Below, in pieces: positions 1 through 64,000 of a stretch of DNA of 64,000 nucleotides. The stretch lies in sequence record PP047754; one strand, written 5' to 3'. The position numbers and the translations under genes were made by a program. A model generated the notes under the pieces. That model did not search any database, had not been told where the DNA came from, and saw nothing but the letters and a program-made list of their open reading frames with translations. Source of the stretch: Escherichia phage KEP4. How positions within the stretch are numbered: position 1 is the stretch's first letter; each line of letters starts with the position of its first letter.

Positions 1-269
1 ATGACGCGTTTACACGTGGTCTGTTCAGCAATGCGGTTCGTCCATATATTCGCCAGCTGGCGAATATGGGCGCGATTTACGATGGTAAAGTCAAGTGTGA
101 TGAAGATAACAACACTGCTGATGTCATTGCGGCAAACCAAATGGTTGCTGGTATCTGGTTGAAACCGGAATACAGCATAAATTGGGTGTATCTTGACTTT
201 GCTGCAGTTCGACCAGATATGGAGTTCAGCGAAATCGAATCCGGTGGCGGCATCGTTGCTGCTTCATAA
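1..269 (+). CDS. tail sheath protein (gp18-like), C-terminal fragment; 5' end upstream of window
   Basis: Open frame runs from the window edge to TAA 267-269; sits immediately upstream of gp19/gp20/gp21/gp22/gp23 in T4 order; followed by a terminator hairpin. Confidence 0.5.
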   Translation, partial: DAFTRGLFSNAVRPYIRQLANMGAIYDGKVKCDEDNNTADVIAANQMVAGIWLKPEYSINWVYLDFAAVRPDMEFSEIESGGGIVAAS

Positions 270-277
270 AATGACCA

Positions 278-298
278 ACCCCGCTTCGGCGGGGTTTT
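278..298 (+). terminator. rho-independent terminator after sheath gene
   Basis: Hairpin accccgc-ttcg-gcggggt followed by TTTT; same core hairpin recurs after gp23 at 6634-6655. Confidence 0.6.
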
Positions 299-326
299 CC
301 TTTGTCTTATTGATTTGAGTTATTGA

Positions 327-785
327 ATGATATACGCATACAAAATTGAAACGATAACTAATGGAAAGGTCTACATCGGTGTGACCAATCACCCACAACG
401 AAGATATGATCAGCATTTTGCGAATGCTTTTCATCATGGAGTCCAAAGTGAATTGTATGATGCCATGCGTAAGTATGGAACATCTGGATTTACTTTCGTT
501 GTAATTGCTCAGACCGATGAAGTCCATAAATGGGAATTAGAGAAGCAACTCATCGCTCAATATAATTCTTATGAGATGGGTTACAACATGAATAAAGGCG
601 GTAATGATGGAAGTCATATGCTGGGTAAAACTGCAGCAAAATTGACATCTACAGGTGAACACATTGGTCTTGTTTCTCTCATAGATCCCCGTTGGGAATT
701 GTGTGAAATCGAACCCGTTTTAAGCAATGTTGACCACGGATTTGATTTTTCTTCCATGAAGATTAAAAGATTGACGACTAATTAG
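327..785 (+). CDS. GIY-YIG family endonuclease (Seg-like homing endonuclease candidate), 152 aa
   Basis: N-terminus IYAYKIETITNGKVYIGVTNHPQRRYDQHF matches the GIY...YIG...R...H motif; inserted between gp18 and gp19, which are adjacent in T4. Confidence 0.6.
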   Translation: MIYAYKIETITNGKVYIGVTNHPQRRYDQHFANAFHHGVQSELYDAMRKYGTSGFTFVVIAQTDEVHKWELEKQLIAQYNSYEMGYNMNKGGNDGSHMLGKTAAKLTSTGEHIGLVSLIDPRWELCEIEPVLSNVDHGFDFSSMKIKRLTTN

Positions 786-815
786 AATTGTGTACTCTTA
801 TTTGGAGATATAAAA

Positions 816-1349
816 ATGGCGACAGTCAATGAGTTTCGCGCAGCCATGTCACGAGGGGGCGGCGTACAACGCCAACACCGCTGGCGTGTGACTGTAAACT
901 TTCCTTCTTTTGTTGCTGGTTCCGACACAATTCGTGACGTGTCCTTGCTGGCTGTAACCACCAACACCCCAACAGGTCAGCTGGGCGAAATTCTGGTGCC
1001 CTGGGGTGGTCGTGAACTTCCGTTCCCAGGGGATCGTCGTTTCGAAGCGCTTCCTGTGACGTTCATTAACGTGGTGAACAACGCTCCATACAATGCTTTT
1101 GAAGTGTGGCAGCAATTCATCAACGGTAGTGAAAACAACCGCGCCAGCGCGAATCCAGATGATTATTTCCGTGATATCATCATGGAACTTCTGGACGCGA
1201 ATGACAACGTGACTAAGACATGGACTTTGCAGGGTGGCTGGCCTCAAAACCTCGGCCAATTGGAACTCGATATGTCGGCAATGGACTCTTACACACAGTT
1301 CACTGTCGACTTGCGTTATTTCCAAGCCGTTTCTGACAAGTCATTGTAA
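816..1349 (+). CDS. tail tube protein gp19
   Basis: 177 aa; C-terminal TWTLQGGWPQNLGQLELDMS pattern resembles T4 gp19; position between sheath and portal. Confidence 0.75.
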   Translation: MATVNEFRAAMSRGGGVQRQHRWRVTVNFPSFVAGSDTIRDVSLLAVTTNTPTGQLGEILVPWGGRELPFPGDRRFEALPVTFINVVNNAPYNAFEVWQQFINGSENNRASANPDDYFRDIIMELLDANDNVTKTWTLQGGWPQNLGQLELDMSAMDSYTQFTVDLRYFQAVSDKSL

Positions 1350-1416
1350 TGTCCTCGGTGCTGGGGGAATGTTATTCCCCCTCACTAATTACAAGAAAAT
1401 GTTGAGGACTTAGATC

Positions 1417-3099
1417 ATGGCTGGATACGGCAGAGGGTTCTTCGGTTTGTTTGGCGGCGGCGGTTTAGTCAATGCCAAAGTCGACACCGATAAGTTAGCC
1501 CAAAAACAAGATGAATTGTTGCTCACCAAGGCGACAGTTGTTGCTCTGGACGATGCTCAAGACGGTTCTATAATCCTTCAGGGCGGTGCAAACACCTACA
1601 ACTATGTTGGCGTTGAGAGTGAACTTCTCAGCGTTAAAACAGTTGTGGAAGAATATCAGTCCATGGCTCAACAGCCTGAAATTCGCAAAGCGGTGGACAT
1701 TATTGTCAATGATGTTGTCACCTGTGAGGAAGATGAAACTCCAGTGACAGTAAACCTTGACAAAGTTGAAGGGATATCTGATACTGTTAAAGAATCTATC
1801 ACCGAATGCTTCAAAGAAGTTATGCACTTGATGGACTTTGACAATACAGCATATCAGAAGATCCGGAAATGGTATGTTGACGGTCGACAAGCATATCATG
1901 TCATCGTTGATCCCACGAATAAAAAAGGCGGGATCAAGAAATTGGTTATGCTTGATTCTCGTTGCATTCGTCCTGTCTATATCGTTGAGAAGGCGATGCG
2001 TGAAGGCGGTATTGAAGCAATAGAATCTGTAACATTGAAGTATTATTACAACCCGAATTATAATCGAAACCAATTCACTGGCCAATCTGGTACTTCCCAG
2101 AACTTCCAGCCTTCACAGCAAGAACTCGTATTCGATGACGAAAGCATTGTTTACATCGATAGTGGTGAAGAGCCATTGGCCAATGGTATTGTCCCAGGCC
2201 TTTTAAATCCTGCTATCCGTCCGTTGAACAACCTGGTTACGACTGAAGATGCGACTGTAATTTATGCCATCACTCGCGCCCCTGAGAAACGCGCATTCTA
2301 TCTTGACGTCGGTACTCTCGGTAAGAAATCTGCTGAAGAATACATGACCATGATGATGGGTAAATTCAAAAACCGCAACGCATATGACCGCACCACTGGT
2401 AAGATAACAGGTAATGCCCATCTTATGGGTATTGCAGAGGATTATTGGTTGCCGCGCCGCGAAGGTCAGAATGCTACAGAGATTGCGACTGTTGGGGGTG
2501 GGAATCAATTGGGCGAAATGGATCACGTGAACTATTTCCGTGAAAAACTCTATGATGCTCTAATGATCCCTAAGAGCCGCCTCCAAGAGGAAGGATCTAT
2601 TAACATTGGGGGTTCTAACCTTGCGGAGATTACACAGGAAGAGCTGCGCTTCAGCAAGTTCTGTGCTGGGTTACGACGCCGTTACTCCCATTTCTTCATG
2701 GAATTCTTGCGCCGCCAGTTAATTTTGAAAGGCGTTACGGATGAAAAGGATTGGAATGAGAAGATCAAACCGTTTATAAAGTTTGAATTCACATCCGATA
2801 GTTACATTCGTGAACAACAAGAAAACGCTATCTTGAATGATCGTCTGGCTTCATTGAACACTGTTGAGCCATTTGTTGGTTCCATTTTCTCCATAGACTA
2901 CGTCATGAGAAATGTATTGCGTATGTCTGATGAAGAAGTTAAAGAACAACAAACGAAGATCGCGGAAGAGAAAAAGAAAGGTCTCTATCCGAAGGTTCAA
3001 GCAGATGAAACTGGCAATTATAGCGGTTCAGATGTTAGTCCGTTGAAGTTTAAACCTGAGACTATCCCATTCTCCGGTTCAACAGACGATAGTATTTAA
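1417..3099 (+). CDS. portal vertex protein gp20
   Basis: 560 aa ORF with RBS; size and position (after gp19, before prohead core/protease/scaffold/capsid genes) match T4 gene 20. Confidence 0.7.
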   Translation: MAGYGRGFFGLFGGGGLVNAKVDTDKLAQKQDELLLTKATVVALDDAQDGSIILQGGANTYNYVGVESELLSVKTVVEEYQSMAQQPEIRKAVDIIVNDVVTCEEDETPVTVNLDKVEGISDTVKESITECFKEVMHLMDFDNTAYQKIRKWYVDGRQAYHVIVDPTNKKGGIKKLVMLDSRCIRPVYIVEKAMREGGIEAIESVTLKYYYNPNYNRNQFTGQSGTSQNFQPSQQELVFDDESIVYIDSGEEPLANGIVPGLLNPAIRPLNNLVTTEDATVIYAITRAPEKRAFYLDVGTLGKKSAEEYMTMMMGKFKNRNAYDRTTGKITGNAHLMGIAEDYWLPRREGQNATEIATVGGGNQLGEMDHVNYFREKLYDALMIPKSRLQEEGSINIGGSNLAEITQEELRFSKFCAGLRRRYSHFFMEFLRRQLILKGVTDEKDWNEKIKPFIKFEFTSDSYIREQQENAILNDRLASLNTVEPFVGSIFSIDYVMRNVLRMSDEEVKEQQTKIAEEKKKGLYPKVQADETGNYSGSDVSPLKFKPETIPFSGSTDDSI

Positions 3100-3140
3100 A
3101 GTTCAACTAAATATAGAAAATTAATTCGGAGATCAAAATC

Positions 3141-3311
3141 ATGAGCGCAATTGATATCGTTCGTGCAGTAATTGACGGTGACACTGAAACTGCTGTTGCA
3201 GAATGCAACATGGAACTTGATGCACGTAGTCAAGAACTATTAAACCAAGGCACCGCATATGTTCTGGATTCTATCGCAGCTGATATGAATTCAAACAACA
3301 ACGGCCAGTAA
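3141..3311 (+). CDS. small prohead core protein candidate (gp67 position), 56 aa
   Basis: Short ORF (below the ORF-track cutoff) with ATG at 3141; sits where T4 gene 67 lies between portal and gp68/gp21. Confidence 0.3.
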   Translation: MSAIDIVRAVIDGDTETAVAECNMELDARSQELLNQGTAYVLDSIAADMNSNNNGQ

Positions 3312-3319
3312 GGAGATGC

Positions 3320-3637
3320 ATGATGGAAATCACAGAGATCGCCACGTTCGCTGATTTCCTGGCCTCTCGTATGGACGAGCAGCGAGTCATCGATAAAGTG
3401 AACGCTCGTGGTAAACGCCGCCGCCGCTTGAAATGTGCCCCTGGGTTCAAATTGTCGGCTGATGGTTCACGTTGTGAAGTTATGGACGCCAGCGAACGTC
3501 GTGTTCGCAAGATCGGCAACCGCAAAGCCCTCCGCTCTAAAAAGCGTATGGGAATGGGCTATCAACGTAAAATCGAGCGCCGCAAGAAAAAGGCTATGAA
3601 GTTCCGCAAAATGATGGGACTGAGTAAGAACAAGTAA
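3320..3637 (+). CDS. prohead core protein candidate (gp68 position), very basic 105 aa
   Basis: AAGGAG RBS at 3311-3316; Arg/Lys-rich; position between portal and prohead protease as for T4 gene 68. Confidence 0.4.
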   Translation: MMEITEIATFADFLASRMDEQRVIDKVNARGKRRRRLKCAPGFKLSADGSRCEVMDASERRVRKIGNRKALRSKKRMGMGYQRKIERRKKKAMKFRKMMGLSKNK

Positions 3638-3644
3638 GGAGTTT

Positions 3645-4313
3645 ATGATGAAACTGTTGCGTGAGATCACAGCGATAGGGAAGGATCTTCAAATCGGTGA
3701 GGCCACAACCTCAACTGGTGGGAAGGCCATGTTCATCGAAGGTCCGTTTGTGATGTGTAACCAAGTCAACCGTAACGGGCGTAACTATGATCTGCAGAAA
3801 GTGGGTATTCCTGCTGTCGAAGCATACGACAAAGAGTATATCCAAGATCGTCGCGCAATCGGTGAAGTCACACATCCTGACTATCCTTTCCCTAATCTGG
3901 TGGAAGCTGCGCTCAAAACCGAATCCCTTCGCTGGGAAGGCACTAATGCCATCGGTCGGGCGCGAATTTTAAATACACCAAAAGGCCAAATCATACGTGC
4001 ATTGGCCGAAGCAGACTTCAATCTGGCCGTGTCTACACGTGGCCTGGGTGAGACCAAGTCAGTAAACGGTTATGATGACGTTCAGCCTGGCTTTATGCTC
4101 ACCGCTGTTGATGCAGTCGACCGTCCTTCTGGACAAGTTTGTTATGTTAAGGCTGTGAGTGAATCTGTTGAATGGCAGCTTGATGAGGCTTCGGGTATTT
4201 GGATGCCTCGTGATGTTAAAGGGAAAGTTGTAGACCAGTTGGTGAAAACCAATATCCAGGTTGAAGACGATTTCCTGCGCCGCCTTGATGCAGCATTGAA
4301 TCATCTGGGCTGA
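3645..4313 (+). CDS. prohead core scaffold/protease gp21
   Basis: 222 aa; T4 gp21-like size and position immediately upstream of scaffold gp22 and capsid gp23. Confidence 0.75.
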   Translation: MMKLLREITAIGKDLQIGEATTSTGGKAMFIEGPFVMCNQVNRNGRNYDLQKVGIPAVEAYDKEYIQDRRAIGEVTHPDYPFPNLVEAALKTESLRWEGTNAIGRARILNTPKGQIIRALAEADFNLAVSTRGLGETKSVNGYDDVQPGFMLTAVDAVDRPSGQVCYVKAVSESVEWQLDEASGIWMPRDVKGKVVDQLVKTNIQVEDDFLRRLDAALNHLG

Positions 4314-4359
4314 ATTTCAGCTCACTAAATACTGAAAAATCGTTCAGAAGGAAACTATC

Positions 4360-5199
4360 ATGAAACCTGAATTGCAAAATCTGTTTGAAGGCGTTAACGG
4401 CATCAGCCCAGATTTCCTGGATAAAGTATCCAATTTGCTGGAATCGAAAGTTGAAGCGGCTCGTCTGAAAGCTATCCAAGAAACCGAAGCAGCTGGCAAC
4501 GTCGAGCGCCTGAATTTGGTAGAATCTCACCAGAAAGAAATCGCCGACCTGAAAGAAAATTTCATTCTGCAATTGGCTGGGAAAGTTGACTCATTCCTCA
4601 ACGCGGTGGTTGAAGAATGGGCTAACAAAAATGCCCCAGCTATTGACGCTCAGATCAAAACTGAAGCTGCTGAACGCTTCCTCACTGGTTTCTCCAACGT
4701 GCTGAAAGAAGCAGGTGTGAGTTTCGCTACTGACCCAGACGGTCAGATTGCTGCCCTCACCAGTCGCCTTGCTGAAGCAGAACAACGCGCCAGCATTGCC
4801 AATACTGAATTGGCTCAGCTCAAAGAAAGTGAAACCAAACGCCAGCGCAATGATGTCATTGATCGTATTTGTGAAGGTATGGTTGACACCAAGAAAGACA
4901 CTGTTGTCAACCTGCTGGAAGGTATTGAATTCCAGACCGAGTCTGAATTTGAATCCCGTGTGCGCACCTTCCGTAACCTGGTAGAAGGCAAAGATGACTT
5001 CTCTGATAAAGTCGGCAAAGACAATGAAAAAGGCAAGCCGGATGGCGACAATTCTGAAAAAGACATCAAAGAAGGTAAAAAACCGAAGAAAGAAGGTGAA
5101 GCCGACGATGATGACGATGACGATGATGACAAAGACGAAGTTGGCAAAGAAGTCAACGAAGCCGTCCGTCGCCAGATCAGTGCTTTGATGAACGGCTAA
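4360..5199 (+). CDS. prohead scaffold protein gp22
   Basis: 279 aa, coiled-coil-like, poly-Asp/Lys-rich C-terminal tail (EADDDDDDDDDKDE); directly upstream of the capsid gene. Confidence 0.7.
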   Translation: MKPELQNLFEGVNGISPDFLDKVSNLLESKVEAARLKAIQETEAAGNVERLNLVESHQKEIADLKENFILQLAGKVDSFLNAVVEEWANKNAPAIDAQIKTEAAERFLTGFSNVLKEAGVSFATDPDGQIAALTSRLAEAEQRASIANTELAQLKESETKRQRNDVIDRICEGMVDTKKDTVVNLLEGIEFQTESEFESRVRTFRNLVEGKDDFSDKVGKDNEKGKPDGDNSEKDIKEGKKPKKEGEADDDDDDDDDKDEVGKEVNEAVRRQISALMNG

Positions 5200-5213
5200 T
5201 TTTAGCAGCCACA

Positions 5214-5237
5214 GCCCTCGAAAGGGGGCTTGATTTT
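5214..5237 (+). terminator. stem-loop / weak terminator after gp22
   Basis: gccctc-gaaa-gggggc hairpin followed by T-rich run. Confidence 0.35.
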
Positions 5238-5290
5238 GAACTACTAAGTAATTTCAACTTAACTGAATATCAATGTAAGGAACGAGCATC

Positions 5291-6613
5291 ATGACTAAGA
5301 AACTTGTAACCGAAGAAATGCGCAAACAGTGGCTGCCAGTTCTCCAAAAAGAATCTGAAGCTATTCAACCTCTGTCTGCCGAAAACGTAACCATCCGTCT
5401 GATGCAGAACCAGGCTGAATGGAACGCAAAAAACCTGGGCGAATCTGACGCACCTGGTTCTGTGAACAGCACTGTCGGTAAATGGCAGCCAGTTCTGATC
5501 GACATGGCAAAACGTCTGGCGCCGATCAACATCGCGATGGACTTCTTCGGTGTTCAGCCGCTGTCTGGTCCTGACGGTCAGATCTTTGCACTGCGCGCTC
5601 GCCAGGGTGTTGGTGACAGTTCCAACACCGCACAGTCTCGTAAAGAACTGTTCATGCAGGAAGCCGATTCCGGCTATTCCGGTGATGGTACTGTACAGGC
5701 TGGCGACCCGTCAGGCTTTAGTCAGGCTGAAATCGAAGGTTCTGGCTCTGGCGTGACCACTATCGGTAAAGGTATGCCGTCAACCGACGCGGAACTGCTG
5801 GGTACTACCACCAATCCGTGGGCGCGTGTTGGTATCACCGTTCAGAAAGCGACCGTTACTGCCAAGTCTCGCGGCCTGTATGCTGATTACAGCCATGAAC
5901 TGCGTCAGGATATGATGGCAATTCACGGCGAAGACGTGGATAATATCCTGTCTGACGTGATGGTAACTGAAATTCAGGCGGAAATGAACCGTGAATTCAT
6001 CCGTACCATGAACTTCAGTGCTGTTCGCTTCAAAAAATTCGGAACCAACGGTGTTGTTGATATCGCGCAGGACATCTCTGGTCGTTGGGCGCTGGAAAAA
6101 TGGAAGTTCCTGACTTTCATGCTGGAAGTTGAAGCGAACGGTATCGGTGTTGACACCCGTCGTGGTAAAGGCAACCGTGTTCTGTGTTCTCCGAACGTGG
6201 CATCCGCTCTGGCGATGTCTGGCATGCTGGACTATGCTCCAGTTCTGCAGGAAAACACTAAACTGGCTGTTGACCCGACTGGCCAGACCTTCGCTGGTGT
6301 TCTGTCCAACGGTATGCGCGTCTATGTTGACCCGTATGCTGTAGCAGAATATATCACTCTGGCATACAAAGGCGCAACTGCGCTGGATGCTGGTATCTTC
6401 TTCGCGCCGTATGTGCCGCTGGAAATGTACCGCACCCAGGGTGAAACCACCTTCGCTCCGCGTATGGCGTTCAAAACCCGTTACGGCATCTGTGCTAACC
6501 CGTTCGTACAGATTCCGGCTAACCAAGACCCGCAGGTTTACGTGACTGCTGACGGTATCGCTCAAGACAGCAACCCGTATTTCCGCAAAGGTCTGATCAA
6601 ATCTCTGTTCTAA
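5291..6613 (+). CDS. major capsid protein gp23
   Basis: 440 aa; motifs GVQPLSGPDGQIFALRA, FAPYVPL and KTRYGICANPF match T4 gp23; strongly biased, highly-expressed-type codon usage. Confidence 0.9.
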   Translation: MTKKLVTEEMRKQWLPVLQKESEAIQPLSAENVTIRLMQNQAEWNAKNLGESDAPGSVNSTVGKWQPVLIDMAKRLAPINIAMDFFGVQPLSGPDGQIFALRARQGVGDSSNTAQSRKELFMQEADSGYSGDGTVQAGDPSGFSQAEIEGSGSGVTTIGKGMPSTDAELLGTTTNPWARVGITVQKATVTAKSRGLYADYSHELRQDMMAIHGEDVDNILSDVMVTEIQAEMNREFIRTMNFSAVRFKKFGTNGVVDIAQDISGRWALEKWKFLTFMLEVEANGIGVDTRRGKGNRVLCSPNVASALAMSGMLDYAPVLQENTKLAVDPTGQTFAGVLSNGMRVYVDPYAVAEYITLAYKGATALDAGIFFAPYVPLEMYRTQGETTFAPRMAFKTRYGICANPFVQIPANQDPQVYVTADGIAQDSNPYFRKGLIKSLF

Positions 6614-6633
6614 TCGACAGGTTTTGATAACAA

Positions 6634-6655
6634 ACCCCGCTTCGGCGGGGTTTTT
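6634..6655 (+). terminator. rho-independent terminator after gp23
   Basis: ccccgc-ttcg-gcgggg hairpin followed by TTTTT; same hairpin core as at 278-298. Confidence 0.65.
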
Positions 6656-6747
6656 CTTTATAGGGATTCACTATAAGACCGCTAATAGTTTTCAATAAAT
6701 GGGCAATGAACGATCATTACCCAACTTTCACAATAGGAATACAACTC

Positions 6748-6942
6748 ATGGCAAAAGAAACTCTTAACAATGAAAACTCCAACTTTGCAGAATGGCATAC
6801 CGAATTAGAGCGCGTTGCCCGTTCTCAACATGGTTCTGCCGCTGATGCAGATGCTTGGCGTGAAGATTATGAATCTGGAAAAACTCCACGTCAGGCTTGG
6901 GAAGACGAATGGGGGTGGGATGATGCCGACTCTAATCCGTAA
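6748..6942 (+). CDS. hypothetical protein, 64 aa, acidic/Trp-rich
   Basis: ATG preceded by an AGGAA leader resembling the conserved cassette leader; start chosen inside ORF-track frame 6706. Confidence 0.35.
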   Translation: MAKETLNNENSNFAEWHTELERVARSQHGSAADADAWREDYESGKTPRQAWEDEWGWDDADSNP

Positions 6943-7153
6943 GATATATCTGGATAAGAACTATTTGGAATCTAAAATCGAAGTTTTCACGGCTCAAAAA
7001 ATATTTGAAGACGGTGAAACGAGATATTATCTGAATCCAGACCTTTATCTCCCAGGAAGTAATTTGAATCGCGACATATCCCAAATAGATGGCACAATCA
7101 TTCGTTGGGAAATAGCGACGCAAGAAGACAACTGTCACAACATAACACTTTGA
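6920..7153 (+). CDS. hypothetical protein, ~77 aa
   Basis: Tandem ATG at 6920/6923 overlapping the stop of the previous ORF; ORF-track frame 6815. Confidence 0.35.
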   Translation: MMPTLIRKIYLDKNYLESKIEVFTAQKIFEDGETRYYLNPDLYLPGSNLNRDISQIDGTIIRWEIATQEDNCHNITL

Positions 7154-7168
7154 AGAGAGAACTACATC

Positions 7169-7615
7169 ATGTCTAAACAAAATTATATCTTTATTAGTCC
7201 AGGACGTTCCCAGTTTTTTCGTAGCGACATCGATACACCTATCGAAGGTTTTCGCATTTTCAAATGCTATAAATTGGCCAGCGGTGACATTGATTATCAA
7301 AGTCACGACAATGACCGCCAAGACTTGGTTGATAACGGTTGGGAAGAAATAGATTCTCCTCAATATCTGACCGTCAACCTTTATTATATGAAGGAAAGCG
7401 GTAAATATTATTCGACTGGGGAGTTGAAAATCCGAGTTTCAGAAGCCCAATCCAATCCAGCAAAAAGTTGGTATGACACGCAAGAGTTAGTGCGTGATCT
7501 CCTGAAGAAAGGCGAACTGCCTGGCTTGGTTAAAGGTTCCCGTTTTGATACCTTCATGTCCTGTGAACAACACCCGTGCTATGTTCCGACTTTATTTAAA
7601 ATCAGCAACATATGA
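7169..7615 (+). CDS. hypothetical protein, 148 aa
   Basis: ATG preceded by gagaactacatc leader (same leader family as the cassette genes). Confidence 0.45.
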   Translation: MSKQNYIFISPGRSQFFRSDIDTPIEGFRIFKCYKLASGDIDYQSHDNDRQDLVDNGWEEIDSPQYLTVNLYYMKESGKYYSTGELKIRVSEAQSNPAKSWYDTQELVRDLLKKGELPGLVKGSRFDTFMSCEQHPCYVPTLFKISNI

Positions 7616-7626
7616 GAGATTAATAT

Positions 7627-8001
7627 ATGAGCAATTTACCACTGCTTCAAGTCGGCGATGTGTTCGTTCTCACAGAAGAAATGACCATTGAAACTCAGGT
7701 GCCTAAACATTTCTTGTATTCTAATTGCAAGGGAGATTGGCAAACGGACTCTGGTTATATCACCCCTGAGGGATTCTTCGGTTACATGCAAGGGCATTAT
7801 GTCGTTACCAAAACAGCTCTACAAGGAGGTAGCGCTGGTCACGACCCATACCCAGACGGTCATCATGTTTGGGCACAGCATACCGAAAATGAACGCATCA
7901 GGATCTGTTTTTATCAGACAGGCAGCTTCAGAAACATGCACCGTAACGTTCCAGTAGTCGGAAAAGCCAAGGCGCAAACATGGACTTGGGAGAAATTATG
8001 A
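7627..8001 (+). CDS. hypothetical protein, 124 aa
   Basis: ORF with ATG start, tightly packed after the previous gene. Confidence 0.45.
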   Translation: MSNLPLLQVGDVFVLTEEMTIETQVPKHFLYSNCKGDWQTDSGYITPEGFFGYMQGHYVVTKTALQGGSAGHDPYPDGHHVWAQHTENERIRICFYQTGSFRNMHRNVPVVGKAKAQTWTWEKL

Positions 8002-8234
8002 GAATCAAAAAGATTGGAGCAAGCCCGTTGACGGGCACTATCTTCCAAGGTACATTGAATACCAAAACCAGTATGTGGGTAGGTGAGAAGACCGACGTGA
8101 CTAACGACTGTGTAGCGGCTACGGCTGAACACATGCGCCACATCAAGAAAGACTACTGCTTCCCTACTAAAGACGGCAAGTTTCTGGTGCTGAGCGCTGA
8201 GGTTCACGACACTCTTCCTGATCGCTTCAAATAA
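7998..8234 (+). CDS. hypothetical protein, ~78 aa
   Basis: ATG at 7998 after GGGAGA; overlaps previous stop by 4 nt. Confidence 0.4.
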   Translation: MRIKKIGASPLTGTIFQGTLNTKTSMWVGEKTDVTNDCVAATAEHMRHIKKDYCFPTKDGKFLVLSAEVHDTLPDRFK

Positions 8235-8245
8235 ATTTAAAATTT

Positions 8246-8337
8246 ATTCAATAAACGGGGTTTACTTCTTCAATAAACCCCGTATACTTCATTCCATAAG
8301 CAGCACAACACTGACTCTGAAATGAAGGAACTACATC
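8246..8337 (+). promoter_or_regulatory. early promoter + stem-loop cassette (PeSL-like), copy 1
   Basis: ttattcaataaa - hairpin cgggg/ccccg - TTTACT (8261-8266) - 17 bp - TATACT (8284-8289) - conserved leader aggaactacatc - ATG. Confidence 0.55.
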
Positions 8338-8802
8338 ATGACAACCGTAAAAATCTCCGTCTGGGCATTCAACAATTTCACCAAATTTGACGCGTTTGTT
8401 AAAAACGCTCTGGGCATCACCAACATAGAATCTTTCACTTCTTATGACCGCGAAGATCAGGTCAAAATGCTTCGTCCTGAAATCGACCTTGATGCAATGC
8501 TGAACGCCATCAAGAATCACGATGACAATCTGGCTGAATTCGAAAACCTCCGCACCTCTATCTTCAAAAAGAATGGTGGCATCCGTAAGCTGAGCAACAA
8601 AACCATCAAATATGTCACCGAAGGGTTCTTTGTGGTGTTCGACTTCATAGAAACCAAGCCGAACGAACTTCGTAAAGATTTAGACGGCAACGTTATCACC
8701 CTGAAAATGTTTGGCGAAGCCAAGGCCGATATGATGCGTGACGGCCTGTGTGATGAGACATTCACATACGACGAATATTGCGATCAGTGCCAAGATCTGT
8801 AA
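8338..8802 (+). CDS. hypothetical protein, 154 aa (cassette-driven)
   Basis: ATG directly after the conserved aggaactacatc leader. Confidence 0.5.
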   Translation: MTTVKISVWAFNNFTKFDAFVKNALGITNIESFTSYDREDQVKMLRPEIDLDAMLNAIKNHDDNLAEFENLRTSIFKKNGGIRKLSNKTIKYVTEGFFVVFDFIETKPNELRKDLDGNVITLKMFGEAKADMMRDGLCDETFTYDEYCDQCQDL

Positions 8803-8870
8803 TTTGTTCTAAACCATTTGAACGGGTATGTTAAAATCATACCCAACCCCTACAAATAGAGGACTATAAC

Positions 8871-9188
8871 ATGGCTTGTAAAACACCAGAAATGAAATTA
8901 GTTGTTTCGTCAAAGGGGCGTCGCAGCCGCAGTCGAAATCTCATCACCCGTTTAGATATTCTACGTCAAAAATATCAAGGTCACAGCGTGTTCACACGCA
9001 TCCGTAACGCATTAAAGGAAGGGCGAATCGAGTTGGAGCTATATCGTCCAAACGGTTCGACTCGTGCGTATCAGACCACCGACGGTTTGCTGGAACTGAT
9101 CCGCCTCTCGGGAATGAGCATAGAACCTCGTTCATCAGGGACTCCCTTGTGCAGCCTGTATGTAATCGGCAATCTTGGGGCGCTGTGA
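8871..9188 (+). CDS. hypothetical protein, 105 aa
   Basis: ORF with GAGGA RBS. Confidence 0.45.
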   Translation: MACKTPEMKLVVSSKGRRSRSRNLITRLDILRQKYQGHSVFTRIRNALKEGRIELELYRPNGSTRAYQTTDGLLELIRLSGMSIEPRSSGTPLCSLYVIGNLGAL

Positions 9189-9193
9189 GTTCT

Positions 9194-9616
9194 ATGAAGA
9201 AGTATATCGTTCTTATAACGGGTTCCCGTTCTATAACTGAGCGGGATAAAATCTTCGCCAAACTGGATGAACTGTTAGATCCCCACGAGATCGAAACTTT
9301 TATAGAAGGTGAAGCGGTTGGTGTGGACTTGATATCTCGTGATTGGTGTGAAATCAATTATGTTCATGTTACACCAATGGAGATCCCTAAGAATTATCAC
9401 ACGATATATGGGAAAGGCGCAGGAAACCAACGTAACAAAGATATGTTAGACAAAGCTACAACCCTGGCCAAACAAAAAGGTCTTGAGGTCTTTGGAATTG
9501 CATTATGGGATGGTTCGTCTACTGGGACGCAAGACATGATTACCCGCATGAAAAAAGCAGGTGTCAATGTCAATATCACTCTCATGGGCAAACCCAAAAC
9601 CAAACGATTGTTATAA
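9194..9616 (+). CDS. SLOG/DUF2493-like Rossmann-fold protein, 140 aa
   Basis: N-terminal KKYIVLITGSRS motif typical of the LOG/DprA/YspA-type SLOG fold; assignment by motif only. Confidence 0.35.
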   Translation: MKKYIVLITGSRSITERDKIFAKLDELLDPHEIETFIEGEAVGVDLISRDWCEINYVHVTPMEIPKNYHTIYGKGAGNQRNKDMLDKATTLAKQKGLEVFGIALWDGSSTGTQDMITRMKKAGVNVNITLMGKPKTKRLL

Positions 9617-9619
9617 ATA
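9612..9619 (+). promoter_or_regulatory. T4-type late promoter TATAAATA
   Basis: Exact TATAAATA about 30 bp upstream of the 9651 ORF. Confidence 0.4.
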
Positions 9620-9650
9620 TGTTTGCCTTCACACCCATATGGAGTTAGCT

Positions 9651-9821
9651 ATGCTGCAATTAATTTTGATTCTTTGTGTCGCTTTTACCATGTACTTTCT
9701 GGCGCGAATCAGTTATATCACACTAAATGATCTGAAAGATACACCACGCGAACCTAAATTTATATTTCTAAAGAAATACACCAAAAAGTTCTGCGAGAAT
9801 TTTATCTATCATCTTCCGTGA
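9651..9821 (+). CDS. small hydrophobic membrane protein, 56 aa
   Basis: GGAG RBS; N-terminal hydrophobic helix LQLILILCVAFTMYFLA. Confidence 0.35.
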   Translation: MLQLILILCVAFTMYFLARISYITLNDLKDTPREPKFIFLKKYTKKFCENFIYHLP

Positions 9822-9822
9822 T

Positions 9823-9830
9823 TATAAATA
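9823..9830 (+). promoter_or_regulatory. T4-type late promoter TATAAATA
   Basis: Exact TATAAATA 22 bp upstream of ATG 9853, overlapping hairpin taccccc-aaaatt-gggggta. Confidence 0.45.
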
Positions 9831-9852
9831 CCCCCAAAATTGGGGGTATTTT

Positions 9853-10581
9853 ATGAACGCACAAATCTACGATGTCCTTTCCTCTGGTAATGCATTTAGC
9901 AACCCGCTTCCGTCCCTCTCCGGTCCCTCACAGGATTTAATCACCAGTGGTAGTACCAATATACCATTGATAACTGCCAACGCGACTCCGGAGATGCAGG
10001 CGGCTATGGTTGCTGGTGGACTAACACCAGAAAAACTCACAGCAGCCACCACCATGTATAGCGCCGCCAACACGGGGATAACGACACTGAACACATATGG
10101 AGACCAAAGTATCAATGACGCGTATTCTCGCATCGGTACTTCCGTGTCATACAAATCAGGTCTGAAGGGTATATCACGAGAGCCAAACAATTGTGATTTG
10201 ATCAACAAGGCTTTTGGTGTTGTTCAGGATTTAGGACGCCAATGGCTGAATGCTATGGAAGGTGCTCTACAGACCGTAACAAACAAGATATCGGAATTGT
10301 ATGACATGATTATGGAAGGTGCCTCAGAAGGGATGGCAAAACTACAGCAATTGGCTGCTGAAGTAACAGGACATATCAATGAGGCAATAACCGCCGTCAA
10401 TGGAGTTATAAACGATATCACCGATGGGATAGCTGCAGAACTTGCTCATATTGAAAGTATGATCAAAGAATGTCTAAACTTCTCTTTTGCGAATGTTCTT
10501 GGAGAATGGGCTAAAGATCTCTGTGCTGGAGGCGTTATTGATAAAATAGGGACTCCAGAATTAAAAGAGTCCCTGAAATAA
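9853..10581 (+). CDS. hypothetical late protein, 242 aa
   Basis: ORF immediately downstream of a consensus late promoter. Confidence 0.5.
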   Translation: MNAQIYDVLSSGNAFSNPLPSLSGPSQDLITSGSTNIPLITANATPEMQAAMVAGGLTPEKLTAATTMYSAANTGITTLNTYGDQSINDAYSRIGTSVSYKSGLKGISREPNNCDLINKAFGVVQDLGRQWLNAMEGALQTVTNKISELYDMIMEGASEGMAKLQQLAAEVTGHINEAITAVNGVINDITDGIAAELAHIESMIKECLNFSFANVLGEWAKDLCAGGVIDKIGTPELKESLK

Positions 10582-11202
10582 TCAATGTCTAGCGGGGAGA
10601 ACTCCCACTGGTTCGATACCTTCCATCACCAGGGAGTTCACCCCAACATCACTCATTCGAATCCATACTTTACCGCCTGGTCTTATTTCATAGATGTTCA
10701 TTTCATTACCCACAGCAGATCCATTAACGAAAACACCCTGAGTGGCAATTCGGATCGGAGATTTGGTGTTATTAACTATCTGAAATGATATTGCAACGTC
10801 TCTGGTGATTTCTACGTCCCTTGCTTGAGTATTCCTTCTGAGTTTGTCAAAGAAAGAAGGGTTGAAAGTCGCTATGATGCTATTATTCTGAGAGTAATAA
10901 ATACTTGCGGATAGATATGGGATCTTTCCTTCGTCACCTTTCCTCAATAGGGGAATCGTGGTTTTCCAGTATGGTCTCAGTGACTGGTTGTTATCATCAA
11001 AACAACCAACAGCTTGAAGAGTCTGGAAGTTCTGAAAATCAGATACTACTTGATTCAGAATATTTTTATTGCATTTATCAATGTCGGCTGAGATGTTAAC
11101 AGGTATGGTTCTGATTTCAGGATCCCAGAGGTCGGTTACAGAAATGACGGACGTGACAAAGATACGGCAACTTGTGAGTGCAAGCACCATTATCATCGTC
11201 AT
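10582..11202 (-). CDS. membrane-anchored or lipoprotein-like protein (start uncertain)
   Basis: 232-codon reverse ORF with no competing forward ORF; hydrophobic N-terminus MTMIMVLALTSC with lipobox-like LTSC; ORF-track start 11280 is a TTG, ATG at 11202 chosen. Confidence 0.4.
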   Translation of the reverse strand: MTMIMVLALTSCRIFVTSVISVTDLWDPEIRTIPVNISADIDKCNKNILNQVVSDFQNFQTLQAVGCFDDNNQSLRPYWKTTIPLLRKGDEGKIPYLSASIYYSQNNSIIATFNPSFFDKLRRNTQARDVEITRDVAISFQIVNNTKSPIRIATQGVFVNGSAVGNEMNIYEIRPGGKVWIRMSDVGVNSLVMEGIEPVGVLPARH

Positions 11203-11265
11203 GATCCATTTTCTGAATCCGCGTATCAGGAACACTAAAACGTTCTCCACAGCAAAGGTGCTAAC

Positions 11266-11760
11266 ATGACAGGTGTACAATTCAAAAACGAAAATCCTAA
11301 TTTCGCGGCTTCCGATAAATGGCGCTTAACTATCGGAGACCTAATATTGCTTACTCGTTCAATACATGACTTCAGTATTCCTGGAGTGTATTCTGAAGGT
11401 ATCGAGGGACCATCCCCTGGCGATGTGCTCAACTCCATACCTTCAGAACGTCTCACGTATGACCCCATCGTATTTACGTTCGTTATCGATGAGAGTTGGT
11501 ACAACTGGGAACAGATTTACAATTGGATTGCGTCCAATGCTGGATCTGATTTAGCTGTTAGCCGTGACATCACCATCGACCTTCTTGATAACATGAATCG
11601 ACCTGTTGGTCTACAATTGTTGTTGGAAGAAGCCCGTCCCACAGCTTTGGACAACGTATTGGTGGATGTGGATGCTGCGGTTCCCCAACTGGTCACGACT
11701 GTCACGTTCAAATATTTGAAACTGACTCCGACTCGCGTCACCCGCGAAATTGATAAATAA
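11266..11760 (+). CDS. hypothetical protein, 164 aa
   Basis: ORF with AAAGGTG RBS. Confidence 0.5.
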   Translation: MTGVQFKNENPNFAASDKWRLTIGDLILLTRSIHDFSIPGVYSEGIEGPSPGDVLNSIPSERLTYDPIVFTFVIDESWYNWEQIYNWIASNAGSDLAVSRDITIDLLDNMNRPVGLQLLLEEARPTALDNVLVDVDAAVPQLVTTVTFKYLKLTPTRVTREIDK

Positions 11761-11801
11761 TAAGTTATAATACAGAGAGTTGAAACAGCAGGGAATAAAT
11801 C

Positions 11802-12257
11802 ATGAGCGAAACAAAACTTGAAACGATGAAAACCGAAGATATAATGGCAGAATTGGAGCCTCTTATTTCGGTAAATCCTGAAGACATGAACTTAGACCAA
11901 ATGTCATTGAAAATTGGTCGTTCGTGGATGACTGTGCAACGCCATTATATTCGTGAAGGAAGATATCTGGAGTATCTAACTGGCAAATTCCGCCAAATAG
12001 ATCTCTATTTACGCCGATTTTATGCAGGGGAATTGCCGCCCAACGTTTATGTTGAACGCCCATTAAAAGTTCGACCCCTGAAATCTGATATAGATGTTTG
12101 GGTAAAAGCAGATGATGATTATATCGAATTGTCTAGCATGCTTCAAGAGCAGAAAGCCAAAGTCAAGTTTATCGAAAGTTGCTTAGATCGTTTGAACAAA
12201 CTCGGATATGAAGTGAAGAATGCTATTGATTGGCGAAAATATTTGGATGGGATGTAA
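11802..12257 (+). CDS. hypothetical protein, 151 aa
   Basis: ORF with ATG start. Confidence 0.5.
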   Translation: MSETKLETMKTEDIMAELEPLISVNPEDMNLDQMSLKIGRSWMTVQRHYIREGRYLEYLTGKFRQIDLYLRRFYAGELPPNVYVERPLKVRPLKSDIDVWVKADDDYIELSSMLQEQKAKVKFIESCLDRLNKLGYEVKNAIDWRKYLDGM

Positions 12258-13003
12258 TGGTTTCTCTACAGGCTTTGCGCAAACTTAATGACTTTGAAAA
12301 TCGTCATCATACATTTCAGCAATATTCCTTGCCGTTTAAGGAACTGACTTGCGTAACTACCGAAAATGGTCGTCACTATGTTTCCCCCACTGGAGTCAAA
12401 CTAACTTCAGTGACGACCATGTTAGGGCGTACTGGTGACCACACATGGTTAGAAGCCTGGCGGGACAAGTTGGGGCATGAAGCTGCTGATATAGAAACAC
12501 ATCGTTGCGCAGACCGTGGGGAAAAACTTCATTTGGCTTGTGAGTTGTATCTCAAAAACAGACCAATGAAGGAAGTTCTGGAAGCTGCAGGGGAATACGT
12601 GTTTATGTTCAAACAGGTTTTCCCCTACCTTAACAAAATGAGCAAGATATATGCACAAGAGATTCCATTATATAGCGAAGTCCTGGGTCTTGCTGGTCGT
12701 GTTGACCTCATCGGGGTTTACGAAGGAATTCCAAGCATAATCGATTTCAAAACATCTAACACCCTAAAAACTCGAAGCATGATAGAAGATTATAGTATTC
12801 AATTGTGTCTATACTCAGTCATGTTTCAACAAATGTTTAATGTCAAGATAGAGCGTTTAATCAATATTATATCCAACGAAAATGCCCTTGTTCCCACCAT
12901 AATCGAATTCGATCGCAAAGACGTTATTTCTAAAATGTTTGACCGTGTCCGTCTGTATCACAAAATGGACAAAGAACAGAAAGGAATCTGGGCGGATCGC
13001 TAA
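12257..13003 (+). CDS. PD-(D/E)XK family nuclease candidate (RecB/Cas4-like), 248 aa
   Basis: GRVDLIGVY ... IIDFKTS (D...E/D.K) and QLCLY motifs; start ATG overlaps previous stop (TAATG). Confidence 0.45.
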   Translation: MVSLQALRKLNDFENRHHTFQQYSLPFKELTCVTTENGRHYVSPTGVKLTSVTTMLGRTGDHTWLEAWRDKLGHEAADIETHRCADRGEKLHLACELYLKNRPMKEVLEAAGEYVFMFKQVFPYLNKMSKIYAQEIPLYSEVLGLAGRVDLIGVYEGIPSIIDFKTSNTLKTRSMIEDYSIQLCLYSVMFQQMFNVKIERLINIISNENALVPTIIEFDRKDVISKMFDRVRLYHKMDKEQKGIWADR

Positions 13004-13032
13004 ATACTCCATAATATTGGGGGAAATTAGTG

Positions 13033-14532
13033 ATGTCTGAGATCCAAATAGTCAAAGTGAACGAAGTTAGAATGCGGATCCTCGCCGAGGATTATATCCG
13101 TGAAGAACTCAACGATTACTTCAAATTTGAAGATCCTAATTTCCAACCGAATCCGTTCAGTAAATGGGACGGCGTAGTGCGGCTGTTCACAAAGAGTTCT
13201 GGGCTTATCGACATCGGCCTGTTATTTGAGGTGTTCAAATTCTGTAAGATGAACGGTTACACCATCAAATTAGATCCGACCTTAAAATATATTCAAGATA
13301 TTCCGGATGAAGAAATTCATGCGTTCATCGATACATTGAATGCGGTGTACCGAGACGAAAACAAACAATATCAAAAAGCGATTGTCCGTGATTATCAATT
13401 TGATTCTGTTGCCACAGCAATACGCCAAAGCAGATGTGTCCTCGAAGCTGCCACGAGTGCTGGCAAATCCTTTATTTTGTACATCATGGCGCGTTACTAC
13501 AGGCAACGCAGAGATGCCCTCGAAAGTAATCTGAGGACGTTAATTGTTGTACCATCCATTCATTTGGTGACTCAGTTGTATGACAACTTCGAAGAATATA
13601 GCCACGGGACAGAATGGAAGCCATTGATGAACGTCCAGACAATATACGAAGGGGCAACGAAAGAGATTTTCAAACCCATAGTTATTTCAACTTGGCAAGG
13701 TATCCAGAACCAACCCAAAGAGTGGTTCCATCAATTTGGAGATATCGTCGTTGACGAAGTACATACATCAAAATCAGATAAATTGTCTTACATCTTGAAC
13801 AACTGTATTAACGCTGATCAACGTTTGGGAGTAACCGGAACCCTGGCGAATACAAAGGTCGCAGGGTTACAAGTCGTTGCTCACTTTGGCGCATATCATA
13901 AAATTATTACAGCGCGCGATTTAATCGATCTAGGATATGCGGCAGACATCAATGTTAATATGATTGAAGTCATACATCCTATGGCAGACTGTATTGAAAT
14001 GCACGGTGCTGAGTATCAAAAGGAAATAGAATTCCTCATTGCTAACGAACGCCGAAATGAATTGATAGCTCGAATGGCTCTATCTTTGAAAGGGAACGTG
14101 GCAGTCATGTTCGAACGTATCGATGCACACATGATGTTGGTTTATGAAATGCTATCGGCAGTCAAGAAAAACGTATTCGTCATCAACGGGGAAGTCAAGA
14201 CAGAAGTTCGTAAACAGATTCAGGCTGCTATGGAAGAAGGGGAAGATATAACACTGTTGGCATCATATGGTACTATGCAACAGGGCGTATCTATCAAAAA
14301 ACTCCATCATCTGATATTGGCCCATCCCAGCAAATCTTATATCCGTGTTATACAGACATTGGGGCGTTTGATGCGTCAGCATTCCTCTAAGGATGTTGCG
14401 CGAATCTGGGACCTGGTAGACAACCTGCGTTACAACGGTTCCTACAACCATGCTCTCAGGCATTCTCATGAGAGATATAAATTTTATCTTATGGAGCGCC
14501 ACCCTGTTAAAATGAAAAAAGTGGCGCTCTAA
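13033..14532 (+). CDS. uvsW: UvsW-like SF2 DNA/RNA helicase
   Basis: 499 aa; Walker A LEAATSAGKS, DEVH box (VVDEVHT); T4 UvsW size; lies after the capsid region as in T4. Confidence 0.75.
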   Translation: MSEIQIVKVNEVRMRILAEDYIREELNDYFKFEDPNFQPNPFSKWDGVVRLFTKSSGLIDIGLLFEVFKFCKMNGYTIKLDPTLKYIQDIPDEEIHAFIDTLNAVYRDENKQYQKAIVRDYQFDSVATAIRQSRCVLEAATSAGKSFILYIMARYYRQRRDALESNLRTLIVVPSIHLVTQLYDNFEEYSHGTEWKPLMNVQTIYEGATKEIFKPIVISTWQGIQNQPKEWFHQFGDIVVDEVHTSKSDKLSYILNNCINADQRLGVTGTLANTKVAGLQVVAHFGAYHKIITARDLIDLGYAADINVNMIEVIHPMADCIEMHGAEYQKEIEFLIANERRNELIARMALSLKGNVAVMFERIDAHMMLVYEMLSAVKKNVFVINGEVKTEVRKQIQAAMEEGEDITLLASYGTMQQGVSIKKLHHLILAHPSKSYIRVIQTLGRLMRQHSSKDVARIWDLVDNLRYNGSYNHALRHSHERYKFYLMERHPVKMKKVAL

Positions 14533-14537
14533 CCATT

Positions 14538-14903
14538 TCAAATATCTTGATTCACATAGGCGGGGGTTGCCTCGCCTTCTTTGTTGGAACCAAATAAACA
14601 GTCGATCGTGCCAATACATTGTTGTAGCACTTTCGGCTCAAGAATCTGAGAAAACAATTCTTCATTAGATGCCAGCAGTGGAACAACTTTCACTTCCCGC
14701 GCCTGGCCTTGTTGAATAATGCCAACATACAGACCTTTGTTATTTGGGAGTAATGGTATCACCAACATCGGTGACACAATAAACCCCGATGTACAGAAAA
14801 GGCTTTGTAAATAAACGCCTTTTAATGACGAACGTTGTTCTGATATGGAAAGAATTGCTTCTTGGTCTTCCCCTACTGCGTATAAACCAACAAATTGCTT
14901 CAT
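14538..14903 (-). CDS. hypothetical protein, 121 aa, reverse strand
   Basis: ATG-initiated reverse ORF convergent on uvsW; no competing forward ORF. Confidence 0.4.
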   Translation of the reverse strand: MKQFVGLYAVGEDQEAILSISEQRSSLKGVYLQSLFCTSGFIVSPMLVIPLLPNNKGLYVGIIQQGQAREVKVVPLLASNEELFSQILEPKVLQQCIGTIDCLFGSNKEGEATPAYVNQDI

Positions 14904-15242
14904 ATATTATTTCTCACGTGTTAGCAAACTTGGCTACATAATAATGTCATGCTCTGTTTAGACCAAATAAAATATTTTACTTGTTGAATAAAAATCGCTT
15001 TCTTGTTGAACAATCCGTGCGTAATATACGAGTTGTGAGCTTTGCGAGCAACGAGTATTATCACGAGCGAAGCGAGTAGACTGATAAAGAAAGGTTTTAT
15101 TAAAACAGAATATTATAAATGCCGTCAGGCATTTATTTATCGCGCGTAGGGCAATTTATCACTTGTTCTATAACTACAAACACGCGATACTAATTTGCGT
15201 CAAATATGACTTGAACCCCACTATATTTTGAGGATACAACTA
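14904..15242. promoter_or_regulatory. 340-bp AT-rich intergenic control region upstream of gp45
   Basis: Largest non-coding gap in the replisome region; contains TATAAATg (15114-15121), clustered GCGAG/CGAGC repeats (about 15038-15078), duplicated cttgttgaa. Confidence 0.4.
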
Positions 15243-15911
15243 ATGCAAGAGATCACTCTCTCCGAACGCACTTTACAACTGCTGGCTAACTTTGAAACCA
15301 TCTGCCCCTCTATCGTTCTGGCACCTGGTAAAAAGTTGCGCACTGTTAACGATTCCAGTACAGTTATCGCTATTGCCGACATTGACGAAGACTTCCCGTT
15401 CGAATTCCCGATTCTGGATCTGACCAAATTGCTGGCAATCCAGCGTCTGCCGAGTTTTAAAGGCGGTAAAATTGAAATGTCGGAAGACCACATTTTGCTG
15501 AAAGGTGAAAACTCCCAACTGCAATTCTGGCGTTCCGCTAAAGAACTGACTGTCGTTCCGGCAGACAGCATCGATCTCCCGTCTGTAGAATTTGAAGCAA
15601 CAGTCACTCCTGAAAAAATGAAAGAGCTGACCCGCGCATGTTCTACTCTGGGCCACAAAACTGTACGCCTGGTTGCCAGCGGCGGTAAAACTCGTCTGGT
15701 GGGCACGACCACTACTATCGACAATTCCAACGATTACACTGTTGAGTTGGGTGAAACAACTCTGGGTGATTTTGCTATGCCTGTTGATGTGGTCAACCTG
15801 AAAATGATCGAAGGCAACTACGTGATCCGCGCCTGTGCCGAAATGCAACTGGTTAACTTCCAATCCGCAGACGGCACCATCAACTATTACGTCGGCATGC
15901 AGCTGGATTAA
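15243..15911 (+). CDS. sliding clamp gp45
   Basis: 222 aa; N-terminus LSERTLQLLANFETICPSIVL resembles T4 gp45 (DTTALLKNFATINSGIML); upstream of clamp loader genes. Confidence 0.8.
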   Translation: MQEITLSERTLQLLANFETICPSIVLAPGKKLRTVNDSSTVIAIADIDEDFPFEFPILDLTKLLAIQRLPSFKGGKIEMSEDHILLKGENSQLQFWRSAKELTVVPADSIDLPSVEFEATVTPEKMKELTRACSTLGHKTVRLVASGGKTRLVGTTTTIDNSNDYTVELGETTLGDFAMPVDVVNLKMIEGNYVIRACAEMQLVNFQSADGTINYYVGMQLD

Positions 15912-15941
15912 TCAATAACGATTCGGCGCTTTATTATCGGT

Positions 15942-15964
15942 GGCGGGGGTTTCCCCGCCCTTTG
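15942..15964 (+). terminator. terminator after gp45
   Basis: ggcggggg-ttt-ccccgcc hairpin followed by T-rich tract. Confidence 0.5.
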
Positions 15965-15989
15965 AAACGTTTTATCTAAAGAGGCTGCA

Positions 15990-16979
15990 ATGTCTAACAT
16001 CACTATCGTCACAGATCAATACGCGTGGGAAAACAAATATCGTCCTGACAATCTGGATGAGATCGTCCTCCCTTCAGACGTCCGTGCAAAAATCCATGGC
16101 TATGTTACATCAGGTAATGGAAACATCCCCTCAATGCTGTTCTATTCCCCTCAGCCTGGTACGGGCAAGACTACTTCTGCTCTGGCTGTGTGCAACGAAA
16201 TCGGTTGTATCAAACCGTTGACGATCAATGCGTCACTGGATAACAGCATTGATGTCATCCGTGACCGTGTTATTCAATACGCAACTGGCGTCAGTGTTTT
16301 CGGTGGCCGCAAAGTCGTTATCCTCGATGAAGTTGAGCGACTTTCCATGGCGGCGCAGGAATCCCTGAAAGGCATCGTAGAGAAAGTCTCAAAAAACTGC
16401 TCCTTCATCCTGACGACTAATGCGAAACAGCGCGTTAACGAACCTCTGCGTTCCCGCTGTCGTGAAATTGATTTTATCTGGTCTGAAAAGGAAGCAGATG
16501 AAGTTAAACTTCAATTCATGCGTCGTTGCGCAACTATCCTGACAGAGGAAGGCATTCCGTATGAAGCTGGTGTAATTGCTTCCATTGTGAAATCATATTT
16601 CCCAGATAATCGCAAAATTATGGGAACTCTTCAGGATAATGCCACCACGTTTGGTAAAATCGATGAACGCGCTCTGGCACAGGTTAAAGCAGGGGAATTC
16701 CAAGCGTTGGTGGATTTCCTAAAAACCAATGATTGGGCTGGGATGAAGCAGTGGGTGACCGACAACCAAAACTACATCACTGAAGATTTTTATTCCCGTT
16801 TCTTCCATTTCTGCGTTCCCCAGAACAAGGAAAAGACTCCTTTGATTCAAAACGAGTCAATCCCTGATCTGGTATGTGTCTGTGGTCAGTCTCAGATTGA
16901 ACATCGTTCCGTCGGCGACGTCTGGTTACACGGCGTTTACTTCTTGACTAACGTCATGCTCAACATCAAATGGAAGTAA
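15990..16979 (+). CDS. clamp loader large subunit gp44 (AAA+)
   Basis: Walker A PQPGTGKTT, Walker B VILDEVERL, SRC motif PLRSRCREI. Confidence 0.9.
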   Translation: MSNITIVTDQYAWENKYRPDNLDEIVLPSDVRAKIHGYVTSGNGNIPSMLFYSPQPGTGKTTSALAVCNEIGCIKPLTINASLDNSIDVIRDRVIQYATGVSVFGGRKVVILDEVERLSMAAQESLKGIVEKVSKNCSFILTTNAKQRVNEPLRSRCREIDFIWSEKEADEVKLQFMRRCATILTEEGIPYEAGVIASIVKSYFPDNRKIMGTLQDNATTFGKIDERALAQVKAGEFQALVDFLKTNDWAGMKQWVTDNQNYITEDFYSRFFHFCVPQNKEKTPLIQNESIPDLVCVCGQSQIEHRSVGDVWLHGVYFLTNVMLNIKWK

Positions 16980-16983
16980 TATT

Positions 16984-17406
16984 ATGGCCGCTCCGTCACT
17001 GTTCGATTACCTCGGTGCGTTGAATAGCACCAAAGAGAATCTGTTGATGACCGAAGACCCCGAAATCAGAAAGGCTTTTGATCCTTTCATGACTCGGCGC
17101 GGCCTTGCTCAGAGTAAAGACACGCTTGTGGTTGCTGAACAAATGAACCGCTTCCATGCCATTACTCCTTGGATGCAATGGAACCTGGCGTTTCATAGCA
17201 TTCCGGCAAAACGTCGCTATGGCAAGTGGTCTAAGAAGGGAGCTATGGATCCTGATGTGAAATTGATTTCTGAGTATTATTACATCAGTCCTGAAAAGGC
17301 TTCAGAATATGTTCGATTCCTGCCGAAAGAAGTCCTGGCTGAAATCAAGGCGAAGGTCGAACGTTCCAACAGCAACGAAAAAGCCAAACCGCGCAAGGCT
17401 AAGTAA
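16984..17406 (+). CDS. clamp loader small subunit gp62
   Basis: 140 aa between gp44 and regA as in T4; KRRYGKWSK motif. Confidence 0.6.
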   Translation: MAAPSLFDYLGALNSTKENLLMTEDPEIRKAFDPFMTRRGLAQSKDTLVVAEQMNRFHAITPWMQWNLAFHSIPAKRRYGKWSKKGAMDPDVKLISEYYYISPEKASEYVRFLPKEVLAEIKAKVERSNSNEKAKPRKAK

Positions 17407-17435
17407 TTCAAATAATTGTTAAAGGGGTATGAGTC

Positions 17436-17900
17436 ATGGCGCGTAATACGCTGGACATCTTAAAACTTTCAGCTGTCAACGATGAGGCCAGCATTGTTGA
17501 CTGTATGGTTGAAGTTCAATTGAACCAAGACAAACCAGGGATTTTCCTGGGTATCAAGGAAACGCTGAGTCGGATAGGGGTTAACACTCGTCAAGAGCCT
17601 AACACCTTGTATCAAACGTGCCATATCCTGCATAAATTTGGCAGATATCACATCGTGCATTTCAAGCATTTGTTCATGCTAGATGGGCACTACAACGGCT
17701 TTACGCGTGAAGATGTCCTGCGTATGAATCGGATTATACGGCTTCTGGAGCAATGGAATATGGTTAAGATCTTGCATCCGGAACAAATAACCGAAGTGGC
17801 TGACATGTCTCGGATCAAAGTTGTAAAACATGACCAAGTTTCTGAGTGGAAATTGGTTCCAAAATACACTATTCGCCCAAGTCGGGCAAAAAGCGAATAA
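17436..17900 (+). CDS. regA: translational repressor RegA
   Basis: Matches T4 RegA in KETLSRIGV ... LYQTCHILHKFGRYHIVHFKHLF ... SEWKLVPKYTI. Confidence 0.85.
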   Translation: MARNTLDILKLSAVNDEASIVDCMVEVQLNQDKPGIFLGIKETLSRIGVNTRQEPNTLYQTCHILHKFGRYHIVHFKHLFMLDGHYNGFTREDVLRMNRIIRLLEQWNMVKILHPEQITEVADMSRIKVVKHDQVSEWKLVPKYTIRPSRAKSE

Positions 17901-17916
17901 CTGGAGTCGCTATATT

Positions 17917-18780
17917 ATGACAACTACATTTAATAAAAACGTGAGATTGAATTTGGCTTTTGGTAATGCGGCTGGAGATATTACAGCCCCTGACTTCGGT
18001 AAAATTCGCAATCAGGCCAAACTGGTTCTGGAAGAGACCCGCGAATTACTGGAAGCGGCTTATTTCGATCATGACATCAAACTTGAGCTGGTGGCAACTC
18101 CAAAAGAAGACACCGATGATGTTGATATGGATAAAATCCTGAAAGCCATCATGGACGCTCAGGGTGATATCACAACTGTTAATGACGGCGTGGCCCATAT
18201 CGCTGGTTTTAATGGTGATGAATGTTTACAACGTGTGTTTGCCTCTAACATGAGCAAATTTATTCGCTCAGAAGATGAAGTCGGTCCGGCACTGGAATAT
18301 TATTATTCACGCGGTTTCCCAGATGGCCAGTTACGCGTTGAAGGTGAATTCCCTCAGGCATGCATCAAAGTGAATGAGACTGTGATGTGGAATGGAAAAG
18401 AATATCCGAAAGGAAAATTCCTGAAAAACATGGCTGTGTTCAAAGAGCCTGATTTCTCTGATATGCTGACGAATACCCCTTCCCGTCAGATCAATGACAT
18501 CGTTGCCAGCATGGCAATTGAAGAAGGTCAGGTATTTGTTGATGATCTGAACGGCGTGGCGTTGGTATCTCCAAAAACGTTGGAAGTAATTCTTTCTATG
18601 GCAGTTGAAAAATCTTCTCGACCCGTAGATGTTAACGGCCAAATTGAAAGTTATGTGCCAGCGTATATCATTAACGATACCAATATGCCTAAGCTGTGTG
18701 GGGTGTGGGGTGCTAATGTTCGTGTATACGCGTGCGCACCTGTTCAAAACACTGTGACACACCTCTCTCGCTTCGATTAA
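17917..18780 (+). CDS. hypothetical protein, 287 aa; N-terminal MazG/all-alpha NTP-pyrophosphatase-like motif (tentative)
   Basis: AKLVLEETRELLEA ... VDMDKILKAIMD resembles the EExxE ... ExxD signature; not verified by search. Confidence 0.3.
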   Translation: MTTTFNKNVRLNLAFGNAAGDITAPDFGKIRNQAKLVLEETRELLEAAYFDHDIKLELVATPKEDTDDVDMDKILKAIMDAQGDITTVNDGVAHIAGFNGDECLQRVFASNMSKFIRSEDEVGPALEYYYSRGFPDGQLRVEGEFPQACIKVNETVMWNGKEYPKGKFLKNMAVFKEPDFSDMLTNTPSRQINDIVASMAIEEGQVFVDDLNGVALVSPKTLEVILSMAVEKSSRPVDVNGQIESYVPAYIINDTNMPKLCGVWGANVRVYACAPVQNTVTHLSRFD

Positions 18781-18804
18781 TATAATCCGTTATTCACTAA
18801 ACAA

Positions 18805-18830
18805 CAGAGGCTATAATGGCCTCTGTTTTT
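18805..18830 (+). terminator. rho-independent terminator
   Basis: cagaggc-tataatg-gcctctg hairpin followed by TTTTT. Confidence 0.6.
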
Positions 18831-18849
18831 GTATTCTAGAGAGGATACC

Positions 18850-20076
18850 ATGAAAGATAAACCGTGTGACATTCCTTATTGCGGTGTTCGGGAAGCTAAA
18901 ATTAAATCTGCACATCCCATGTTAAGCCCATTCCATAAACAACTCGCATACGAATGGATGAGCGAGCGCTATAAGATCCACGTGAGAAAGGACGTCCAGC
19001 GTCTTCCTGCTCCTTGGACGGATAATCCCATACTACGGCAGGTCAAGTTCTGTAACGTCCGGAGAGAGCACGACAGGCAGTCTCTTAACCTGATCAATAA
19101 TATCGTCAAGAACGACGCTCTGAGCATGGCCGACAAAATGTTCAACTGTGTTCTGTTCCGCATGTTCAATCTCTGGGATCCGATCAAGGTGGCGCTCGAG
19201 GGCGCTATGACGATTTCAGACTTTGCTAAAATCAACCTGGACGAGACCCGCGCCCGTCTTCAGAAGTTTGAATCTGAAGGTGGTAAGATCTTCACCAACG
19301 CATTCAACACAGGCGGTCTAAAACAATGTCTGGCGTTCCCCGAACTTGTTGTCAACCACAAGGAGCAGCGCTTCGGTGGCATGATGGTTAAGGTACACCG
19401 TGTTGGCCAGGGTGTCGTGGATGAATTGGATTACAAGGTCGCCAAGAAGCTGGTTGAAGAGAATCCTGGGGAGTACACCATTGAGGGTTGGGAGCCGTAC
19501 ATGCCAATGCGTGTCATCCGCTCTTTGAAGGCATTCGTCAACAAGTACCCCGATTACTTCAATGATCTTTTACGTCTTGACTCTCCGCTGAAAGTTTACC
19601 AGCGCATGTATGATGACATTGAAGGGCTTGGGCCATTCCTGGCATATCAGATCTGGGTGGACTTCACATACATCCCTGAGTATCCATTCAGTGAGAATCA
19701 TTTCACTATTGCTGGTCCAGGTTGCCGTGCGGGTATTGACCTGATGTTCCTGGATAAGGACGGCATGACTCATGAAGAATGCATATTCTGGGTTCGTGAT
19801 CATCAGTATCAATTGTTTGCTCAGTATGGTTATGTCCAAGAGCAGTTCTGGTCAGCCGAAGCGCCGGAAGATCAGTGCATGAACGTCATGCAGCTGGAGA
19901 ACATGTTCTGTGAATTGAGCAAGTACACCCGCTGTGTTGAGGCTATCGAGAGAGGGGAAAAGCCACGCGGCAAGGTCGGTTATGATGGAGGCGGGAGATA
20001 CAAAAATCGATGCGATGAAATTGTCCTCAATCGCGGATCGGTCAATTTATTAGATCGTTTGAAGAAACCTGAATAA
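18850..20076 (+). CDS. hypothetical protein, 408 aa, with helix-hairpin-helix-like motif; candidate DNA base-modification enzyme
   Basis: GAGAGGA RBS; DIEGLGPFLAYQIWVDF fits an hxGhGxxxA HhH signature as in DNA-glycosylase-like folds; no P-loop. Confidence 0.3.
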   Translation: MKDKPCDIPYCGVREAKIKSAHPMLSPFHKQLAYEWMSERYKIHVRKDVQRLPAPWTDNPILRQVKFCNVRREHDRQSLNLINNIVKNDALSMADKMFNCVLFRMFNLWDPIKVALEGAMTISDFAKINLDETRARLQKFESEGGKIFTNAFNTGGLKQCLAFPELVVNHKEQRFGGMMVKVHRVGQGVVDELDYKVAKKLVEENPGEYTIEGWEPYMPMRVIRSLKAFVNKYPDYFNDLLRLDSPLKVYQRMYDDIEGLGPFLAYQIWVDFTYIPEYPFSENHFTIAGPGCRAGIDLMFLDKDGMTHEECIFWVRDHQYQLFAQYGYVQEQFWSAEAPEDQCMNVMQLENMFCELSKYTRCVEAIERGEKPRGKVGYDGGGRYKNRCDEIVLNRGSVNLLDRLKKPE

Positions 20077-20189
20077 AGAATCGCGTTACTTCGTTCTTCA
20101 ATAACTTTTTCAACGTATATATTGACCTCACTTTAACGACGCGCCCCGATAAGGGCGCTCACTTTGAACTGAAACAGGAAGACTATACC

Positions 20190-22205
20190 ATGGCAGAATT
20201 CAAACCCTTCGCAACGGCAGTTAATAACAACGTGCTGGCGATGTCCGCAACTGGTCTGTTCATGACCAATATCGATAAAGATGCTCTTTGGGATCTGTAT
20301 CTGGCATCTTTCCCTGCTGGTACCAACCCGCTCTACCGTGAGCGTACTGAGCACGACTGCACCTGCTGTAAACAATTCATCCGTAACATCGGCGGTGTGG
20401 TCACCATCGACTCCGACCTGAACGTAATTTCTATCTGGGACAACATTGATCTGGGTAATGAATATGACGTGGTGGCTGCGGCTCTTTCCGCGTATGTCAA
20501 ACAACACGCAATCGTCGATGTTTATTTTAACGATTCTGCCAAAGTCGGCCTGTCTCACAATCACGAAATGAAAGACGGCAATGTCCGCACCTACAACCAC
20601 TTCCACACCGACCTGCTGGGTAGCTATGTTCTGCGTCCGGACGCAATCGCTTCGAAAAAAGGTGAAATCCGCCAGGCTATTGAATTGTTTGAACGCGGTC
20701 TGCGTGAAATTACTCTGGAATCAGCTGAAATCGTTCTGGAACTGATTGACCAGAATTCTCTGTATCGCGGCGCAGAACACAAAGCAGCAGTGAAGGGATT
20801 TGTTGAAACCAAAAAGGCATATGAACAAATCCCCGAATCAGCCCGTTCTCTGTGGGCATGGCATACTGGATACCGTTCAAACAATCATGTTCCACACGGC
20901 ATCCGTAACACAGTTATCGGCACTCTGCTGACAGATATCAGCGAAGGCGTGGAACTGGAAAAGGCTGTTAAATCGTTTGAATCCAAAGTTGCTCCGGCGA
21001 ACTACAAACGTCCGACAGCGCTGGTTTCAAAATCCATGATCGAAAACGCTCAGAAAGAAGTTATTGCTCTGGGTTTGGAAGACTCACTGGCGCGTCGTTA
21101 TGCGGTTTATGATGATCTGACAATCAACAACGTTCTGTTCGCAGATCTGGCTGCTCAGAAAGCGATGGATCCGTTTGCTCAGCTGGCTGCCGAAGTGAAA
21201 ACTCCGACCAAGTCCCTGGAAAAAGTTGAAGAGATCAGCGTTGATGATTTCCTGAGCAATGTTCTGCCAAAAGCGCATTCAATGGAAGTGCTTGTAGAGA
21301 ATTCTCATACTAGCAACCTGATGTCCCTGGTTGCTCCGGCGAACCCAGATGCGCCTAACCTGTTCAAGTGGAACAACGGTTTCTCCTGGTCTTACAACGG
21401 TGAAGTGACCGATTCCATTAAAGAACGTGTAAAGGCTGCTGGCGGTAAAGTTGACGGGTATCTGCGCGTTTCCTTGGCGTGGCACAATAACGACGACCTC
21501 GATCTGCATATGTTCAACAACATGGAGCACGTTTACTTCCGCGATCGCCGCTCTATGACAGGTGCCCATCTGGATATCGATATGAACGGTATGGATGGTA
21601 TTGATCCAAACCGCGCTCCGGTGGAAAATATCATCTTTACAGATGAAAGCAAGCTGCGCGATGGTGAATACCGTTTCGAAATCCACAACTACAATCAACG
21701 TGAAAAAATCGACGAAGGGTTTGAAGTCGAAGTAGAATACAAAGGCGCAACGCATCGTTTCAGCCATCCTGGCCTGAAAGATCAGGGACGTATCACCGCA
21801 GTCATCTTGACTGTTAAAGACAAACAAGTTGTTGGCATTAAGTCCGAACTGGCTAATGTTGATAAGTCTAAAGAAGTTTGGGGTATCAAGACAGCGACCT
21901 TCCAGAAAGTACAGCTGGTCCTGAACTCACCAAACCATTGGGATGGCGAGCAGACAGGCAACAAGCACGTGTTCTTCATCCTGGAAGGTTGTGCTAATCC
22001 TGAAGGTACTCGTGGTTTCTACAACGAATATCTGAAGCCAGAACTGGATAAACATCGTAAGGTTTTTGAAATGTTGGGTAGTAAAATGAAAGTCCAGCCG
22101 AATGAAAACCAACTGTCCGGTCTGGGATTCTCGACGACGCAACGCAACCATGTGTTCGTCAAAGTGTCCGGCGCGTTTAACCGTACTGTAAAAGTCATTT
22201 TCTAA
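20190..22205 (+). CDS. hypothetical protein, 671 aa, highly-expressed-type codon usage
   Basis: Strong AGGAAG RBS and cassette-like upstream region; N-terminal Cys cluster HDCTCCKQF; no recognised catalytic motif. Confidence 0.5.
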   Translation: MAEFKPFATAVNNNVLAMSATGLFMTNIDKDALWDLYLASFPAGTNPLYRERTEHDCTCCKQFIRNIGGVVTIDSDLNVISIWDNIDLGNEYDVVAAALSAYVKQHAIVDVYFNDSAKVGLSHNHEMKDGNVRTYNHFHTDLLGSYVLRPDAIASKKGEIRQAIELFERGLREITLESAEIVLELIDQNSLYRGAEHKAAVKGFVETKKAYEQIPESARSLWAWHTGYRSNNHVPHGIRNTVIGTLLTDISEGVELEKAVKSFESKVAPANYKRPTALVSKSMIENAQKEVIALGLEDSLARRYAVYDDLTINNVLFADLAAQKAMDPFAQLAAEVKTPTKSLEKVEEISVDDFLSNVLPKAHSMEVLVENSHTSNLMSLVAPANPDAPNLFKWNNGFSWSYNGEVTDSIKERVKAAGGKVDGYLRVSLAWHNNDDLDLHMFNNMEHVYFRDRRSMTGAHLDIDMNGMDGIDPNRAPVENIIFTDESKLRDGEYRFEIHNYNQREKIDEGFEVEVEYKGATHRFSHPGLKDQGRITAVILTVKDKQVVGIKSELANVDKSKEVWGIKTATFQKVQLVLNSPNHWDGEQTGNKHVFFILEGCANPEGTRGFYNEYLKPELDKHRKVFEMLGSKMKVQPNENQLSGLGFSTTQRNHVFVKVSGAFNRTVKVIF

Positions 22206-22243
22206 TTGATTTTGACCACAAATTCGTAATAAGGAACAATGAA

Positions 22244-22615
22244 ATGTTTGATCAAGCAACCCGTTTAAAACTGCGTTTCAACTCTAACAAAGGTCTGCTA
22301 TCTGTTGAGCAGGTTTGGGATCTGAATCTGAACGCACTGAACGAGCTGGCGAAAGATCTGAGCCGTCAGGTGAAAGAAGCAGCCAGCGATGAAGAAGACT
22401 TCATCGGTGTGAAAAGCGCGGTCGATTCTCAGTTACAACTGCGGTTCGATATCGTGAAAGCGATCATCGGTGTTAAACTGAAAGAACGCGATGAAAGCGC
22501 GACCGCAGCAGAGCGTAAAGCGAACAACCAGGCGATCATGGAACTGATCCAGCGTAAGAAACAACAGGAACTGGAAGGTCTGTCTGTTGAAGAACTGGAA
22601 AAACTCCTGAAATAA
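22244..22615 (+). CDS. hypothetical charged/helical protein, 123 aa
   Basis: AAGGAAC RBS; followed by a strong terminator. Confidence 0.5.
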   Translation: MFDQATRLKLRFNSNKGLLSVEQVWDLNLNALNELAKDLSRQVKEAASDEEDFIGVKSAVDSQLQLRFDIVKAIIGVKLKERDESATAAERKANNQAIMELIQRKKQQELEGLSVEELEKLLK

Positions 22616-22636
22616 TCTGACGGCTCCGGCCTGAGA

Positions 22637-22663
22637 AACCCCGCCGTGTGCGGGGTTTCTTTT
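22637..22663 (+). terminator. rho-independent terminator
   Basis: aaccccgc-cgtgt-gcggggtt hairpin followed by TCTTTT. Confidence 0.6.
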
Positions 22664-22674
22664 GGACAAAAATC

Positions 22675-23085
22675 ATGAAATCTATTACGTGTGATTACTG
22701 CGGTCAACCTGCCCAATACGTCGGGTGTGATGTTGTATACCCCCACCGCCCCGACCTCCGCAATCTGAAGTTCTGGGTATGCTCGCCATGCGACGCTCGT
22801 GTGGGTTGCCATACCCATGGGGATGGTAGACAACCTCTGGGAAGGATGGCGAATGCCGCTCTCCGTGCTGCTAAGCAGGAAGCTCATAGATCGTTTGACC
22901 CTATCTGGAAAGGTGGGCAGAGGAGCAGGAGTGATGCTTACAGCTGGCTGGCTCATAATCTGGGGATCAAGAAGCGCGATTGCCATATCGGCTTGTTCGA
23001 TATCGATATGTGCCGTAAAGTAGTCGCTGTGTGTAATCAACTAAAGGCACAAGATAATGTCAAAGGAAATACAAGAAGCATTTGA
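22675..23085 (+). CDS. zinc-finger protein (phage DUF3268-like), 136 aa
   Basis: CDYCGQPA ... VYPHRPDL ... FWVCSPCDARVGCH Cys-rich pattern. Confidence 0.45.
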   Translation: MKSITCDYCGQPAQYVGCDVVYPHRPDLRNLKFWVCSPCDARVGCHTHGDGRQPLGRMANAALRAAKQEAHRSFDPIWKGGQRSRSDAYSWLAHNLGIKKRDCHIGLFDIDMCRKVVAVCNQLKAQDNVKGNTRSI

Positions 23086-23308
23086 AAATTTATCTCAGGT
23101 AATGACCGACTGTAACCGCCGGAATTATTGTGATGAAGCGTATACCAAATTGAAAACTACTGTTGAAACCGAGCTGGCAGGTCTTTCCGTTTTCAAAGAT
23201 ATTCAGACCGAAGCGCTATATCTGTCGGATGAAGATTTAAGGCGTTGCCCCCGCAAGATTTACCAATTACTGGATCGTTTGGTGAAAGTGGGGGTGAATA
23301 ATGGGTAA
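23057..23308 (+). CDS. hypothetical protein, 83 aa
   Basis: ORF overlapping its neighbours at both ends. Confidence 0.3.
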   Translation: MSKEIQEAFENLSQVMTDCNRRNYCDEAYTKLKTTVETELAGLSVFKDIQTEALYLSDEDLRRCPRKIYQLLDRLVKVGVNNG

Positions 23309-24026
23309 TCGTGAAGGGATTAAACTCACACCAGAACTTCTGAAGTCACATATTGCTGAAGTGATTTATGAAGACCGTGAAGTTGGTGGTCACCGCGTCA
23401 TTACATGCCATTTCAAGATGGACAATGGGTTCGTTGTGTGGGGTAAGAATAGTTCCACATCGGTAGACCCTGCCAACTTCGATGAAGAAATGGGCAAGCA
23501 GCTGGCCTATGAAAAGACCTTTTCTCAACTGTGGGAACTGGAAGCATATCGCGCGATGGTAGAAAAGCAGATCATCGATGTGTCTGCCGAAGATGCTAAG
23601 ATCAACATTGATGAATATGTGTCAGAAAGGGAAGCGATACATGAGATGGGTGGTTCTGAATTTCTTAAGGGTAAAGGACAATCCATCGTGTTTCGTCATC
23701 CCAAAGATCCAAGTCGGGGATTTCGCGTTGAATTTGTTCGCACCGATAATGAACGTTATAACGAACGACGCAATGGTGAGGCACGATCTTTGGTGGAAGC
23801 GTATCTTCGCTCGTTCATGACTTCTGAAGAACTAAATTCTGAACTTGTCTTGCGTTTGGCGAAAACGTGTAATGCTGCTTCAGGGGATTATCCGTGGTGT
23901 GACCTGTCAGAAGACAAACGCCAAGCAGCCTGTGATCGTGTTAAGAAATTCTTGTTAGATCCGAAAGCCCAACCTGGTGATTCCGTAGGGGCACTGTATA
24001 GAGCCATTGTGGTGTCCTACTTGTAA
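23301..24026 (+). CDS. hypothetical protein, 241 aa
   Basis: ORF with ATG start and GGTG RBS. Confidence 0.5.
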   Translation: MGNREGIKLTPELLKSHIAEVIYEDREVGGHRVITCHFKMDNGFVVWGKNSSTSVDPANFDEEMGKQLAYEKTFSQLWELEAYRAMVEKQIIDVSAEDAKINIDEYVSEREAIHEMGGSEFLKGKGQSIVFRHPKDPSRGFRVEFVRTDNERYNERRNGEARSLVEAYLRSFMTSEELNSELVLRLAKTCNAASGDYPWCDLSEDKRQAACDRVKKFLLDPKAQPGDSVGALYRAIVVSYL

Positions 24027-24293
24027 TTCTTCAAAAGTCTTTCAAAATCAATAACGTCCGGCAAAATGCTGGGCGTTTCAATTAATAAGCCAAGGTATAA
24101 TGGCCCAACTGAAAACGCGGGGGAATTTCTTTGTCCAAGCCATTCATTCGTTCCGGAGTTGATTCTCTAGACTCCCAATTTAAGCCGAGCGAAGTTTTAA
24201 TCCAACAAATTGAAACCAATCGTGAATTCATAGAACACATGTTGGCAAAGCCGGAAGGTGAAGCCGCTCAAACCACCAAAGAAGGTAATAACG

Positions 24294-26510
24294 ATGATTG
24301 AATCATTAACATTTAAAAATGCGGTAGCAACCGTCGCGCCGTCTAACCATGTAATCGTTGTGGATATCTCCGGTTCCATGTACCGTTCACTTCCTGAAGT
24401 TCGCAAGCATCTGAAGGAAAATCTCCCGTCTCTGGTTAAACCAGAAGATACCGTCAGCATTCTTTACTTTTCATCCCGTGGTGATTTCGGTACGGTATTC
24501 GCTGGCCGTCAGATCAATAGCGCGACCGATCTCAGTGAAATCAATAAACTGATTGACCGCTTCCTGCAACCGTCCGGTTGTACGGGATTTGTAGAACCTC
24601 TGAAGTTGGCTGCTGAAACCGCGTTGAGCCTGAACAAACCTGGTTATGTCAATAACCTGGCGTTCATGACCGACGGCTATGACAACTGCTGGCGCTCTAA
24701 TGAAATTCTGGCAGCAGCTGAAGTACTGCCCAAGGCGTTCGATAATATTACATTCATCGAATATGGCTGGTATTGTAACCGCGAACTTCTGGCTCTGATG
24801 TCCGAGCGTTCTGGCGCGACTCACGTGTTTGCCGAAGGTCAGACTGAATATCAGACCGAACTGGAAAACGTACTGAAATCATCTACGCCGAAAGTGGTTG
24901 TTGATGTTCCCCTGGTTTACACTCATGCCATCTACGTTGAAAACGGCGTGGCAACTGTGCTAGCCGTACAACCCGATGAAGAACACCCGATTGGCCACGT
25001 CAGCATCCCTGAAAGCGTTTCTCAGCTGTGGGTTGTAAACCCTAACATGATCGACCAGCTGGATAATCTGGCAGACACCCAGGCGGCATACGTGCTGGCA
25101 TTCTATGGCGTGTACACCATGGACGCCGATCTGGTCTGGGCCGCGCTGAAGAAGACGGGTGACGTCCGCTTCATCAAACAATACAGCAACTGTTTCACCA
25201 AGCAGGACTATTCCAACATCAAAGTCGATCTGACCCAGGCTATCGTGGATGAAACTCTACGCGGCGTAGATGGCATCGATTACAATATGGTTCCAGCTGA
25301 AGATGCAACGACCATTGTTGATGTCTTGACCTACCTGGCCGAAGCCGATGTCTCTGTTGTCACTAAGCATCCATTGTTCTCTTACAACAGCATCGGTCGC
25401 GGCACTGTGCAGAAAGTTGATGACACTGAAGACAAGCTGGCTGAACAAATCGCCGAAGCCAAAACCAAAGCAGAGCGTAAAGCGCTGGCTCTCAAACTGG
25501 CTGAGCACGAAGATTGGACACCGGAATTTACTCCGGTTGATGACAAAGGGATTGTCCCAATTAGCAATCTGGTCTACAATTCAGAGCGCCCTAACATCAG
25601 CATTCAGACCGTTCAGCATGGGACGGTTGTTGTGCCGGAGTTCGTACAGAAGAAATATGAACTCCCTGAAGAACTGGGAACCTGGCGTTATCGTAATTAC
25701 ACCATCGTCAAAGATGGAATCATCAACCTGAAGACGATGCCGATTACTGCCGAATCTCCGATTGTCCGAGCTAAGGTTGTCCAAGATTTGATCGCCATGG
25801 GCGTTAATGTATTTGGTGGACCGGAAATCTTCATCGTTAATTTAGAAAGCGTTCCGATGGTCAACCGCGCCATGACCAAGAACATCAGTGCTGCCGAATT
25901 CTTCGCTGACAACGTTCGTCGCGAAGCGCTGAAGGCAAAACAGAAAGTTCTGAAATTCTATCGTGATGAACTGGTTGGCAAAGGCAATGCAACTGGTCTG
26001 GCTTCTAAATATGGTAAAGAAGCCGCCGATTTCTTGTCGGCAAATGGCATTCGCGACTACGGGTTCTCGCCGAAAACTACTTCTGTGGAATCAACCGATG
26101 TCTACATGAGCCGTGAGCTGAATGTGAAAATCAAAGGTGCTTCGTCGCTGCCGAGCATTGCGTCAGTTATCAAAAAGCAAGCAGATGGTAAAAAACTGAA
26201 TGTCGCTGATCAGTTGATTGCCAATGCTTTGGCCGAATACGACGCTTTTGTTAAATCGCCAATGATCACCAGCGTACCTGAAGAGACTCAGAAAAAGCTG
26301 ATTGAAAGCTGGATCGGGGACGCAGCAAAAGCGGCCATTAACGAAGTCCGCGCCCTGAACAAAACTCTGTCTAAAGTAGTTTACGGCATCGTCGCTGGTC
26401 ATGGTTGGTTCACTGATTTGGATCTGGAAGAGTCTACGATGGATGTAGAAGTTGATGGGGTGAAATACACCGTCACTGCCGAACTGGCCGAAAAAGAAAT
26501 CAAAATCTAA
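24294..26510 (+). CDS. von Willebrand factor A (vWA) domain protein, 738 aa
   Basis: MIDAS motif VVDISGSM (DxSxS) near the N-terminus, then MTDGYDN; ORF-track start 24258 is a GTG, ATG 24294 chosen. Confidence 0.6.
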   Translation: MIESLTFKNAVATVAPSNHVIVVDISGSMYRSLPEVRKHLKENLPSLVKPEDTVSILYFSSRGDFGTVFAGRQINSATDLSEINKLIDRFLQPSGCTGFVEPLKLAAETALSLNKPGYVNNLAFMTDGYDNCWRSNEILAAAEVLPKAFDNITFIEYGWYCNRELLALMSERSGATHVFAEGQTEYQTELENVLKSSTPKVVVDVPLVYTHAIYVENGVATVLAVQPDEEHPIGHVSIPESVSQLWVVNPNMIDQLDNLADTQAAYVLAFYGVYTMDADLVWAALKKTGDVRFIKQYSNCFTKQDYSNIKVDLTQAIVDETLRGVDGIDYNMVPAEDATTIVDVLTYLAEADVSVVTKHPLFSYNSIGRGTVQKVDDTEDKLAEQIAEAKTKAERKALALKLAEHEDWTPEFTPVDDKGIVPISNLVYNSERPNISIQTVQHGTVVVPEFVQKKYELPEELGTWRYRNYTIVKDGIINLKTMPITAESPIVRAKVVQDLIAMGVNVFGGPEIFIVNLESVPMVNRAMTKNISAAEFFADNVRREALKAKQKVLKFYRDELVGKGNATGLASKYGKEAADFLSANGIRDYGFSPKTTSVESTDVYMSRELNVKIKGASSLPSIASVIKKQADGKKLNVADQLIANALAEYDAFVKSPMITSVPEETQKKLIESWIGDAAKAAINEVRALNKTLSKVVYGIVAGHGWFTDLDLEESTMDVEVDGVKYTVTAELAEKEIKI

Positions 26511-26518
26511 ATCTAATT

Positions 26519-26540
26519 GGCGGGGAAACCCGCCTTTACT
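26519..26540 (+). terminator. stem-loop after vWA gene
   Basis: ggcggg-gaaa-cccgcc hairpin followed by TTTACTTT. Confidence 0.45.
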
Positions 26541-26548
26541 TTCAGGAA

Positions 26549-26866
26549 ATGAATATGAGCAACAAACCGACTTATGTTGATGTCATGCGCGATTTGGCCC
26601 AATACGCATGTGACAACCTGAACATGGAAACTTGGCGCGACGGCGATCATAAAGAAAAGTTCGATAATATCGACGACAACATCGATGCGTTGGCTCCTCT
26701 TCGGGCCAAGAGCGATCTCGGCGGTGATGATCTTGACATGATTGAACTCATCATGGAAGTTGAAGAACAATATGATGTTGAAATCAGTGATGACTGGGTA
26801 GGCAAACATGGTGATGATCCCACGCTCGGCGAATTAGCTGAATTGGTAGTTGCCCTCAGCAAGTAA
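26549..26866 (+). CDS. acyl carrier protein-like protein with Ser-to-Asp at the attachment site, 105 aa
   Basis: DLGGDDLDMIELIMEVEEQYDVEISDD aligns with E. coli ACP [27 protein letters not shown]; the phosphopantetheinylated Ser is Asp; AGGA RBS. Confidence 0.55.
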   Translation: MNMSNKPTYVDVMRDLAQYACDNLNMETWRDGDHKEKFDNIDDNIDALAPLRAKSDLGGDDLDMIELIMEVEEQYDVEISDDWVGKHGDDPTLGELAELVVALSK

Positions 26867-26874
26867 ACCAAAAG

Positions 26875-26986
26875 AATCCCCAATATTTATTGGGGATTTT
26901 TACTTTTAGGGGTTTACTTCTTCTAAAGAATATCCTATTATTCAATAACTGGCTAACGTGGGGTTGGCTAGAAAAGGAGATACAAA
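26875..26986 (+). promoter_or_regulatory. early promoter + stem-loop cassette (PeSL-like), copy 2
   Basis: Hairpin aatcccc/ggggatt + TTTTT, TTTACT (26913-26918) - 17 bp - TATTAT (26936-26941), ttattcaataa box, AAAAGGAGA RBS. Confidence 0.5.
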
Positions 26987-27226
26987 ATGAAACTACCAGG
27001 TCATATTGAAGTTTATATGCGGTTATACAAAGAAGGTAACGCCGCTGCTAAAGAACTACACGAACTGATTTTGTCATACGGCGTTAAGTCTGTTACAGAA
27101 GTAAAGAACAACAAAATAGACGGCGAATATGTGTCAATCAATGGGCGTGGTCTGAAAACCAACCCAACATATTTTGTGGGTGTCCATTTAGACACAGGGA
27201 AAGAAGTCGTGGAGATCGTGGCATAA
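26987..27226 (+). CDS. hypothetical protein, 79 aa
   Basis: ORF after AAAAGGAGA RBS. Confidence 0.45.
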   Translation: MKLPGHIEVYMRLYKEGNAAAKELHELILSYGVKSVTEVKNNKIDGEYVSINGRGLKTNPTYFVGVHLDTGKEVVEIVA

Positions 27227-27465
27227 TGTCTAATAAGAAAGTTGAAACGACGGTAGAAATTGATCGTAATTGGGGATTACTCCGCGCTAAAGGTTTTCGT
27301 CGTGTTTATATGACCAAGGAAGTTTATGTTCAGCGTCGCGACGTTATTATCAGCAAGAAAGGTAAAGAGTGGGTTGCTGAAGAAGTTGACATTGAAACAG
27401 GTGTCGTGGGCAAAGTAAAAGCGAAGGCGGCTATTTTGTTTTCTCTTCTGAAGCATATCAATTAA
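27226..27465 (+). CDS. hypothetical protein, 79 aa
   Basis: ATG overlaps previous stop (TAATG). Confidence 0.45.
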   Translation: MSNKKVETTVEIDRNWGLLRAKGFRRVYMTKEVYVQRRDVIISKKGKEWVAEEVDIETGVVGKVKAKAAILFSLLKHIN

Positions 27466-27478
27466 TTCTATAAACTCC

Positions 27479-27506
27479 GGCGGGGTATGATTACCCCGCC
27501 TATTTG
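27479..27506 (+). terminator. rho-independent terminator
   Basis: ggcggggta-tgat-taccccgcc hairpin followed by T-rich run. Confidence 0.55.
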
Positions 27507-27549
27507 AAATTGCAGGAACTTATATCATGATCTCTGTCGAGGGTATAAT

Positions 27550-27837
27550 ATGACAAAGGAACAAGAACTCGCTTTGTTCTCTATGGTTCGCAGTAATGTT
27601 AAATTGAGTTTTAGACAAGTGGACTCCATTATTGATCTTATGAAAATTAAGAATTCCATAGATAACGATCATTTGCGCACCGCTCTTTTGGGATTGTTGG
27701 AATTCGTTTTGCGCGGATCTGATCTTGGACCAGTGAATGATATTGACGACCTGACCAAATTGTTAAACACTGGCGGTGATGGTTTCGATACCGCTCGTAT
27801 TCTGATTAACTGTGGTCCTAACAAAGAAGAGGTATGA
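27550..27837 (+). CDS. hypothetical protein, 95 aa
   Basis: ORF with ATG start. Confidence 0.4.
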   Translation: MTKEQELALFSMVRSNVKLSFRQVDSIIDLMKIKNSIDNDHLRTALLGLLEFVLRGSDLGPVNDIDDLTKLLNTGGDGFDTARILINCGPNKEEV

Positions 27838-28029
27838 TGTGGACAAAGATTTGGTTTGGGAAATCGTGAAAGGTATCCTGGTAATAATTGCTGTGGTCTT
27901 TATCCTAGGAGGAAACTTCTTCTATTGGTTATTGCGGTATGAAGAGAAGCGTCGAGAGCGGAAAGAACAGAAGAGAAAAGATCGATGGATGAACTAACTA
28001 AGGGATAACCCTATATCCCGAGGTGTGTC

Positions 28030-28479
28030 ATGTTTCTTACATCCTTTATTGACTGGATGAATATCATAAATGGCCTGAGGATTCCTGTTGGGAATCTTGG
28101 GCTTTCTCGTTCTTCTATGCCGCAAATCGATACCGACAAACAAGAAGATTTTCACAAATATCTTGAAGACAACGGCGTGTCCATAGATGCTGCGCAAGTG
28201 CCCATCAAAATGCTTCGTCTTACCCAGAACGAAATCAATAAAATGAAGGTCTGGAAGATCATGAAGCAAATCAGAAATAAGAAACCTATGGGTAGAGTTT
28301 GGGTGTCTTCTGACAATTACGTTGTTGACGGTTCTCACCGATTTGTCGCTGCGTTGAACATGGATGGTAAACAGCGCATGAAGGTCTACAAAGTTGATTT
28401 GCCTGCGATGGAATTCGTAAAACTCGCCAAACAATTTCATGGTGTGCGGTACAGAACGGTCAGCGATACCCGTTTCTGA
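28030..28479 (+). CDS. ParB-like nuclease domain protein, 149 aa
   Basis: VVDGSHRFVAA resembles the ParB/Srx DGxHR box; GAGGTG RBS. Confidence 0.45.
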   Translation: MFLTSFIDWMNIINGLRIPVGNLGLSRSSMPQIDTDKQEDFHKYLEDNGVSIDAAQVPIKMLRLTQNEINKMKVWKIMKQIRNKKPMGRVWVSSDNYVVDGSHRFVAALNMDGKQRMKVYKVDLPAMEFVKLAKQFHGVRYRTVSDTRF

Positions 28480-28558
28480 ATACGATAGTTTATTGAAACC
28501 CTTTACTCAACATGGTGAGTCGACTATCATTTTATCCAATGAAATAAGGAGAATCACC

Positions 28559-29248
28559 ATGAAACGTTTAATCCTCGGGGTTGTGCTGGCAGGTCTGGCA
28601 TTACCCGCCGCCGCCAAGCTGAACTCCACAGGTGACAAACTGTGGTCTGATCTTTCCTACTGTGCTGGGTTCTCCCAGGCGGTCGCTATCGACAAGTCCG
28701 GTTCCATAGAGAATTTCGCTGAACTTTGGAACACGGGTAACGTCTCCACTGCTGTTGTTAATGCTGGGATTGAGTTCAACCGTTACAAACAGGGAGCCTA
28801 CAACTTGAAAGGCTACCTGAATGACGATGAATTTAACCGAGGAGGCATGGAGGCTGGCGATCTCATCATGACTGGCCGTATGGGCACACAAGGCCGTATG
28901 ACTGTAAGGCAATGCCGTTCTCTCCCCTCTCCGGCATTACAGAAGGGTGTGCAAATCGGGCGTCGACATTTGGATCTGATCAATGATGGCAACCAATGCA
29001 TCAAGGTGTTTGAATATAGTGCCGACCAAGAATCAGATCGACGTTTGAAAAAGGAATGGCGGACACGTGCCCTTGGATTGAGAGCATGGCTCGTAGAAAA
29101 CGATTATTACTACGAGGATCGTGTTCAGAACGGATTGAAAGATCTTTCTACTAATTTGTCTGTCAATCTAGACGACCCAAGGCTTTCGCGTGAACTCAAG
29201 CAAACACGGATTGACTGCGACAATATGATGAAGGAGAACGAAAGATGA
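28559..29248 (+). CDS. secreted/periplasmic protein with signal peptide, 229 aa
   Basis: AAGGAGA RBS; N-terminus MKRLILGVVLAGLALPAAAK is a classic Sec signal peptide. Confidence 0.55.
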   Translation: MKRLILGVVLAGLALPAAAKLNSTGDKLWSDLSYCAGFSQAVAIDKSGSIENFAELWNTGNVSTAVVNAGIEFNRYKQGAYNLKGYLNDDEFNRGGMEAGDLIMTGRMGTQGRMTVRQCRSLPSPALQKGVQIGRRHLDLINDGNQCIKVFEYSADQESDRRLKKEWRTRALGLRAWLVENDYYYEDRVQNGLKDLSTNLSVNLDDPRLSRELKQTRIDCDNMMKENER

Positions 29249-29565
29249 GAAACATAATATTCTTGTTATTCTTTTCTATGTTGGCATCATTCCAAGTTGT
29301 GGCAACTCCGGCTAGCAAATTGAATATCTGTGCGGCCTGGTTGTCTACTTATCAACAATTTCACCCTGATGATAAAGATACATCCATCCTTTTATCAGAT
29401 TATGAAGGTGAGTTGAAACGCCTTGATCTCTACAGCGTGGATCAAATAGAGAATGCTTTGGATTTGCCAATGATGGAGTCCGCTGCCGACAATAGCAAAC
29501 AGACGATCAAAGATCTGACTATGTGTCGGGAAATAGCGACTAATTTCGTTGGAAATCAAAGATAA
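29245..29565 (+). CDS. small secreted/periplasmic protein with signal peptide, 106 aa
   Basis: Overlaps previous gene by ATGA; N-terminus MRNIIFLLFFSMLASFQVVA. Confidence 0.5.
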   Translation: MRNIIFLLFFSMLASFQVVATPASKLNICAAWLSTYQQFHPDDKDTSILLSDYEGELKRLDLYSVDQIENALDLPMMESAADNSKQTIKDLTMCREIATNFVGNQR

Positions 29566-29615
29566 TTTTCAGGTTAAAATTTAACTTCCATTGAACTGAA
29601 AGGAAATACTTCGTG

Positions 29616-30578
29616 ATGATTATTACTAAAAAGATCGCCGAATCGATCGTTGAAAAGAATAAGATGTTCGCGCCCAACAAAGCAAAGGTCATTCTGATTC
29701 ACGAAGACGGGCGCGTCATCTTCGCTGAGAAGTTTGAGCAGGGTTGTGCTTTCTGGTTCGCAGATACTATGCGCGAAAGCAAGCTGCAGGGCATCATCTA
29801 TAAATTGACTCTGGTTGCCAAGCGCAATGATCAGGGTGATTGGGTTACGGTCTGCGATTTCAGCTCTAAAGTTGAAACTAAACCCAAAACCCGCCAAGAA
29901 AGGATTTTAGAGGCTCAGGAAAAACTTCGAGTCGCTCGCACATCATCCGCGGAGAAGCCGGAAATCAAACCAGCCGTTATGCCTGTCACCAAACTGCCTC
30001 CAGTGAGTGAAAAATCTGTTGAGCAGTACGCCGAGAAGCGCAAGGGTGACGGCATGTCTGTTTCTAAGATGTGTAAGATTGTTGAGCCTTTTAAGGGCGA
30101 TTCTCCACATGAGCCGAATCCAGTATCTGAATCCCAGCGTTTGGTGAAACTGGAAGACGGCCATGTTGTGGAGAAGTCTGTTTTGACAGTAGAACCGTTC
30201 TTTCCAGATACAGCAAAAGTCAAATCGCTGGCTGAAAAAGTTCACGGTTCAGAATTCATCTCCCTGCGCGAACTCGAACCACCTACCCGCCGCCGGATCG
30301 CAAATGAGTTATTTGTGTCTTTCAGACCTGACGGGAAGATCATCCTGTGTAAAGCCCTGCGGGATTCTCTACCTTGGACAACCTTGAACATGGTAGTGAC
30401 ACGCGACTTCAATAGATTCGGTATCATGCAAGGCAAGGATTACAACGTTAACCAGAGCGGCACTTACGTCAATCGTGCCATGTGTTCCAAGTTGGTCTTC
30501 CCTGAAGATACCGGAACCATACGTGTTCGTTTAGAATGGGATGAAACCCTGAACATGTATGTTGGTGATATAAAATAA
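29616..30578 (+). CDS. hypothetical protein, 320 aa
   Basis: AAAGGAAA RBS; ATG 29616 (GTG 29613 also possible). Confidence 0.5.
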   Translation: MIITKKIAESIVEKNKMFAPNKAKVILIHEDGRVIFAEKFEQGCAFWFADTMRESKLQGIIYKLTLVAKRNDQGDWVTVCDFSSKVETKPKTRQERILEAQEKLRVARTSSAEKPEIKPAVMPVTKLPPVSEKSVEQYAEKRKGDGMSVSKMCKIVEPFKGDSPHEPNPVSESQRLVKLEDGHVVEKSVLTVEPFFPDTAKVKSLAEKVHGSEFISLRELEPPTRRRIANELFVSFRPDGKIILCKALRDSLPWTTLNMVVTRDFNRFGIMQGKDYNVNQSGTYVNRAMCSKLVFPEDTGTIRVRLEWDETLNMYVGDIK

Positions 30579-30590
30579 TTCAATAACATT

Positions 30591-30620
30591 AAGGCGGTTA
30601 TTATTAAACCGCCTTTTATT
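30591..30620 (+). terminator. rho-independent terminator
   Basis: ggcggtt-attatta-aaccgcc hairpin followed by TTTTATTT. Confidence 0.6.
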
Positions 30621-30635
30621 TGAGAGATCTATATT

Positions 30636-31304
30636 ATGAATAAGAAGAGTCGTATCATCATCGGCGCGGATCAGGGAAATCTGTATTTTGATACAACTGG
30701 TGCTATCGCCCACGCCATCCTTCCAACAGGTATTTCTGTTTATTGCGTCGAACATCCAGATCCAGCGATCAAACGACTTTGTTACATCCATCGTGAAAAG
30801 GGATTGATCGTATTACCAGAAGGCGCAATTATGCGCGCTCGTTTTTGGCCGATTGATTTTAATTCCATGAGCAATAGGGAGATCGACGCCCGTTTCTTCG
30901 CATATAATATGAACCGGACTCTAAAAAATGAAACTCAGAGAGTTGTTCATTTCGACAATGAAACTCATGGAGTGACGTTAGAATTCAGAATTCGTGGTGA
31001 AGCTATTCAGGTGAAGAAATCAAGCTGGAAAACTGAAGGGACGTTCACATATGATTATGCGTTAATCGACAAATTGTGCAATCAGTTTCGCATTAGTCTG
31101 ACTGCCAACGACGATTTAGGTCAGTATGTTGTATGGACAGCCCGTTCACCACATATGAACGGTATCATGATGGAGAGTGAAACTCGTAATCGCGCTGTGC
31201 TCCAACTGCTGCTGTTAGACGCGTATTCTCGCAACCCGTTGGAATATCTGTCTCGGGAACAGATTGATAACGCGCTTTCTCATTGTAACCGTCTGGAGGT
31301 GTAA
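30636..31304 (+). CDS. hypothetical protein, 222 aa
   Basis: ORF with ATG start. Confidence 0.5.
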   Translation: MNKKSRIIIGADQGNLYFDTTGAIAHAILPTGISVYCVEHPDPAIKRLCYIHREKGLIVLPEGAIMRARFWPIDFNSMSNREIDARFFAYNMNRTLKNETQRVVHFDNETHGVTLEFRIRGEAIQVKKSSWKTEGTFTYDYALIDKLCNQFRISLTANDDLGQYVVWTARSPHMNGIMMESETRNRAVLQLLLLDAYSRNPLEYLSREQIDNALSHCNRLEV

Positions 31305-31305
31305 T

Positions 31306-31593
31306 ATGTCCGGCGTATGGTGTGATGTATTATTAGTGAGATTTTCAAATGGGATGGATAACCAGATTATTTCATTCTTTTATCCTGTTCCCTTTTCTTC
31401 TATGGGTCTGACTGTCAAGCGCGTTCTTGACATAGAAGAAAACCTCAACGCTATGCCGTATATGGCGCGACCACACGTGCTGGGTTGTGAACTGTTAAAC
31501 GAAATGATGATTGATGAGAATCTTGTTGAAACAATTATCACGCGTGAACAGATGAAAACCATACTGGCTCAGGGAGAACCCCATGTCGAATAA
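31306..31593 (+). CDS. hypothetical protein, 95 aa
   Basis: ATG after GGAGGTG; ORF-track start 31264 is an alternative codon. Confidence 0.4.
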   Translation: MSGVWCDVLLVRFSNGMDNQIISFFYPVPFSSMGLTVKRVLDIEENLNAMPYMARPHVLGCELLNEMMIDENLVETIITREQMKTILAQGEPHVE

Positions 31594-31903
31594 ACCGTTT
31601 GAACTTAAATTTCGCGTTTGGCATATTCCCCAGGTTCCTGGGATCGCTTTTCATGTTGAGGTTCCAACATTTGAAGAAGCGCAGCGCCTGAAGAATGCTC
31701 TGGGTGATTATGATTTGTTCCAGTTCAACAACAATATCAAGCCGGATTATTGCAATGCTTCGGGCATTCAGATTTATCAACATGATCTGACCGATGATGA
31801 TCTTAATGATATGGGTCTGGATGATCGTTGGGTTGATATGGAAGATGTTGACGAACTCAACGATTATTTCGAGCATCTGCGCAGTACAGGGTGGGAAATA
31901 TGA
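31583..31903 (+). CDS. small acidic protein, 106 aa (DNA-mimic-like composition)
   Basis: AGGGAGAA RBS; C-terminal half very Asp/Glu-rich (DLTDDDLNDMGLDDRWVDMEDVDELNDYFEHL). Confidence 0.45.
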   Translation: MSNKPFELKFRVWHIPQVPGIAFHVEVPTFEEAQRLKNALGDYDLFQFNNNIKPDYCNASGIQIYQHDLTDDDLNDMGLDDRWVDMEDVDELNDYFEHLRSTGWEI

Positions 31904-32208
31904 TTTCAAAATATATTGTAAAGCCTGGGGATACTCTGTCCAGGATCGCTCTAAAATTATATGGTGATGCCCAACAGTATATCAAATTAGCCAGATTCAA
32001 CAATATCCAAAACCCAGGCCATATCACGGTTGGTCAGATTATTTGTTTACCCACACCTGTCGAAGACAAAGAACACATTATGATTCCGGTTCAACCGACT
32101 CAGAAGTGTTTGGATGCGATAGCTGGTTTATTTCGGCCAGGTTTTTGTGATGGAACTATTGAACGTCACATTTATCAAGCGATTGTGGAAAACGCAGGTG
32201 TAAAATGA
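31900..32208 (+). CDS. LysM domain protein, 102 aa
   Basis: YIVKPGDTLSRIALKLYGDAQQYIKLARFNNIQNPGHITVGQIICLP matches the LysM peptidoglycan-binding motif. Confidence 0.6.
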   Translation: MISKYIVKPGDTLSRIALKLYGDAQQYIKLARFNNIQNPGHITVGQIICLPTPVEDKEHIMIPVQPTQKCLDAIAGLFRPGFCDGTIERHIYQAIVENAGVK

Positions 32209-32414
32209 TCGGATTAATTCGTTACCTGTTCATATTCGTAATTTCAACATTCATTTTATTTTTCTTTTTCAAATACTTGAAAGAGACTAAAATCTACCGA
32301 AGTAAACGTTGGCGCAAACGGGTGAGGGTAACTTTCCTGCTGCTGATTTCTTCGGTTACAATAACCGCACTCACATTGGGTGCATATATCTACATTTTTG
32401 AAGGGGTACATTGA
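32205..32414 (+). CDS. small membrane protein with two predicted TM helices, 69 aa
   Basis: Hydrophobic segments LFIFVISTFILFFFF and VTFLLLISSVTITALTLGAYIYIF separated by a basic loop; start and stop overlap both neighbours. Confidence 0.45.
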   Translation: MIGLIRYLFIFVISTFILFFFFKYLKETKIYRSKRWRKRVRVTFLLLISSVTITALTLGAYIYIFEGVH

Positions 32415-33205
32415 TGTTCAAGAAATTGGTGTTCGGTGCAATTATGGTTCTGGCTGCAAGTCTACTTTCTGGTTGTGGCGGCGTTATCGATGAAGGTAAT
32501 GTCGGCGTTCGCACCCAATGGGGTGAAGTAGACATGAACCCTGTAACAGCGGGGATCTACACCAGCTTTGTTTCAAGCGTGGATGTTTACACGACCAAAG
32601 AAGCCGTTGTGAGTCTGACTAAAATGACGCCAAAGGCCAAAGACAACCTGACTCTGGAAGACTTGGATGTGGATGTTTATTACACACCCAATGTCGCAAA
32701 GGTTCCGTGGTTCCATACCAAATTTGCTGGCCAGAGCGCCGAACTCGATGATGGCACGATAGCGGTGGGTTTCAATCTAGTTAAAACTGCTGCAGCATCT
32801 TCTTCGATGGACGCCGTTTCTTCTCTTGATTCTATGACAATTCACACCCAACGTGCTGAATTAGAGAAGATGATTAAAGACCGCACTCAGCAACAATTAG
32901 AGACTGCTGCGCCTGGCATGTTCACAATCACACGCGTGTTGGTCAAAAAGGCGCTGACGGATCCTTCTATTGAGCAGTCTATCCGTGATAATGTTATGGC
33001 GGACAAACGATTGGATACGGCAAGAAAGAACGTTGAAATTCGCGAGCAAGAAGCCCAAGCGAACCAGAAACTGACCACTTCGCTGACGCCTGAATATCTT
33101 CAACATGAATATAACATGGTATTACAATCATGTGCCAATAGTGGAAAATGTACTCTGATCGTTGACGGATCCGGCTCAGGTAAAATGCTGAACGTCGGCA
33201 AATAA
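32414..33205 (+). CDS. SPFH/band-7 (HflK/C-, stomatin-like) lipoprotein, 263 aa
   Basis: Lipoprotein signal MFKKLVFGAIMVLAASLLSGC (lipobox LSGC), then GNVGVRTQWGEV SPFH-type N-terminal motif and coiled-coil region. Confidence 0.5.
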   Translation: MFKKLVFGAIMVLAASLLSGCGGVIDEGNVGVRTQWGEVDMNPVTAGIYTSFVSSVDVYTTKEAVVSLTKMTPKAKDNLTLEDLDVDVYYTPNVAKVPWFHTKFAGQSAELDDGTIAVGFNLVKTAAASSSMDAVSSLDSMTIHTQRAELEKMIKDRTQQQLETAAPGMFTITRVLVKKALTDPSIEQSIRDNVMADKRLDTARKNVEIREQEAQANQKLTTSLTPEYLQHEYNMVLQSCANSGKCTLIVDGSGSGKMLNVGK

Positions 33206-33288
33206 ACGCTTTATTCAATAATATTTGTTAGGTAAGCTGTAGTCCTCTTGTAGTGAAACATTGTAAACAACTAACTGGAGTAATCCGA

Positions 33289-33567
33289 ATGAACCGTACT
33301 GATTTTATCGCTCACATCGCCCAGACTCAGGGTATGACCAAAGGCGAAGCAGAGAAGATCGTGGCATCCTTTATCAACGGCGTAAAAACTGCAGTCGCAG
33401 CTGGCCAATCTGTCCAATTCGTCGGCTTTGGCGCGTTTGAAGTTAAACATCAGGAAGCGCGCACTGGCCGCAACCCGCTGAACGGGCAAGCGATTCAGAT
33501 CGAAGCGAAAAATGTTGTTAAATTCAAAGTCGGTGAAGGTCTGAAAGCTGCTGCCAACGGCCAGTAA
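33289..33567 (+). CDS. HU/IHF-family histone-like DNA-binding protein
   Basis: 92 aa; VQFVGFGAFEVKHQEARTGRNPLNGQAIQIEAKNVVKFKVG matches the HU signature GFGxF...R.GRNP.TG. Confidence 0.85.
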   Translation: MNRTDFIAHIAQTQGMTKGEAEKIVASFINGVKTAVAAGQSVQFVGFGAFEVKHQEARTGRNPLNGQAIQIEAKNVVKFKVGEGLKAAANGQ

Positions 33568-33615
33568 TCACATCCAGAGCGGTCGTGCCTAGCACAGCGT
33601 GTTAGGCTAAAAGAG

Positions 33616-33645
33616 AAAGCCGAGGTTAATGCCTCGGCTTTTTCG
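33616..33645 (+). terminator. rho-independent terminator after HU gene
   Basis: aagccgagg-ttaat-gcctcggctt hairpin followed by TTTT. Confidence 0.65.
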
Positions 33646-33692
33646 TTGTTGGAATTCGGGTAAACTATAACAGAACCCAAAGGAGGAACAAC

Positions 33693-35414
33693 GTGACAGC
33701 ATTTAATCAATACCGAAAGGCGATTGACGCCATAGGCCGTAAGGTTCCTATAGAAGAAATACAAAGCCTTGCCAAAAACGAATTTCCATATGACAAGGCG
33801 AACCAAGGCCAGATGGAATGTATCGTCGAAGCCGTTGATGCCTTGGTCAACAAAAAGGTCAAACACGTGATCATTGAAGCCCCAACTGGCGTGGGGAAAT
33901 CTTTGATTGGGACAACAATTCATAAAGTGATTCGCCATTTGGTTTTACAGGCCGATCCTTATGGGCAATTCCGCACGTCTATCAGTACGCCTACCAAAGG
34001 TCTACAAGATCAGTATGCTGCTGAAAAGGCGGTAGCGATAGACATCCTGAAAGGCAAGAAGAACTATCGTTGCCACGTACACCCAGATGTGTATTACAAC
34101 GCTGTGCAATGCCGTATAGCATGCCGCGACGGGCATTGTAGCAAACGCCGTTGTCCTTATGTACAGGCGCGTAATTTGTGGACGGATATTTCATCATTGC
34201 GTTGTACTAATGCTGCCATGATGATCGAAATGTGTACAACCATCTGCATGAAGCCCGAAAACCGTTCCGATATGCTGATCCTTGACGAGTGCCATAAAAT
34301 GCCCTCTACGCTCCTAGAGCACACGATCATGGAATACAATACAAAGGCCGTGGAGGGGCTGCGTTCTATCCCTGAGGGCAAGGAGATCGTCTCTACCATT
34401 GGTGATATCGTAGAACGTACCAAGGACTATGTCCTGGGCAAGTTATATTCTTTGTCTGGTGAACTACATTCAATGTTTGAAGACCTCCATCTCAAAGTAG
34501 AAAATTTGTTGGAAGTTCTTGAAGAATTGGTCGAAGATGATCGCTTGAGTGAAAGCCAAGTGATGAAACTCGCCGACATTATAGATGTCTTGCATAACTT
34601 GAGTGATTATTGTGGTATTATGTCACAAACCCAAGCAAGTACATTTATTGTGCAAGATAAGGGGGAAGATTTTATCCGGTTTAAACCTGTTATGCCTTCT
34701 GATGTAAGCGAATTCGGGTTATTCCGAAAAGCCGATTATCACGTTCATATGTCAGCAACGATCTGTGGTATAGATTCGTATGCTCGTTCATTGGGTATTC
34801 GACAGGGGGATTATCATTCCATTCAGATCGGCAATCCTATCCCAATTGAAAACAGAAAAGTCAACTATATGCCCATAGTGAAGATGACTAACAATATGGG
34901 CGACTATGAAATGAAAAGGTTGACGGAATATATTGATGAAATAATCGCGTTCCACCCAGGTCAGTCCGGCATTATCCATACAGTGAGTTATGATCGCGCC
35001 TTGGCAATACAAAAATTCAGCAAATATCAGAATTTTATCCATGTTCCGCGTACCCGAAAGGCGTTGATGGATATTATGGAAAATGCTTTTAGAACAAAGT
35101 CCCCATGCGTCATTGCCAGTCCGGCTATGGAAGAAGGTTATGATTTCAAAGGGGATTACAGCCGTTTCCAAATACTGATCAAAGTCCCTTATGATTATCT
35201 GGGCGATCCACTGATAGCACATATCAATTCAGTGGATCCGTCGGCATATTTCCGCAATGCAGTACTGCGCATTGTTCAAATGTGTGGACGTTCGGTCAGG
35301 GGTGTTGATGACTGGGCTGCGACATACATCATTGATTCATCCTTTGAATCTCTTATGATGCGCAACCCAGAATTCTTCCCAACCTGGTTCACCGATGCAG
35401 TGTTTGAGGTTTAA
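33693..35414 (+). CDS. DinG/Rad3(XPD)-family Fe-S helicase, 573 aa
   Basis: Walker A APTGVGKS, DECH box LILDECHKM, four-Cys cluster CHVHPDVYYNAVQCRIACRDGHCSKRRCPY; GTG start 7 nt after AGGAGG. Confidence 0.65.
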   Translation: MTAFNQYRKAIDAIGRKVPIEEIQSLAKNEFPYDKANQGQMECIVEAVDALVNKKVKHVIIEAPTGVGKSLIGTTIHKVIRHLVLQADPYGQFRTSISTPTKGLQDQYAAEKAVAIDILKGKKNYRCHVHPDVYYNAVQCRIACRDGHCSKRRCPYVQARNLWTDISSLRCTNAAMMIEMCTTICMKPENRSDMLILDECHKMPSTLLEHTIMEYNTKAVEGLRSIPEGKEIVSTIGDIVERTKDYVLGKLYSLSGELHSMFEDLHLKVENLLEVLEELVEDDRLSESQVMKLADIIDVLHNLSDYCGIMSQTQASTFIVQDKGEDFIRFKPVMPSDVSEFGLFRKADYHVHMSATICGIDSYARSLGIRQGDYHSIQIGNPIPIENRKVNYMPIVKMTNNMGDYEMKRLTEYIDEIIAFHPGQSGIIHTVSYDRALAIQKFSKYQNFIHVPRTRKALMDIMENAFRTKSPCVIASPAMEEGYDFKGDYSRFQILIKVPYDYLGDPLIAHINSVDPSAYFRNAVLRIVQMCGRSVRGVDDWAATYIIDSSFESLMMRNPEFFPTWFTDAVFEV

Positions 35415-36178
35415 TAACCCGCAATAAACGATAAATGGCACTTGATATTTGGTTCAAGTGTCGTTATCGTGATAATCATATTGTCCACATCTTGGCTGAA
35501 AGATATATTTGCGATCGGTTTGGTTTGAACATGATTATACAGGCTATAAATCAGATCTTCACCACGATAACCGATTTTGCCATCAGTGTCCTGCCAATGA
35601 CCGAGGGTAGACTCTCGAGCGTGTACTCGGAATTCGACCATATGAAACAATGCTTTTGGGATTGTCTTCAGTATGCTGGTCCCAACAACCGGAATATCAA
35701 TAGAAGAGTCGTTGGAGTTTCCTTCATAAACAGATTCCCAACCAAATGTTGGATCCCCACCAGCTACAGGAGTTCTTTTCCAGTATTGGAATTCTGGGTT
35801 TCCGGCGGAGTTCTTTTGTAGGAGTATTACTTCACCGCCTTCAAAATTGGAAGTGTCTATATCGTCCCTTGCTAATAAATCTGCCGGAGAACCAATAAAT
35901 TTCCAAGTTTCGCGATCTAAAATAGACTTATAATGATCGGTGAATACGTTACTGTCGTCAGCTGAATTAATTGCGTCTTTAAGACCTTGACCTGTGACCA
36001 TCTCATTGAGTTTGATCCACATGTTCTTAACAGCTGACGCAGCTGCGACCTGACCTTCAGTCCCACCCGCCGTGTAGTCATATACGATGTCCAGCTTTTG
36101 GATGGAGTCGTTTATGGACAAGAGCAAACGCTCAATTTCTGGGGCGGTCAGACTGAAACGATATGCGCGTTCTGACAT
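35411..36178 (-). CDS. hypothetical protein, 255 aa, reverse strand
   Basis: ATG start with GAGGAAC RBS on the - strand; convergent with the helicase gene, 4-nt overlap. Confidence 0.5.
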   Translation of the reverse strand: MSERAYRFSLTAPEIERLLLSINDSIQKLDIVYDYTAGGTEGQVAAASAVKNMWIKLNEMVTGQGLKDAINSADDSNVFTDHYKSILDRETWKFIGSPADLLARDDIDTSNFEGGEVILLQKNSAGNPEFQYWKRTPVAGGDPTFGWESVYEGNSNDSSIDIPVVGTSILKTIPKALFHMVEFRVHARESTLGHWQDTDGKIGYRGEDLIYSLYNHVQTKPIANISFSQDVDNMIITITTLEPNIKCHLSFIAGY

Positions 36179-36220
36179 GATTCGTTCCTCATCGATAAAA
36201 CCAGTTTGGGATACTTATAC

Positions 36221-36748
36221 ATGATTGAAATATACACTGACGGGGCATCATCCCCTCAGAAGACACAAGCCGCAGGTTGGGCATTTGCTATCAGTCCAAT
36301 CACTGGAGAGCAATGGAAAGTGTTTTATGGGTATTTACCCCCACCGTCAACGAATAATATCGCTGAGTTGCTTGGGGTTATAAACGCCTTGAAGATTCTA
36401 TGGAAATTCTCTAATTGCGGGGAACGCTGTATTCCCCCAGCCCGTATTATATCCGACAGCCAATATGTTATCAATAGTGTTTTGGAGTGGCGTAGAAAAT
36501 GGGAATATGAAGGGATGCCGCCTAAGAACACAGAACTCCTACTCGAATTGTTCAATTATTATGACAAAGTTTGTTCAATTTGTGAACTTGAATTAAAATG
36601 GGTGAAAGGTCATGCGGGGAATATCGGCAACGAAATCGCGGATCAGTGGAGCGTCAGAGCCAAAGAAAATAGCTCGATGGTTCTTGAAAATAATCGTTTC
36701 CTGGTCAGAAAGGTTGTTGGTTCTTTCAATGAATTCATTGGTATTTGA
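36221..36748 (+). CDS. ribonuclease HI (type 1 RNase H)
   Basis: IYTDGAS, NNIAELLGVINAL, KWVKGHAGNIGNEIADQ match the RNase HI DEDD catalytic motifs. Confidence 0.8.
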   Translation: MIEIYTDGASSPQKTQAAGWAFAISPITGEQWKVFYGYLPPPSTNNIAELLGVINALKILWKFSNCGERCIPPARIISDSQYVINSVLEWRRKWEYEGMPPKNTELLLELFNYYDKVCSICELELKWVKGHAGNIGNEIADQWSVRAKENSSMVLENNRFLVRKVVGSFNEFIGI

Positions 36749-36759
36749 GGATTATCACG

Positions 36760-37530
36760 ATGGGTATGAATTTTGTAGACAGGGGTGATAACGTCACCAA
36801 ATATTTCACTGACGAAGATAACGATCGAGTTGTGGGGATATTGCGTGATTGGATCCCTGCTCGTAAAAAGGCATTAGCCGAAGGAACACCCCTACCAAGA
36901 ATCCCCAATTATGTGGCCATGAATGTTCAGATGATAATCAAGAATATGAGTATGCGCTACAACTACCGTGATTATCCATATCGTGAAGACATGGTGAGTG
37001 AAGCGGTTGTGAACATCCTTCGTTACCTTCACACCTTTGATGTTAGCCATATCGGCAAGAAAGGAAAGATCAACTTCTTCTCTTGGGTGACTATGTGTGC
37101 CGATCGCTCATTCGCCAAGAAACTCACGAGTGAAGAAGAACACAACTACATTAAATTGCGTTCCTTTGAAGAAGCAGGTGGGTTCGCAGCTTTATCGGAT
37201 GACCCAGACTTCCAACAACAAACCTTCGTTGATAGCACTGGGATAACGATGGACTTTCGTGAACGCATCGGTAATTTCGAAAATAAGAAAGAAGCCCAGC
37301 GTGAAAAGGAACGCCAAAAGCAAACGGCTATCAAAGAAGAGGAAAAGAATAAGAAAATCCCTCGCGGTATACTTCAATGTCTTACGAAGAGTGAAAATAC
37401 CATTACTGCTGACGCCGAAGATAATTCAGATAATGACTTCGGCTCTACTCAATTTAGTCTTGAAGATATAATGGACAGTCCCACATTGTTAGCCGAATCA
37501 GTTGGAGAAAAGAATAATGGCGATTGCTAA
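36760..37530 (+). CDS. late-transcription sigma factor gp55
   Basis: NYVAMNVQMIIKNMSMRYNYRDYPYREDMVSEAVVNILRYLHTFD parallels the T4 gp55 N-terminal region; adjacent to gp47/gp46 as in T4. Confidence 0.6.
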   Translation: MGMNFVDRGDNVTKYFTDEDNDRVVGILRDWIPARKKALAEGTPLPRIPNYVAMNVQMIIKNMSMRYNYRDYPYREDMVSEAVVNILRYLHTFDVSHIGKKGKINFFSWVTMCADRSFAKKLTSEEEHNYIKLRSFEEAGGFAALSDDPDFQQQTFVDSTGITMDFRERIGNFENKKEAQREKERQKQTAIKEEEKNKKIPRGILQCLTKSENTITADAEDNSDNDFGSTQFSLEDIMDSPTLLAESVGEKNNGDC

Positions 37531-38632
37531 AATTGGCGATTTACACATCGGGAGCCGCAATGGTTCCCGTTACGTTCGTGAATTCATAAAGAATTATCTC
37601 ATCAACTATTTTATTCCCGAATTGGTAGATGCAGACATTAAAGAAGTTTGGCAATTCGGCGACACATTTGATGTTCGTAAATTTATGTACGGGCGCGACA
37701 AAGATTGGTTGAAAGATGAACTGACTCCAGCCCTGAGAAAGGCGGGTATCAAATGGAATGGCATCGTTGGAAACCATGATATCACCTTAGAAGAATCTAA
37801 CCGTATCAACTGGCCATCCTATCTGAATGAATTAGCGCCAGACGTCTATCATTATTACAGTGAACCCACTGAAGTTTCGATTGAAGGCGAAAAGGTATTG
37901 CTTCTCCCATGGATCAATAAAGAGAATTATGATGCATCTGTTAAAGCGATACAAGATACAGACGCCAAGTACTGTTTTGCGCATCTGGAGTTGGCAGGGT
38001 TCAAAATGTACCAGTCCTCTGTTTGTGATAAAGGTCAGATCGACGTGGCGCTCCTTTCCAAGTTCGAACGCGTGGATACCGGACATTTCCATACCCGTTC
38101 GATGGAAGGTAACATTCAGTATATTGGGACTCCTTATCACCTTACCTGGGAAGACCATAAAGACGGGACGAACCGAGGATTCTATGTAGACGACATGAAA
38201 GGCGGGGAATTGTTTATTCCCAACAACGAGCAACAAACGTTGTTCCGATTCATCGAATACGACTACACCCAAATGTCTTCCGACACCGAAGGAAACTGGA
38301 TTGACCCAGATTGGCTAAACAATGGTTTGGGTATTGAAGGGCAAATCGTTAAAGTGATTGTACAGAACCGCGATAATGCCAAGCATTATGAAAAGTTCTG
38401 CGACGCGCTGAAGCGCTGTAAATGCATCGATTACAACTTTATAGATCGGACTATCACAGTCTCGTCTGAGAAGGTAGAAGTCACTGAAGAGATGGTGGCG
38501 ACTGATGCTGTGGAAGTCCTGAAGAAAGATATCCGCGCCGCCAATAATATCCAGCGCCCTGAAAATGTTTGCAAATTAGCAGAACAATTCTATAATGCTG
38601 CCCAACAACGCCTGAACACATTGGATGCATAA
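37517..38632 (+). CDS. recombination endonuclease subunit gp47 (Mre11/SbcD-like)
   Basis: N-terminal IGDLHIG phosphoesterase motif, GNHD; start overlaps the gp55 3' end. Confidence 0.8.
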   Translation: MAIAKIGDLHIGSRNGSRYVREFIKNYLINYFIPELVDADIKEVWQFGDTFDVRKFMYGRDKDWLKDELTPALRKAGIKWNGIVGNHDITLEESNRINWPSYLNELAPDVYHYYSEPTEVSIEGEKVLLLPWINKENYDASVKAIQDTDAKYCFAHLELAGFKMYQSSVCDKGQIDVALLSKFERVDTGHFHTRSMEGNIQYIGTPYHLTWEDHKDGTNRGFYVDDMKGGELFIPNNEQQTLFRFIEYDYTQMSSDTEGNWIDPDWLNNGLGIEGQIVKVIVQNRDNAKHYEKFCDALKRCKCIDYNFIDRTITVSSEKVEVTEEMVATDAVEVLKKDIRAANNIQRPENVCKLAEQFYNAAQQRLNTLDA

Positions 38633-38634
38633 TA

Positions 38635-40968
38635 ATGAGAAACGTAGATCTATTATCAAAATTTGGTTCGCTGTTGAAAGAAGCGGACGCTCCTGTTATT
38701 GTTGAAGCACCATTTGAAATCCGTGGGGATATTACTCACAAACTGACTTTCCATCGTGGTCGCGCTAAGAACTTTCGTTCTATCGGTAATGAATTCATGG
38801 AAATTGATTACCAACGCAATTCGGCAACCTTGGTTACATCCGATGACAATGGCGCTGGTAAATCCACCATGCTTGTCTGGCTGCTGTTCTTCGTTCTGTA
38901 CAACGACACGTACAGCAAGAAAGAGAAGAAAGCCGGATTGGTTAACTCTCAAAACAAAAAAGAATGCGTGGGTGAAGTTGAGTTCTCAACTCGCGGTAGT
39001 GAATGGAAAGTCCGTCGCGGTATCAAACCAGATTTTGTAGAAGTTTATCAGATGGTGGAAGGAGAGTGGAAGCAAGTCGTGAACGATGCGGCCAAAGCTG
39101 ATATGAACAAGTACATCGTGAATCTCATCGGTGTGGACCAGAAGATGTTCGAGAACTCTTTGGTTCTGGGTAAGGAGAAGTTTATTCCTTTCACAGAGAT
39201 GTATACTGCTGACCGCCGCGCCATGGTTGAAACAATTTGGGACTTGGGTTTCTTCAGCCTGATGAATGAGGATGTTAAAGCATCTATCAAGGCGGTAACG
39301 AACGAACTCACGACGGTCACCAATGATTACGCCTTTCATGATGTGAATCTAAAAGGCCAGCAAGCGCAGTTGGAACAGATCAATAATTCCAATGCGATGA
39401 TTCAGCAACAATCTGCGGATATCCTTGTCCAAGAGAAGGAACGTCTGAATAGCCTGAATTCAGATATCGGCGCAGTGCAGGAACAACTGACAGAGTCCCG
39501 TGCTCAAGACTCTAAATTGGAATCAGAATTATCAGAAGTCCGTAATCGTCTGAACGCTGAAATGAAGGTGGATATCGATGCCATCAATGACGAGTATTTT
39601 GCCAAAATTCAAGCGGTTCAGGATGAGGCTGATACCAAGGCTGAAGACTATGAACGTATCGAGGTGTCTGATGGCGAACGTTCATTACAAGAAATTCGGG
39701 AGAGAATGGCGGTAGTCGCGGAACGTAAAAATGATCTGGTCAGCCAACGGAATGCTAACCTGGATGAACTGAACAAAGCATTAGCGCGGCGTCAGCAGGG
39801 TGAGAACTTCCGTATCAAATTCGTAACAGAAATGGAAGGACATGAATCTGCCATCAAACGTTTCCACGATATGGGCACTTGCCCTACGTGTACGCAATTA
39901 GTGTCGGACGATACCAAATCACGCATTGAAAGTCAATATTATCCACAAATCAGTGAACTGACTGACAAGATTCTTCAGGTTGACACAGCCCTAGAAGAAG
40001 TTAATTCCCTGATTGAGAATTACAATGTCAGAGATTCAGAATTATCTTCTCAGATTTCGGTTATTGACAAAGAACTGGATGCTTTGCGCAATGAAATCCG
40101 AGAAGCGGAATCAGCGATCGCAGCTTTAAAACGCGACATCCAAGGATTCTATGATGTCGCTGCTGTTGAGAAAACATCTTTACAGCGGGAACAACAGTCC
40201 AAAATTAACGATATCCTCAAGGCCGTAGACACCCGTTATGAAGATATCACAACTTCTATTCGCCAAGCCCGTGAGCAGCTCTCTAAGAGTATCAACGACA
40301 CGGCTGATAAACTCACCAGCCTGAAATCACGCCGTGCCCCTCTGGAGGCATCCATTGCCGATTTAGAGCGTAAATTGGCGGTTAAGCCGACACCAACTGA
40401 CGCCCTGGAAGAAGAGATCGCTCGCATCACGGCGTTAATGGAAGATCTGAATGCGCGGCGCGTAGAGTTGGATGAGAAATTGCAAGACCTGAACCATCTT
40501 CTGTTCTTCCTAAAAGATGATCAGACCAAGGCTCGAATTATCAGCCTGTATTTGCCTTTCCTCAATAGTAAAATAAACGAGTATCTTGAAGCACTCAATA
40601 TGTTCTTGGATATTGCTGTTGATGATACATTTGAAATCACCATGAGCGCTGCAGGTCGTAAAGGGCAAAGCATCTTCTCATTATCTACTGGTCAGCGTAG
40701 TCGCCTGAACCTGGCTGTGACATTAGCTTTACGCGATGTTGCAAACCTCAAGGCGTCGGTGCAATGTAACCTGTTTGTGTTAGATGAAATCCTTGAGAAC
40801 ATGAGCGAGCGCGGCGTACAAGAATCGGTTGAGATGCTGAAGCATAAATTTGGCGGGAACAATCTGTTCGTTATCAGTCAACGCGAGCAGGAATTCCAAG
40901 AGTATTTCCAACACAACATCCGTTATGGTCTGCGTAATGGCATGACTGAAGTGATTAAGAAGGATTGA
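38635..40968 (+). CDS. recombination endonuclease subunit gp46 (Rad50/SbcC-like ATPase)
   Basis: Walker A NGAGKSTM, long coiled-coil, ABC signature LSTGQRSRL, Walker B LFVLDE. Confidence 0.85.
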   Translation: MRNVDLLSKFGSLLKEADAPVIVEAPFEIRGDITHKLTFHRGRAKNFRSIGNEFMEIDYQRNSATLVTSDDNGAGKSTMLVWLLFFVLYNDTYSKKEKKAGLVNSQNKKECVGEVEFSTRGSEWKVRRGIKPDFVEVYQMVEGEWKQVVNDAAKADMNKYIVNLIGVDQKMFENSLVLGKEKFIPFTEMYTADRRAMVETIWDLGFFSLMNEDVKASIKAVTNELTTVTNDYAFHDVNLKGQQAQLEQINNSNAMIQQQSADILVQEKERLNSLNSDIGAVQEQLTESRAQDSKLESELSEVRNRLNAEMKVDIDAINDEYFAKIQAVQDEADTKAEDYERIEVSDGERSLQEIRERMAVVAERKNDLVSQRNANLDELNKALARRQQGENFRIKFVTEMEGHESAIKRFHDMGTCPTCTQLVSDDTKSRIESQYYPQISELTDKILQVDTALEEVNSLIENYNVRDSELSSQISVIDKELDALRNEIREAESAIAALKRDIQGFYDVAAVEKTSLQREQQSKINDILKAVDTRYEDITTSIRQAREQLSKSINDTADKLTSLKSRRAPLEASIADLERKLAVKPTPTDALEEEIARITALMEDLNARRVELDEKLQDLNHLLFFLKDDQTKARIISLYLPFLNSKINEYLEALNMFLDIAVDDTFEITMSAAGRKGQSIFSLSTGQRSRLNLAVTLALRDVANLKASVQCNLFVLDEILENMSERGVQESVEMLKHKFGGNNLFVISQREQEFQEYFQHNIRYGLRNGMTEVIKKD

Positions 40969-40970
40969 TC

Positions 40971-41279
40971 ATGGGAAGTCTGATTCGTGTTTCTAAGATA
41001 TCCAAGGGCGCTGAAAAGCGCCTGTACAAAGCCGTTCGCCTGATGATCCTCTACAAGTACACTGCTGAGAATCGGTGCTGGCGAAAGAAAACACGTGCCC
41101 GATATCAGTTAGCTCAGTACAATATGAGGCGTCATGTCGTCCGGTTGGCGTTGAAGATCGCGGGGAATTACAAGTATTGGACTTGTGAGGCTGTTGGTAG
41201 CCGCAAGGCTATTGACCTCATAAATGACCGGAATCTGTCTTTCCTGATCAATCTATCGGATTATGAGGACATGTCGTGA
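40971..41279 (+). CDS. hypothetical protein, 102 aa
   Basis: AAGAAGGA RBS; overlaps gp46 stop. Confidence 0.4.
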   Translation: MGSLIRVSKISKGAEKRLYKAVRLMILYKYTAENRCWRKKTRARYQLAQYNMRRHVVRLALKIAGNYKYWTCEAVGSRKAIDLINDRNLSFLINLSDYEDMS

Positions 41280-41605
41280 AAGTCGTCCACTTCAAGAAGG
41301 AGCCATATGACGTCTACATTGGGCGGCCTGGCAAATGGGGTAATGACTTCGAAGTCAAAGACCATGGGCGCGGCGTTTGTATCGAGTTATTCGAAGACGA
41401 TTTGTATGTGCGTCTGATTGAAGGGGAAATCACTGAGGATGAACTCCTTGAACTGGACGGAAAGATTCTAGGGTGCTGGTGTAAACCACGCCCCTGCCAC
41501 GGGGATGTTTACGTCAAAGTGATCGGTCGTATTAAACTATTCCGTAAGTTGGGTAAATCTTTTACTGAATATTTGAGACAAACATATGTCAGAAGAGAAA
41601 GATGA
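41276..41605 (+). CDS. hypothetical Cys/His-containing protein, 109 aa
   Basis: GTG start after GAGGA; CWCKPRPCHGD motif. Confidence 0.35.
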   Translation: MKVVHFKKEPYDVYIGRPGKWGNDFEVKDHGRGVCIELFEDDLYVRLIEGEITEDELLELDGKILGCWCKPRPCHGDVYVKVIGRIKLFRKLGKSFTEYLRQTYVRRER

Positions 41606-41870
41606 AATACAGATTGCTTGTGATATCGCTGTGGAATTATGGAATCAGCGAAATAAACATCATCAGGTAGCATTGACACCAAAACGTTACCTAGAGCAAG
41701 GTGGGTTGATCGTTGTTGACGCCGTCTTGGGTTTCAACAAGTACACAGATATGCAAATCCTCCAAGGGGATTTCATAGTGGCATCAAAATCAGCATGGGA
41801 CGATCCTATGGAATTTGTCTACGGTTGGTTGGAATGCATCGAGGAATCATACCATCTGATCTACGAATAA
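41586..41870 (+). CDS. hypothetical protein, 94 aa
   Basis: ORF with ATG start. Confidence 0.4.
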   Translation: MSEEKDEIQIACDIAVELWNQRNKHHQVALTPKRYLEQGGLIVVDAVLGFNKYTDMQILQGDFIVASKSAWDDPMEFVYGWLECIEESYHLIYE

Positions 41871-41875
41871 GGTGA

Positions 41876-41907
41876 AGGGCACTAAATATCAAGTGCCCTT
41901 TATCTTT
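41876..41907 (+). terminator. rho-independent terminator
   Basis: gggcac-loop-gtgccc hairpin followed by TTTATCTTTT. Confidence 0.5.
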
Positions 41908-41966
41908 TAACCCTGTCAGGAGGCTCAATCGAGCTGCAAGTCGACAAACACATAAGGAACGCCATC

Positions 41967-42584
41967 ATGACGATGACAACGTTGAAGGCCATGGCCTTGT
42001 CCGTGACCTTTACCATTGCCAGCGGGAGTGTGCACGCTTCCCAAAGTACCACCCAATGTGATTACGAATTTTCTGATCAACAACTTTCAACCATGGCCAC
42101 AGCCTATCACATAGGCAAACAACAAGACCTTGGTTTCACCCTCGCCGCGATATCATGGAGGGAAAGCCGCGCCGGAGAAGATGTTGTATCCATGCGGAAT
42201 AACCTGAAATCGGCTAACATGGGGGCATTTCAAAATCGCGTCCAAACCGTCGGGAAACGGGAGGGATGCAAAACACAGAAGTGTTACGCCAACGTGGCGA
42301 TTAAATTGCTGGTCAATCAAGAGTACGCAGCCAATGCTGCCCTTGATGAAATGAATTTCTGGCTAGAATATCATAACCAAAACATCCGCAAATCCCTTTC
42401 CTCTTACAATGCCGGTTTCAGTCGTAACCAAAAATCCAATTCATACGCTGCTGATGTCGTGAAGAAGGCTAAATATCTTCAACGATGTGTGTCTTTCAAA
42501 GGCATGGCAATAAACCCAAAGGTCGACCCAGGAGTGATCGCCATGAATAAGCGCACGATTGAGAAACTCAAGAGGACCCGATAA
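41967..42584 (+). CDS. secreted lytic transglycosylase (SLT domain), 205 aa
   Basis: Signal-peptide-like N-terminus; AISWRESRAG (catalytic ES), GAFQ, SYNAGFS motifs of family-1 lytic transglycosylases; AAGGAAC RBS. Confidence 0.55.
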   Translation: MTMTTLKAMALSVTFTIASGSVHASQSTTQCDYEFSDQQLSTMATAYHIGKQQDLGFTLAAISWRESRAGEDVVSMRNNLKSANMGAFQNRVQTVGKREGCKTQKCYANVAIKLLVNQEYAANAALDEMNFWLEYHNQNIRKSLSSYNAGFSRNQKSNSYAADVVKKAKYLQRCVSFKGMAINPKVDPGVIAMNKRTIEKLKRTR

Positions 42585-43222
42585 TGAATATCACTCCATC
42601 TCAGACCGGATACGAGCACTTAATGGTGTTTATTGCGATTCAGGGGGCAAAAGAAGGCATCATCAGTTCTGAATATTCTGGAACGATGCGCCTGGCTGAT
42701 TATGTTGCTCCCGAAGCGTTTATCAAGAAATGTATCGACGCATGGTGCCTTTATGCTATCGGCACGTATCCTACTCCTCCGGCAGGTGAGCTACTGTTTA
42801 CCGTTCCGACCCCAGCCGCTGGCGACACAGACGCGATCTTTGCTGATATGTTGGCCAAAGGTTATCTGGCATATGATAGTGCTCACAATGTCTATGACTT
42901 CTCGGCATTGAATCGTATCTTCGGATACACCATAACATCCGAAGCCAATATTCCGGACTATGGAATTCTGGCATGGGGTATTGACGGTCTCGGCGCAACA
43001 TATGCGTCTTCTGATGTTGGTCCTGTATTGATTGACACAGGTGTGACAATGGAGCAATACATGTCACAATTCCCTCAGCATAATGTTACCGGAAGCGACA
43101 TCATTATTGTCTATCCTGGTTCTAATGCGTTGTCCCGCCTGGTGGACGGCTGGAAGCCTCAGCTGAAAGACATCGTTGCTGGAATCAGATTTCACATCCC
43201 TGTCGTCAATCCCACACCTTAA
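42584..43222 (+). CDS. hypothetical protein, 212 aa
   Basis: ATG overlaps previous stop (TAATG). Confidence 0.5.
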   Translation: MNITPSQTGYEHLMVFIAIQGAKEGIISSEYSGTMRLADYVAPEAFIKKCIDAWCLYAIGTYPTPPAGELLFTVPTPAAGDTDAIFADMLAKGYLAYDSAHNVYDFSALNRIFGYTITSEANIPDYGILAWGIDGLGATYASSDVGPVLIDTGVTMEQYMSQFPQHNVTGSDIIIVYPGSNALSRLVDGWKPQLKDIVAGIRFHIPVVNPTP

Positions 43223-43326
43223 ATTATTCAATAAAAGGGGCGTTTGCCCCTTTACTTCTTCAATAACCCACGTATAATTCTAAACATAAGCAGTACGACA
43301 CCAACTTGAAAAGCAGGAACTATATC
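43223..43326 (+). promoter_or_regulatory. early promoter + stem-loop cassette (PeSL-like), copy 3
   Basis: ttattcaataaa - hairpin ggggc-gttt-gcccc - TTTACT (43251-43256) - 16 bp - TATAAT (43273-43278) - leader aggaactatatc - ATG. Confidence 0.6.
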
Positions 43327-43695
43327 ATGACCAAAACTGAATTGAACAACATTCTGAACGTTGCTGGGTACAAGAATATTCTTCGTGGGAACAACAAAAT
43401 CGCGCGTGACCGTAGCAACAAAATCATCAAGGGGTTCCCCCTGTGTAAAACTGGTCCGCTCGATATCAGCAACCCGTCCAAGCGCTTGTTTAAAGACTTA
43501 TTGCGTGAACTCGGCACTAAAGGCCTGGTGCTAGATAAAAAGGATGACCTGGTTGACTTTGGCATCGCGGTTATGAAGATTGCCAAATTCAAAATAACTC
43601 TGTGCGTACAGACAATTCAGACATATGACTACTCTGAAGGCCGTGACCCGAATTACGAAACAAAATATGTCAACGTAAGGATTGAAGGGTTATAA
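43327..43695 (+). CDS. hypothetical protein, 122 aa (cassette-driven)
   Basis: ATG directly after the conserved leader. Confidence 0.5.
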   Translation: MTKTELNNILNVAGYKNILRGNNKIARDRSNKIIKGFPLCKTGPLDISNPSKRLFKDLLRELGTKGLVLDKKDDLVDFGIAVMKIAKFKITLCVQTIQTYDYSEGRDPNYETKYVNVRIEGL

Positions 43696-43704
43696 TACGA
43701 ATAT

Positions 43705-43730
43705 GCGGGGGCTTGATGCCCCTTTCTTTT
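43705..43730 (+). terminator. rho-independent terminator
   Basis: gggggc-ttgat-gcccc hairpin followed by TTTCTTTT. Confidence 0.55.
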
Positions 43731-43776
43731 CGCTAATTAAGGAAAACCGCACCGATTTATTATCAGGAGAATTACA

Positions 43777-46164
43777 ATGGCCATCCAATCTTTCTTAAAT
43801 TTCCTTGACGAGTCCAAACAATTGGACGAAGCGTTTAACTCCGCTCCATACGAATTGACTTTCGGCAAGAAAAATGCTGGTGACATTTTCTTCACGTTCG
43901 TAGACGAAGATGAAAAAGAATTCCGCATTCAATTTTATACCCCGCAGGGGCTGGGCAAGAACGTTCGTCAGGTCTTCATAGGCCAGAAACGTGGTTCAAC
44001 CTATCCAGACGCAATCGGTCGTTTCAAAAACCCAATGCGTGTCATCGCATCCATGATCGAAGCGACTAAACAATTCATGGCGACACCGCTGGGTAAAACC
44101 ATTGATGGGTTTGCGATTAACTTCTCCAAGAAAGCTCTAGAACGCGGAACGACGTTACTCCCAAAAATTATTCGTCAATCTGGTCTGAAGCAGAAACTCA
44201 ACGTCATGGATCTGACTTATACCCCAATCCCTGACCGTGCCTTCGTATGGGTTGTACGCAAAGGCAAGGATCCTGCTCAGGTATTCGATGGTCCGAAAAT
44301 GAAAGGCGTGACTTGGGACGACCCAGACAAAGTCGGTGACGTTCCTGACCAGGCTGCTCGTGACGCCGCACTACAAGGTGACATGGATGATTTGAGCCAA
44401 TCCATAAATGCCGATTCTCGCTGGATTCTGACCAAAGCTGATCATACTCAGCCTATGCTGGTCTGGTCTGGTAAAGAACGTGGGCGGACTATTACCGCCA
44501 ATATCGCACCTCACGCGAATGAACCTGGTGTGTATGCTGGTAGTATCATGAACGAGAAACGGATCCGCGCTCAATCCCCAGACGCTATTGTACGCCAACT
44601 GGGATTACCGCAGATCCCTGTGAATATTCTGAATGATTTCACCAAGCAGTCGTCCATCTTCTGGAAAGAGATGACGGGGGATTCTGGAAAAATAGACATG
44701 CAGACTTTGCCAAAAACAGGATCTGTGGATGACTTACGAAATCAGGGTTATATTGCTCGCCTTCTGGGGATTGTAGACACATATGCTCCACAACAGGTCG
44801 GTATGTATGCAGGTGAGAAACTAACACGAATCGGCGCGGGCAAATATCGTACTTCGGGTGGTCTGGACATTCAGGTTTATTTCTGGGGAATTGTCAACGG
44901 AAAACTTTCTGTAGAAGTAGTATCAGATTTGTCTGGTCATGACCAACTTATGCTGGAAGGAGACGTGAAAAACTCCGCTTATGAAATAGTGGGCGCAATC
45001 TCCCGTGCAGCCGATTCTCAATTTGCTGGAGAAGTAGAATGCCGTGTGGTTCCTATCAATAACGCCCCATATCCGATTCAAAAAATTTCCCGTTCCCAGG
45101 GATATTCTTACGTTGATTGTGGTTCTTTCACATTGAAGATCGCTGACGCTCTGCTGAATCGGTTTACCTTGGGCAAGGCGGTCAAACTTGATCTGATGAA
45201 AGAGTTTCCTCGTACAACATTCAAAGTCCGCTATGATTGGCGTGGAAAAGATACTCTGTTGGTTCAATCTTCCGACGAGCGTACTATCTTTGGTGAAATC
45301 AACACCAATTCCAGTGAAAATGCAGTGATCACTGCAAACATCAAAGTACCAAGCAACGCTAAATTTTTTGGTGAAACCGTTCATGGCTTCTCTGTGGCTT
45401 GGGACTTCCAGTTCCCTGCGGGTAGCCAGCTGCAAGCCGCACGGTTCGTTACGAACGTGACTTACGACTTCGATCGTAATAAGGCCAACATCACGACCAT
45501 GCTGACAGAAAATGGCCGAAATGTAGTCAATAGCAGCGGATATGACATTCAGTTATCTGTCAAGTCTGTGCAAGATGCATTGAATGAGACTTCACAACGC
45601 CTGAAAGACGCTGCGGCTCAATTGAGCCACCTCAGTTCATCAAACTATAACCCGAACAAGCTGTTCCTGAATGATATCACCGTCAGTAAGTTTGGTGCAA
45701 TTATGTTCCAAGACAAAGATCTGGCACAGTCCAAAAACCGCACGGCAGTCATTGATGCTTTGGCTCGGGCGAAAGATCAGGTCGCTGGTGGTAAGAATGC
45801 AGGCGATCTGGCCACCTATGCCGGATCCATTCGTGATAGCGCTCCTAATGGACGAGATCTGGATTGGCAGGTATACACAGCCAGTAATGGTACAGTTCTG
45901 AATGTTGCCTGGGATATCACTTTCCGTCGCAATACGACCGAAGGAGCATATCGTGAATTCAAGGATCAGATCAACCGTGCCAACCAATACCTGCAAACGG
46001 TATACAACGACGCGAAATCTAAAGGCTATAATCCTACCGAGCCAAATCTCATGACTCTTGAACGCGCTCGCCAATCCGACGAATGGGCTATGAGTAATGG
46101 TGATAGTGCATACAGTGAATATGAACAATCGCTGGGTGGTAATCTTCAGATTAGTCTGAAATAA
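43777..46164 (+). CDS. large hypothetical protein, 795 aa; candidate capsid-packaged internal protein
   Basis: AGGAGA RBS; N-terminus MAIQSFLNFLDE resembles a T4 capsid-targeting sequence with an LxE cleavage site; shares LGLPxIPxNxLxxF motif with the next gene. Confidence 0.45.
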   Translation: MAIQSFLNFLDESKQLDEAFNSAPYELTFGKKNAGDIFFTFVDEDEKEFRIQFYTPQGLGKNVRQVFIGQKRGSTYPDAIGRFKNPMRVIASMIEATKQFMATPLGKTIDGFAINFSKKALERGTTLLPKIIRQSGLKQKLNVMDLTYTPIPDRAFVWVVRKGKDPAQVFDGPKMKGVTWDDPDKVGDVPDQAARDAALQGDMDDLSQSINADSRWILTKADHTQPMLVWSGKERGRTITANIAPHANEPGVYAGSIMNEKRIRAQSPDAIVRQLGLPQIPVNILNDFTKQSSIFWKEMTGDSGKIDMQTLPKTGSVDDLRNQGYIARLLGIVDTYAPQQVGMYAGEKLTRIGAGKYRTSGGLDIQVYFWGIVNGKLSVEVVSDLSGHDQLMLEGDVKNSAYEIVGAISRAADSQFAGEVECRVVPINNAPYPIQKISRSQGYSYVDCGSFTLKIADALLNRFTLGKAVKLDLMKEFPRTTFKVRYDWRGKDTLLVQSSDERTIFGEINTNSSENAVITANIKVPSNAKFFGETVHGFSVAWDFQFPAGSQLQAARFVTNVTYDFDRNKANITTMLTENGRNVVNSSGYDIQLSVKSVQDALNETSQRLKDAAAQLSHLSSSNYNPNKLFLNDITVSKFGAIMFQDKDLAQSKNRTAVIDALARAKDQVAGGKNAGDLATYAGSIRDSAPNGRDLDWQVYTASNGTVLNVAWDITFRRNTTEGAYREFKDQINRANQYLQTVYNDAKSKGYNPTEPNLMTLERARQSDEWAMSNGDSAYSEYEQSLGGNLQISLK

Positions 46165-46215
46165 GTCATAGCCCCTTCGGGGGCTAAATACATCAAAATC
46201 CTTAGGAGATCCACG

Positions 46216-46761
46216 ATGAAACCGTTTATCGAATATTTTAAAGAACAAGCTCAACAACCGCAAACTCATGGCGGCATACAAGGCAAAAGTGTAACCATCA
46301 CCAAACAGGCCGACGGAACCCAATGGTGTACTGGTGCCACCGTGACCCAGATCACTCCAGATAATCAGGCCGACATCTATAATCTGGAATTGACTAATGG
46401 CAACACCATCAAAGTGAAGCTAACTCCAGACCAGACCCACGGCATTACCCAAGGCCAAGAAGTCGTTGCCGTCCATGATGGTTTTGAATTTTTCTTCGGC
46501 AAGTCAGCTGACAAAGGTCAGGTTACTGAAGCGGAAGGCTGGCGTTTCGTCGGTGACCGTGGCGCTCATATTCTGATGTATGACGCAAAAGTTGGCGGTG
46601 CCTCCACTATCCTTCGCAGTCCAACAGATCGAACCAAATTTGTTGGTGGTCTCATCAACGGTAGAAAAATTTTGGGTAATTCCCCAGAAGAACTGGCGGC
46701 AAAATTAGGTCTTCCAAAAATTCCTGATAATTTATTAAAATCGTTTTTTGGTAAAAAGTGA
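46216..46761 (+). CDS. hypothetical protein, 181 aa; candidate internal head protein
   Basis: N-terminus MKPFIEYFKE closely resembles the T4 internal-protein CTS MKTYQEFIAE; C-terminal LGLPKIPDNLLKSF motif shared with the 795-aa protein. Confidence 0.45.
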   Translation: MKPFIEYFKEQAQQPQTHGGIQGKSVTITKQADGTQWCTGATVTQITPDNQADIYNLELTNGNTIKVKLTPDQTHGITQGQEVVAVHDGFEFFFGKSADKGQVTEAEGWRFVGDRGAHILMYDAKVGGASTILRSPTDRTKFVGGLINGRKILGNSPEELAAKLGLPKIPDNLLKSFFGKK

Positions 46762-46773
46762 TTATAAAATACA

Positions 46774-46805
46774 ATCCCCCTAAATACAGGGGGATTTTCT
46801 TTTTA
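46774..46805 (+). terminator. rho-independent terminator
   Basis: atccccct-aaatac-agggggat hairpin followed by TTTCTTTTT. Confidence 0.55.
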
Positions 46806-46817
46806 GGGGTAAATATC

Positions 46818-47171
46818 ATGGTCAATGCGAGTATATTCATCAACCGTGGACTGCTTGCTATAGCCCACTCTCATGCCCTCCACTTCGTTACAACGTCCTA
46901 TGCCAAGCACAAGGCACTCGGGGAGTTCTACGGGGAACTGGAGGACTTGCTGGATACCTTTACGGAAGCGTATATTGGTGCGGGAGGTATATACATTCCA
47001 GGATTCGAGAACATCAAATTGTACAATCCTGAACCGATATCGTATATCAACAGCGTGGTCATCGACGTTAATGGGATCTACAATCAGTGTGATAGCCATT
47101 TACAAAACACGCTTGATGAAATCAAAACTTTGTGCTATCAAACGATTTACAAACTGAAGCAATTGTCCTAA
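46818..47171 (+). CDS. hypothetical protein, 117 aa
   Basis: ATG within ORF-track frame 46758. Confidence 0.4.
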   Translation: MVNASIFINRGLLAIAHSHALHFVTTSYAKHKALGEFYGELEDLLDTFTEAYIGAGGIYIPGFENIKLYNPEPISYINSVVIDVNGIYNQCDSHLQNTLDEIKTLCYQTIYKLKQLS

Positions 47172-47234
47172 CTCAATAGGATCATCGTCAGGTTATAATT
47201 TTGCCCATTCGTCATCAATAGGATACAGATAACA

Positions 47235-47852
47235 ATGGGCAAAATCTTTATACCTTCTCACTCAGAAGGTTGTCAAATCGCTGCAAAATTTCTACACAAA
47301 CAAATGAATTGTGGTGCTGTGTTCGTAGAACCAAATTCATTCGATAATCGTGAATCCCCTGACGCCATCGGGTTCAGACCTGGGGGTTGTTCTATATTAA
47401 TGGAAGTTAAAGTCTCCCGCGCCGACTTCCTGACAGACAAAAAGAAACCTCATCGCATGAATCCTTCCATAGGCATGGGAGCATATCGTTTCTATGTTTG
47501 CCCAGCAGATGTTATTAAAATTGAAGACCTCCCTCCCAAGTGGGGTTTGTTTTACTTCACCCCCAGAAAATCTTTGAAGCCCGTTCACGTTCCGAATATG
47601 CAATATTCCTCTTTGTCTTCACCGGAACATTATGCATCATATTTGTCTAAATCTTTGGGCAAAAGAAGACCTACAGATATCCCTCCTTATCTATTAGGGT
47701 ACAAACAGATGCTGGAAGAATTCGCCCACTTTGAACGCAATCAGGTTGCGGAACAAAATATTCTGTATGGGGCTTGGCGACAGCTTTGCATAGCTCAAAG
47801 TCGCGGGGTGGATTATAATGTGACAGAAGTGTTCCAGAGGCCAAATATCTAA
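47235..47852 (+). CDS. hypothetical protein, 205 aa (possible PD-(D/E)XK-like core)
   Basis: PDAIGF ... SILMEVKVS arrangement reminiscent of a D...E.K nuclease core; weak. Confidence 0.4.
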   Translation: MGKIFIPSHSEGCQIAAKFLHKQMNCGAVFVEPNSFDNRESPDAIGFRPGGCSILMEVKVSRADFLTDKKKPHRMNPSIGMGAYRFYVCPADVIKIEDLPPKWGLFYFTPRKSLKPVHVPNMQYSSLSSPEHYASYLSKSLGKRRPTDIPPYLLGYKQMLEEFAHFERNQVAEQNILYGAWRQLCIAQSRGVDYNVTEVFQRPNI

Positions 47853-48916
47853 TGAAATTCTTGGACGAACAATACATCAATTTTCTCGCCCCCCGACTTG
47901 ATAAATTCAGTTGGGAACGTGTTGGCGCTGTCGCCAAATTTCGTTGCCCATTATGTGGGGATTCTAAGAAGAGTGCCAACAAGCGTCGTGGTCACTTCTT
48001 TTATGATCGTGATGACGATGTGTTTCGTTTCAAGTGCCACAACTGTAATGAAATGAGCGGTTGGGCGTTTGAATTCTGGTTGAAGAAGTTTGACGAGCGT
48101 CTGTATAATGAATACAACCTTGAAAAATTCAGGATCATGGGGGATACCAGTTCCCGCCCGTTACAAAAACTCAAACCACTACAGCGCCTGACCCAGACAG
48201 CACGTATCGGTTCTCAGGTCGCCAAACGGGATGAAGAGCACCTTGGGAATATGATACGCCTTGATCTTCTTGACCGTGATCATATCGCCCGTCGTTATGT
48301 TGAAGGCAGGGGAATGCCGGAGAGCACGTTATCTTTGTTATATTACAGCAGGAATTTTCGTCAAGATCTTCTGAGTTTTGAAACGGATGTTGAGAAGCAA
48401 AAGAAGATACCCGAAGATGAGCGGCTGGTAATCCCATTCTGGACCCAAGACGGGCGCATGAAGATAGTTCAGGGGCGCGCATTCGGCGATAACCTTCCTG
48501 ATGGGGTATTACGGTATGCCACTGTCAAGCCTAAGAACGAAGACACTAAAATCTACGGGGAAGAGCGCATCATTTGGAACAAAACAAAGTTGGTAGTAGA
48601 AGGTCCAATTGATAGCTTGTTTCTACCCAATTGTCTTGCGACTGCCGATGCCGACTTATTAAGTGCTAAGGGGGATATCTATATCCCCGATAACCAATAC
48701 AGGAACAAACAAGTTTGTGACGGTATACAGAAGATGATAGACAGCGGAGTCAAAGTCGTTCTGTTTCCACCGGAAATACCGTGGAAGGATATCAATGATA
48801 TGGTTCGCCCCGACAAGGGAAATATCCCGATACGGGATCTGCTTCAGATCATAGCCAAGAACGTATATCAGGGACTGTCGGCGTCCTTACGATTTTCTGA
48901 CTTGAGGAAGATATGA
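47852..48916 (+). CDS. DNA primase gp61
   Basis: N-terminal zinc ribbon FRCPLCGDSKK ... FKCHNC and Toprim-like VVEGPIDSLFL. Confidence 0.65.
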   Translation: MKFLDEQYINFLAPRLDKFSWERVGAVAKFRCPLCGDSKKSANKRRGHFFYDRDDDVFRFKCHNCNEMSGWAFEFWLKKFDERLYNEYNLEKFRIMGDTSSRPLQKLKPLQRLTQTARIGSQVAKRDEEHLGNMIRLDLLDRDHIARRYVEGRGMPESTLSLLYYSRNFRQDLLSFETDVEKQKKIPEDERLVIPFWTQDGRMKIVQGRAFGDNLPDGVLRYATVKPKNEDTKIYGEERIIWNKTKLVVEGPIDSLFLPNCLATADADLLSAKGDIYIPDNQYRNKQVCDGIQKMIDSGVKVVLFPPEIPWKDINDMVRPDKGNIPIRDLLQIIAKNVYQGLSASLRFSDLRKI

Positions 48917-49122
48917 TGGATTTGAAAGAACTGAATAGTATGGACGATGAAGAGATTCTTCGCGGGTATATGCAAGCCCGTGAAGGATATGTCCTATCTG
49001 GTTTAGAATCTAAGAGTTTCATCCATGGTTGGAGGAACGGAATGGTGGACTTCGGCGGTTGTCCTATCACTGAAGAACAAATGAATTTGGCTCGCCAGTA
49101 TTTGAAAAAGAAGCCGACCTAA
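48913..49122 (+). CDS. hypothetical protein, 69 aa
   Basis: ATG overlapping primase stop (ATGATG). Confidence 0.4.
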   Translation: MMDLKELNSMDDEEILRGYMQAREGYVLSGLESKSFIHGWRNGMVDFGGCPITEEQMNLARQYLKKKPT

Positions 49123-49150
49123 AACTTTTTAACTCAAAAACCTTCTCTCT

Positions 49151-49321
49151 AGGCCTCATTCTACGAGGCCTTTTAAAATACTTCAAAAATAATTTAAAAA
49201 TTTATTGAAAAAGACTTTACTCTTCAATAATCATGCACTATTATAGTTCACATAGGGCGGTACACAACACCCCGCCGAATGAAAAGTGAAACGACCCAAC
49301 TACATTATGAGGAATTACATC
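49151..49321 (+). promoter_or_regulatory. terminator + early promoter cassette (PeSL-like), copy 4
   Basis: Hairpin aggcctc-attctac-gaggcct + TTTT, TTTACT (49216-49221) - 17 bp - TATTAT (49239-49244), leader aggaattacatc - ATG. Confidence 0.55.
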
Positions 49322-49810
49322 ATGGCTACTACCAAAACTCTGATCACCAACGGCACCATCTCTTTTGAACTGAACACCGAAGTTGCAAAAGTTGAAATGT
49401 TCCGCATCGCTCAGGCAGCTGGTTTCACTGGTGGCAAAACTTCCTTCATGAATCTGCTGAACGGCAAAGTGAAAGCGACCAACGGCTTCACCCTGGTAGA
49501 GCAGGTTGTCGTAGACAAAGCCGTGGTTGCCAAAACTGCTGACAAGGTTGGCATGCTGAAAGACCTGGGCCATGACATCCACGTTGTCGAAGCGAATACC
49601 GAAACTTACGGCACCATCGTAGTCGGTAAAGGTCGCATTCAGCTGAACCCGCTGAACAACGGAACCTTCTCCGTGATGGTATTCCCGAAAAAGGGTTATG
49701 ACAACAGTGATATCGTGAAAGCCGCTGGCGGTGAAGCGAAATCCCAGTATGTCAAAATGGGTAAACTGAGCGCCGACGCAGTAGAAACTCTGGTGAACAA
49801 ACTGGCTTAA
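49322..49810 (+). CDS. hypothetical protein, 162 aa, highly-expressed-type codon usage
   Basis: Cassette-driven; codon usage similar to gp23; followed by a strong terminator. Confidence 0.55.
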   Translation: MATTKTLITNGTISFELNTEVAKVEMFRIAQAAGFTGGKTSFMNLLNGKVKATNGFTLVEQVVVDKAVVAKTADKVGMLKDLGHDIHVVEANTETYGTIVVGKGRIQLNPLNNGTFSVMVFPKKGYDNSDIVKAAGGEAKSQYVKMGKLSADAVETLVNKLA

Positions 49811-49815
49811 CCGCA

Positions 49816-49836
49816 AGGGGGAAACCTCCCCCTTTC
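49816..49836 (+). terminator. rho-independent terminator
   Basis: aggggga-aacc-tccccct hairpin followed by TTC. Confidence 0.55.
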
Positions 49837-49860
49837 AAAGTTTTGGTAGGAGAATGAGAC

Positions 49861-50049
49861 ATGAGTAGAGCAATTATCCAAGCCTCTCCTGGCGCTCTAT
49901 GGGTTGCCGACCGAATTCCCAACGCGCACTTTCCTCAGTTCCAAGAGGAACTGGAACAAACGATGTTGAAAATATTTGAAAAATATGGGTATGATTCCGA
50001 AGTTAGGACTTCCTTCAAAGAAATCATGCCTGTCGTCGTAGTCAGATAA
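49861..50049 (+). CDS. hypothetical protein, 62 aa
   Basis: Short ORF with GGAGAATGAG upstream. Confidence 0.3.
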   Translation: MSRAIIQASPGALWVADRIPNAHFPQFQEELEQTMLKIFEKYGYDSEVRTSFKEIMPVVVVR

Positions 50050-50118
50050 TCGACACTAAATCCTCAAGTTCGACTTTCACTTTAAATACCTTCGCATACA
50101 TTGCGGAGGTATTTTCTT

Positions 50119-50913
50119 ATGGCCATTCTAAAACTTGGCAACCGAGGTTCTGAAGTCAAAGCACTTCAACAAAGCCTCAACAAAATCGGTTTCTCCCTTA
50201 CAGCCGATGGCATATTTGGTAAAGCAACAGAGAATGCAGTCAAATCCGTTCAGGCAGGTGCTGGATTGGTTATTGATGGTATTGCTGGGCCAAAGACCTT
50301 CTATGCTATCCGCAACGCTGGAGACGCTCACCAGGAACATCTGACCGAAGCGGACTTGGTTGACGCAGCACGTGAACTTGGTGTTGAGCTGGCCAGTATG
50401 AAAGCTGTGAATCAGGTAGAATCCCGTGGCACGGGTTTTACCAAAACTGGCAAGATCAAAACTCTGTTTGAGCGCCACATCATGTACAAAAAGGTGACGG
50501 CCAAATTCGGGCAAGCAAGAGCCAATGCTCTGTACCAACTCTACCCAACATTGGTTAACCCCAATTCTGGCGGGTATATCGGCGGAGACGCGGAGTTGGA
50601 ACGCCTTCAGGGTGCAATCGCCCTTGACGAGGACTGCGCTTACGAGAGTGCTTCCTACGGCCTATTCCAGATCATGGGGTTCAACTGCCAAATCTGTGGA
50701 TATCCAAATGCCAAAGAGATGTTCACTGATTTCCTGACTGGTGAACGCGCTCATCTTCTGGCATTTGTCAAGTTCATCAAGGCTGATGCCAATATGTGGA
50801 AAGCCCTGAAGAACAAGAATTGGGCCGAGTTTGCTCGTCGGTACAATGGTCCGGCATATGCGAAAAACCAGTATGATACTAAACTGGCGGCAGCATACAA
50901 GAGTTTCTGCTAA
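50119..50913 (+). CDS. endolysin: N-terminal peptidoglycan-binding domain + C-terminal muramidase-like domain
   Basis: GGAGG RBS; LKLGNRGSEVKALQQSLNKIGF ... DGIFGKATENAVKSVQ (PG_binding_1-like); C-terminal YGLFQIMGFN ... WAEFARRYNGP. Confidence 0.7.
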   Translation: MAILKLGNRGSEVKALQQSLNKIGFSLTADGIFGKATENAVKSVQAGAGLVIDGIAGPKTFYAIRNAGDAHQEHLTEADLVDAARELGVELASMKAVNQVESRGTGFTKTGKIKTLFERHIMYKKVTAKFGQARANALYQLYPTLVNPNSGGYIGGDAELERLQGAIALDEDCAYESASYGLFQIMGFNCQICGYPNAKEMFTDFLTGERAHLLAFVKFIKADANMWKALKNKNWAEFARRYNGPAYAKNQYDTKLAAAYKSFC

Positions 50914-50918
50914 TTCTC

Positions 50919-50944
50919 AAGGCCGGAAACGGCCTTTTTCTTTA
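50919..50944 (+). terminator. rho-independent terminator after endolysin
   Basis: ggccg-gaaa-cggcc hairpin followed by TTTTTCTTT. Confidence 0.6.
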
Positions 50945-51020
50945 TCTGATATACAGGTATGCTGGGCGTGTCGCTTAATTAAAGGTGTCGACAACCCCTG
51001 TAGATATAGGAAGGTTCAAC

Positions 51021-51860
51021 ATGCAATCTGCGTCTAAAGTTGTATCCATGAAGCCAGCGAAGACAAAATCTGCTCGTAAGAAAGACACCATCCAGAAGGA
51101 AGAAGACTGGATGAAGTTTTCCAAAGGCGATTTCAAAATTGCTCCGTTCAATGGCCTCTCAGAAAATCAGAACCTCGCATATCAATCCGCACTCAATGAA
51201 CATCTCACTATCGCTATCGGTCCGGCAGGTACAGGCAAATCCTATTGTGGTGCGTCCGCTGCTGCCAAGCATCTGATTGACAAAACAATCAACAAGATCA
51301 TCATCACACGTTCTCCCCTTCCAACTGGCACCACAGCGGGGTTCCGGCCTGGTGACACATATGAAAAACTGATGCCTTATTTGATGCCGCTCATACAGAC
51401 ATTCAAAAAGGTTCTCAAAACAGATACGGGTTCCGACGGTTTCTTCAACTATCTGTGGGAGAAACGCATCATAGAAATTCAAGACCTTGAAACTGTAAAA
51501 GGGATGACTTTCGATGATTGTTTCCTGATTATCGAAGAGGCGCAGGAATGCGATATGGAGCAGCTGAAAAACTTGTTGACTCGTGCTTCAGATTCTTCGT
51601 ACATCTTCGTAAATGGAGATATCAAACAGTCTAACAAGCGACTGCGTGATAGTGCGTTACAGACGTATGTGGATTCCTTTAAAGACTTCAACAACAAGCT
51701 GGAAACAGGTTCCTTGCAAATTGACGGTGTAGAAATCGGGGATGAATATCCAGAGTGGGTTCAACCATTCAGCATCATCGAATTCGATAAGTCTGATCGT
51801 AATGGTCGCGGCAACTTCACCCGCCTGATGTTAGAAATTAACGACCTGTACAACATTTAA
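51021..51860 (+). CDS. phoH: PhoH-like ATPase
   Basis: Walker A GPAGTGKS, Walker B-like FLIIEEAQ, overall PhoH architecture. Confidence 0.8.
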   Translation: MQSASKVVSMKPAKTKSARKKDTIQKEEDWMKFSKGDFKIAPFNGLSENQNLAYQSALNEHLTIAIGPAGTGKSYCGASAAAKHLIDKTINKIIITRSPLPTGTTAGFRPGDTYEKLMPYLMPLIQTFKKVLKTDTGSDGFFNYLWEKRIIEIQDLETVKGMTFDDCFLIIEEAQECDMEQLKNLLTRASDSSYIFVNGDIKQSNKRLRDSALQTYVDSFKDFNNKLETGSLQIDGVEIGDEYPEWVQPFSIIEFDKSDRNGRGNFTRLMLEINDLYNI

Positions 51861-51944
51861 ATACCACACGAACTTCCCCGCCGCCTTCAATCCATGGAGG
51901 CGGTGTATAATAACAGCCTGCATAAACACAAACCGAGGATCGCT

Positions 51945-54221
51945 ATGATTAACATCATAAAGCGGGACGGATCTTCTGTCCCCTTTGACATTGAAAAACT
52001 CCATACCGTTATTGAACGAGCATGTGACGGCCTTGAAGGAGTATCAGTGTCTGAGGTGGAAGCTGCATCGAAGATTCAATTCACCGATAACATGAAAACC
52101 GAACGCATTCAGGATATCATTATCCAAGCTGCGGCCACCTTAATTTCTGTTGATAAACCCAATTATCAATATGTTGCTGCCCGCCTGAAGTCGTATGACC
52201 TGCGCAAGGTTGTCTATGGTCAGTACAAACCACCTCATTTGCTGGATATCTTTGCAAAGAACACCAAGCTGGGTGTTTATGACCGCGAATTCCTCGAACT
52301 TTACTCTAAAGAAGAATTCGAAGAACTTAACACAGTCATCAACCACAAACGCGACAAGAATTTCACTTGGGCAGCAATGGGCCAGCTGACTCAAAAATAT
52401 CTTTTGCGTGATCGTTCTTCTGACAGCAAAGTGTATTATGAAACCCCTCAAGTCATGTACATGGCAATCGCTATGGCATTATTCTCAGCGTGGGATAAAG
52501 AAAGCAGACTGACAATGGTGAAGAAGTTCTATGAATACGCCAGTACAGGCAAATTCAGTCTTCCAACACCTATTATGTCCGGCGTCCGCACCCCGACCCG
52601 ACAGTTCAGCTCTTGTGTATTGATCAAAACTGGTGATACATTGGACTCAATTAATGCCACTGCGAAAAGCATCGTGGATTATGTTTCCAAACGTGCTGGC
52701 ATCGGATTCGATGTTGGAGCAATTCGTGGCATCGGTAGCCCTATCCGTAAAGGGGAAATGGTCCATACAGGTCTGGTTCCATTCATCAAGTATTTGACTG
52801 GTGCCCTGAAGTCTTGCTCTCAAGGCGGTATCCGTGGTGGATCGGCAACATGCTATGTTCCCATCTGGCATTATCAATTTGATGATGTCGTTGTTCTCAA
52901 AAACAACCGTGGATTGGAAGAGAACCGTGAACGCCGTATCGACTATGGGATTCAGATTAACCGCGTCATGTTCGAGCGCCTGGTGAACAAACAGCCTCTA
53001 TACCTGTTTGATCCAAAAGACAACCGCGAAATGTATGAAGCATTTTTCGCAGACGTCAATAAATTCCGCGAAATGTACGACAATATGATCAAGGCCGCCG
53101 ACGCCGGATTATGTCGTTCCAAAAAGCTGCAAGCTGAAGAAGTGTTCCAAATGCTACTAGACCAGCGTTCTGACACTGGCCGGATCTACATCGCATTCGT
53201 TGATCACATGAACGAGTATAGTCCGTTCAATTTGGACACGATTTATAGCTCTAATCTATGTTTAGAAATCGCGCTCCCGACTCGTGAGTTCCAACAGTAT
53301 GATGATGAAGATGGTCGCATTGCCCTGTGTACACTCGCATCATTTAACCTGACGGCATTTGAAGATCCAACAGAAATGGAAGATGTTGCTTTCGTTCTGG
53401 TTTCAGCTTTGGATATGTTGTTGGAATATCAGGACTACCCAGCTCGCCAAGCCCGTTTGGCCGTAGAAGAATATCGTCCTCTGGGTATCGGTATCGTCAA
53501 CGTCGCACATTTCCTGGCCAAGAATTTCACGGGTTATGGATCGCCTATCGGATTAGAACTTCTAGACAAGTGGATGGCGCATCTTCATTTCTACTTGGTC
53601 AAAGCGTCCAACCGTCTGGCCATGCGTTTCGGATCTTGTAAGAAGTCAACTATCCATGATTCCGGATTTGTAACAGCCGACCTTCAGCCTCTCCCGCTGG
53701 ACATCCTACCCAATGGCAAAAAGCCTGTTGGGCAAGCCTATGGTCTTGACTGGGAAGGTCTTAAGCAGAACCTATCCGAGTATGGGATCCGTAACGCCAC
53801 GTTGTTAGCCGTAGCACCAACTGAAAGCTCCTCTCAGGTGCTGAACGCAACGAACGGTATAGAGCCACCAAAAGGTCTCATCAGCATCAAAGGCAGCAAG
53901 GATGGCGTCTACAAGCAGATCGTTCCGGACGTTGAAACCCTTGGTCCTCTATATGACCTGAAATGGAATCTGGATTGTATTGAATACCTGAAGACGGCTG
54001 CGGTCATACAACGTTGGGTAGATCAATCTATCAGTACCAACACATGGTATGACCCAGAGAAATATCCAGAAGGCAAGATCCCGCGCTCTCTTATGATGCA
54101 GGATATTCTGTCTTTCTACATGTGGGGTGGTAAAACTCTGTATTACAACACCAACAAAGACTCCAAGGAAGATGAAGAGTTGAAACAAGTTGAAGAAATT
54201 TGTGATACCTGTGTTGTTTGA
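51945..54221 (+). CDS. nrdA: ribonucleotide reductase class Ia large subunit NrdA
   Basis: N-terminal ATP-cone MINIIKRDGSSVPFDIEKL; about 758 aa; GAGGA RBS before 51945 (in-frame ATG at 51894 has no RBS). Confidence 0.9.
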   Translation: MINIIKRDGSSVPFDIEKLHTVIERACDGLEGVSVSEVEAASKIQFTDNMKTERIQDIIIQAAATLISVDKPNYQYVAARLKSYDLRKVVYGQYKPPHLLDIFAKNTKLGVYDREFLELYSKEEFEELNTVINHKRDKNFTWAAMGQLTQKYLLRDRSSDSKVYYETPQVMYMAIAMALFSAWDKESRLTMVKKFYEYASTGKFSLPTPIMSGVRTPTRQFSSCVLIKTGDTLDSINATAKSIVDYVSKRAGIGFDVGAIRGIGSPIRKGEMVHTGLVPFIKYLTGALKSCSQGGIRGGSATCYVPIWHYQFDDVVVLKNNRGLEENRERRIDYGIQINRVMFERLVNKQPLYLFDPKDNREMYEAFFADVNKFREMYDNMIKAADAGLCRSKKLQAEEVFQMLLDQRSDTGRIYIAFVDHMNEYSPFNLDTIYSSNLCLEIALPTREFQQYDDEDGRIALCTLASFNLTAFEDPTEMEDVAFVLVSALDMLLEYQDYPARQARLAVEEYRPLGIGIVNVAHFLAKNFTGYGSPIGLELLDKWMAHLHFYLVKASNRLAMRFGSCKKSTIHDSGFVTADLQPLPLDILPNGKKPVGQAYGLDWEGLKQNLSEYGIRNATLLAVAPTESSSQVLNATNGIEPPKGLISIKGSKDGVYKQIVPDVETLGPLYDLKWNLDCIEYLKTAAVIQRWVDQSISTNTWYDPEKYPEGKIPRSLMMQDILSFYMWGGKTLYYNTNKDSKEDEELKQVEEICDTCVV

Positions 54222-54291
54222 TTAGGTCTATACAACACAAACGTTTAATATCAGGGGTGATTCGTCACCCCTTATTCATCAGGAAAGAAAC

Positions 54292-55395
54292 ATGAACGAA
54301 CAAAAGCAATTTTCAGTATTTGACCCATCTTCAGATAATACAGGACTGCCGTTCTTTGGCGACCCTGTGAGCATTCAGCGCTATGACATCGTGGCATGGC
54401 CTTTTGTACAGAAGTGGTATGAGAAAGGTCTCAGCCAGTTCTGGCGTCCGGAAGAAGTGGATGTCACCAAAGACAAAGCAGACTTTGCCACTCTATCCGC
54501 TGCGGAACAACACATCTACTTCAGCAACCTGAAACGCCAAACCATGCTGGACTCTATTCAGGGCGCTGCTCCGTTCGAAGCGTTTGGCCCATGGGCATCA
54601 ACTCCGGAAATCCAATTTGCTATTCTGGAGTGGACGCGCCAAGAAGCCATCCACTCACTATCTTACACGCATATCCTTCGTAACACAGTGAATGATCCTG
54701 GTATCGTTTTTGACCATGTTCTGGACGTTCAGGAGATCGTCGATTGCGCCGGACAGATCAGCGTGTACTACGACGACATGGTGCGTTACAGCGGGATGCG
54801 TATGGCTGGACGCGCGTTCACCCGTGAAGACATCATGAACGCCAAGCGTGCATTCTGGCGTGCTCTGTTTGCTGCTAACTCCCTCGAAGGCGTTCGTTTC
54901 TATGTTTCATTTGCGTGTTCTTGGGCATTCATGCAATTCCTCAACAAAATGGAAGGCAACGCTAAAATCATCCGTCAGATTGCTCGTGATGAGCAAGATC
55001 ACCTCATCCTGACCCAGACTTTCCTGAACCGTCTGCCGCTGTTGGACCCTGATTTTGCCATTATTAGAGAAGAACTGCGCGGCGAAATGACCCAGATGTA
55101 TGTCGACGTTGTCAACCAAGAAAAAGAATGGGCGAATTATCTGTTCAAAGACGGCTCAATGCTGGGACTGAATGCCAATATCCTTCATCAAATGGTGGAC
55201 TGGTTGGCAACACATCGTATGGGGGCTATTGGCCACCCATACCCAGGACAAGCCCGTAAAGACAATCCGGTGCCATGGATAAATGAGTGGCTAGATAATA
55301 AAACAATGCAATATGCATTACAGGAAGCGGAAGCTCCTGATTATCTGACTGGTGTCCTTACTGGATCAGTCTCCGACGGTCTGAAATTTGCCTAA
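54292..55395 (+). CDS. nrdB: ribonucleotide reductase small subunit NrdB
   Basis: 367 aa; di-iron ligand motif EAIHSLSYTHI; directly downstream of nrdA. Confidence 0.9.
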   Translation: MNEQKQFSVFDPSSDNTGLPFFGDPVSIQRYDIVAWPFVQKWYEKGLSQFWRPEEVDVTKDKADFATLSAAEQHIYFSNLKRQTMLDSIQGAAPFEAFGPWASTPEIQFAILEWTRQEAIHSLSYTHILRNTVNDPGIVFDHVLDVQEIVDCAGQISVYYDDMVRYSGMRMAGRAFTREDIMNAKRAFWRALFAANSLEGVRFYVSFACSWAFMQFLNKMEGNAKIIRQIARDEQDHLILTQTFLNRLPLLDPDFAIIREELRGEMTQMYVDVVNQEKEWANYLFKDGSMLGLNANILHQMVDWLATHRMGAIGHPYPGQARKDNPVPWINEWLDNKTMQYALQEAEAPDYLTGVLTGSVSDGLKFA

Positions 55396-55404
55396 AGGTG
55401 AGAA

Positions 55405-55629
55405 ATGATTACGATTTATTCCAAACAAGGTTGTGCGCAATGTTTACAAGCTGAAAACATCTGTCGCATTCGCGGTATTGAACACCAAATTCTGAAGCTA
55501 GACAAAGACTACAAGCTGGAAGAATTACAGAAAATCACTGGTAAGCAACGCATGTCTATGCCCGTGATTGTTCTGGCTGACCAAACCGTGACCGACGTTA
55601 CTGGACTCGCCGCAAGTTTGAAACGCTGA
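55405..55629 (+). CDS. glutaredoxin/NrdH-like redoxin, 74 aa
   Basis: MITIYSKQGCAQC CxxC active site; adjacent to nrdAB. Confidence 0.6.
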   Translation: MITIYSKQGCAQCLQAENICRIRGIEHQILKLDKDYKLEELQKITGKQRMSMPVIVLADQTVTDVTGLAASLKR

Positions 55630-55637
55630 TCTTTCAA

Positions 55638-55735
55638 AGCCCCTCAATGAGGGGCTTTACTTTTGAAACCTTTCCGCCTATACTTCCCAGTAATTCATTG
55701 GCAAACGCCACAAATTGAATAGCAGGAACTATATC
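55638..55735 (+). promoter_or_regulatory. early promoter + stem-loop cassette (PeSL-like), copy 5
   Basis: Hairpin agcccctc-aat-gaggggct, TTTACT (55656-55661) - 17 bp - TATACT (55679-55684), leader aggaactatatc - ATG. Confidence 0.6.
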
Positions 55736-55969
55736 ATGACCAACTCTGAAATATATCATGCTTCTATGCATTATCACGACCTACGCGCCCGTCCAGGACA
55801 CGCCAAACAAAAAGCATTCTGGGTGGCAGAACTCAGATTACGCCGTGCTGTCGTTAACCACCAAATAATCATGAATCGGAAAAACGACAAATCACCGTTG
55901 TTGGCAGATTCTTATCTTGAACTCCGCACAGCCTATGAACAAGCCAAACAGCACGTAATAGGAGCATAA
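55736..55969 (+). CDS. hypothetical protein, 77 aa (cassette-driven)
   Basis: ATG directly after the conserved leader. Confidence 0.45.
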   Translation: MTNSEIYHASMHYHDLRARPGHAKQKAFWVAELRLRRAVVNHQIIMNRKNDKSPLLADSYLELRTAYEQAKQHVIGA

Positions 55970-55970
55970 T

Positions 55971-56432
55971 ATGTCCAACAAATTACTCACCAACCCCCGC
56001 CACAACTTTGGTTATATCCAATTACCAGAAGTGATAGACACGTTGTTTGCTGAAGACAAGGAAGAAGTTTGTTGGGCACCAGCGACCCTTATTGAACGCG
56101 AAATTTTCAAATCTGAAGTAGACGTGATGTTCCGCATCGGTTCATCCGGAGACCTCCATTATTTGGGGAAAGTGACCGAGTTAAAGACCTGCCATGCTCA
56201 AAGATTTTTGCGCATTGACACCACTCAATGTGAAGACTTTTCATTCAGCATTCTGCGTGAATATGTTCAGGTCAACCGTCCTGTGTATCAACACCGTCCT
56301 TATTTGACGTCGATGCATATAGACAATTATATTTCTGACATTCATTTACGTGCATCAACTATCCATGAAGAAGATTCTGGTGTCGCGGTTGATACGGTAC
56401 TCAACATGATTGTGATTACGTTGGTGCCATGA
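55971..56432 (+). CDS. hypothetical protein, 153 aa
   Basis: ATG overlapping previous stop (TAATATG). Confidence 0.45.
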   Translation: MSNKLLTNPRHNFGYIQLPEVIDTLFAEDKEEVCWAPATLIEREIFKSEVDVMFRIGSSGDLHYLGKVTELKTCHAQRFLRIDTTQCEDFSFSILREYVQVNRPVYQHRPYLTSMHIDNYISDIHLRASTIHEEDSGVAVDTVLNMIVITLVP

Positions 56433-56433
56433 T

Positions 56434-56772
56434 ATGTATAAATTCCCGATATTAGAGACGGTGTATTCCGTCAATAACAAAGAAGAACCTTTATTTGAAA
56501 ATTTAGATATCCTGTTAAAGGAAAGCGCACATGTTCCTCTTGTCCTCAAAGGGAAAGAAATAGGGTACAGCCATGACTGTCAAATAATGCGTTCTGAAGG
56601 CAGTGATGTCCTGCGCATTCGTTTAACATTTGTGTTGACGGGGAGACTAGATGGTATGGTGGTTAACCTAAAGCCAACCACCATAGTCCATAGAATAGGT
56701 GGGAAATTACTGTACCGTTTACTGACGCATTTTGAAATAATTACCAACCGCTCCAATACCAACGCACCTTAA
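56434..56772 (+). CDS. hypothetical protein, 112 aa
   Basis: ATG overlapping previous stop. Confidence 0.45.
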   Translation: MYKFPILETVYSVNNKEEPLFENLDILLKESAHVPLVLKGKEIGYSHDCQIMRSEGSDVLRIRLTFVLTGRLDGMVVNLKPTTIVHRIGGKLLYRLLTHFEIITNRSNTNAP

Positions 56773-57153
56773 TCAGTTTGTGCGTTTTAACCATATGGTG
56801 TCTGTTATCGGCTCTGGGTTGTTGACCACATAGAACGTGATGGTTACGCCCAGAGAATGATAATCGTCCGACAATGATACATCAACAGATTGCAATTCAG
56901 CTCTTGGCTCAAAAAGAGCAATGGCATCTTCAACTTTGTTCTTCACGTCGACCTGTATCGTGGGATTTGTGTTTTCCCCCAACATGGTATACAACCCTGC
57001 CCCAATACTCGGATACGTCGGCCAATCACCTACCGTCGACATCACTATATTACGCACAGATTGTAGTACAGCATAAATGCCTGTTTTCTTAGTGACATCT
57101 TTGGTGACCGGATGCATGCCAAACTTCAGGTCAATGTCCTTGTACTCTTTCAT
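56773..57153 (-). CDS. baseplate wedge protein gp25 (GpW/lysozyme-like fold)
   Basis: 126 aa; PSIGAGLYTMLGEN ... VEDAIALFEPRAEL pattern parallels T4 gp25 (FGCDLSDQLFEN ... YEPRIDKL). Confidence 0.65.
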   Translation of the reverse strand: MKEYKDIDLKFGMHPVTKDVTKKTGIYAVLQSVRNIVMSTVGDWPTYPSIGAGLYTMLGENTNPTIQVDVKNKVEDAIALFEPRAELQSVDVSLSDDYHSLGVTITFYVVNNPEPITDTIWLKRTN

Positions 57154-57217
57154 GTTAAACCCCTTTGGATATTGCCTCTCCAGCACGAGAGGGCATTATC
57201 TGCCCTCACCAGTGTAA

Positions 57218-58843
57218 TCATGCGCCTTTACCACCAAAATTGCCGCCGTTATCCTCTAACTCCGGTTTTATATCAATTGGACCTGGGCCTGTAGTTGTTA
57301 CAGGAGTTGCCCCCGCACGTGAGGCGGCGCGACCAGCGCCTTCAGCATATTTGATGTTGCCTTCAATAGTCTGCGCCACCGACAACTTATCACAAACTAT
57401 TTCACTAGCCAGTATTTTAGGCACTTTCAAAGTATTGGAAACTTCCAACATTTCACAGATGAGACGCAACACGTTCTGTGCCTGTATCTCTGCCAATTGG
57501 GAAAATTTCATCAACGCCGTGCCAGCGACCACATTGGAGTAGTTAGAAGAGTGCAAGTGGTAAACTTCTCCTGTCTTACGCTGTACTTCAGTCCCGCCGA
57601 TAGTCAGGTTGTGATCACGACCAACATAGTAACGTTTGTCAAACATCGTCAGATCATAATGATCTTTGACTGATTTATTGACCACGTCCCCGTCAGGAAG
57701 CATCTGCTTATAAGACCCCGAGGAGTGCATCCAATGGAGACGTTCCCCGCCTGGTGTGTCATCAACCTCCATAATATGCCCCGACCGAGATGCCATGACA
57801 TTGTTGTAAGGATAACGAGACCCGCCAGCAGAAGGAACCGACACCTCTCCTGTGTTATCAATATCTTGAACACGCCCAGAAGGAGGCGGAGTTTCCTGAA
57901 CTTTTGGTGTACGATCAGGGATTGGCTCAGACCATTTACCATTTTGTTGTGTAGGAGCCGCCGATGCTGTCGTAGCAGGACCAGGCCAACGATAACCCAA
58001 CACAGATGAGCGGCTGAAGCGACTCACCTTCACAGAATCTGATTGGTTGCCTCCAATACACCAAACATAATTGGCATCGAATTTCTGCACGAACGCAACG
58101 TGTCCGAATGTTGGGTTGTTGCCACGCCGGAATACAACAACAGCGCCGTAGCGGGGTTCCGACAAAGGGGAACCCCATTGCAAATATGAACGAGCCAAAG
58201 CCGAGCGCGTTGAAGTGTATCCTGCTTGGATCAACACCCATCCCACAAATGAAGCGCACCAGCTGACTTCATCTTCCGAAGCGCCCAAAGATGTTGTCTT
58301 GTGATATTCCAAAATCCTTGGGTTATTATTGAATTTGCCAGAATATTCTTTGACACCTAATTCACCACGAGCCACTGTCATCCATTTCTCAGGATCATAA
58401 CCGTCTACAGGCGGTTGAGGTTCTGGTTGTGGGTCGTCTTCAATCTTGACAGGAACATTTTCAACGGCGTTATATTTCTGTCTTTCTATAGATTGAACAA
58501 CCTGGCCCAGCGCCAACGGGTTTGTGTCTGAACCATCCGTTGGTGTCGCCGCTGGCCAAACCCAGGCGATACGAATATTTTGGTATGCTTCATCCAAAGC
58601 AAATCCCATAACATCCGACCCGACTGTAATACCCGTTGGAGACCAGCCTAAACCTGCCGAGGAGGCGTTGGATGCTGGCATGAGCATTTTACCCCAAGGC
58701 AATAATTCGGTAGGTAAGAGAGTGGTATCTTCCGTGTGTACACCATAGATGCGCACAGCGACGCGCCCGTTCTGGTCGGGATCATTCACGTCTTCAACGC
58801 GCCCGTAAAACCAACGCAAGTTGTCTAACATATTGAAACCCAT
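57218..58843 (-). CDS. baseplate central spike/hub protein gp5 with CHAP/NlpC-P60-like peptidase domain
   Basis: N-terminus LRWFYGRVEDVNDPDQNGRVAVRIYGVHTEDTTLLPTELLPW matches the gp5 OB domain; middle VSWCASFVGWVLIQAGY ... GHVAFV resembles a Cys/His CHAP core, not a T4-lysozyme domain. Confidence 0.65.
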   Translation of the reverse strand: MGFNMLDNLRWFYGRVEDVNDPDQNGRVAVRIYGVHTEDTTLLPTELLPWGKMLMPASNASSAGLGWSPTGITVGSDVMGFALDEAYQNIRIAWVWPAATPTDGSDTNPLALGQVVQSIERQKYNAVENVPVKIEDDPQPEPQPPVDGYDPEKWMTVARGELGVKEYSGKFNNNPRILEYHKTTSLGASEDEVSWCASFVGWVLIQAGYTSTRSALARSYLQWGSPLSEPRYGAVVVFRRGNNPTFGHVAFVQKFDANYVWCIGGNQSDSVKVSRFSRSSVLGYRWPGPATTASAAPTQQNGKWSEPIPDRTPKVQETPPPSGRVQDIDNTGEVSVPSAGGSRYPYNNVMASRSGHIMEVDDTPGGERLHWMHSSGSYKQMLPDGDVVNKSVKDHYDLTMFDKRYYVGRDHNLTIGGTEVQRKTGEVYHLHSSNYSNVVAGTALMKFSQLAEIQAQNVLRLICEMLEVSNTLKVPKILASEIVCDKLSVAQTIEGNIKYAEGAGRAASRAGATPVTTTGPGPIDIKPELEDNGGNFGGKGA

Positions 58844-59350
58844 TAGTCAATTAGAATCATGGGTTATTTATGGCGGGGATTTGAAATCTGTCGAATAGTA
58901 ATATTATAGGAAGCTCTGCTTCCGTTCAATTTTATTCTTTTCGTTTCTACTCGCTGAAGCTCGTAACACCGCCTTGACAGGCAGTCCCATTCCAATGCCA
59001 TGGAGGCATAAAGGCGAGGAAAATACTGTACACCTCAGAACATGCGTAGAAAAGGATTATTTTTGCTTCAAAACAAATTCAAACCCCAATTTACACAACA
59101 CTTACTTCAGCAACAACGGTGTTATAGCAATTTAAGGTTAAACGTTCCTGTCTTAACCTATAAAACAGGTAAGCAAAGAAAACCCCACATTACGTGGGGT
59201 TGGAAGATTTCTTGGACAAACGTATCTTTAGTGTCTCTGTTAGCAAATCAAGATGCCAAGGCATCGACTCGCTTATTTCAAATATGCTATAGCCATGTGC
59301 CTTTAATTCGTCACACATCACAAAGTAGGAGAGTAAATCAATTTCAAAAA

Positions 59351-60154
59351 TTAAATGAAAATTTCAGTGACACTGTTAAATTTGACTTCATGTTCTTTCC
59401 CACACGAAGGACATTTAATTTTCGTCGCGTAACGGATACGAGGAATCTTTTTAAAGAAATCGTCGGATATATCTTGAACAATCTCAGATTCAATATTTTC
59501 CCCCACCCATTTAACAAATTCATCTTTGACGCGTTGACGTTCTTTAGCAACATCAGGTGCTATGCCAGGCTCTGCCGGATTCTCTACTTTCCAAACCTGA
59601 CCATCATCGTCATACAAACAATCAATAAATGTCGCGATCATTTGCTCCACAGATGATGCTTCGTTGAGCACTGAGGCGTCCGAGAAGGACGGTTGACGCA
59701 TCTTGATGTGATAGCCACCAGGGAGGTCAAATGTTTCCCTGAAGCCTTCTGGGGACACGCATTTCACTTGGTTGAGGGGGATCGGTAAAACAAGTTCTTG
59801 ACCACATTCTTTAAGGCCAGAAACTGGTTCTTCACCTTCATTTGTGTCGGATGGAACTTTGTTGTTACATTTGTATCGTATCTTCATGACCTCGCCGATA
59901 GATATACAGCGCATCTTTAAAAATACTTCTTCAGTAACACCGATTGGCAGTTTACTAAAGGGAACCCCAGCGTCAACACAACTATCAAACAGTTGCTCCA
60001 GCGTCGCCACACGTTCACTCATAGGAGTGTTCGGATCAGCAACCTGAAGTAACATGGTCTGTTGCCCTGCTGTGAAAGCGCGGTATTTAATCACCGTCGG
60101 CCAGAAATCACTTTTGTGTGTTCTCTCAGTTTTGGGCAATGATGGTAAATTCAT
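59351..60154 (-). CDS. late structural protein, probable baseplate component (identity uncertain), 267 aa
   Basis: GGAGA RBS and TATAAATA late promoter upstream on the - strand; co-oriented with gp5 and gp25; C-terminal CPSCGKEHE zinc-ribbon-like motif; ORF-track start 60247 not used. Confidence 0.4.
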   Translation of the reverse strand: MNLPSLPKTERTHKSDFWPTVIKYRAFTAGQQTMLLQVADPNTPMSERVATLEQLFDSCVDAGVPFSKLPIGVTEEVFLKMRCISIGEVMKIRYKCNNKVPSDTNEGEEPVSGLKECGQELVLPIPLNQVKCVSPEGFRETFDLPGGYHIKMRQPSFSDASVLNEASSVEQMIATFIDCLYDDDGQVWKVENPAEPGIAPDVAKERQRVKDEFVKWVGENIESEIVQDISDDFFKKIPRIRYATKIKCPSCGKEHEVKFNSVTEIFI

Positions 60155-60182
60155 AATGTATCTCCACGGTATATTGTAACCA

Positions 60183-60190
60183 TATTTATA
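60183..60190 (-). promoter_or_regulatory. T4-type late promoter TATAAATA (reverse strand)
   Basis: Forward tatttata = TATAAATA on the - strand, about 29 bp upstream of reverse ATG 60154. Confidence 0.45.
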
Positions 60191-60203
60191 ATGAGGACCG
60201 AAA

Positions 60204-60728
60204 ATGCACGCGTTCTGTTTCAGTAAAGTTGGAGAACAACTTACCATTAATTATCCGGATACAAATACGGATTTCTTTGTATTGCTAACGGATTTCGCAA
60301 ATAAATTGGGGATCAAGAATATCGCCATGACTGTGGACGATATGAAATTTGGTCGTCTGGGTGTAAAAGATTTATTGAATTACGGATTCAACGTAATCAT
60401 CGTCGATCAGACATACAGCCCAATTGACGAGGAAGATGTTATTCCAGTTTGGGTTCAACGAGACATAAACACTCTGGATAAACATTATCCCGATTGTGTC
60501 ATCATTGGCGAATTAATACTATATTTTCATAAACGTCGTCGGCTTGAATCAATTAAAAGTTATTTTCAAGATAGCGATGACGGATATAAAATGGATGTCC
60601 TTACGAGCGGTTGGGTTGTGAAGAATACCACAGGCAATGCCGACCGAATTACTTCCCGTCTTTATGAATATGTTAAAGAACGGGATTATGAACTGGAGAA
60701 CAATAATGCCAAACGTAGAACGCGCTGA
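60204..60728 (+). CDS. hypothetical protein, 174 aa
   Basis: ATG after GAGGA RBS; divergent from the baseplate gene. Confidence 0.45.
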   Translation: MHAFCFSKVGEQLTINYPDTNTDFFVLLTDFANKLGIKNIAMTVDDMKFGRLGVKDLLNYGFNVIIVDQTYSPIDEEDVIPVWVQRDINTLDKHYPDCVIIGELILYFHKRRRLESIKSYFQDSDDGYKMDVLTSGWVVKNTTGNADRITSRLYEYVKERDYELENNNAKRRTR

Positions 60729-61191
60729 TATTCAGCAGGTACAAGACGTCATCCTTCAACGCCTCCGCGCTGTGATCACAAATGAAAAGGGAGAAATTGC
60801 GCCAGGGTTTGAAGGCGCATTCGACAGTTTCGTTGCCGATGACCAGGGGAACCCCGTTGTACAAACGATCGCTGGCATGATTATGCTGAATAGCGAATTT
60901 ATGGCTGATGGTAAAATCCATTATTCTCCCAATCTCAGTGTTGACGGAGAATCTTTGGCTTCCGAAGTGGTTGATTTAACGGTTGCCGTTGGTGAGTTGG
61001 GTTATGTTTTGATGGTTTGCACCGCGCATTATGTGGACGCCAACGGCCATGTGTCATATGGTGATGAAGCGCGGGGAATCAAACGTCATGTAGATACTGC
61101 GGCGGTTCTGCAGCAGATCCGTCAGATGCAAGACAATATGGATTCCAAACCCCGCCTGATTTTGCCAGATAGTAAAATCGTGACAAGATAA
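60706..61191 (+). CDS. hypothetical protein, 161 aa
   Basis: ATG after GGAGAA; overlaps previous gene by 23 nt. Confidence 0.4.
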   Translation: MPNVERADIQQVQDVILQRLRAVITNEKGEIAPGFEGAFDSFVADDQGNPVVQTIAGMIMLNSEFMADGKIHYSPNLSVDGESLASEVVDLTVAVGELGYVLMVCTAHYVDANGHVSYGDEARGIKRHVDTAAVLQQIRQMQDNMDSKPRLILPDSKIVTR

Positions 61192-61240
61192 TCCGGTCTA
61201 AATACCCATAACACAATGAAACTTCGTTATGGGTATTTTT

Positions 61241-61840
61241 ATGAAATTTTGCGGAATCGACTATTCTTATGGCTGTCCTGCCATGTGCTTCTGGGATGAT
61301 AAAGATCCTTTGGATTTTGACCATCTTCATTTCTATGCGCATCATACTGTAGAAAAACATTGTCGTCAGGTACGGCATAACATCCTCATTTTACGCCAGC
61401 CGAAATATGAATCCCCAGAAGAACGCTTCTACAATATCTCCAAATGGGCCGAAGCTGTTCTTCTAACCGAGAAGCCTGATTTCATCACCCTTGAGGGGTA
61501 CGCAATGGGCAACTCGAAGAATTCCAATAACATATGCCAGACTGCTGAAAATACATCTTTATTGAAGCAAGCAATGCGCCGGAATAATATGGAATTCCAG
61601 ATCGTCACTCCTTCTTTCGTTAAAAAGCATTTCTGTGGTAAAGGAAACGCCGATAAATTGGTAATGATCGATCATTTCGAGAAGCTGTTCAACGTTAAGA
61701 TGCGTGGTATAATGGACATGTTGGACGTGAAGGATCCAAAGCCTATCGATGATCTTGTAGACTCATTCGCAAACATGGTGTCTGGACCTTACTTCATAGA
61801 AAATTATCCCGATTTCAATAGAGGTGTAAGAAATGATTAA
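61241..61840 (+). CDS. RuvC-like Holliday junction resolvase candidate, 199 aa
   Basis: N-terminal FCGIDYS (cf. RuvC ILGIDPG catalytic Asp) and downstream FITLEGYAMG acidic motif; by eye only. Confidence 0.35.
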   Translation: MKFCGIDYSYGCPAMCFWDDKDPLDFDHLHFYAHHTVEKHCRQVRHNILILRQPKYESPEERFYNISKWAEAVLLTEKPDFITLEGYAMGNSKNSNNICQTAENTSLLKQAMRRNNMEFQIVTPSFVKKHFCGKGNADKLVMIDHFEKLFNVKMRGIMDMLDVKDPKPIDDLVDSFANMVSGPYFIENYPDFNRGVRND

Positions 61841-62129
61841 TTACTGGCTGTTGGCAGACATACTGCTTTTCGCCTTGCTGTTGATAACGGCATTTATTTG
61901 GGTTAAGGGATTTCTGACATTCCTACACTCGTTGAGTGCCATGATATCTTTCTATGCTGTGTCCCCCCATAGTGACGTCAATGTACGAGCAGCAAATCAA
62001 TCTGACATGTTGGCTGAATACGTCATGATGCGTGATAAAGCAACCAGGATCGTCCTGTTTTCTACACTGGCGGGGGCGGTTATTATATTCATACAACACG
62101 TCTTGGAGGCAACTCATGCCGTTTTATGA
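61833..62129 (+). CDS. small membrane protein, two predicted TM helices, 98 aa
   Basis: GAGGTG RBS; hydrophobic segments WLLADILLFALLLITAFIWV and IVLFSTLAGAVIIFI. Confidence 0.4.
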   Translation: MINYWLLADILLFALLLITAFIWVKGFLTFLHSLSAMISFYAVSPHSDVNVRAANQSDMLAEYVMMRDKATRIVLFSTLAGAVIIFIQHVLEATHAVL

Positions 62130-62361
62130 TTATGCCTGTACAGGTTGTGGTAATTCTTTCAGTACCAGAAGGTCTTGTGCTGAACGCCATACGCCTGAAT
62201 TAGATCCATGTTCTGAATGTGGCGGTGAAATCAAAATGGTCATTGGAGCACCAAAGATCGTATCTGGTGTCCGTGGCCCACAATCCGCACCTGATGGCTT
62301 CAAAGACGTATTGCGTCATATTAAGAAGCAGTCTGGGAAGGGGAATACAATCGATGTCTGA
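62116..62361 (+). CDS. FmdB-type zinc-ribbon protein, 81 aa
   Basis: GGAGG RBS; MPFYDYACTGCGNSF ... CSECGG has the CxxC...CxxC zinc-ribbon pattern. Confidence 0.45.
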   Translation: MPFYDYACTGCGNSFSTRRSCAERHTPELDPCSECGGEIKMVIGAPKIVSGVRGPQSAPDGFKDVLRHIKKQSGKGNTIDV

Positions 62362-62596
62362 TCAACAAATAGCACAAGTGCTCACACCAGATTCTTTTTC
62401 TGAATTGGTGTTGATGAGAGCAAGCCAACGCAAGGAATCAATCCTTGAAACGATGGCCAGTGTTTGTGAAGAGTATGACATCGAAGAAGCAAAGGTCAAA
62501 AAATTGATCACGCCTCCTCTTCTGTCAAGGCTAACAGCTGAATGTTCTGATGCTCGGTTGTTGAAGGGTGAATTGAAATCTAAAAAACTCATTTAA
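62354..62596 (+). CDS. hypothetical protein, 80 aa
   Basis: ATG after AAGGGGA; overlaps previous stop. Confidence 0.35.
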   Translation: MSDQQIAQVLTPDSFSELVLMRASQRKESILETMASVCEEYDIEEAKVKKLITPPLLSRLTAECSDARLLKGELKSKKLI

Positions 62597-62605
62597 GGTT
62601 GTAAC

Positions 62606-62845
62606 ATGAGCAAAGAGCAAATCTATAAAATGTTGAAGGCGCAAGAGTATCTGCCAGGTTCTATCCGCTGGCGTCATGGTAGCCTCAATGAACATGCTGA
62701 TGATATGGATCGTGTACGTTACACGACGCCGGAAGGTAAATCCTATGTCATCGAATACCATACATTCTTGGAAGGACACAAAACCTTCTCAGATGTGTAC
62801 GACATTATTGAAATAGACCCAGCAAAACAAATGATTGCGGGTTAA
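62606..62845 (+). CDS. hypothetical protein, 79 aa
   Basis: ORF with ATG start. Confidence 0.4.
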   Translation: MSKEQIYKMLKAQEYLPGSIRWRHGSLNEHADDMDRVRYTTPEGKSYVIEYHTFLEGHKTFSDVYDIIEIDPAKQMIAG

Positions 62846-62941
62846 CTCAATAGCAAAACGCAGTATAATTACACCGTCGGAATAATTGACAAATACATTT
62901 ACAGAATAGCCCGAAGGGGCGGATTATAGAGGAATATTAAA

Positions 62942-63973
62942 ATGGGTAATTTATTTGATCGTCTTAAACAATCTCGTGGCCAACAAGCCGAAGCTATGCA
63001 ACAGCGACTCGCTCAGCAAGGCCAGCGTGTTGGTGGCGGTCGTGACCCACGCATCTGGAAGTGGACCTGGAATGACAAGGGTACTTCTGAAAACATCATT
63101 CGTTTCCTGCCGATCCCTTTGGTGGACATGAAGGCTCAAGAAGAAGGCACTATCCCTGAAGATGCTGTGTTAACTCCGTGTGCCATGATCATGAAACACG
63201 CATTCCAGGGCGCTGGCGGCTGGTATATCGAAAACTCTCCGCAGACTTTCGGTAACGATGATCCTGTTCGTGACCACGATCGTCCTCTGTGGGCACAACA
63301 GAAAGAAACGAATGATGAAAAGCTGAAAACAGTTCTCAAAAAACGTCTGCCGGACACCAAATACTACGCCAACATCCTGGTGATCAAAGATGGCAACAAT
63401 CCGGAAAACAACGGCAAGGTCTTCTTGCTTGAGTTCGGTAATGCCGTCAAGAAAATCCTGGATTCGGCTCAGAATCCTAAGTTCTCAACTGACCCTAAAT
63501 TCGACCCGTTCGATATGTGGGAAGGCGCGAACCTGATTCTGAACCTCTTTGGCGAAGAGAAAGAGTTCGGCAACTGGAAAGGTCTGGTGGCCAACTTCAC
63601 CAATGTGAAGTGGGATACTCCGGCACCTTTGGGGACAGACGAATACATTGAAGAGATCTGGGAAAAAGAACACAGTCTGTTTGAGTTCTTTAATCCGGCC
63701 AACTTCAAATCGTACGAAGATCTGGAAAAACGTTTGCGCAAAGTTCTGGCCATCCCTGATAATCAGCCTCTGGTTGAAGGTGGTGCTTCTACTATGGCAC
63801 ATGCGCCTACCCAGTCTCAGGAACCCCAGCGCCCAACAGCGCAGGAAAGTCTGAACCAACAACAATCTCAGCCTTCTAATGCACAGCAATCTGTTCCAGC
63901 CAATAATGGTGGTGCCGATGCGAAACAGACGGCTTCCATTGATGAGTTCGAGCAGTTCCTGAAGCAAGACTAA
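62942..63973 (+). CDS. single-stranded DNA-binding protein gp32
   Basis: IIRFLP, GWYIEN, GKVFLLEFG, DMWEGANLILNL, FEFFNPANFKSYEDLEKRLRK and acidic C-terminal tail parallel T4 gp32. Confidence 0.85.
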   Translation: MGNLFDRLKQSRGQQAEAMQQRLAQQGQRVGGGRDPRIWKWTWNDKGTSENIIRFLPIPLVDMKAQEEGTIPEDAVLTPCAMIMKHAFQGAGGWYIENSPQTFGNDDPVRDHDRPLWAQQKETNDEKLKTVLKKRLPDTKYYANILVIKDGNNPENNGKVFLLEFGNAVKKILDSAQNPKFSTDPKFDPFDMWEGANLILNLFGEEKEFGNWKGLVANFTNVKWDTPAPLGTDEYIEEIWEKEHSLFEFFNPANFKSYEDLEKRLRKVLAIPDNQPLVEGGASTMAHAPTQSQEPQRPTAQESLNQQQSQPSNAQQSVPANNGGADAKQTASIDEFEQFLKQD

Positions 63974-63980
63974 TTTCGCT

Positions 63981-64000
63981 AAAGCCCCTTCGGGGGCTTT
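63981..64000 (+). terminator. stem-loop after gp32 (runs to window edge)
   Basis: aaagcccc-ttcg-ggggcttt hairpin; T-run not visible. Confidence 0.4.

What the first reader, a model, noticed from the sequence alone, without database searches (positions are those of the whole stretch)
14904..15242. 340-bp AT-rich non-coding region with clustered GCGAG repeats upstream of the replisome operon
The largest intergenic gap near the replication genes lies between a reverse-strand ORF and gp45. It carries a near-consensus late promoter (TATAAATg, 15114-15121), four GCGAG/CGAGC repeats within about 40 bp (15038-15078), duplicated cttgttgaa, and no convincing ORF. It could be a replication origin, a regulator-binding array, or encode a small RNA.
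Basis: seen in the sequence. Interest (0 to 1): 0.45.

Follow-up and report, generated by a model that had tools for sequence, protein, structure and literature searches.

The report
Conserved G·A-zippered hairpin module before gp45
The "GCGAG repeats" are the paired arms of two unusual hairpins inside a promoter, hairpin and AT-rich module that is conserved across a whole phage family and occurs three times per genome; it is most likely a replication origin or a non-coding RNA, and it is neither a late promoter nor a protein-binding repeat array.

Summary
The window is a Kuttervirus (Ackermannviridae). Region 14904-15242 is non-coding and lies between a reverse ORF and gp45. In detail: five CGAG copies fall within 48 nt, which never occurred in 300 simulations.

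The repeats are not a binding array. CGAG pairs with CGAG (C-G, tandem sheared G·A, G-C), forming two plus-strand hairpins: HP1 (15026-15058) and HP2 (15063-15077, containing GCGAAGC). Pairing survives in seven genera through compensatory substitutions and matched insertions on both arms, even where gp45 is only 56% identical.

Around the hairpins lie:
- a conserved promoter-like box with a TAnTAT -10 upstream;
- a 42-63-nt tract of 13-25% GC and a third hairpin downstream;
- a separate gp45 promoter (TTGTTC-17-GATACT).

"TATAAATG" is one arm of the third hairpin. It is not conserved and occurs at chance frequency. The phage's own enriched upstream motif is CTAAATA.

Two paralogous modules sit upstream of gp6 and gp5. 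There is no Rfam hit, no plasmid or E. coli match, and no literature match.

My best reading (about 0.4) is a transcription-primed origin of the T4 oriF/oriG type. The main rival (about 0.3) is a structured small or leader RNA. Only experiments can decide between them.

The parts
14538..14903 (-). Divergent 121-aa ORF of unknown function. It forms the left boundary of the region.
   Evidence: ORF list. phrog_4255 'unknown function', E 1e-61. No Pfam hit. Annotated as hypothetical, or mislabelled 'clamp loader subunit', in relatives.
14938..14966 (-). Candidate sigma70-type promoter for the reverse ORF: -35 TTGGTC (14966->14961), 17-nt spacer, -10 TATTAT (14943->14938).
   Evidence: Read from the sequence. 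Both hexamers are conserved with a variable 17-nt spacer in Kuttervirus, Aglimvirinae/Yersinia and Taipeivirus (alignment A1). Not clearly kept in Miltonvirus. This is an inference.
14988..15027 (+). Promoter-like element of the module: an A-tract (ATAAAAAT, 14988-14995), the box GCTTTCTTG (14997-15005, -35-like TTCTTG 15000-15005), a 16-nt spacer and the -10-like TAATAT (15022-15027). It contains the second 'cttgttgaa'.
   Evidence: Conserved blocks are separated by a spacer of near-constant length (16-17 nt; the window is 1 nt shorter than the other genera) and variable sequence in all genera. The same A-tract / CTTT(T)CT(A/T)(C/G) / 15-16 nt / TAnnnT layout occurs in paralogs B and C. The box occurs in the genome only at these loci. 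No transcription start has been mapped.
15026..15058 (+). Hairpin HP1: AUA-CGAG-UUGU-GA-GC[UUU]GC-GA-GCAA-CGAG-UAU. It has 10 Watson-Crick pairs, 1 G·U and two tandem G·A blocks.
   Evidence: It is the MFE structure, -10.8 kcal/mol as RNA, z -2.95. The complementary strand gives -3.9, z -0.8. Across 10 distinct sequences 99.3% of cells are paired, with 3 pairs changed on both sides. All 11 full-length instances from orthologs and paralog B keep 10-13 WC pairs plus 4 G·A with at most 1 mismatch, including matched +1 bp (Erwinia) and +3 bp (Miltonvirus) insertions. The 5'-truncated IMG/VR contig L040 pairs the same way when read by hand.
15063..15077 (+). Hairpin HP2: A-CGAG-C[GAA]G-CGAG-U. It contains the GCGAAGC mini-hairpin sequence (15067-15073).
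   Evidence: The closing pair C64-G76 becomes U-A in Aglimvirinae/Yersinia. The loop varies (GAA, GUA, AAA, UUCA, AAC) while the stem is kept in 11 ortholog and paralog instances. GCGNAGC mini-hairpin: PMC13037366. CGAG block: PMC10085684.
15078..15140 (.). AT-rich tract (63 nt, 25% GC). Its sequence is not conserved but its composition and length class are.
   Evidence: The tract is 42-63 nt at 13-25% GC in nine phages of seven genera. The 40-mer 15081-15120 is the 5th least stable non-overlapping 40-mer of the ~156-kb genome, rank fraction 0.0003. It evolves by tandem duplication in L035/L039.
15115..15136 (+). Hairpin HP3: AUAAAUGCC[GUCA]GGCAUUUAU, followed by UUAUCG.
   Evidence: -10.8 kcal/mol as RNA, z -3.1; -7.8 as DNA, z -3.5. 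It is replaced by different hairpins at the same place: AAAUGCC[GAA]GGCAUUU in Aglimvirinae and AAUAGAU[UA]AUCUAUU in Taipeivirus, and AU-only stems in Miltonvirus. The scan does not flag it as a + strand terminator, and no terminator-like site lies between the hairpins and the gp45 promoter region in Taipei-, Nezavisimisty- or Miltonvirus.
15141..15147 (.). CGCGCG(t) motif that closes the AT tract.
   Evidence: An (A)CGCGCG(C)GAG-like motif follows the AT tract in locus A of all genera and in paralog B. Its function is unknown.
15160..15192 (+). Proximal promoter of the gp45 operon: -35 TTGTTC (15163-15168), 17-nt spacer, -10 GATACT (15186-15191).
   Evidence: CACTTGTTCTATA and GCGATACTA are invariant in 7 sequences from about 5 genera, and the 17-nt spacer varies in sequence only. 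Miltonviruses carry near-consensus TTGCAT-17-TATAAT and TTGTCA-16-TATAAT in the same interval. This is an inference.
15243..15911 (+). gp45 sliding clamp, first gene of the 45-44-62-regA block. The SD is GAGGA, 15230-15234.
58844..59054 (-). Paralog C of the module, upstream of gp5 hub/lysozyme (57218-58843, -). Elements in order: box CTTTTCTAC (59054->59046), 15 nt, TACAGT (59030->59025), HPa GCCUCCAUGGC (59007->58997), HPb within 58988->58969, HP2 ACGAGC[UUCA]GCGAGU (58964->58949), hairpin GGAAGC[AGA]GCUUCC, then CATAAATA (58872->58865).
   Evidence: Weak CM hit. Sequence. Motif scan. gp5 = phrog_430. Conserved in Limestonevirus and Taipeivirus with covariation in HPb and the last hairpin.

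Best explanation
SHOWN. The region is a conserved non-coding module, not a repeat array.
- The CGAG/GCGAG copies are the two arms of plus-strand hairpins HP1 (15026-15058) and HP2 (15063-15077). In them CGAG pairs with CGAG through C-G, two sheared G·A pairs and G-C.
- A promoter-like element (A-tract, box, 16 nt, TAATAT) lies immediately upstream.
- A 63-nt tract of 25% GC containing a third hairpin lies downstream.
- gp45 has its own promoter after that.
- The module is one of three paralogs in the genome.

INFERRED, about 0.4. The module is a transcription-primed replication origin of the T4 oriF/oriG type. RNA polymerase starts at the box promoter and transcribes rightwards. The RNA stays hybridised in the easily melted AT tract as an R-loop and primes leading-strand synthesis towards the replisome genes. 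The displaced non-template (+) strand folds into the G·A-zippered hairpins with GNA or GNNA loops. These resist re-annealing and SSB coating, and so keep the bubble open or mark the primosome loading site.
For: Structure:
- MFE fold and strand asymmetry.
- 99.3% of cells paired, with compensatory pairs, in 10 distinct sequences.
- All 11 full-length HP1 and 11 HP2 instances from seven genera and the paralogs keep the pairing. This includes C-G to U-A and A-U changes, an A-U to U-A to C-G series in the outer stem, and matched arm insertions (the truncated L040 copy agrees when read by hand).
- Indels rule out coding.

Origin-like anatomy:
[quoted passage not shown] T4 has at least 5 origins, and several lie at transcriptional divergence or skew shifts (PMC3016281).
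- Here there is a box plus TAnnnT promoter-like element.
- The AT tract is conserved only in composition and is among the 5 least stable 40-mers of the genome.
- There are three copies per genome.
- Locus A sits between divergent genes next to uvsY, uvsW and gp45.
- Paralog B lies about 0.5-1 kb from the global cumulative GC-skew minimum and at the main strand switch.
- In paralogs B and C the hairpins lie upstream of late-type CTAAATA/CATAAATA motifs, so they are not leaders of the main late mRNAs.

DNA-type features:
- The loops and closing pairs match DNA mini-hairpins found at known ssDNA priming or initiation sites: GCGAAGC; GCGTTAGC (St-1/alpha3; seen in L035); CCGAAGG (RSF1010 ssiA; HP3 of Aglimvirinae); GCGGAGC (N4; Miltonvirus 3M) (PMC13037366).
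- CGAG blocks are established in DNA hairpins (PMC10085684).
- The outer stem of HP1 overlaps the -10 in locus A, so it cannot all be in an RNA started there.
Against: - There are no replication, R-loop or transcript data for any Ackermannvirus.
- T4 origins share no motif and have no such hairpins (PMC3016281).
- The AT tract downstream of the hairpins is short or unremarkable in paralogs B and C.
- The skew minimum at B is confounded with gene orientation, and locus A shows no skew shift.
- Persistent G·U (G·T) wobbles in HP1 and HPb fit RNA better than DNA.
- A structurally conserved hairpin after the AT tract looks like an RNA 3' end or terminator and has no role in the origin model.
- The predicted promoter has a poor -35, and no start site has been mapped.
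Confidence: 0.4

Rival explanations
1. Structured non-coding RNA. The box promoter fires and the hairpins form in the transcript. The RNA could be a discrete small RNA of about 105-110 nt running from about 15033 to the HP3 hairpin near 15140. It could instead be the 5' leader of a distal-promoter transcript of the gp45 operon. The G·A platforms would bind a phage or host factor, for example for put/nut-like antitermination through HP3, for processing, or to sequester a protein. The three paralogs would be three related RNAs.
For: - A promoter-like element with a conserved -10 lies directly upstream in all three paralogs and all genera. In B and C the -10 lies 10-11 nt before the first hairpin, so the hairpins would be wholly transcribed.
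- The structure is sense-strand specific.
- G·U wobbles are conserved.
- The hairpin after the AU-rich tract is kept by different sequences in loci A and C: GGAAGC/GCUUCC against GGAUGC/GCAUCC.
- The CBA120 authors proposed that antitermination may control delayed-early genes (PMC3184105).
Against: - In locus A the -10 abuts HP1, so its outer stem, which covaries, would not be in the RNA.
- HP3 is a poor intrinsic terminator, and only AU-rich stems occur there in Taipei-, Nezavisimisty- and Miltonvirus.
- The AU-rich 'single-stranded' part is not conserved in sequence, so there is no seed.
- GNYA and GNA loops are typical of stable DNA hairpins rather than stable RNA hairpins (PMC13037366).
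- gp45, gp5 and gp6 share no temporal class, and each has its own proximal promoter motif downstream of the hairpins.
- There is no Rfam match.
Confidence: 0.3
2. A double-stranded DNA operator or iteron array. The CGAG/GCGAG copies and the TTGTT-G-AACAA palindrome would bind a phage regulator that controls the divergent promoters.
For: The CGAG tetramers themselves are invariant. The palindrome TTGTTGAACAA lies at 15003-15013. The region sits between divergent promoters.
Against: - The spacing is irregular at 16, 7, 12 and 9 nt.
- Changes are compensatory between partner positions, not conservative within each repeat. Arm insertions are matched on both sides.
- The clustering is on one strand only.
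- No DNA-binding gene is linked; the neighbouring ORF has no known fold family.
Confidence: 0.07
3. A late promoter (TATAAATG, 15114-15121) drives late transcription of gp45.
For: It matches T4 TATAAATA at 7 of 8 positions. The phage encodes gp55 and gp33 homologues (PMC3184105).
Against: - TATAAATA occurs 3 times against 1.6 expected, and TATAAAT 11 times against 9.1.
- The sequence reads CATAAATG or AATAGATT in relatives.
- It is a hairpin arm.
- It lies 122 nt from the ATG, whereas 17 of 24 CTAAATA sites lie 28-50 nt from a start codon.
- The enriched motif is CTAAATA: 15 observed against 1.07 expected. The same motif was derived for phage Aeh1 (PMC1524935).
Confidence: 0.03
4. A small protein gene: the 35-aa ORF 15042-15149 or the 32-aa ORF 14981-15079, as annotated in some GenBank records.
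For: It is annotated as a hypothetical protein in Mutine and the SeKF phages.
Against: The starts are TTG. The frame is broken by 1-, 3-, 4- and 5-nt indels between genera. The open frames differ in frame and extent.
Confidence: 0.02

Closest known systems
Bacteriophage T4 origins oriF/ori(uvsY) and oriG/ori(34) (R-loop origins)
   Same: Both are compact (~100-150 bp). Both have a promoter with a non-canonical upstream box and a sigma70-type -10, followed by an A+T-rich unwinding tract whose sequence is free. Both occur in several copies per genome, near recombination and replication genes and at strand-switch or skew regions (PMC3016281).
   Different: T4 origins share no sequence motif and have no conserved hairpins. 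The T4 box is bound by MotA, which ViI-like phages lack (PMC3184105). Here three loci share G·A-zippered hairpin modules between the promoter and the AT tract. Origin activity is untested.
DNA mini-hairpins GCGNAGC/GCGNNAGC at single-strand initiation sites (G4, St-1, alpha3 complementary-strand origins; RSF1010 ssiA; N4 virion-RNAP promoters)
   Same: The same heptamers and octamers occur at the hairpin tips: GCGAAGC, GCGTAGC, GCGGAGC, GCGTTAGC, GCGTCAGC and CCGAAGG. All have a C-G closing pair and a sheared G·A (PMC13037366).
   Different: The known cases act on genuinely single-stranded genomes or on extruded promoters read by a dedicated polymerase or primase. This is a dsDNA myovirus with a T4-type replisome. 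No RepB', DnaG-type or N4-type enzyme is implicated, and some tips (UUU, UUUA, UUCA, AAC) do not fit the consensus.
CGAG-block hairpins (human AUTS2 promoter DNA)
   Same: The repeating unit is identical: 5'-CGAG-3' opposite 5'-CGAG-3', giving C:G, two sheared G:A and G:C (PMC10085684).
   Different: The AUTS2 element is a long pure CGAG repeat with register shifts. Here single blocks are embedded in Watson-Crick stems at fixed positions and are conserved for that geometry.
Promoter-proximal two-hairpin antitermination RNAs (HK022 put; lambda nut boxB). This comparison is from my own knowledge.
   Same: Two short hairpins lie just downstream of a promoter and upstream of terminator-like hairpins, at the head of long co-directional gene blocks.
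   Different: There is no sequence or loop similarity and no Rfam hit. The downstream hairpins are weak terminators. In locus A part of HP1 lies upstream of the predicted start.
T4-family late promoters (TATAAATA; CTAAATA in Aeh1)
   Same: TATAAATG resembles the T4 octamer.
   Different: It is not conserved, it is part of a hairpin, and it is too far from the ATG. The phage's own enriched motif is CTAAATA (PMC1524935).

Membership tests
T4-type R-loop origin (oriF/oriG) | Promoter with a sigma70-type -10 and a phage-specific upstream box, directed into the element | tested here: inconclusive
   The box / 15-16 nt / TAnnnT layout has a spacer that varies in sequence at fixed or near-fixed length (constant within loci B and C; 16-17 nt in locus A). 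It is present in all genera and in all three paralogs. No transcription start site or activator is known.
T4-type R-loop origin (oriF/oriG) | [quoted passage not shown] | tested here: met
   The tract is 42-63 nt at 13-25% GC in nine phages, with no sequence conservation. The 40-mer 15081-15120 ranks 5th least stable of the ~156-kb genome. In paralogs B and C the tract is weaker.
T4-type R-loop origin (oriF/oriG) | Persistent R-loop, priming of leading-strand synthesis, and autonomous replication of a plasmid carrying the element | not testable with these tools
   This needs marker-frequency sequencing, DRIP or S1 mapping, and an origin-plasmid assay.
T4-type R-loop origin (oriF/oriG) | Location at transcriptional divergence or a nucleotide-skew shift (typical of origins, not obligatory) | tested here: inconclusive
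   Locus A has a local divergence (one reverse gene) and no skew shift. Paralog B lies at the main strand switch, about 0.5-1 kb from the global cumulative GC-skew minimum, but skew is confounded with gene orientation.
T4-family late promoter | Match to the family's -10 octamer, and enrichment of that octamer upstream of late genes in this genome | tested here: not met
   The site reads TATAAATG. TATAAATA occurs at chance frequency. The enriched motif is CTAAATA, 15 observed against 1.07 expected.
T4-family late promoter | Position about 25-50 nt upstream of the start codon, and conservation in relatives | tested here: not met
   The site is 122 nt upstream. It reads CATAAATG or AATAGATT in other genera. 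CTAAATA sites lie 28-50 nt upstream of start codons.
DNA mini-hairpin / CGAG-block structures | The sequence GCGNAGC or GCGNNAGC, and antiparallel Y-GA-R tetramers | tested here: met
   GCGAAGC is at 15067-15073. CGAG/CGAG and UGAG/CGAG blocks are present in HP1 and HP2. Variants keep the consensus in most genera (PMC13037366, PMC10085684).
DNA mini-hairpin / CGAG-block structures | The structure actually forms in single-stranded DNA in vivo | not testable with these tools
   The ViennaRNA DNA parameters carry no bonus for sheared G·A pairs or mini-hairpins, so one search is uninformative. Chemical probing is needed.
Described RNA families (Rfam 15) | A covariance-model hit at or near the gathering score | tested here: not met
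   No relevant hit at E<=10 for locus A, B or C.
Small RNA gene with an intrinsic terminator | A GC-rich stem followed by a U-tract at a conserved distance from the promoter | tested here: inconclusive
   HP3 folds at -10.8 kcal/mol but its tail is UUAUCG, and the scan does not flag it on the + strand. Only AU-rich stems occur in Taipei-, Nezavisimisty- and Miltonvirus. A hairpin is nevertheless kept at that place.
Iteron / operator array | Regularly spaced direct repeats recognised as duplex DNA | tested here: not met
   The spacing is irregular at 16, 7, 12 and 9 nt. Changes between partner positions are compensatory, and arm insertions are matched.

The most novel reading that the evidence does not exclude
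Ackermannviridae mark their replication origins, three per genome, with a dedicated module. A promoter fires into a pair of G·A-zippered hairpins with GNA or GNNA loops on the non-template strand. These fold as SSB-resistant DNA mini-hairpins once displaced, lock the R-loop open over an adjacent unwinding tract, and recruit the primosome. This would be the first sequence-defined, structure-specific origin signal in a T4-related phage. It would also be a dsDNA-phage use of the mini-hairpin priming signals so far known from ssDNA phages and plasmid ssi sites.
Probability: 0.2. Interest if true: 0.8.

Novelty: new variant of a known kind. Interest (0 to 1): 0.6.

Why it matters
No origin, early or middle promoter, or regulatory RNA has been defined for the ViI-like phages (Ackermannviridae). 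These phages are widely used for biocontrol of Salmonella, E. coli O157, Klebsiella and Dickeya. The CBA120 authors stated explicitly that these signals were unidentified (PMC3184105).

This module is the most conserved non-coding element found in the region examined. It is more conserved than the adjacent clamp gene. It is present three times per genome and is built on a rare motif, the tandem sheared G·A 'CGAG block' with GNA-type tips. It therefore gives a precise, mutable target of about 150 bp for asking how these phages start replication or control their long operons.

If it is an origin, it would link T4-type R-loop initiation with the mini-hairpin priming signals of ssDNA replicons. 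If it is an RNA, it is a new structured RNA family with three paralogs.

As a by-product, the analysis gives a testable late-promoter consensus for the genus (CTAAATA). It also corrects several GenBank annotations: spurious small ORFs, and a 'clamp loader subunit' label on the reverse ORF.

Tried and rejected
- Rfam scans of loci A, B and C found nothing relevant.
- The 35-aa and 32-aa ORFs were rejected because of frame-breaking indels.
- A T4 late promoter was rejected.
- I considered a MotA-box middle promoter, because TGCTTTC resembles TGCTTtA. I rejected it because the spacing to the -10 is about 19-20 nt rather than 11-13, and the family lacks MotA/AsiA (PMC3184105).
- The scan's sigma70 hits at 14944-14973 (+) and 15033-15061 (+) are not supported by the conservation pattern. 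The second lies inside HP1.
- Metagenome pattern hits L030, L032 and L034 look like eukaryotic contigs, and L031 is low-complexity sequence. I treated all as chance.
- No copy was found upstream of gp45 in the distant Vibrio D493 and Aeromonas TSW001 phages.
- There is no similarity in PLSDB plasmids or in 5,426 E. coli genomes.
- Literature searches for transcriptomes, promoters or origins of Ackermannviridae, and for the sequence strings themselves, returned nothing relevant.
- The LIMEstone1 record's predicted 'middle promoter' on the opposite strand inside the hairpins is a consensus guess and does not fit the conservation pattern.
- I noted a resemblance of HPb and HP3 to type I-F CRISPR repeats and to the RfaH ops element from memory. 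The match is too weak (5 bp) to pursue.
- The MAFFT alignment of the Miltonvirus arms was wrong. I replaced it with a CM-guided alignment and a manual structural alignment.
- The pseudo-genome had to be stitched from three pieces, because the window is not identical to FEC14 over its full length.
Full report
**Identity and context.** A 1-kb stretch of the window around the locus (14400-15400) is 100% identical to Escherichia phage FEC14 and Salmonella phage Se-B (Kuttervirus, Ackermannviridae). The window differs from FEC14 elsewhere by indels. The local gene order is uvsY-like, exonuclease-like ORF, uvsW helicase (13030-14532, +), a 121-aa reverse ORF (14538-14903, -), then gp45 (ATG 15243), gp44, gp62 and regA. 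The finding is therefore the 339-nt gap between a single divergent gene and the clamp operon.

**The observation.**
- The gap has 34.5% GC against 44.9% for the window.
- CGAG occurs five times in 48 nt (15029, 15045, 15052, 15064, 15073). In 300 first-order Markov simulations of the window the maximum per 50 nt was 4, in 5 of 300 runs. The opposite strand reaches only 2.
- TATAAATG is at 15114-15121 and CTTGTTGAA at 14980 and 15002.

**Conservation.** The whole gap is conserved at 74-80% nucleotide identity in Limestonevirus, Agtrevirus, Taipeivirus and a Yersinia phage. The CGAG block is nearly invariant even in Erwinia phage Bue1 (Nezavisimistyvirus) and Serratia Miltonviruses, whose gp45 proteins are only about 56% identical to that of the window. 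The region is not coding. Between the two CGAG clusters the genera differ by +3, +4 and +5 nt, a 1-nt indel separates the box from the -10, and the open frames differ in frame and extent. The small ORFs annotated in some records are not supported.

**What the repeats are.** Each CGAG pairs with another CGAG on the same strand through C-G, G·A, A·G and G-C.
- HP1 (15026-15058) reads AUA-CGAG-UUGU-GA-GC[UUU]GC-GA-GCAA-CGAG-UAU.
- HP2 (15063-15077) reads A-CGAG-C[GAA]G-CGAG-U.

ViennaRNA recovers both hairpins in the MFE fold of 15015-15150. HP1 alone folds at -10.8 kcal/mol (z -2.95), whereas its complement gives -3.9 (z -0.8). On ten distinct sequences 99.3% of cells form standard pairs, three pairs change on both sides, and sliding the partners by ±1-3 columns collapses pairing to 14-49%.

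A structural tabulation of HP1 and HP2 instances from orthologs and paralogs shows 10-13 Watson-Crick pairs plus four G·A in all 11 full-length HP1 copies, and intact stems in all 11 HP2 copies. A twelfth, 5'-truncated HP1 copy (L040) was mis-registered in that table but pairs the same way when read by hand. The variation seen is:
- the apical pair changes from C-G to U-A (Aglimvirinae) or A-U (IMG/VR contig L040);
- U·G changes to U-A or G-C;
- the outer-block closing pair changes from C-G to U-A (LIMEstone1 locus B);
- the outer stem runs AUA/UAU, AUU/AAU, CUU/AAG;
- the HP2 closing pair changes from C-G to U-A;
- matched insertions occur on both arms, +1 bp in Erwinia and +3 bp in Miltonvirus.

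The G·A positions never change. The structure exists only on the + strand, because the complement would carry C·T mismatches.

This geometry is documented for DNA as the 'CGAG block' (PMC10085684). The tips match the 'mini-hairpin DNA' consensus GCGNAGC/GCGNNAGC: GCGAAGC, GCGTAGC, GCGGAGC, GCGTTAGC and GCGTCAGC, and CCGAAGG in the third hairpin of Aglimvirinae. That motif is far more stable as DNA than as RNA. It is known at the complementary-strand origins of G4, St-1 and alpha3, at RSF1010 ssiA and in N4 early promoters (PMC13037366).

**The rest of the gap.** Phylogenetic footprinting shows four further features.
1. There is a likely promoter for the reverse ORF on the - strand (TTGGTC-17-TATTAT, 14966->14938).
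2. A promoter-like element faces right. It has an A-tract (14988-14995), the box GCTTTCTTG (14997-15005), a spacer of near-constant length (16-17 nt) and variable sequence, and TA[A/T/C/G]TAT (15022-15027) abutting HP1. In Miltonvirus it reads TTGGAC-17-TAGTAT.
3. After HP2 comes a tract of 42-63 nt at 13-25% GC. Its sequence is not conserved and it evolves by tandem duplication. The 40-mer 15081-15120 is the fifth least stable in the ~156-kb genome. The tract contains a third hairpin, HP3 (15115-15136), which other genera replace with different hairpins, and it ends in a CGCGCG motif.
4. The blocks CACTTGTTCTATA and GCGATACTA are invariant in 7 sequences from about 5 genera. They are separated by 17 variable nucleotides (15160-15192) and form the proximal gp45 promoter. 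Miltonviruses have near-consensus TTGCAT-17-TATAAT and TTGTCA-16-TATAAT there.

**The 'late promoter'.** TATAAATG is the 5' arm of HP3. It reads CATAAATG in Aglimvirinae and AATAGATT in Taipeivirus, and it lies 122 nt from the ATG. TATAAATA (3 against 1.6 expected) and TATAAAT (11 against 9.1) are at chance frequency.

A de novo k-mer test on the 80 nt upstream of 212 ORF-called genes singles out CTAAATA (15 against 1.07 expected) and CTAAATAC (9 against 0.44). Of 24 genomic CTAAATA sites, 17 lie 28-50 nt from a start codon. These include the tail, baseplate and neck genes and uvsW. All nine sites in the window are on the coding strand. The same heptamer was derived for Aeromonas phage Aeh1 (PMC1524935), and the CBA120 paper states that the ViI-family late consensus was unknown (PMC3184105).

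**Paralogs.** A covariance model built from ten sequences finds one copy in the window. In the rest of the FEC14 genome it finds two tandem copies (43.6 bits, E 3e-8) upstream of gp6 baseplate wedge, which I call locus B. A weak hit led to locus C upstream of gp5 hub/lysozyme at window 58844-59054 (-).
- Locus B in LIMEstone1 and KpS110 reads box, 15 nt, TATnnT, HP1, HPa (NNGCC[UCCAU]GGCNN), HPb (ACUGCCU[GUCA]AGGCGGU), HP2 (ACGAGCGAAGCGAGU), AT-rich tract, CGCGCG, CTAAATAT, gp6. FEC14 has duplicated a 125-bp unit.
- Locus C has box, 15 nt, TACAGT, HPa, HPb, HP2 (UUCA loop), an AU-rich stretch, the hairpin GGAAGC[AGA]GCUUCC, CATAAATA, gp5.
- Locus A has HP1 plus HP2 only.

HPa, HPb and the last hairpin of C show compensatory changes between genera and between paralogs. 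All three loci are conserved in Kuttervirus, Aglimvirinae and Taipeivirus. The box occurs nowhere else in the genome.

Locus B lies at the main strand switch, about 0.5-1 kb from the global minimum of cumulative GC skew. That minimum is confounded with gene orientation. Locus A shows no skew shift.

There are no hits in Rfam, PLSDB plasmids, E. coli genomes or the searchable literature. No copy was found upstream of gp45 in the distant Vibrio and Aeromonas relatives.

**Mechanism.**
Shown: a strand-specific, selected pairing; a promoter-like layout upstream; a composition-conserved low-stability tract downstream; three modular paralogs.

Inferred: what the module does. I favour, at about 0.4, a transcription-primed origin of the T4 oriF/oriG kind. 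Minimal T4 origins are about 100 bp and consist of a promoter with an upstream activator box and a sigma70-type -10, plus an A+T-rich unwinding element of arbitrary sequence. The RNA forms a persistent R-loop and leaves the non-template strand single-stranded. T4 has at least five origins, several of them at strand-switch or skew regions (PMC3016281).

The module fits this anatomy. The hairpins lie on the non-template strand and have DNA-type tips. In loci B and C they lie upstream of the late-type promoter motifs, so they are not leaders of those mRNAs. In locus A the outer stem of HP1 overlaps the -10, so it cannot all be in an RNA started there.

Four points count against the origin reading:
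- T4 origins have no hairpins or shared motifs.
- The AT tract is unremarkable in B and C.
- G·U wobbles persist.
- A hairpin is kept after the AT tract, which suggests an RNA 3' end.

The main rival, at about 0.3, is a structured RNA. It would be either a small RNA of about 105 nt or a distal-promoter leader, possibly acting in a put/nut-like way on HP3. A duplex operator array (0.07), a late promoter (0.03) and a small protein (0.02) are unlikely. The remaining probability covers functions not considered here.

**Comparison and novelty.** The module works like a T4 R-loop origin in layout and resembles ssDNA priming signals in its hairpin chemistry. It cannot be filed as a member of either, because the defining activities are untested and T4 origins lack the hairpins. 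It belongs to no described RNA family. I rate it a new variant of a known kind: a promoter-linked, structured, cis-acting element, either an origin or a non-coding RNA. Interest is 0.6. It is a sharply defined, deeply conserved, unusual motif in a phage family whose origins and early control signals are unknown, and simple experiments can decide its role.

Noticed in passing
window 3107, 4325, 13000, 26005, 41882, 42469, 46184, 46780, 61198 (all + strand): CTAAATA(c) is strongly enriched 28-50 nt upstream of start codons genome-wide: 15 observed against 1.07 expected. It is the probable late promoter of this Kuttervirus. The same heptamer was derived for Aeromonas phage Aeh1 (PMC1524935), and the ViI-family consensus was stated to be unknown in 2011 (PMC3184105)..
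   Followed up: partly
window 13000-13006 (uvsW ATG at 13033): uvsW carries a CTAAATA motif 27 nt upstream of its ATG. It probably has a late promoter, as in T4, where late UvsW unwinds origin R-loops (PMC3016281).
   Followed up: no
window 58844-59054 (-): Paralog C of the module (box, TACAGT, HPa, HPb, HP2 with a UUCA loop, GGAAGC hairpin, CATAAATA) lies upstream of gp5 hub/lysozyme (57218-58843). The + ORF 59042-59656 that overlaps it is probably spurious. LIMEstone1 and KpS110 have gp26, a small ORF and a terminator there.
   Followed up: partly
L060 27492-27968 (-) = FEC14 record 134891-135367: Paralog B lies upstream of gp6 baseplate wedge. It carries the full set HP1-HPa-HPb-HP2. A 125-bp unit is tandemly duplicated in FEC14 but single in most Kutterviruses. 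The locus sits at the main strand switch, about 0.5-1 kb from the global cumulative GC-skew minimum.
   Followed up: partly
L033 (metagenome contig CYGL01000298.1) 1493-1700, compared with L035 (CYGL01000502.1): In L033 the locus-A hairpins are followed directly by the locus-C downstream sequence and gp5. This is the junction expected from an inversion of the ~44-kb segment between the inverted paralogs A and C, or from a chimeric assembly. L035 (accession from the same series) has the normal arrangement.
   Followed up: no
window 14558-14577 (+): A GC-rich hairpin plus T-run (AGGCGGGGGTTGCCTCGCCT TCTTTG) lies 26 nt after the uvsW stop, inside the 3' end of the reverse ORF. It is probably the uvsW terminator, and possibly bidirectional.
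   Followed up: no
window 14538-14903 (-): The reverse ORF is labelled 'clamp loader subunit' in several GenBank records (Det7, heyday, bering, Se-B RefSeq). It matches only phrog_4255 (unknown function) and no Pfam family. The Erwinia phage Bue1 counterpart (149 aa, L027 1682-2131) is unannotated and matched no PHROG or Pfam family.
   Followed up: partly
L035/L039 AT tract; L004 2591-3247; L005/L026 uvsW: The AT tract of locus A carries an 18-nt tandem duplication (TTATTATCTTTAATAAAG) in two metagenomic or IMG/VR phages. The Yersinia phage has a homing endonuclease inserted between gp45 and gp44. Dickeya phages have an intron or HEG splitting uvsW.
   Followed up: no
window 15003-15013: A perfect 11-bp palindrome, TTGTT-G-AACAA, overlaps the -35-like part of the box promoter. 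It is conserved as TGTTGAACA in most genera. Its significance is unknown.
   Followed up: no

What the first reader, a model, noticed from the sequence alone, without database searches (positions are those of the whole stretch)
17917..20076. Candidate DNA base-modification module next to regA: MazG-like ORF plus HhH-motif ORF
Where T4 has only regA and the polymerase gene, this phage has a 287-aa ORF with an EExxE...ExxD all-alpha NTP-pyrophosphatase-like motif (LEETRELLEA ... VDMDKILKAIMD) followed by a 408-aa ORF with a helix-hairpin-helix signature (IEGLGPFLAYQIWVDF) and no P-loop. Phages with non-canonical thymidine derivatives pair a MazG-type dNTPase (to exclude the canonical nucleotide) with DNA-glycosylase-like aGPT-Pplase enzymes that decorate 5-hmdU in DNA. 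An HU/TF1-type protein elsewhere in the window (33289-33567) fits the same picture. The downstream abundant 671-aa unknown (20190-22205) could belong to the same module.
Basis: partly seen in the sequence, partly recalled or inferred. Interest (0 to 1): 0.75.

Follow-up and report, generated by a model that had tools for sequence, protein, structure and literature searches.

The report
Known ViI-type thymidine-hypermodification genes
These two genes belong to a Salmonella phage of the ViI (Kuttervirus) group, whose DNA is already known to carry a hypermodified thymidine: one is a MazG-like nucleotide pyrophosphatase and the other is the counterpart of ViI gp160, a DNA-glycosylase-like protein already listed among the modification genes, though what either protein actually does has not been shown.

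Summary
Both ORFs are real. The window is a Kuttervirus (ViI-like, Ackermannviridae) Salmonella phage, 98.6% identical to phage ISTP3 here.

ORF2 (18850-20076, 408 aa) matches Pfam PF18723 at 1.4e-83. This family is now called "5-hmdU DNA kinase, helical domain" and was formerly aGPT-Pplase clade 1. ORF2 is 94% identical to ViI gp160, which Lee et al. 2018 listed as "aG/PT-PPlase1" and included in their 5-NeOmdU reconstitution. Its predicted fold is HhH-glycosylase-like. It has no P-loop.

ORF1 (17917-18780, 287 aa) has no direct Pfam hit, but profile and fold searches place its N-terminal 185 aa in the MazG-like all-alpha NTP pyrophosphatase superfamily.

Caveats:
- The serine-adding enzyme is a different gene (gp247, PF18724), outside the window.
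- The published purified-enzyme pathway lists only kinase, gp247 and gp226, not gp160.
- The hydroxymethylase, kinase, transferase and PLP genes are absent from the window but present in ISTP3.
- The 671-aa neighbour is widespread in unrelated phages and is not part of the module.

ORF2's reaction remains open. Its family keeps a Glu-x3-Cys-Glu motif that lines up with the catalytic Glu/Cys of amino-acid:DNA transferases, so it is probably a second enzyme acting on phosphorylated 5-hmdU.

The parts
17917..18780 (+). ORF1, 287 aa. Ortholog of ViI gp161 (Vi01_131c). It has a MazG-like all-alpha NTP pyrophosphatase domain (about residues 1-185) and a beta-rich C-terminal domain of unknown function (about residues 190-287).
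18031..18045 (+). ORF1 residues E39-E40-T-R-E43, the first acidic (metal-binding type) motif of MazG-like enzymes.
   Evidence: E40 and E43 are invariant in a 65-sequence alignment whose members are down to 22% identical to ORF1.
18154..18168 (+). ORF1 residues D80-A-Q-G-D84, the second acidic motif.
   Evidence: D80 is invariant and D84 at least 90% conserved. The motif aligns to the ELADLL helix of DR2231.
18803..18827 (+). Terminator-like hairpin between ORF1 and ORF2: an 11-bp stem, a 3-nt loop, then TTTTTGTATT.
   Evidence: Found in the scan. The intergenic RNA folds at -21 kcal/mol, z = -4.1. It is identical in ViI and SeSz-1. Function was not tested.
18850..20076 (+). ORF2, 408 aa. Ortholog of ViI gp160 (Vi01_130c, 'aG/PT-PPlase1'). 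Member of Pfam PF18723 HMUDK_hel, with an HhH-glycosylase-like fold and no kinase domain.
19585..19665 (+). ORF2 residues 246-272: the helix-hairpin-helix (helix 246-256, hairpin IEGLGP, helix 262-272). F263, Y266 and D271 are invariant across the family.
   Evidence: Secondary structure of the model and invariant columns. The only alignment hhalign produced places this segment on the FGPWIGFK hairpin of PaMx11 gp46, but that alignment is not statistically significant.
19894..19926 (+). ORF2 residues 349-359, LENMFCELSKY: the family-wide E-x3-C-E-x2-K-Y motif and candidate active site.
   Evidence: C354, E355, K358 and Y359 are invariant and E350 nearly so, from Ackermannviridae to PaMx11 gp50, Sonora and TM26. 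The motif is also present in SP10 gp186 (EGWCCEMSKY) and Pherbot gene 53 (QNVFCEFSKY). It lines up with VETILCKWKS of PaMx11 gp46, where E243 and C247 are active-site residues (PMC11472151).

Best explanation
The window comes from a ViI-like (Kuttervirus) Salmonella phage. According to the published work on ViI, these phages replicate with 5-hydroxymethyl-dU in place of T. They then convert about 40% of those sites to 5-(2-aminoethoxy)methyl-dU (5-NeOmdU) and the rest to thymidine.

ORF2 is the ortholog of ViI gp160, which has already been catalogued as aGPT-Pplase clade 1 (now Pfam HMUDK_hel). That identity is shown here. My inference is that ORF2 is a base-flipping, DNA-glycosylase-fold enzyme, and not a passive domain of the kinase. 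It would act on 5-hmdU that the phage's P-loop DNA kinases have phosphorylated to 5-PmdU, and it would use the conserved Glu350/Cys354/Glu355 in the way amino-acid:DNA transferases use their Glu/Cys: thiol attack at C6, loss of phosphate, and an exocyclic methylene that a nucleophile then captures. Which nucleophile it uses, and so which product it makes, is unknown.

ORF1 is a MazG-like dNTP pyrophosphatase; the fold and the acidic motifs are shown here. It most plausibly helps shape the dNTP pool, for example by removing dTTP or dUTP so that hmdUTP is incorporated. That role is inferred and its substrate is untested.

The rest of the pathway lies outside the window: the TS-like hydroxymethylase, the kinases gp67 and gp243, the serine transferase gp247 and the PLP decarboxylase gp226.
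For: Identity of the phage and of ORF2:
- The region is 98.6% identical to ISTP3 in DNA.
- ORF2 is 94% identical to Vi01_130c (orf00160).
- Lee 2018 Table 3 lists gp160 as aG/PT-PPlase1 and used it in the five-lysate reconstitution.
- PF18723 hits at 281 bits.

Arguments for a catalytic role:
- C354, E355, K358 and Y359 are invariant across very distant members.
- They align with E243/T244/C247 of gp46. Mutating the conserved Cys or the neighbouring Glu to Ala abolishes activity in M6 gp51 and ViI gp247 (PMC8989533), and gp46 C247 is the proposed C6 nucleophile (PMC11472151).

Link to the kinase and the hydroxymethylase:
- The domain is fused to the kinase in SP10 gp186.
- It lies directly after the kinase in PaMx11, Sonora, TM26 and Pherbot.
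- Of 46 IMG/VR loci with at least 7 kb downstream of the transferase gene, 45 have it, 41 show the order kinase < HEL < TS, and in 37 it starts within 300 nt of the kinase ORF.
- A Vibrio Ackermannviridae phage has it inside a single cluster: polB, HMUD2 kinase, ADDT, HEL, HMUDK1 kinase, TS, dNMP kinase, dUTPase.

ORF1. Homologues occur in the thymidine-modifying phage PhiW-14 (gene 206) and, next to the TS and kinase genes, in Pherbot.

Rest of the pathway present in ISTP3.
Against: - No experiment assigns an activity to gp160. The 2021 paper's enzyme table assigns functions only to gp67, gp226, gp243 and gp247, its purified-enzyme pathway to 5-NeOmdU uses only these, and the paper never says whether gp160 is needed. 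The M6 counterpart, gp55, could be omitted from lysate reactions.
- Sequence similarity between the ORF2 family and ADDT is not statistically significant (hhalign probability 0.2%, E 0.29). The motif correspondence therefore rests on one weak alignment plus a fold match whose residue-level superposition I could not inspect.
- ORF1 itself fails every curated Pfam and NCBIfam model, and Foldseek against the PDB found nothing. Close homologues of its N-domain sit in phages with no visible modification cluster. None was found within 10 kb of the transferase gene in the 80 IMG/VR loci.
- A terminator-like hairpin separates the two ORFs.
Confidence: 0.8

Rival explanations
1. ORF2 is a non-catalytic helical DNA-binding or targeting partner of the 5-hmdU DNA kinase, as the current Pfam name implies. 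It would hold or flip the base for phosphorylation, or set the sequence context, without chemistry of its own.
For: The domain is fused to the kinase in SP10 gp186. It is immediately downstream of the kinase, often overlapping it, in most loci. It is not part of the published purified-enzyme pathway.
Against: The Cys-Glu pair is invariant in a motif that matches the catalytic one of ADDT. Two complete phage genomes have kinase, ADDT and TS but no member of this family: Rhodoferax P26218 and a Manatee Spring podophage. Kinases phosphorylate DNA on their own, including the SP10 kinase domain with this domain deleted (PMC8989533).
Confidence: 0.25
2. ORF2 is the missing enzyme that turns the remaining (phosphorylated) 5-hmdU into ordinary thymidine. 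It would use the same Cys-C6 chemistry as the transferases, but the exocyclic methylene would be reduced rather than captured by an amino acid.
For: Lee 2018 states that the conversion of 5-hmdU to thymidine is unexplained. According to the papers, PhiW-14, SP10, ViI and M6 all make both T and a hypermodified base, and all four are listed with a second glycosylase-like gene or domain: gp72, gp186C, gp160 and gp55. I confirmed PF18723 membership here for ViI gp160 and SP10 gp186C only. M6 gp51 plus borohydride makes thymidine from 5-PmdU, so the chemistry is feasible on this scaffold. The gene sits next to the TS-like hydroxymethylase in nearly all loci.
Against: There is no direct evidence, no recognisable NAD(P)H, flavin or folate site, and no hydride donor proposed. 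Pherbot has this gene and a kinase but no ADDT, where a pure 'restore T' role looks odd. SP10 appears to have only this domain yet makes glutamyl-thymidine, which suggests the family can itself be a transferase. I could not sample systems that make hmdU by T-dioxygenases, where the hypothesis predicts the gene is absent.
Confidence: 0.2
3. ORF2 is an ordinary HhH DNA glycosylase (repair, or removal of a base such as uracil or hmU) that only happens to sit in this phage.
Against: It hits no glycosylase family by sequence. The family is tied to base kinases and hydroxymethylases by fusion and by gene order. Its conserved residues are the Cys-Glu motif. A glycosylase acting on hmU would destroy the phage's own replication product.
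Confidence: 0.05
4. ORF1 and ORF2 are not a functional pair. ORF1 is a general phage nucleotide-pool or host-takeover pyrophosphatase whose place beside ORF2 is an accident of Kuttervirus genome layout.
For: There is a terminator-like hairpin between them. No ORF1 homologue lies near the ORF2 homologues of the Vibrio, Sonora or TM26 phages, nor in the 80 IMG/VR clusters. An ORF1 N-domain homologue sits among structural genes in another phage. A review notes that Ackermannviridae genomes are 'scattered' (PMC11721090).
Against: The adjacency is kept across enterobacterial Ackermannviridae. MazG-type genes recur in hmdU-type phages: PhiW-14 gene 206, Pherbot gene 42 and PaMx11 gp62. hmU phages are known to need a dTTPase/dUTPase (PMC8989533 introduction).
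Confidence: 0.4

Closest known systems
Salmonella phage ViI gp160 (Vi01_130c, YP_004327501), 'aG/PT-PPlase1' of Lee et al. 2018; Pfam PF18723
   Same: 94% amino-acid identity over the full length, the same neighbours (gp45, gp44, gp62, regA, MazG-like, gp160, the 671-aa ORF) and the same Pfam family.
   Different: Nothing material; it is the same gene in a sister phage. Its biochemical function is still unassigned.
Amino acid:DNA transferases (ADDT, formerly aGPT-Pplase clade 2; PF18724): ViI gp247, M6 gp51, PaMx11 gp46/PUGT (PDB 8Z2M/8Z2N)
   Different: There is no PF18724 hit and no significant profile-profile similarity. ORF2 has about 100 extra residues (roughly 150-245). It has an extra invariant Glu after the Cys, and K-Y in place of K-W-K. 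ORF2 has no demonstrated transferase activity and is not part of the published purified-enzyme route to 5-NeOmdU.
Bacillus phage SP10 gp186 (5-hmdU DNA kinase fused to this domain)
   Same: Its C-terminal half (313-598) is PF18723 and keeps the GPGC and E-x3-C-E-x2-K-Y motifs.
   Different: In SP10 the domain is fused to the P-loop kinase. Here it is a free-standing protein, and in ViI the gp67 kinase gene lies about 50 kb away.
MazG-like all-alpha NTP pyrophosphatases: Deinococcus DR2231 (a dUTPase, PDB 2YEU) and Exiguobacterium Exig_1061 (PDB 3NL9)
   Different: 18% identity or less. ORF1 carries an extra beta-rich C-terminal domain of about 100 residues, seen at full length only in Ackermannviridae. 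Its substrate is unknown.
Queuosine salvage glycosylase QNG1/DUF2419 (PDB 7UGK, 7U07)
   Different: 10-13% identity and no sequence-level relationship. QNG1 acts on free nucleotides or nucleosides, with no link to kinases or hydroxymethylases.

Membership tests
Pfam PF18723 HMUDK_hel (formerly aGPT-Pplase clade 1) | Score above the curated gathering threshold over most of the model | tested here: met
   281 bits against a cut-off of 25; residues 31-367 match model positions 5-280 of 281.
Pfam PF18723 HMUDK_hel (formerly aGPT-Pplase clade 1) | Association with a P-loop 5-hmdU DNA kinase, by fusion or by gene neighbourhood | tested here: inconclusive
   There is no kinase in the 64-kb window. 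The kinases are present elsewhere in the near-identical phage ISTP3, and are adjacent or fused in other lineages.
Amino acid:DNA transferase (PF18724 ADDT, aGPT-Pplase clade 2) | Match to the family model | tested here: not met
   No PF18724 hit at E <= 0.1. hhalign against gp247 and against an ADDT alignment was not significant.
Amino acid:DNA transferase (PF18724 ADDT, aGPT-Pplase clade 2) | Conserved catalytic Glu and Cys (gp46 E243 and C247) | tested here: inconclusive
   An E350-x3-C354 motif, invariant or nearly so in the ORF2 family, aligns to VETILC of gp46. However, the alignment is statistically weak, and no 3D superposition was possible.
Amino acid:DNA transferase (PF18724 ADDT, aGPT-Pplase clade 2) | Transfer of an amino acid or amine to 5-PmdU in DNA | not testable with these tools
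   This is a biochemical assay. The literature shows this activity for gp247, not for gp160.
HhH(-GPD) DNA glycosylase superfamily | Two-lobed helical fold with a helix-hairpin-helix | tested here: met
HhH(-GPD) DNA glycosylase superfamily | Catalytic Asp (and Lys in bifunctional enzymes) after the hairpin; glycosylase activity | not tested
   Residue-level superposition was not available. D271 is invariant, but its equivalence to the catalytic Asp was not established.
5-hmdU DNA kinase (PF18748 or PF18747 P-loop kinases) | Walker A motif and kinase domain | tested here: not met
   No Walker A motif and no kinase family hit. ViI gp67 and gp243 do hit these models.
MazG / all-alpha NTP pyrophosphohydrolase superfamily (ORF1) | Match to a curated family model (PF03819, PF12643 or PF01503) | tested here: not met
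   ORF1 itself has no Pfam or NCBIfam hit. Of its 65 homologues, 24 hit PRA-PH, 11 hit MazG and 10 hit MazG-like.
MazG / all-alpha NTP pyrophosphohydrolase superfamily (ORF1) | Homology and fold match to solved members | tested here: met
MazG / all-alpha NTP pyrophosphohydrolase superfamily (ORF1) | Acidic metal-binding motifs EExxE and (E/D)xxD | tested here: met
   E39, E40 and E43 are present, with E40 and E43 invariant. D80 is invariant and D84 at least 90% conserved.
MazG / all-alpha NTP pyrophosphohydrolase superfamily (ORF1) | dNTP pyrophosphohydrolase activity and substrate preference | not testable with these tools
   This needs an enzyme assay.
ViI-type 5-NeOmdU thymidine hypermodification system | The genome encodes a TS-like dUMP hydroxymethylase, 5-HMUDK kinase(s), a serine:DNA transferase and a PLP decarboxylase | tested here: inconclusive
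   None of these is in the window. All are present in ISTP3, at 79-94% identity to the ViI proteins. The rest of this phage's genome is not available.
ViI-type 5-NeOmdU thymidine hypermodification system | 5-NeOmdU in virion DNA | not testable with these tools
   Reported for ViI, CBA120, CBA6 and 1.255.O (PMC5889632).

The most novel reading that the evidence does not exclude
The PF18723 family (ORF2, ViI gp160, M6 gp55, PaMx11 gp50, SP10 gp186C) is not a helical appendage of the kinase. It would be a second, independent Cys-dependent enzyme acting on phosphorylated 5-hmdU in DNA. In phages that have both families, it would be the long-sought activity that converts the 5-hmdU not chosen for hypermodification back into thymidine.
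Probability: 0.2. Interest if true: 0.65.

Novelty: already known. Interest (0 to 1): 0.25.

Why it matters
As a finding it is a correct rediscovery. ViI-like phages are the textbook case of 5-NeOmdU DNA, ORF2's ortholog was named and cloned in 2018, and ORF1 is already labelled MazG-like in RefSeq. It shows that the first-stage reader can recognise a base-modification gene from motifs alone.

What remains of interest is narrower. Neither protein has a demonstrated activity. The step that turns leftover 5-hmdU into thymidine was still described as unknown in 2018 (PMC5889632), and no paper I could search has since assigned it to an enzyme. The comparative data gathered here are:
- an invariant Glu-x3-Cys-Glu motif;
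- the conserved gene order kinase, this gene, hydroxymethylase;
- complete phage genomes that have this gene and a kinase but no detectable ADDT, and others that have ADDT and a kinase but not this gene.

Together these argue that the family deserves a direct biochemical test. They also suggest that its current Pfam name may undersell it.

Tried and rejected
- Direct Pfam and NCBIfam scans of ORF1 found nothing.
- phmmer of ORF1, ORF2 and ViI gp247 against PDB sequences found nothing, and neither did the ORF2 family profile.
- hhalign of the ORF2 family against gp247 and against a five-member ADDT alignment was not significant. I use the resulting motif alignment only as a lead.
- Looking for the rest of the pathway in the window: tblastn with ViI gp63, gp65, gp66, gp67, gp226, gp239, gp243 and gp247 gave no hits. 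The window ends at the ssb gene, about 4 kb short of the gp67 kinase gene in ISTP3 coordinates.
- The 671-aa ORF as part of the module is rejected. It has homologues in 558 phage records, including Caulobacter, Bacillus, Microcystis and Stenotrophomonas phages, and none near the ORF2 homologues of other lineages.
- ORF2 as a kinase is rejected: it has no P-loop.
- I tried to test whether PF18723 is absent from systems that make hmdU with T-dioxygenases. The 80 IMG/VR loci seeded with ADDT were almost all of the thymidylate-synthase type, so the test could not be made.
- A context look-up of the closest short ORF1 homologue showed structural genes only.
- Iyer et al. 2013 and the EcoSal review were not in the library. 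What I say about the original prediction comes from how Lee et al. cite it.
Full report
**What is there.** The window carries, on the + strand, a helicase, gp45, gp44, gp62 and regA (PF01818, 4e-35). These are followed by ORF1 (17917-18780, 287 aa), ORF2 (18850-20076, 408 aa), a 671-aa ORF (20190-22205) and further genes. Both ORFs have good ribosome-binding sites, and their starts match RefSeq annotation in related phages.

**Which organism.** DNA from 17400 to 22300 is 98.6% identical to Salmonella phage ISTP3 and 98.4% to SeSz-1 (Ackermannviridae, Kuttervirus). In all, 280 phage records match and 191 cover at least 80% of the stretch. The window is colinear with Salmonella phage ViI (Vi01) from about 107 kb down to its ssb gene at about 43 kb.

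**What is already known about ViI.**
- Lee et al. 2018 (PMC5889632) showed that about 40% of the thymidines of ViI-like phages are 5-(2-aminoethoxy)methyl-dU. They listed the candidate genes as gp67 and gp243 (5-hmdU DNA kinases), gp226 (PLP enzyme), gp160 (aG/PT-PPlase1) and gp247 (aG/PT-PPlase2), and reconstituted the base with five lysates.
- Lee et al. 2021 (PMC8989533) showed with purified proteins that the kinases make 5-PmdU, gp247 transfers serine and gp226 decarboxylates. gp160 is absent from their table of assigned functions. In M6 the second glycosylase-like protein, gp55, could be left out.
- These papers' gp numbers are the orf00NNN notes of the ViI record. I checked this for gp67, gp226, gp243 and gp247 against the accessions they give.
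- ORF2 is 94% identical to Vi01_130c (note orf00160), and ORF1 corresponds to Vi01_131c (orf00161, RefSeq 'MazG-like pyrophosphatase').

**ORF2.**
- Pfam gives one hit, PF18723 HMUDK_hel ('5-hmdU DNA kinase, helical domain'), at 1.4e-83 over residues 31-367. This is the family that phage papers cite as aGPT-Pplase1 (PMC10458263, PMC9476957).
- ViI gp247 hits a different model, PF18724 ADDT.
- An AlphaFold model built on 40 homologues is confident (pLDDT 87.9, pTM 0.85).
- Sequence searches against the PDB found nothing.

**Is ORF2 catalytic?**
- I aligned Ackermannviridae members with distant relatives from phages Sonora, PaMx11 (gp50), RHph_TM26 and a Vibrio Ackermannviridae phage.
- The invariant positions include R72, E73, D75, R104, N107, F263, Y266, D271, G289-P-G291, C354, E355, K358 and Y359, with E350 nearly invariant. 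C292 is not conserved.
- SP10 gp186 and Microbacterium phage Pherbot gene 53 keep the same E/Q-x3-C-E-x2-K-Y motif.
- In the ADDT family the corresponding invariant stretch is V-E243-T244-I-L-C247-K-W-K. E243 and C247 are active-site residues in the gp46 structure, and the Cys and Glu are essential in M6 gp51 and ViI gp247.
- Profile-profile comparison of the two families is not significant (probability 0.2%, E 0.29). Its single alignment nevertheless pairs the two HhH hairpins and pairs NVMQLENMFCELSK with NIQEVETILCKWKS.
- I treat this as a reasonable inference and not a demonstration. ORF2 probably flips out a 5-substituted dU and attacks C6 with Cys354.

**Genomic context of the family.**
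- In SP10 the domain is fused to the kinase: PF18748 at residues 35-193 and PF18723 at 313-598.
- In PaMx11, Sonora, TM26 and Pherbot it follows the kinase directly.
- In a Vibrio Ackermannviridae phage the whole pathway is one cluster: polB, HMUD2 kinase, ADDT, this gene, HMUDK1 kinase, TS-like, dNMP kinase, dUTPase.
- I collected 80 IMG/VR loci seeded on ADDT and annotated them with HMMs built here. Of the 46 with at least 7 kb downstream, 45 have the kinase, 45 have this family and 46 have the TS-like gene. In 41 the order is kinase, this gene, TS, and in 37 the gene begins within 300 nt of the kinase ORF.
- The family is not obligatory. The complete genomes of Rhodoferax phage P26218 and a Manatee Spring podophage have ADDT, kinase and TS but no member of it.
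- Conversely, the complete genome of Pherbot has this gene, a kinase and TS but no detectable ADDT.
- So each glycosylase-like family can partner a kinase on its own. This fits a second catalytic enzyme better than a passive kinase domain.
- What it makes in ViI-like phages is unknown. The conversion of leftover 5-hmdU to thymidine was explicitly unexplained in 2018, and no later paper I could search assigns it. That is the most interesting reading not excluded, but I have no direct evidence for it.

**ORF1.**
- It has no Pfam or NCBIfam hit. PHROG 2144 is labelled MazG-like.
- A search of 1.8 billion representative proteins found 232 relatives, nearly all matching only residues 1-185.
- Of 65 aligned homologues, 24 hit PRA-PH, 11 hit MazG and 10 hit MazG-like.
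- The alignment profile hits the MazG-like dUTPase DR2231 at 2.3e-7.
- E40, E43 and D80 are invariant, and D84 is nearly so.
- The C-terminal 100 residues are beta-rich, modelled with low confidence, and found at full length only in Ackermannviridae.
- Relatives include PhiW-14 gene 206 and Pherbot gene 42, next to its TS and kinase genes. Others lie in phages with no modification cluster nearby, and none is present in the 80 IMG/VR clusters.
- A role in excluding dTTP or dUTP is plausible, given what is known of hmU phages. It remains untested.

**Are the two a module?** A strong terminator-like hairpin (18803-18827; region MFE -21 kcal/mol, z = -4.1) lies between them and is conserved in ViI and SeSz-1. 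I found the adjacency only in the enterobacterial Ackermannviridae examined. The 671-aa ORF has homologues in 558 phage records of many unrelated groups and none near ORF2 homologues elsewhere, so it is not part of the pathway. The HU-type protein at 33289-33567 is real (PF00216, 1.1e-29).

**Rest of the pathway.** None of the ViI hydroxymethylase, kinase, transferase, PLP, dNMP-kinase, dUTPase or deoxyribonucleotidase genes is in the window. All are present in ISTP3 at 69-94% identity to the ViI proteins.

**Verdict.** The finding is already known at the level of gene identity and pathway. The biochemical roles of both proteins are still open.

Noticed in passing
window 18803-18827 (+): A strong terminator-like hairpin (11-bp stem, then a T-run) lies in the 69-nt gap between ORF1 and ORF2. 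The stem and loop are identical in ViI and SeSz-1; SeSz-1 has one extra T in the T-run. It suggests the two genes are not simply co-transcribed.
   Followed up: partly
L003 6203-6865 (ViI gp67); L008 19218-19787 (PaMx11 gp49); L096 17383-19296 (SP10 gp186); L093 10603-11181 (Rhodoferax gp15): RefSeq labels these 5-hmdU DNA kinases 'terminase small subunit'. PHROG 800, which carries that label, also weakly hits ORF2 residues 263-369 (2.5e-5), so the PHROG seems to contain kinase-helical-domain fusions. This looks like a propagated misannotation.
   Followed up: partly
window 20190-22205 (+): An intact 671-aa ORF with no Pfam, NCBIfam or annotated PHROG function, yet with homologues (down to about 37-45% identity, full length) in Caulobacter, Bacillus, Microcystis, Stenotrophomonas and Vibrio phages. 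In the ViI reference record it is split into two CDS (Vi01_129c and Vi01_128c), probably by a frameshift or sequencing error.
   Followed up: partly
L093 (Rhodoferax phage P26218), L094 (Manatee Spring podophage), L095 (Microbacterium phage Pherbot): Some complete phage genomes combine a base kinase and a TS-like hydroxymethylase with only one of the two glycosylase-like families: ADDT only in L093 and L094, PF18723 only in L095. The ORF2 protein search matched 24 Microbacterium phage records in all. The DNA modifications of these phages are, as far as I could find, undescribed.
   Followed up: partly
L006 (Vibrio phage 1.244.A) 347-11885: In this Vibrio Ackermannviridae phage the hypermodification genes that are scattered over the ViI genome (from about 36 kb to 152 kb) form one contiguous cluster next to the DNA polymerase. 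This may be the ancestral arrangement.
   Followed up: partly
window 33289-33567 (+); L096 21538-21858: The HU-type DNA-binding protein is confirmed (PF00216, 1.1e-29). SP10, another thymidine-hypermodifying phage, has an HU homologue between its TS-like gene and its DNA polymerase gene.
   Followed up: partly
window 24258-26510 (+), 22648-23085 (+), 23301-24026 (+): Downstream genes encode a 750-aa von Willebrand factor A-domain protein, a DUF3268 zinc-finger protein and an N4 gp49/Sf6 gp66-family protein. All are of unknown role.
   Followed up: no
window 18484-18777 (+), ORF1 residues 190-287: The C-terminal beta-rich domain of the MazG-like protein is modelled with low confidence and is found at full length only in Ackermannviridae. 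Some UniRef entries call it a PAS domain. Its function is unknown.
   Followed up: no
L064 1590-4620: An IMG/VR contig carries a radical-SAM protein, a 5-hmdU DNA kinase and an ADDT back to back, followed by a terminase. No PF18723 or TS-like gene lies within the 8.4 kb available. It may be a different pathway variant.
   Followed up: no

What the first reader, a model, noticed from the sequence alone, without database searches (positions are those of the whole stretch)
24294..26510. Large vWA (MIDAS) domain protein with no obvious ATPase partner
A 738-aa protein with an N-terminal vWA domain (VVDISGSM MIDAS motif) preceded by a 270-bp non-coding region. vWA proteins usually work with AAA+ (MoxR/CobS-like) ATPases, but no AAA+ partner lies adjacent; the neighbours are unknown proteins and the ACP-like gene. 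The long C-terminal region has no motif I can recognise.
Basis: seen in the sequence. Interest (0 to 1): 0.5.

Follow-up and report, generated by a model that had tools for sequence, protein, structure and literature searches.

The report
Orphan phage vWA protein, unknown tail
A 738-residue cytoplasmic protein of a Salmonella/E. coli Kuttervirus phage joins a metal-dependent protein-binding (vWA/MIDAS) head of the ArnB/Sec23-24 type to a 420-residue tail that resembles no known structure; it has no ATPase partner, is very widely and tightly conserved in large phages, and its function is untested.

Summary
The ORF (24294-26510, +, 738 aa) and its VVDISGSM MIDAS motif are real. The "270-bp non-coding" gap is not empty. 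It holds a terminator-like hairpin and a conserved 56-aa ORF whose stop overlaps the vWA start codon.

No MoxR/CobS/BchI-type ATPase was found in the window, in a complete close relative, or beside nine distant homologues. No neighbour, including the ACP-like gene, co-varies with it.

The fixed architecture occurs in about 500 phage genomes and 1,367 50%-identity clusters, and almost never in cellular genomes. It is the best-conserved protein between a Kuttervirus and a T4-like Pseudotevenvirus (48%).

Best guess: a stand-alone, MIDAS-dependent adaptor acting inside the infected cell, with the novel tail as effector or scaffold. Function remains untested. I rate it a new variant of a known kind, of moderate interest.

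The parts
24053..24077 (+). Terminator-like RNA hairpin followed by UUUCAAUU. It closes the upstream gene set, which ends at 24026, and marks the start of a separate unit.
   Evidence: MFE -15.9 kcal/mol, z=-4.08, 0 of 200 shuffles fold as well. Sequence read. The terminator function is inferred.
24096..24101 (+). TATAAT -10-like hexamer with no recognisable -35 element; a possible promoter for the 56-aa ORF + vWA pair.
   Evidence: Read from the sequence. The consensus scan did not call it. Weak, inferred only.
24131..24301 (+). Conserved 56-aa acidic small ORF (TTG start, ends ...EGNNDD). Its stop codon overlaps the vWA start codon by 8 nt (ATGATTGA), which suggests translational coupling.
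   Evidence: It is annotated in relatives (phrog_8656 in SeF3a). tblastn finds 209 Ackermannviridae records down to 45% identity; where the neighbouring feature is named, it is directly upstream of the vWA gene. No Pfam or NCBIfam hit.
24294..26510 (+). vWA-domain protein gene, 738 aa plus stop. Member of phrog_2426.
   Evidence: PHROG match E=0, full length; 240 homologues, full length conserved.
24294..24881 (+). vWA (Rossmann-like alpha/beta) domain, residues 1-196. MIDAS residues are D24/S26/S28 (nt 24363-24377), T97 (nt 24582-24584) and D127 (nt 24672-24674).
24882..25253 (+). Beta-sandwich (residues ~197-249) and helical bundle (residues ~250-320). Together with the vWA domain they form an ArnB/Sec23-24-type three-domain core.
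25254..26507 (+). C-terminal module, residues 321-738. It is a mixed beta-rich region plus long helical hairpins, with no detectable relative of known structure or function. Invariant polar residues are R432, N434, S436, D474, K551, D602, Y604 and S617.
26519..26534 (+). G+C-rich hairpin (GGCGGG-GAAA-CCCGCC) followed by UUUACUUUC, 9 nt after the vWA stop codon. It is a terminator-like end of the 56-aa ORF + vWA unit and lies before the ACP-like gene.
   Evidence: consensus scan; centroid -13.8 kcal/mol, z=-3.0. Function inferred.

Best explanation
The gene encodes a soluble, acidic, cytoplasmic phage protein that acts without an AAA+ ATPase as a metal-dependent protein-protein adaptor.

How I think it works:
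- Its N-terminal 320 residues form an ArnB/Sec23-24-type core: vWA + beta-sandwich + helical bundle.
- The intact MIDAS site in that core holds a divalent cation and captures an acidic side chain of a partner protein.
- The 420-residue C-terminal module is a previously undescribed domain found only in this family. It supplies the second activity: scaffolding, oligomerisation, or an as yet unrecognised effector or enzymatic function.
- The gene is transcribed with a translationally coupled 56-aa ORF as a short unit of its own, bracketed by two hairpins. It sits among the replication and nucleotide-metabolism genes, so it probably acts inside the infected cell before or during DNA replication, not in the virion.
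- No phage gene co-varies with it, and its carrier phages infect hosts as different as enterobacteria, Rhizobium and Bacillus. The ligand is therefore most likely a widely conserved host protein or a core protein of T4-like replication or assembly.

Shown: the fold, the MIDAS conservation, the lack of an ATPase partner, the distribution and the conservation.
Inferred: that the MIDAS binds a protein ligand, the timing of expression, the role of the C-module, and the identity of the target.
For: - MIDAS: D24/S26/S28/T97/D127 are invariant across 59 sequences down to 34% identity.
- Cytoplasmic and soluble: pI 5.0, no hydrophobic segment (maximum KD19 1.56), no signal peptide.
- No MoxR/CobS/BchI-type ATPase in the window or in the relative's whole genome.
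- No conserved neighbour in nine distant loci, with a working positive control.
- ACP-like gene, DUF3268 protein, GUERRERO_90 and the phosphatase do not share its phyletic pattern.
- Strong selection on both halves: fixed architecture in 1,367 clusters; the best-conserved of 45 proteins shared between a Kuttervirus and a Pseudotevenvirus (48.3% identity, 684 bits); one of 114 core genes of Vi01-like phages (PMC10892097).
- Not virion-associated: absent from the Sajous1 virion mass-spectrometry list (PMC10892097). No T4-type late promoter (TATAAATA) nearby. Same strand and cluster as clamp loader, helicases, RNase H and gp46/47-like genes.
- Own transcription unit: hairpins on either side and an 8-nt stop/start overlap with the 56-aa ORF.
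Against: - No ligand, activity or phenotype is known. No paper in the held library studies the family.
- An intact MIDAS is also typical of AAA+-coupled vWA proteins, so it does not by itself show independence from an ATPase. A host MoxR ATPase cannot be excluded.
- The C-module has several invariant polar residues that could form a catalytic site, so 'adaptor' may understate it.
- Expression timing is inferred from gene position only.
'No known fold' holds for the PDB only.
- Some depositors label homologues 'minor tail protein'.
Confidence: 0.4

Rival explanations
1. The protein is a cochaperone or adaptor that hijacks a host MoxR-class AAA+ ATPase (for example RavA in enterobacteria), taking the place of the host vWA partner (ViaA) to remodel a host or phage complex.
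Against: - Domain order is reversed relative to ViaA, CobT, BchD, NorD and CbbO: here the vWA domain is N-terminal.
- The closest structural relatives are ATPase-independent (ArnB, ITIH, Sec24, 4FX5).
- The family occurs in phages of Bacillus, Rhizobium and enterobacteria, whose MoxR repertoires differ.
- No Pfam hit to CobT, ViaA or CbbQ-associated families.
Confidence: 0.12
2. The protein is a nucleic-acid-transaction scaffold. As with the vWA domains of Ku70/80 or TFIIH p44/p34, it would organise or regulate a helicase, nuclease or DNA-modification complex. In the Kuttervirus that might be linked to thymidine hypermodification.
For: - The gene lies among replication, recombination and nucleotide genes, 4 kb downstream of aGPT-Pplase1 (Pfam HMUDK_hel, E=1.5e-83) and a MazG-like gene.
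- In two distant loci an RNA ligase gene lies directly downstream or within about 2.5 kb downstream.
Against: - The protein is acidic throughout (pI 5.0; C-module pI 5.3), and no nucleic-acid-binding fold was detected.
- The hypermodification genes are not neighbours in other lineages.
- The family also occurs in phages with different DNA chemistries. Takahashivirus as a dU-DNA phage is from my own knowledge; Pseudotevenvirus is.
Confidence: 0.15
3. The protein is a virion (tail or baseplate) protein that uses its vWA domain as an adhesin.
For: Several GenBank records label homologues 'minor tail protein'. vWA tip adhesins of pili (PitA, SpaC, RrgA, PilB) are structural hits.
Against: - Not among the proteins detected by LC-MS/MS of CsCl-purified Sajous1 virions (PMC10892097).
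- Located in the early/middle gene cluster, with no TATAAATA late promoter.
- No signal peptide or transmembrane segment.
- Flanked by non-structural genes in all nine other contexts.
Confidence: 0.06
4. The protein is a chelatase subunit (CobT/BchD-like, annotated 'magnesium chelatase' in phage SeF3a).
Against: - No CobS or BchI ATPase, and no CobN or BchH, anywhere in the genome.
- No Pfam CobT or Mg-chelatase hit.
- The vWA domain is N-terminal rather than C-terminal.
- The match to BchD is limited to the generic vWA fold.
Confidence: 0.02

Closest known systems
ArnB / ArnE (Sulfolobus acidocaldarius; PDB 8S05, 5A8J) and the structural-genomics protein 4FX5 (Catenulispora acidiphila)
   Different: - Sequence identity is only 12-17%.
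- ArnB ends after the helical bundle (380 aa). The phage protein carries a further 420-aa module with no counterpart.
- ArnB has a dedicated zinc-finger/FHA partner (ArnA) and is controlled by a kinase and a phosphatase. No conserved partner of that kind accompanies the phage gene. The nearby DUF3268 zinc-finger protein does not co-vary with it.
Sec23/Sec24 COPII core (for example PDB 1M2V, 3EH2)
   Different: - The Sec23/24 trunk has no functional MIDAS (own knowledge).
- Sec23/24 has an N-terminal zinc finger and a C-terminal gelsolin domain.
- The phage C-module shows no gelsolin-like or other known fold.
- Sec23/24 is a eukaryotic membrane-coat protein.
Inter-alpha-trypsin inhibitor heavy chains (ITIH1 6FPY, ITIH4 9C4F)
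   Different: ITIH proteins are secreted eukaryotic proteins with a VIT domain and a different C-terminal part. Only residues ~11-219 of the phage protein align.
AAA+-coupled vWA cofactors: CobT, BchD, ViaA, NorD, CbbO (partners of CobS, BchI, RavA, NorQ, CbbQ)
   Different: - No cognate ATPase exists.
- The vWA domain is N-terminal rather than C-terminal.
- There is no sequence-family match.
- Only the bare domain aligns.
phrog_2426 (PHROGs v4, 'unknown function')
   Same: Full-length member: E=0, 1259 bits, residues 1-738 against profile positions 2-736 of 736.
   Different: None. The family is catalogued but uncharacterised.

Membership tests
vWA (von Willebrand factor A) domain superfamily | Rossmann-like alpha/beta fold recognised by the family profile | tested here: met
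vWA (von Willebrand factor A) domain superfamily | Complete MIDAS motif: DxSxS ... T ... D | tested here: met
   D24, S26, S28, T97 and D127 are invariant in 59 homologues. Metal binding itself was not tested.
ArnB / Sec23-24-core type vWA proteins | vWA followed by a beta-sandwich and a helical bundle, packed as one unit | tested here: met
   In the model, strands span 200-248 and five helices span 250-318. Alignments of 251-300 residues to 4FX5, ArnB, ITIH1 and Sec24.
ArnB / Sec23-24-core type vWA proteins | Beta-sandwich topologically split by the vWA insertion (N-terminal strands beta1-beta2 lie before the vWA domain) | tested here: inconclusive
   The model has one short strand (residues 3-6) before the first vWA strand. 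Model coordinates could not be inspected.
ArnB / Sec23-24-core type vWA proteins | Dedicated zinc-finger (and FHA) partner, with phospho-regulation of the helical bundle | tested here: not met
   No conserved neighbour in nine loci. The nearby DUF3268 zinc-finger protein has an unrelated phyletic distribution. Phosphorylation cannot be tested with these tools.
AAA+-coupled vWA cofactors (CobT/BchD/ViaA/NorD/CbbO) | Cognate MoxR/CobS/BchI-class AAA+ ATPase encoded adjacent to the gene or elsewhere in the genome | tested here: not met
   Walker-A scans of the window and of the whole Guerrero genome, plus Pfam on the candidates, gave only helicases, a DnaB-like protein, PhoH and the 5-hmdU kinase. 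There is no such annotation in the Guerrero or CfP1 genomes. No conserved AAA+ gene lies beside nine distant homologues.
AAA+-coupled vWA cofactors (CobT/BchD/ViaA/NorD/CbbO) | vWA domain at the C-terminus, after an ATPase-interacting N-terminal region, with a sequence match to the family profile | tested here: not met
   The vWA domain occupies residues 1-196. No CobT, Mg-chelatase or ViaA Pfam hit at E<=1.
Virion / tail vWA adhesins | Physical presence in purified virions | not testable with these tools
   Literature only: the protein is not listed among the Sajous1 virion LC-MS/MS proteins (PMC10892097).
Virion / tail vWA adhesins | Late-gene context (T4-type late promoter, structural gene cluster) | tested here: not met
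   TATAAATA occurs only at 9612, 9823 and 60183 in the window. The neighbours are replication and nucleotide-metabolism genes.
phrog_2426 | Full-length match to the family profile | tested here: met
   E=0, 1259 bits, residues 1-738 against profile positions 2-736 of 736.

The most novel reading that the evidence does not exclude
The 420-residue C-terminal module is a genuinely new fold carrying an enzymatic or effector activity. Candidate active-site residues are the invariant R432, N434, S436, D474, K551, D602, Y604 and S617. Under this reading the whole protein is a new class of phage host-takeover or counter-defence factor: the MIDAS head seizes a conserved host protein and the tail acts on it. 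That would explain why it is the most tightly conserved protein shared by two different families of large myoviruses, and why it appears to have spread between them.
Probability: 0.25. Interest if true: 0.7.

Novelty: new variant of a known kind. Interest (0 to 1): 0.45.

Why it matters
- The family is large. It occurs in about 500 sequenced phages: Kuttervirus and other Ackermannviridae used in Salmonella and E. coli O157 biocontrol, Klebsiella Slopekvirus therapy candidates, Pseudotevenvirus, Rhizobium T4-like phages and Bacillus Takahashivirus. A profile search found 1,367 clusters at 50% identity.
- It is a core gene of Vi01-like phages.
- It is conserved more strongly than the capsid, portal or DNA polymerase between two phage families. 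Yet nobody knows what it does.
- It offers a confident structural model whose second half matches nothing in the PDB, so it is a candidate new domain.
- Working out its MIDAS ligand would reveal either a general host vulnerability exploited by large lytic phages or a missing component of their replication or assembly machinery.
- It also corrects database labels such as 'magnesium chelatase', 'minor tail protein' and 'virulence' that have no support.

Tried and rejected
- **CobT/BchD/Mg-chelatase reading.** Rejected: no ATPase or chelatase subunits, wrong domain order, no family hit.
- **Phage-encoded MoxR partner elsewhere in the genome.** Strict and relaxed Walker-A scans plus Pfam on 10 candidates and unknowns gave nothing.
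- **Conserved operon partner.**
  - phmmer of 17 window neighbours against ORFs of nine distant loci gave no hits, and the positive control worked.
  - An all-against-all comparison of those loci found only the vWA gene shared.
- **ACP-like protein as partner.** It is confined to Ackermannviridae, with 270 records against 503 for the vWA protein. A terminator-like hairpin lies between the two genes.
- **DUF3268 zinc-finger protein as an ArnA-like partner.** Its distribution is unrelated, across Pseudomonas, Vibrio and Enterococcus phages.
- **Phyletic-profile search.**
  - I intersected the Guerrero and CfP1 proteomes, which share 45 proteins.
  - I tested the non-core candidates GUERRERO_90 and the GUERRERO_19 phosphatase. 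Both are far more widespread than the vWA protein.
- **Identity of the C-module.** All of the following were negative:
  - profile search against PDB sequences;
  - Pfam on 11 family members;
  - NCBIfam and PADLOC;
  - internal-repeat test with hhalign.
- **Exhaustive profile search for the C-module in other architectures.** The top 150 hits all place the module at the C-terminal end, and most are 700-820 aa with the same architecture. The shorter ones may be truncated. Weaker hits were not listed, so alternative architectures remain unexamined.
- **Cellular homologues.** Only four loci were found in 185,579 species genomes. Two of them are phage-sized or plasmid-sized contigs.
- **Literature.** No functional, transcriptomic or structural study of the family was found. 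One search failed.
- **Sigma-70 and T4-late promoter scans.** They gave no convincing promoter upstream of the gene.
Full report
**Where the window comes from.** A 7-kb stretch around the finding is 99.7% identical to Salmonella phages GEC_vB_GOT, vB_SentM_sal1 and SeF3a. It is 99.2% identical to E. coli O157 phage Sa157lw. All are ~157-kb Kuttervirus (ViI-like, Ackermannviridae) genomes. The protein itself is 100% identical to that of Sa157lw. Depositors call it 'hypothetical', 'vWA domain protein', 'magnesium chelatase', 'minor tail protein' or 'proximal thread matrix protein'. That is, it has no agreed name.

**The observation.**
- The ORF 24294-26510 (+) exists and encodes 738 aa.
- The ATG at 24294 is the likely start. 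Homologues begin with the same 'MI' residues, and GAAGG lies 8 nt upstream.
- Pfam finds only a vWA domain, at residues 20-183 (PF00092, E=8e-7, above the gathering score).
- The complete MIDAS set (D24-x-S26-x-S28, T97, D127) is invariant in a 59-sequence alignment that reaches 34% identity.

The one part of the observation that fails is the '270-bp non-coding region'. It contains three things:
- a stable hairpin at 24053-24077 followed by a U-rich tract (-15.9 kcal/mol, z=-4.1);
- a TATAAT hexamer at 24096;
- a 56-aa ORF (24131-24301). It is conserved as protein down to 45% identity in 209 Ackermannviridae genomes. Where the neighbouring feature is named, it sits directly upstream of the vWA gene.

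The small ORF's TGA stop overlaps the vWA ATG (ATGATTGA). A second hairpin (26519-26534, followed by UUUACUUUC) comes 9 nt after the vWA stop. I infer that the 56-aa ORF and the vWA gene form a short bicistronic unit of their own.

**Structure of the N-terminal part.** With a 59-sequence alignment, AlphaFold2 gave a confident model: mean pLDDT 87.9, pTM 0.72, no disordered segment. Residues 1-196 are the vWA domain, 200-248 a beta-sandwich and 250-318 a bundle of five helices.

**The C-terminal module.** Residues 321-738 were modelled separately with a 25-sequence alignment and again folded confidently (pLDDT 89.1, pTM 0.81). The module is a beta-rich region (about 412-520), long helical hairpins (533-583 and 637-701) and a terminal beta-hairpin.
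- Profile searches of PDB sequences found nothing below E=0.8.
- Pfam on the query and ten diverse members found nothing in this region.
- NCBIfam and PADLOC found nothing.
- Profile-profile comparison of six sub-segments showed no internal duplication (all probabilities below 7%).

The module contains conserved blocks: 'RPNIS', 'YRNYTIVKDGI' and 'GIRDYGFSPK...ESTDxY...KIKGxSSLPS'. Its invariant polar residues are R432, N434, S436, D474, K551, D602, Y604 and S617. On present evidence it is an undescribed domain.

**The missing ATPase.**
- A Walker-A scan of the window found only two helicases, PhoH and two small ORFs.
- I assembled the complete genome of phage Guerrero, which is 98.9% identical over the 7-kb query, from five fetched pieces and scanned it. 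A pattern that matches MoxR, RavA, CobS and BchI P-loops hit only helicases, a DnaB-like helicase, PhoH, a P-loop kinase and a few chance matches.
- Pfam identified the kinase as the 5-hmdU DNA kinase. It found no AAA_3, AAA_5, CbbQ or Mg-chelatase domain in the candidates or in six large unknown proteins.
- Nothing in the Guerrero or CfP1 annotations suggests a MoxR, CobS or BchI gene.

**Distribution and conservation.**
- The word-indexed search found 240 homologues. All 120 that were listed are full length except two: a 482-aa fragment and one 676-aa protein.
- tblastn found the gene once per genome in 503 phage records. These are Ackermannviridae (Salmonella, Escherichia, Dickeya, Serratia and some Klebsiella phages), the Straboviridae genus Pseudotevenvirus (shown for CfP1), KP15-like ~175-kb Klebsiella phages (Slopekvirus by my own knowledge), Rhizobium T4-like phages (23-24% identity) and a Bacillus Takahashivirus (27%).
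- An exhaustive profile search with the C-module alone found 1,367 cluster representatives, 836 of them below 1e-30. In the 150 best, the module lies at the C-terminal end, in most cases of a 700-820-aa protein. The shorter hits may be truncated.
- Among 185,579 species genomes, only four loci matched. One is a 178-kb contig, about the size of the 180-kb CfP1 genome, that shares genes beside the vWA gene with the CfP1 locus. Another is a 225-kb contig. The family is essentially phage-only.
- It is one of the 114 core genes of Vi01-like phages (PMC10892097, Table 5).
- Among the 45 proteins shared by Guerrero and the T4-like CfP1, the vWA protein is the best conserved: 48.3% identity over 755 aa, 684 bits. 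It ranks ahead of NrdA (42%), the major capsid protein (37%), the portal (34%) and DNA polymerase (32%).
- Its identity to other Ackermannviridae genera is little higher: 51-56% to Bue1 and 3M. So either the gene has moved between families or it is under unusually strong constraint. I cannot tell which.

**Search for a partner.**
- None of 17 genes flanking the vWA gene in the window has a homologue within 8-10 kb of the vWA gene in nine distant loci. These comprised metagenomic contigs, CfP1, Internexus and three genome contigs.
- The positive control recovered the vWA gene in all nine. An all-against-all comparison of those loci found only the vWA gene in common.
- The ACP-like gene is confined to Ackermannviridae (270 records).
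- The DUF3268 zinc-finger gene is spread over unrelated Pseudomonas, Vibrio and Enterococcus phages.
- Two other well-conserved non-core genes are far more widespread than the vWA gene: GUERRERO_90 with 1,437 records and the phosphatase or macro-like GUERRERO_19 with 2,490.
- The only thing consistently attached, and only within Ackermannviridae, is the 56-aa upstream ORF.

**Cellular location and timing.**
- The protein is acidic (pI 5.0, all sub-domains pI 4.4-6.0). It has no hydrophobic segment or signal peptide, and the C-module has no cysteine.
- It lies on the strand and in the cluster that carry the clamp, clamp loader, helicases, RNase H, gp46/47-like nuclease, RegA, a MazG-like protein and aGPT-Pplase1.
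- The T4-type late promoter motif TATAAATA occurs only three times in the window, none near this gene.
- LC-MS/MS of CsCl-purified Sajous1 virions did not list it (PMC10892097).

I infer an intracellular protein expressed early or in the middle period. No transcriptome for this phage family was found.

**Most likely mechanism.**
- Shown: an ArnB/Sec23-24-type vWA core with a strictly conserved MIDAS; a second conserved module of unknown fold; no ATPase; no co-varying phage gene; cytoplasmic character; very strong conservation.
- Inferred:
  - The MIDAS holds Mg2+ or Mn2+ and binds an acidic residue of a protein ligand, as in ITIH, integrin I-domains and CbbO (general knowledge of MIDAS function).
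  - The ligand is a broadly conserved host protein or a T4-core phage protein.
  - The C-module provides scaffolding or an effector activity.

I give this about 0.4. The rivals are:
- hijack of a host MoxR ATPase (0.12);
- a replication, repair or DNA-modification scaffold in the manner of Ku or TFIIH p44 (0.15);
- a virion adhesin (0.06);
- a chelatase subunit (0.02).

The remainder is 'something else'.

**Comparison with what is known, and novelty.** The family is already catalogued (phrog_2426, 'unknown function') and widely annotated as vWA-containing. The existence of the gene is therefore not new. Four things appear to be undescribed in the library I could search:
- assignment of the head to the ArnB/Sec23-24 structural class;
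- the demonstration that the 420-aa tail matches no solved structure or curated family;
- the genome-wide absence of an ATPase or any co-varying partner;
- its rank as the most conserved protein between two phage families.

I rate it a new variant of a known kind and of moderate interest (0.45). It is a well-defined, testable, very common piece of phage dark matter, but it has no phenotype or mechanism yet.

Noticed in passing
window 26549-26866 (+): The 105-aa 'acyl carrier protein' matches PP-binding (Pfam E=5e-7). However, the 4'-phosphopantetheine attachment serine (the DSL motif of E. coli AcpP) is Asp or Glu (DDL/DEL) in the window protein and in all nine phage homologues aligned (56-96% identity). 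It is therefore a serine-less, very acidic ACP look-alike that cannot be a conventional carrier. It is confined to Ackermannviridae (270 records). It could be an ACP mimic or decoy.
   Followed up: partly
window 24131-24301 (+): A conserved 56-aa acidic ORF (TTG start, C-terminus ...EGNNDD) has a stop codon that overlaps the vWA start codon. It occurs in 209 Ackermannviridae genomes and has no family hit. Guerrero annotates it oddly as 'putative acyl carrier protein'. Its acidic C-terminal tail is a conceivable MIDAS ligand, but that is speculation.
   Followed up: partly
Guerrero versus CfP1 whole genomes (L001, L003-L006 versus L014-L017): The vWA protein is the single best-conserved of the 45 proteins shared between an Ackermannviridae phage and a Straboviridae phage (48% identity), ahead of NrdA, capsid, portal and DNA polymerase. 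This suggests either inter-family gene transfer or extreme constraint.
   Followed up: partly
window 20190-22205 (+): A 671-aa protein (phrog_1735 in SeF3a) lies between aGPT-Pplase1 and the vWA unit. Some records label it 'putative DNA-directed RNA polymerase', but it has no Pfam, NCBIfam or PADLOC hit at all.
   Followed up: no
window 17830-20076 (+); Guerrero record 37098-37760: Thymidine-hypermodification genes are present. aGPT-Pplase1 (18829-20076) hits Pfam HMUDK_hel at E=1.5e-83, next to a 316-aa 'MazG-like' protein that has no Pfam hit. The 5-hmdU DNA kinase (PF18748, E=1.6e-116) and a second Pplase lie elsewhere in the relative's genome.
   Followed up: no
L001 14128-14487 (Guerrero) versus window ~24027-24130: Guerrero and several other relatives carry an insertion of about 359 bp, with an extra 119-aa ORF (GUERRERO_123), between the 241-aa gene and the 56-aa ORF. 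It is absent from the window. The megablast matches to these relatives are split into two pieces there.
   Followed up: no
L018 (NZ_JBHSCL010000010.1, 178,077 bp) and L019 (NZ_BDOQ01000007.1, 225,409 bp): Contigs filed under the bacterial assemblies Flagellimonas marina and Novimethylophilus kurashikiensis encode full-length family members (48% and 34% identity). The 178-kb contig is about the size of the 180-kb CfP1 genome and shares genes flanking the vWA gene with the CfP1 locus. It is probably a phage genome within a bacterial assembly.
   Followed up: partly
L011 (Logan SRR26673770 contig, 87,311 bp): A family member (35% identity) sits on a contig that also carries TrfA (a plasmid replication initiator), a full-length sigma-70, a class I tRNA synthetase and a response regulator. 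This is an unusual, possibly plasmid-like or giant-phage context.
   Followed up: no
window 23301-24026 (+) and 22648-23085 (+): The 241-aa protein has an N-terminal N4 gp49 / Sf6 gp66 family domain (PF13876, E=1.7e-12). The 145-aa protein is a DUF3268 zinc-finger protein (E=5.6e-37) found in 670 very diverse phages.
   Followed up: partly
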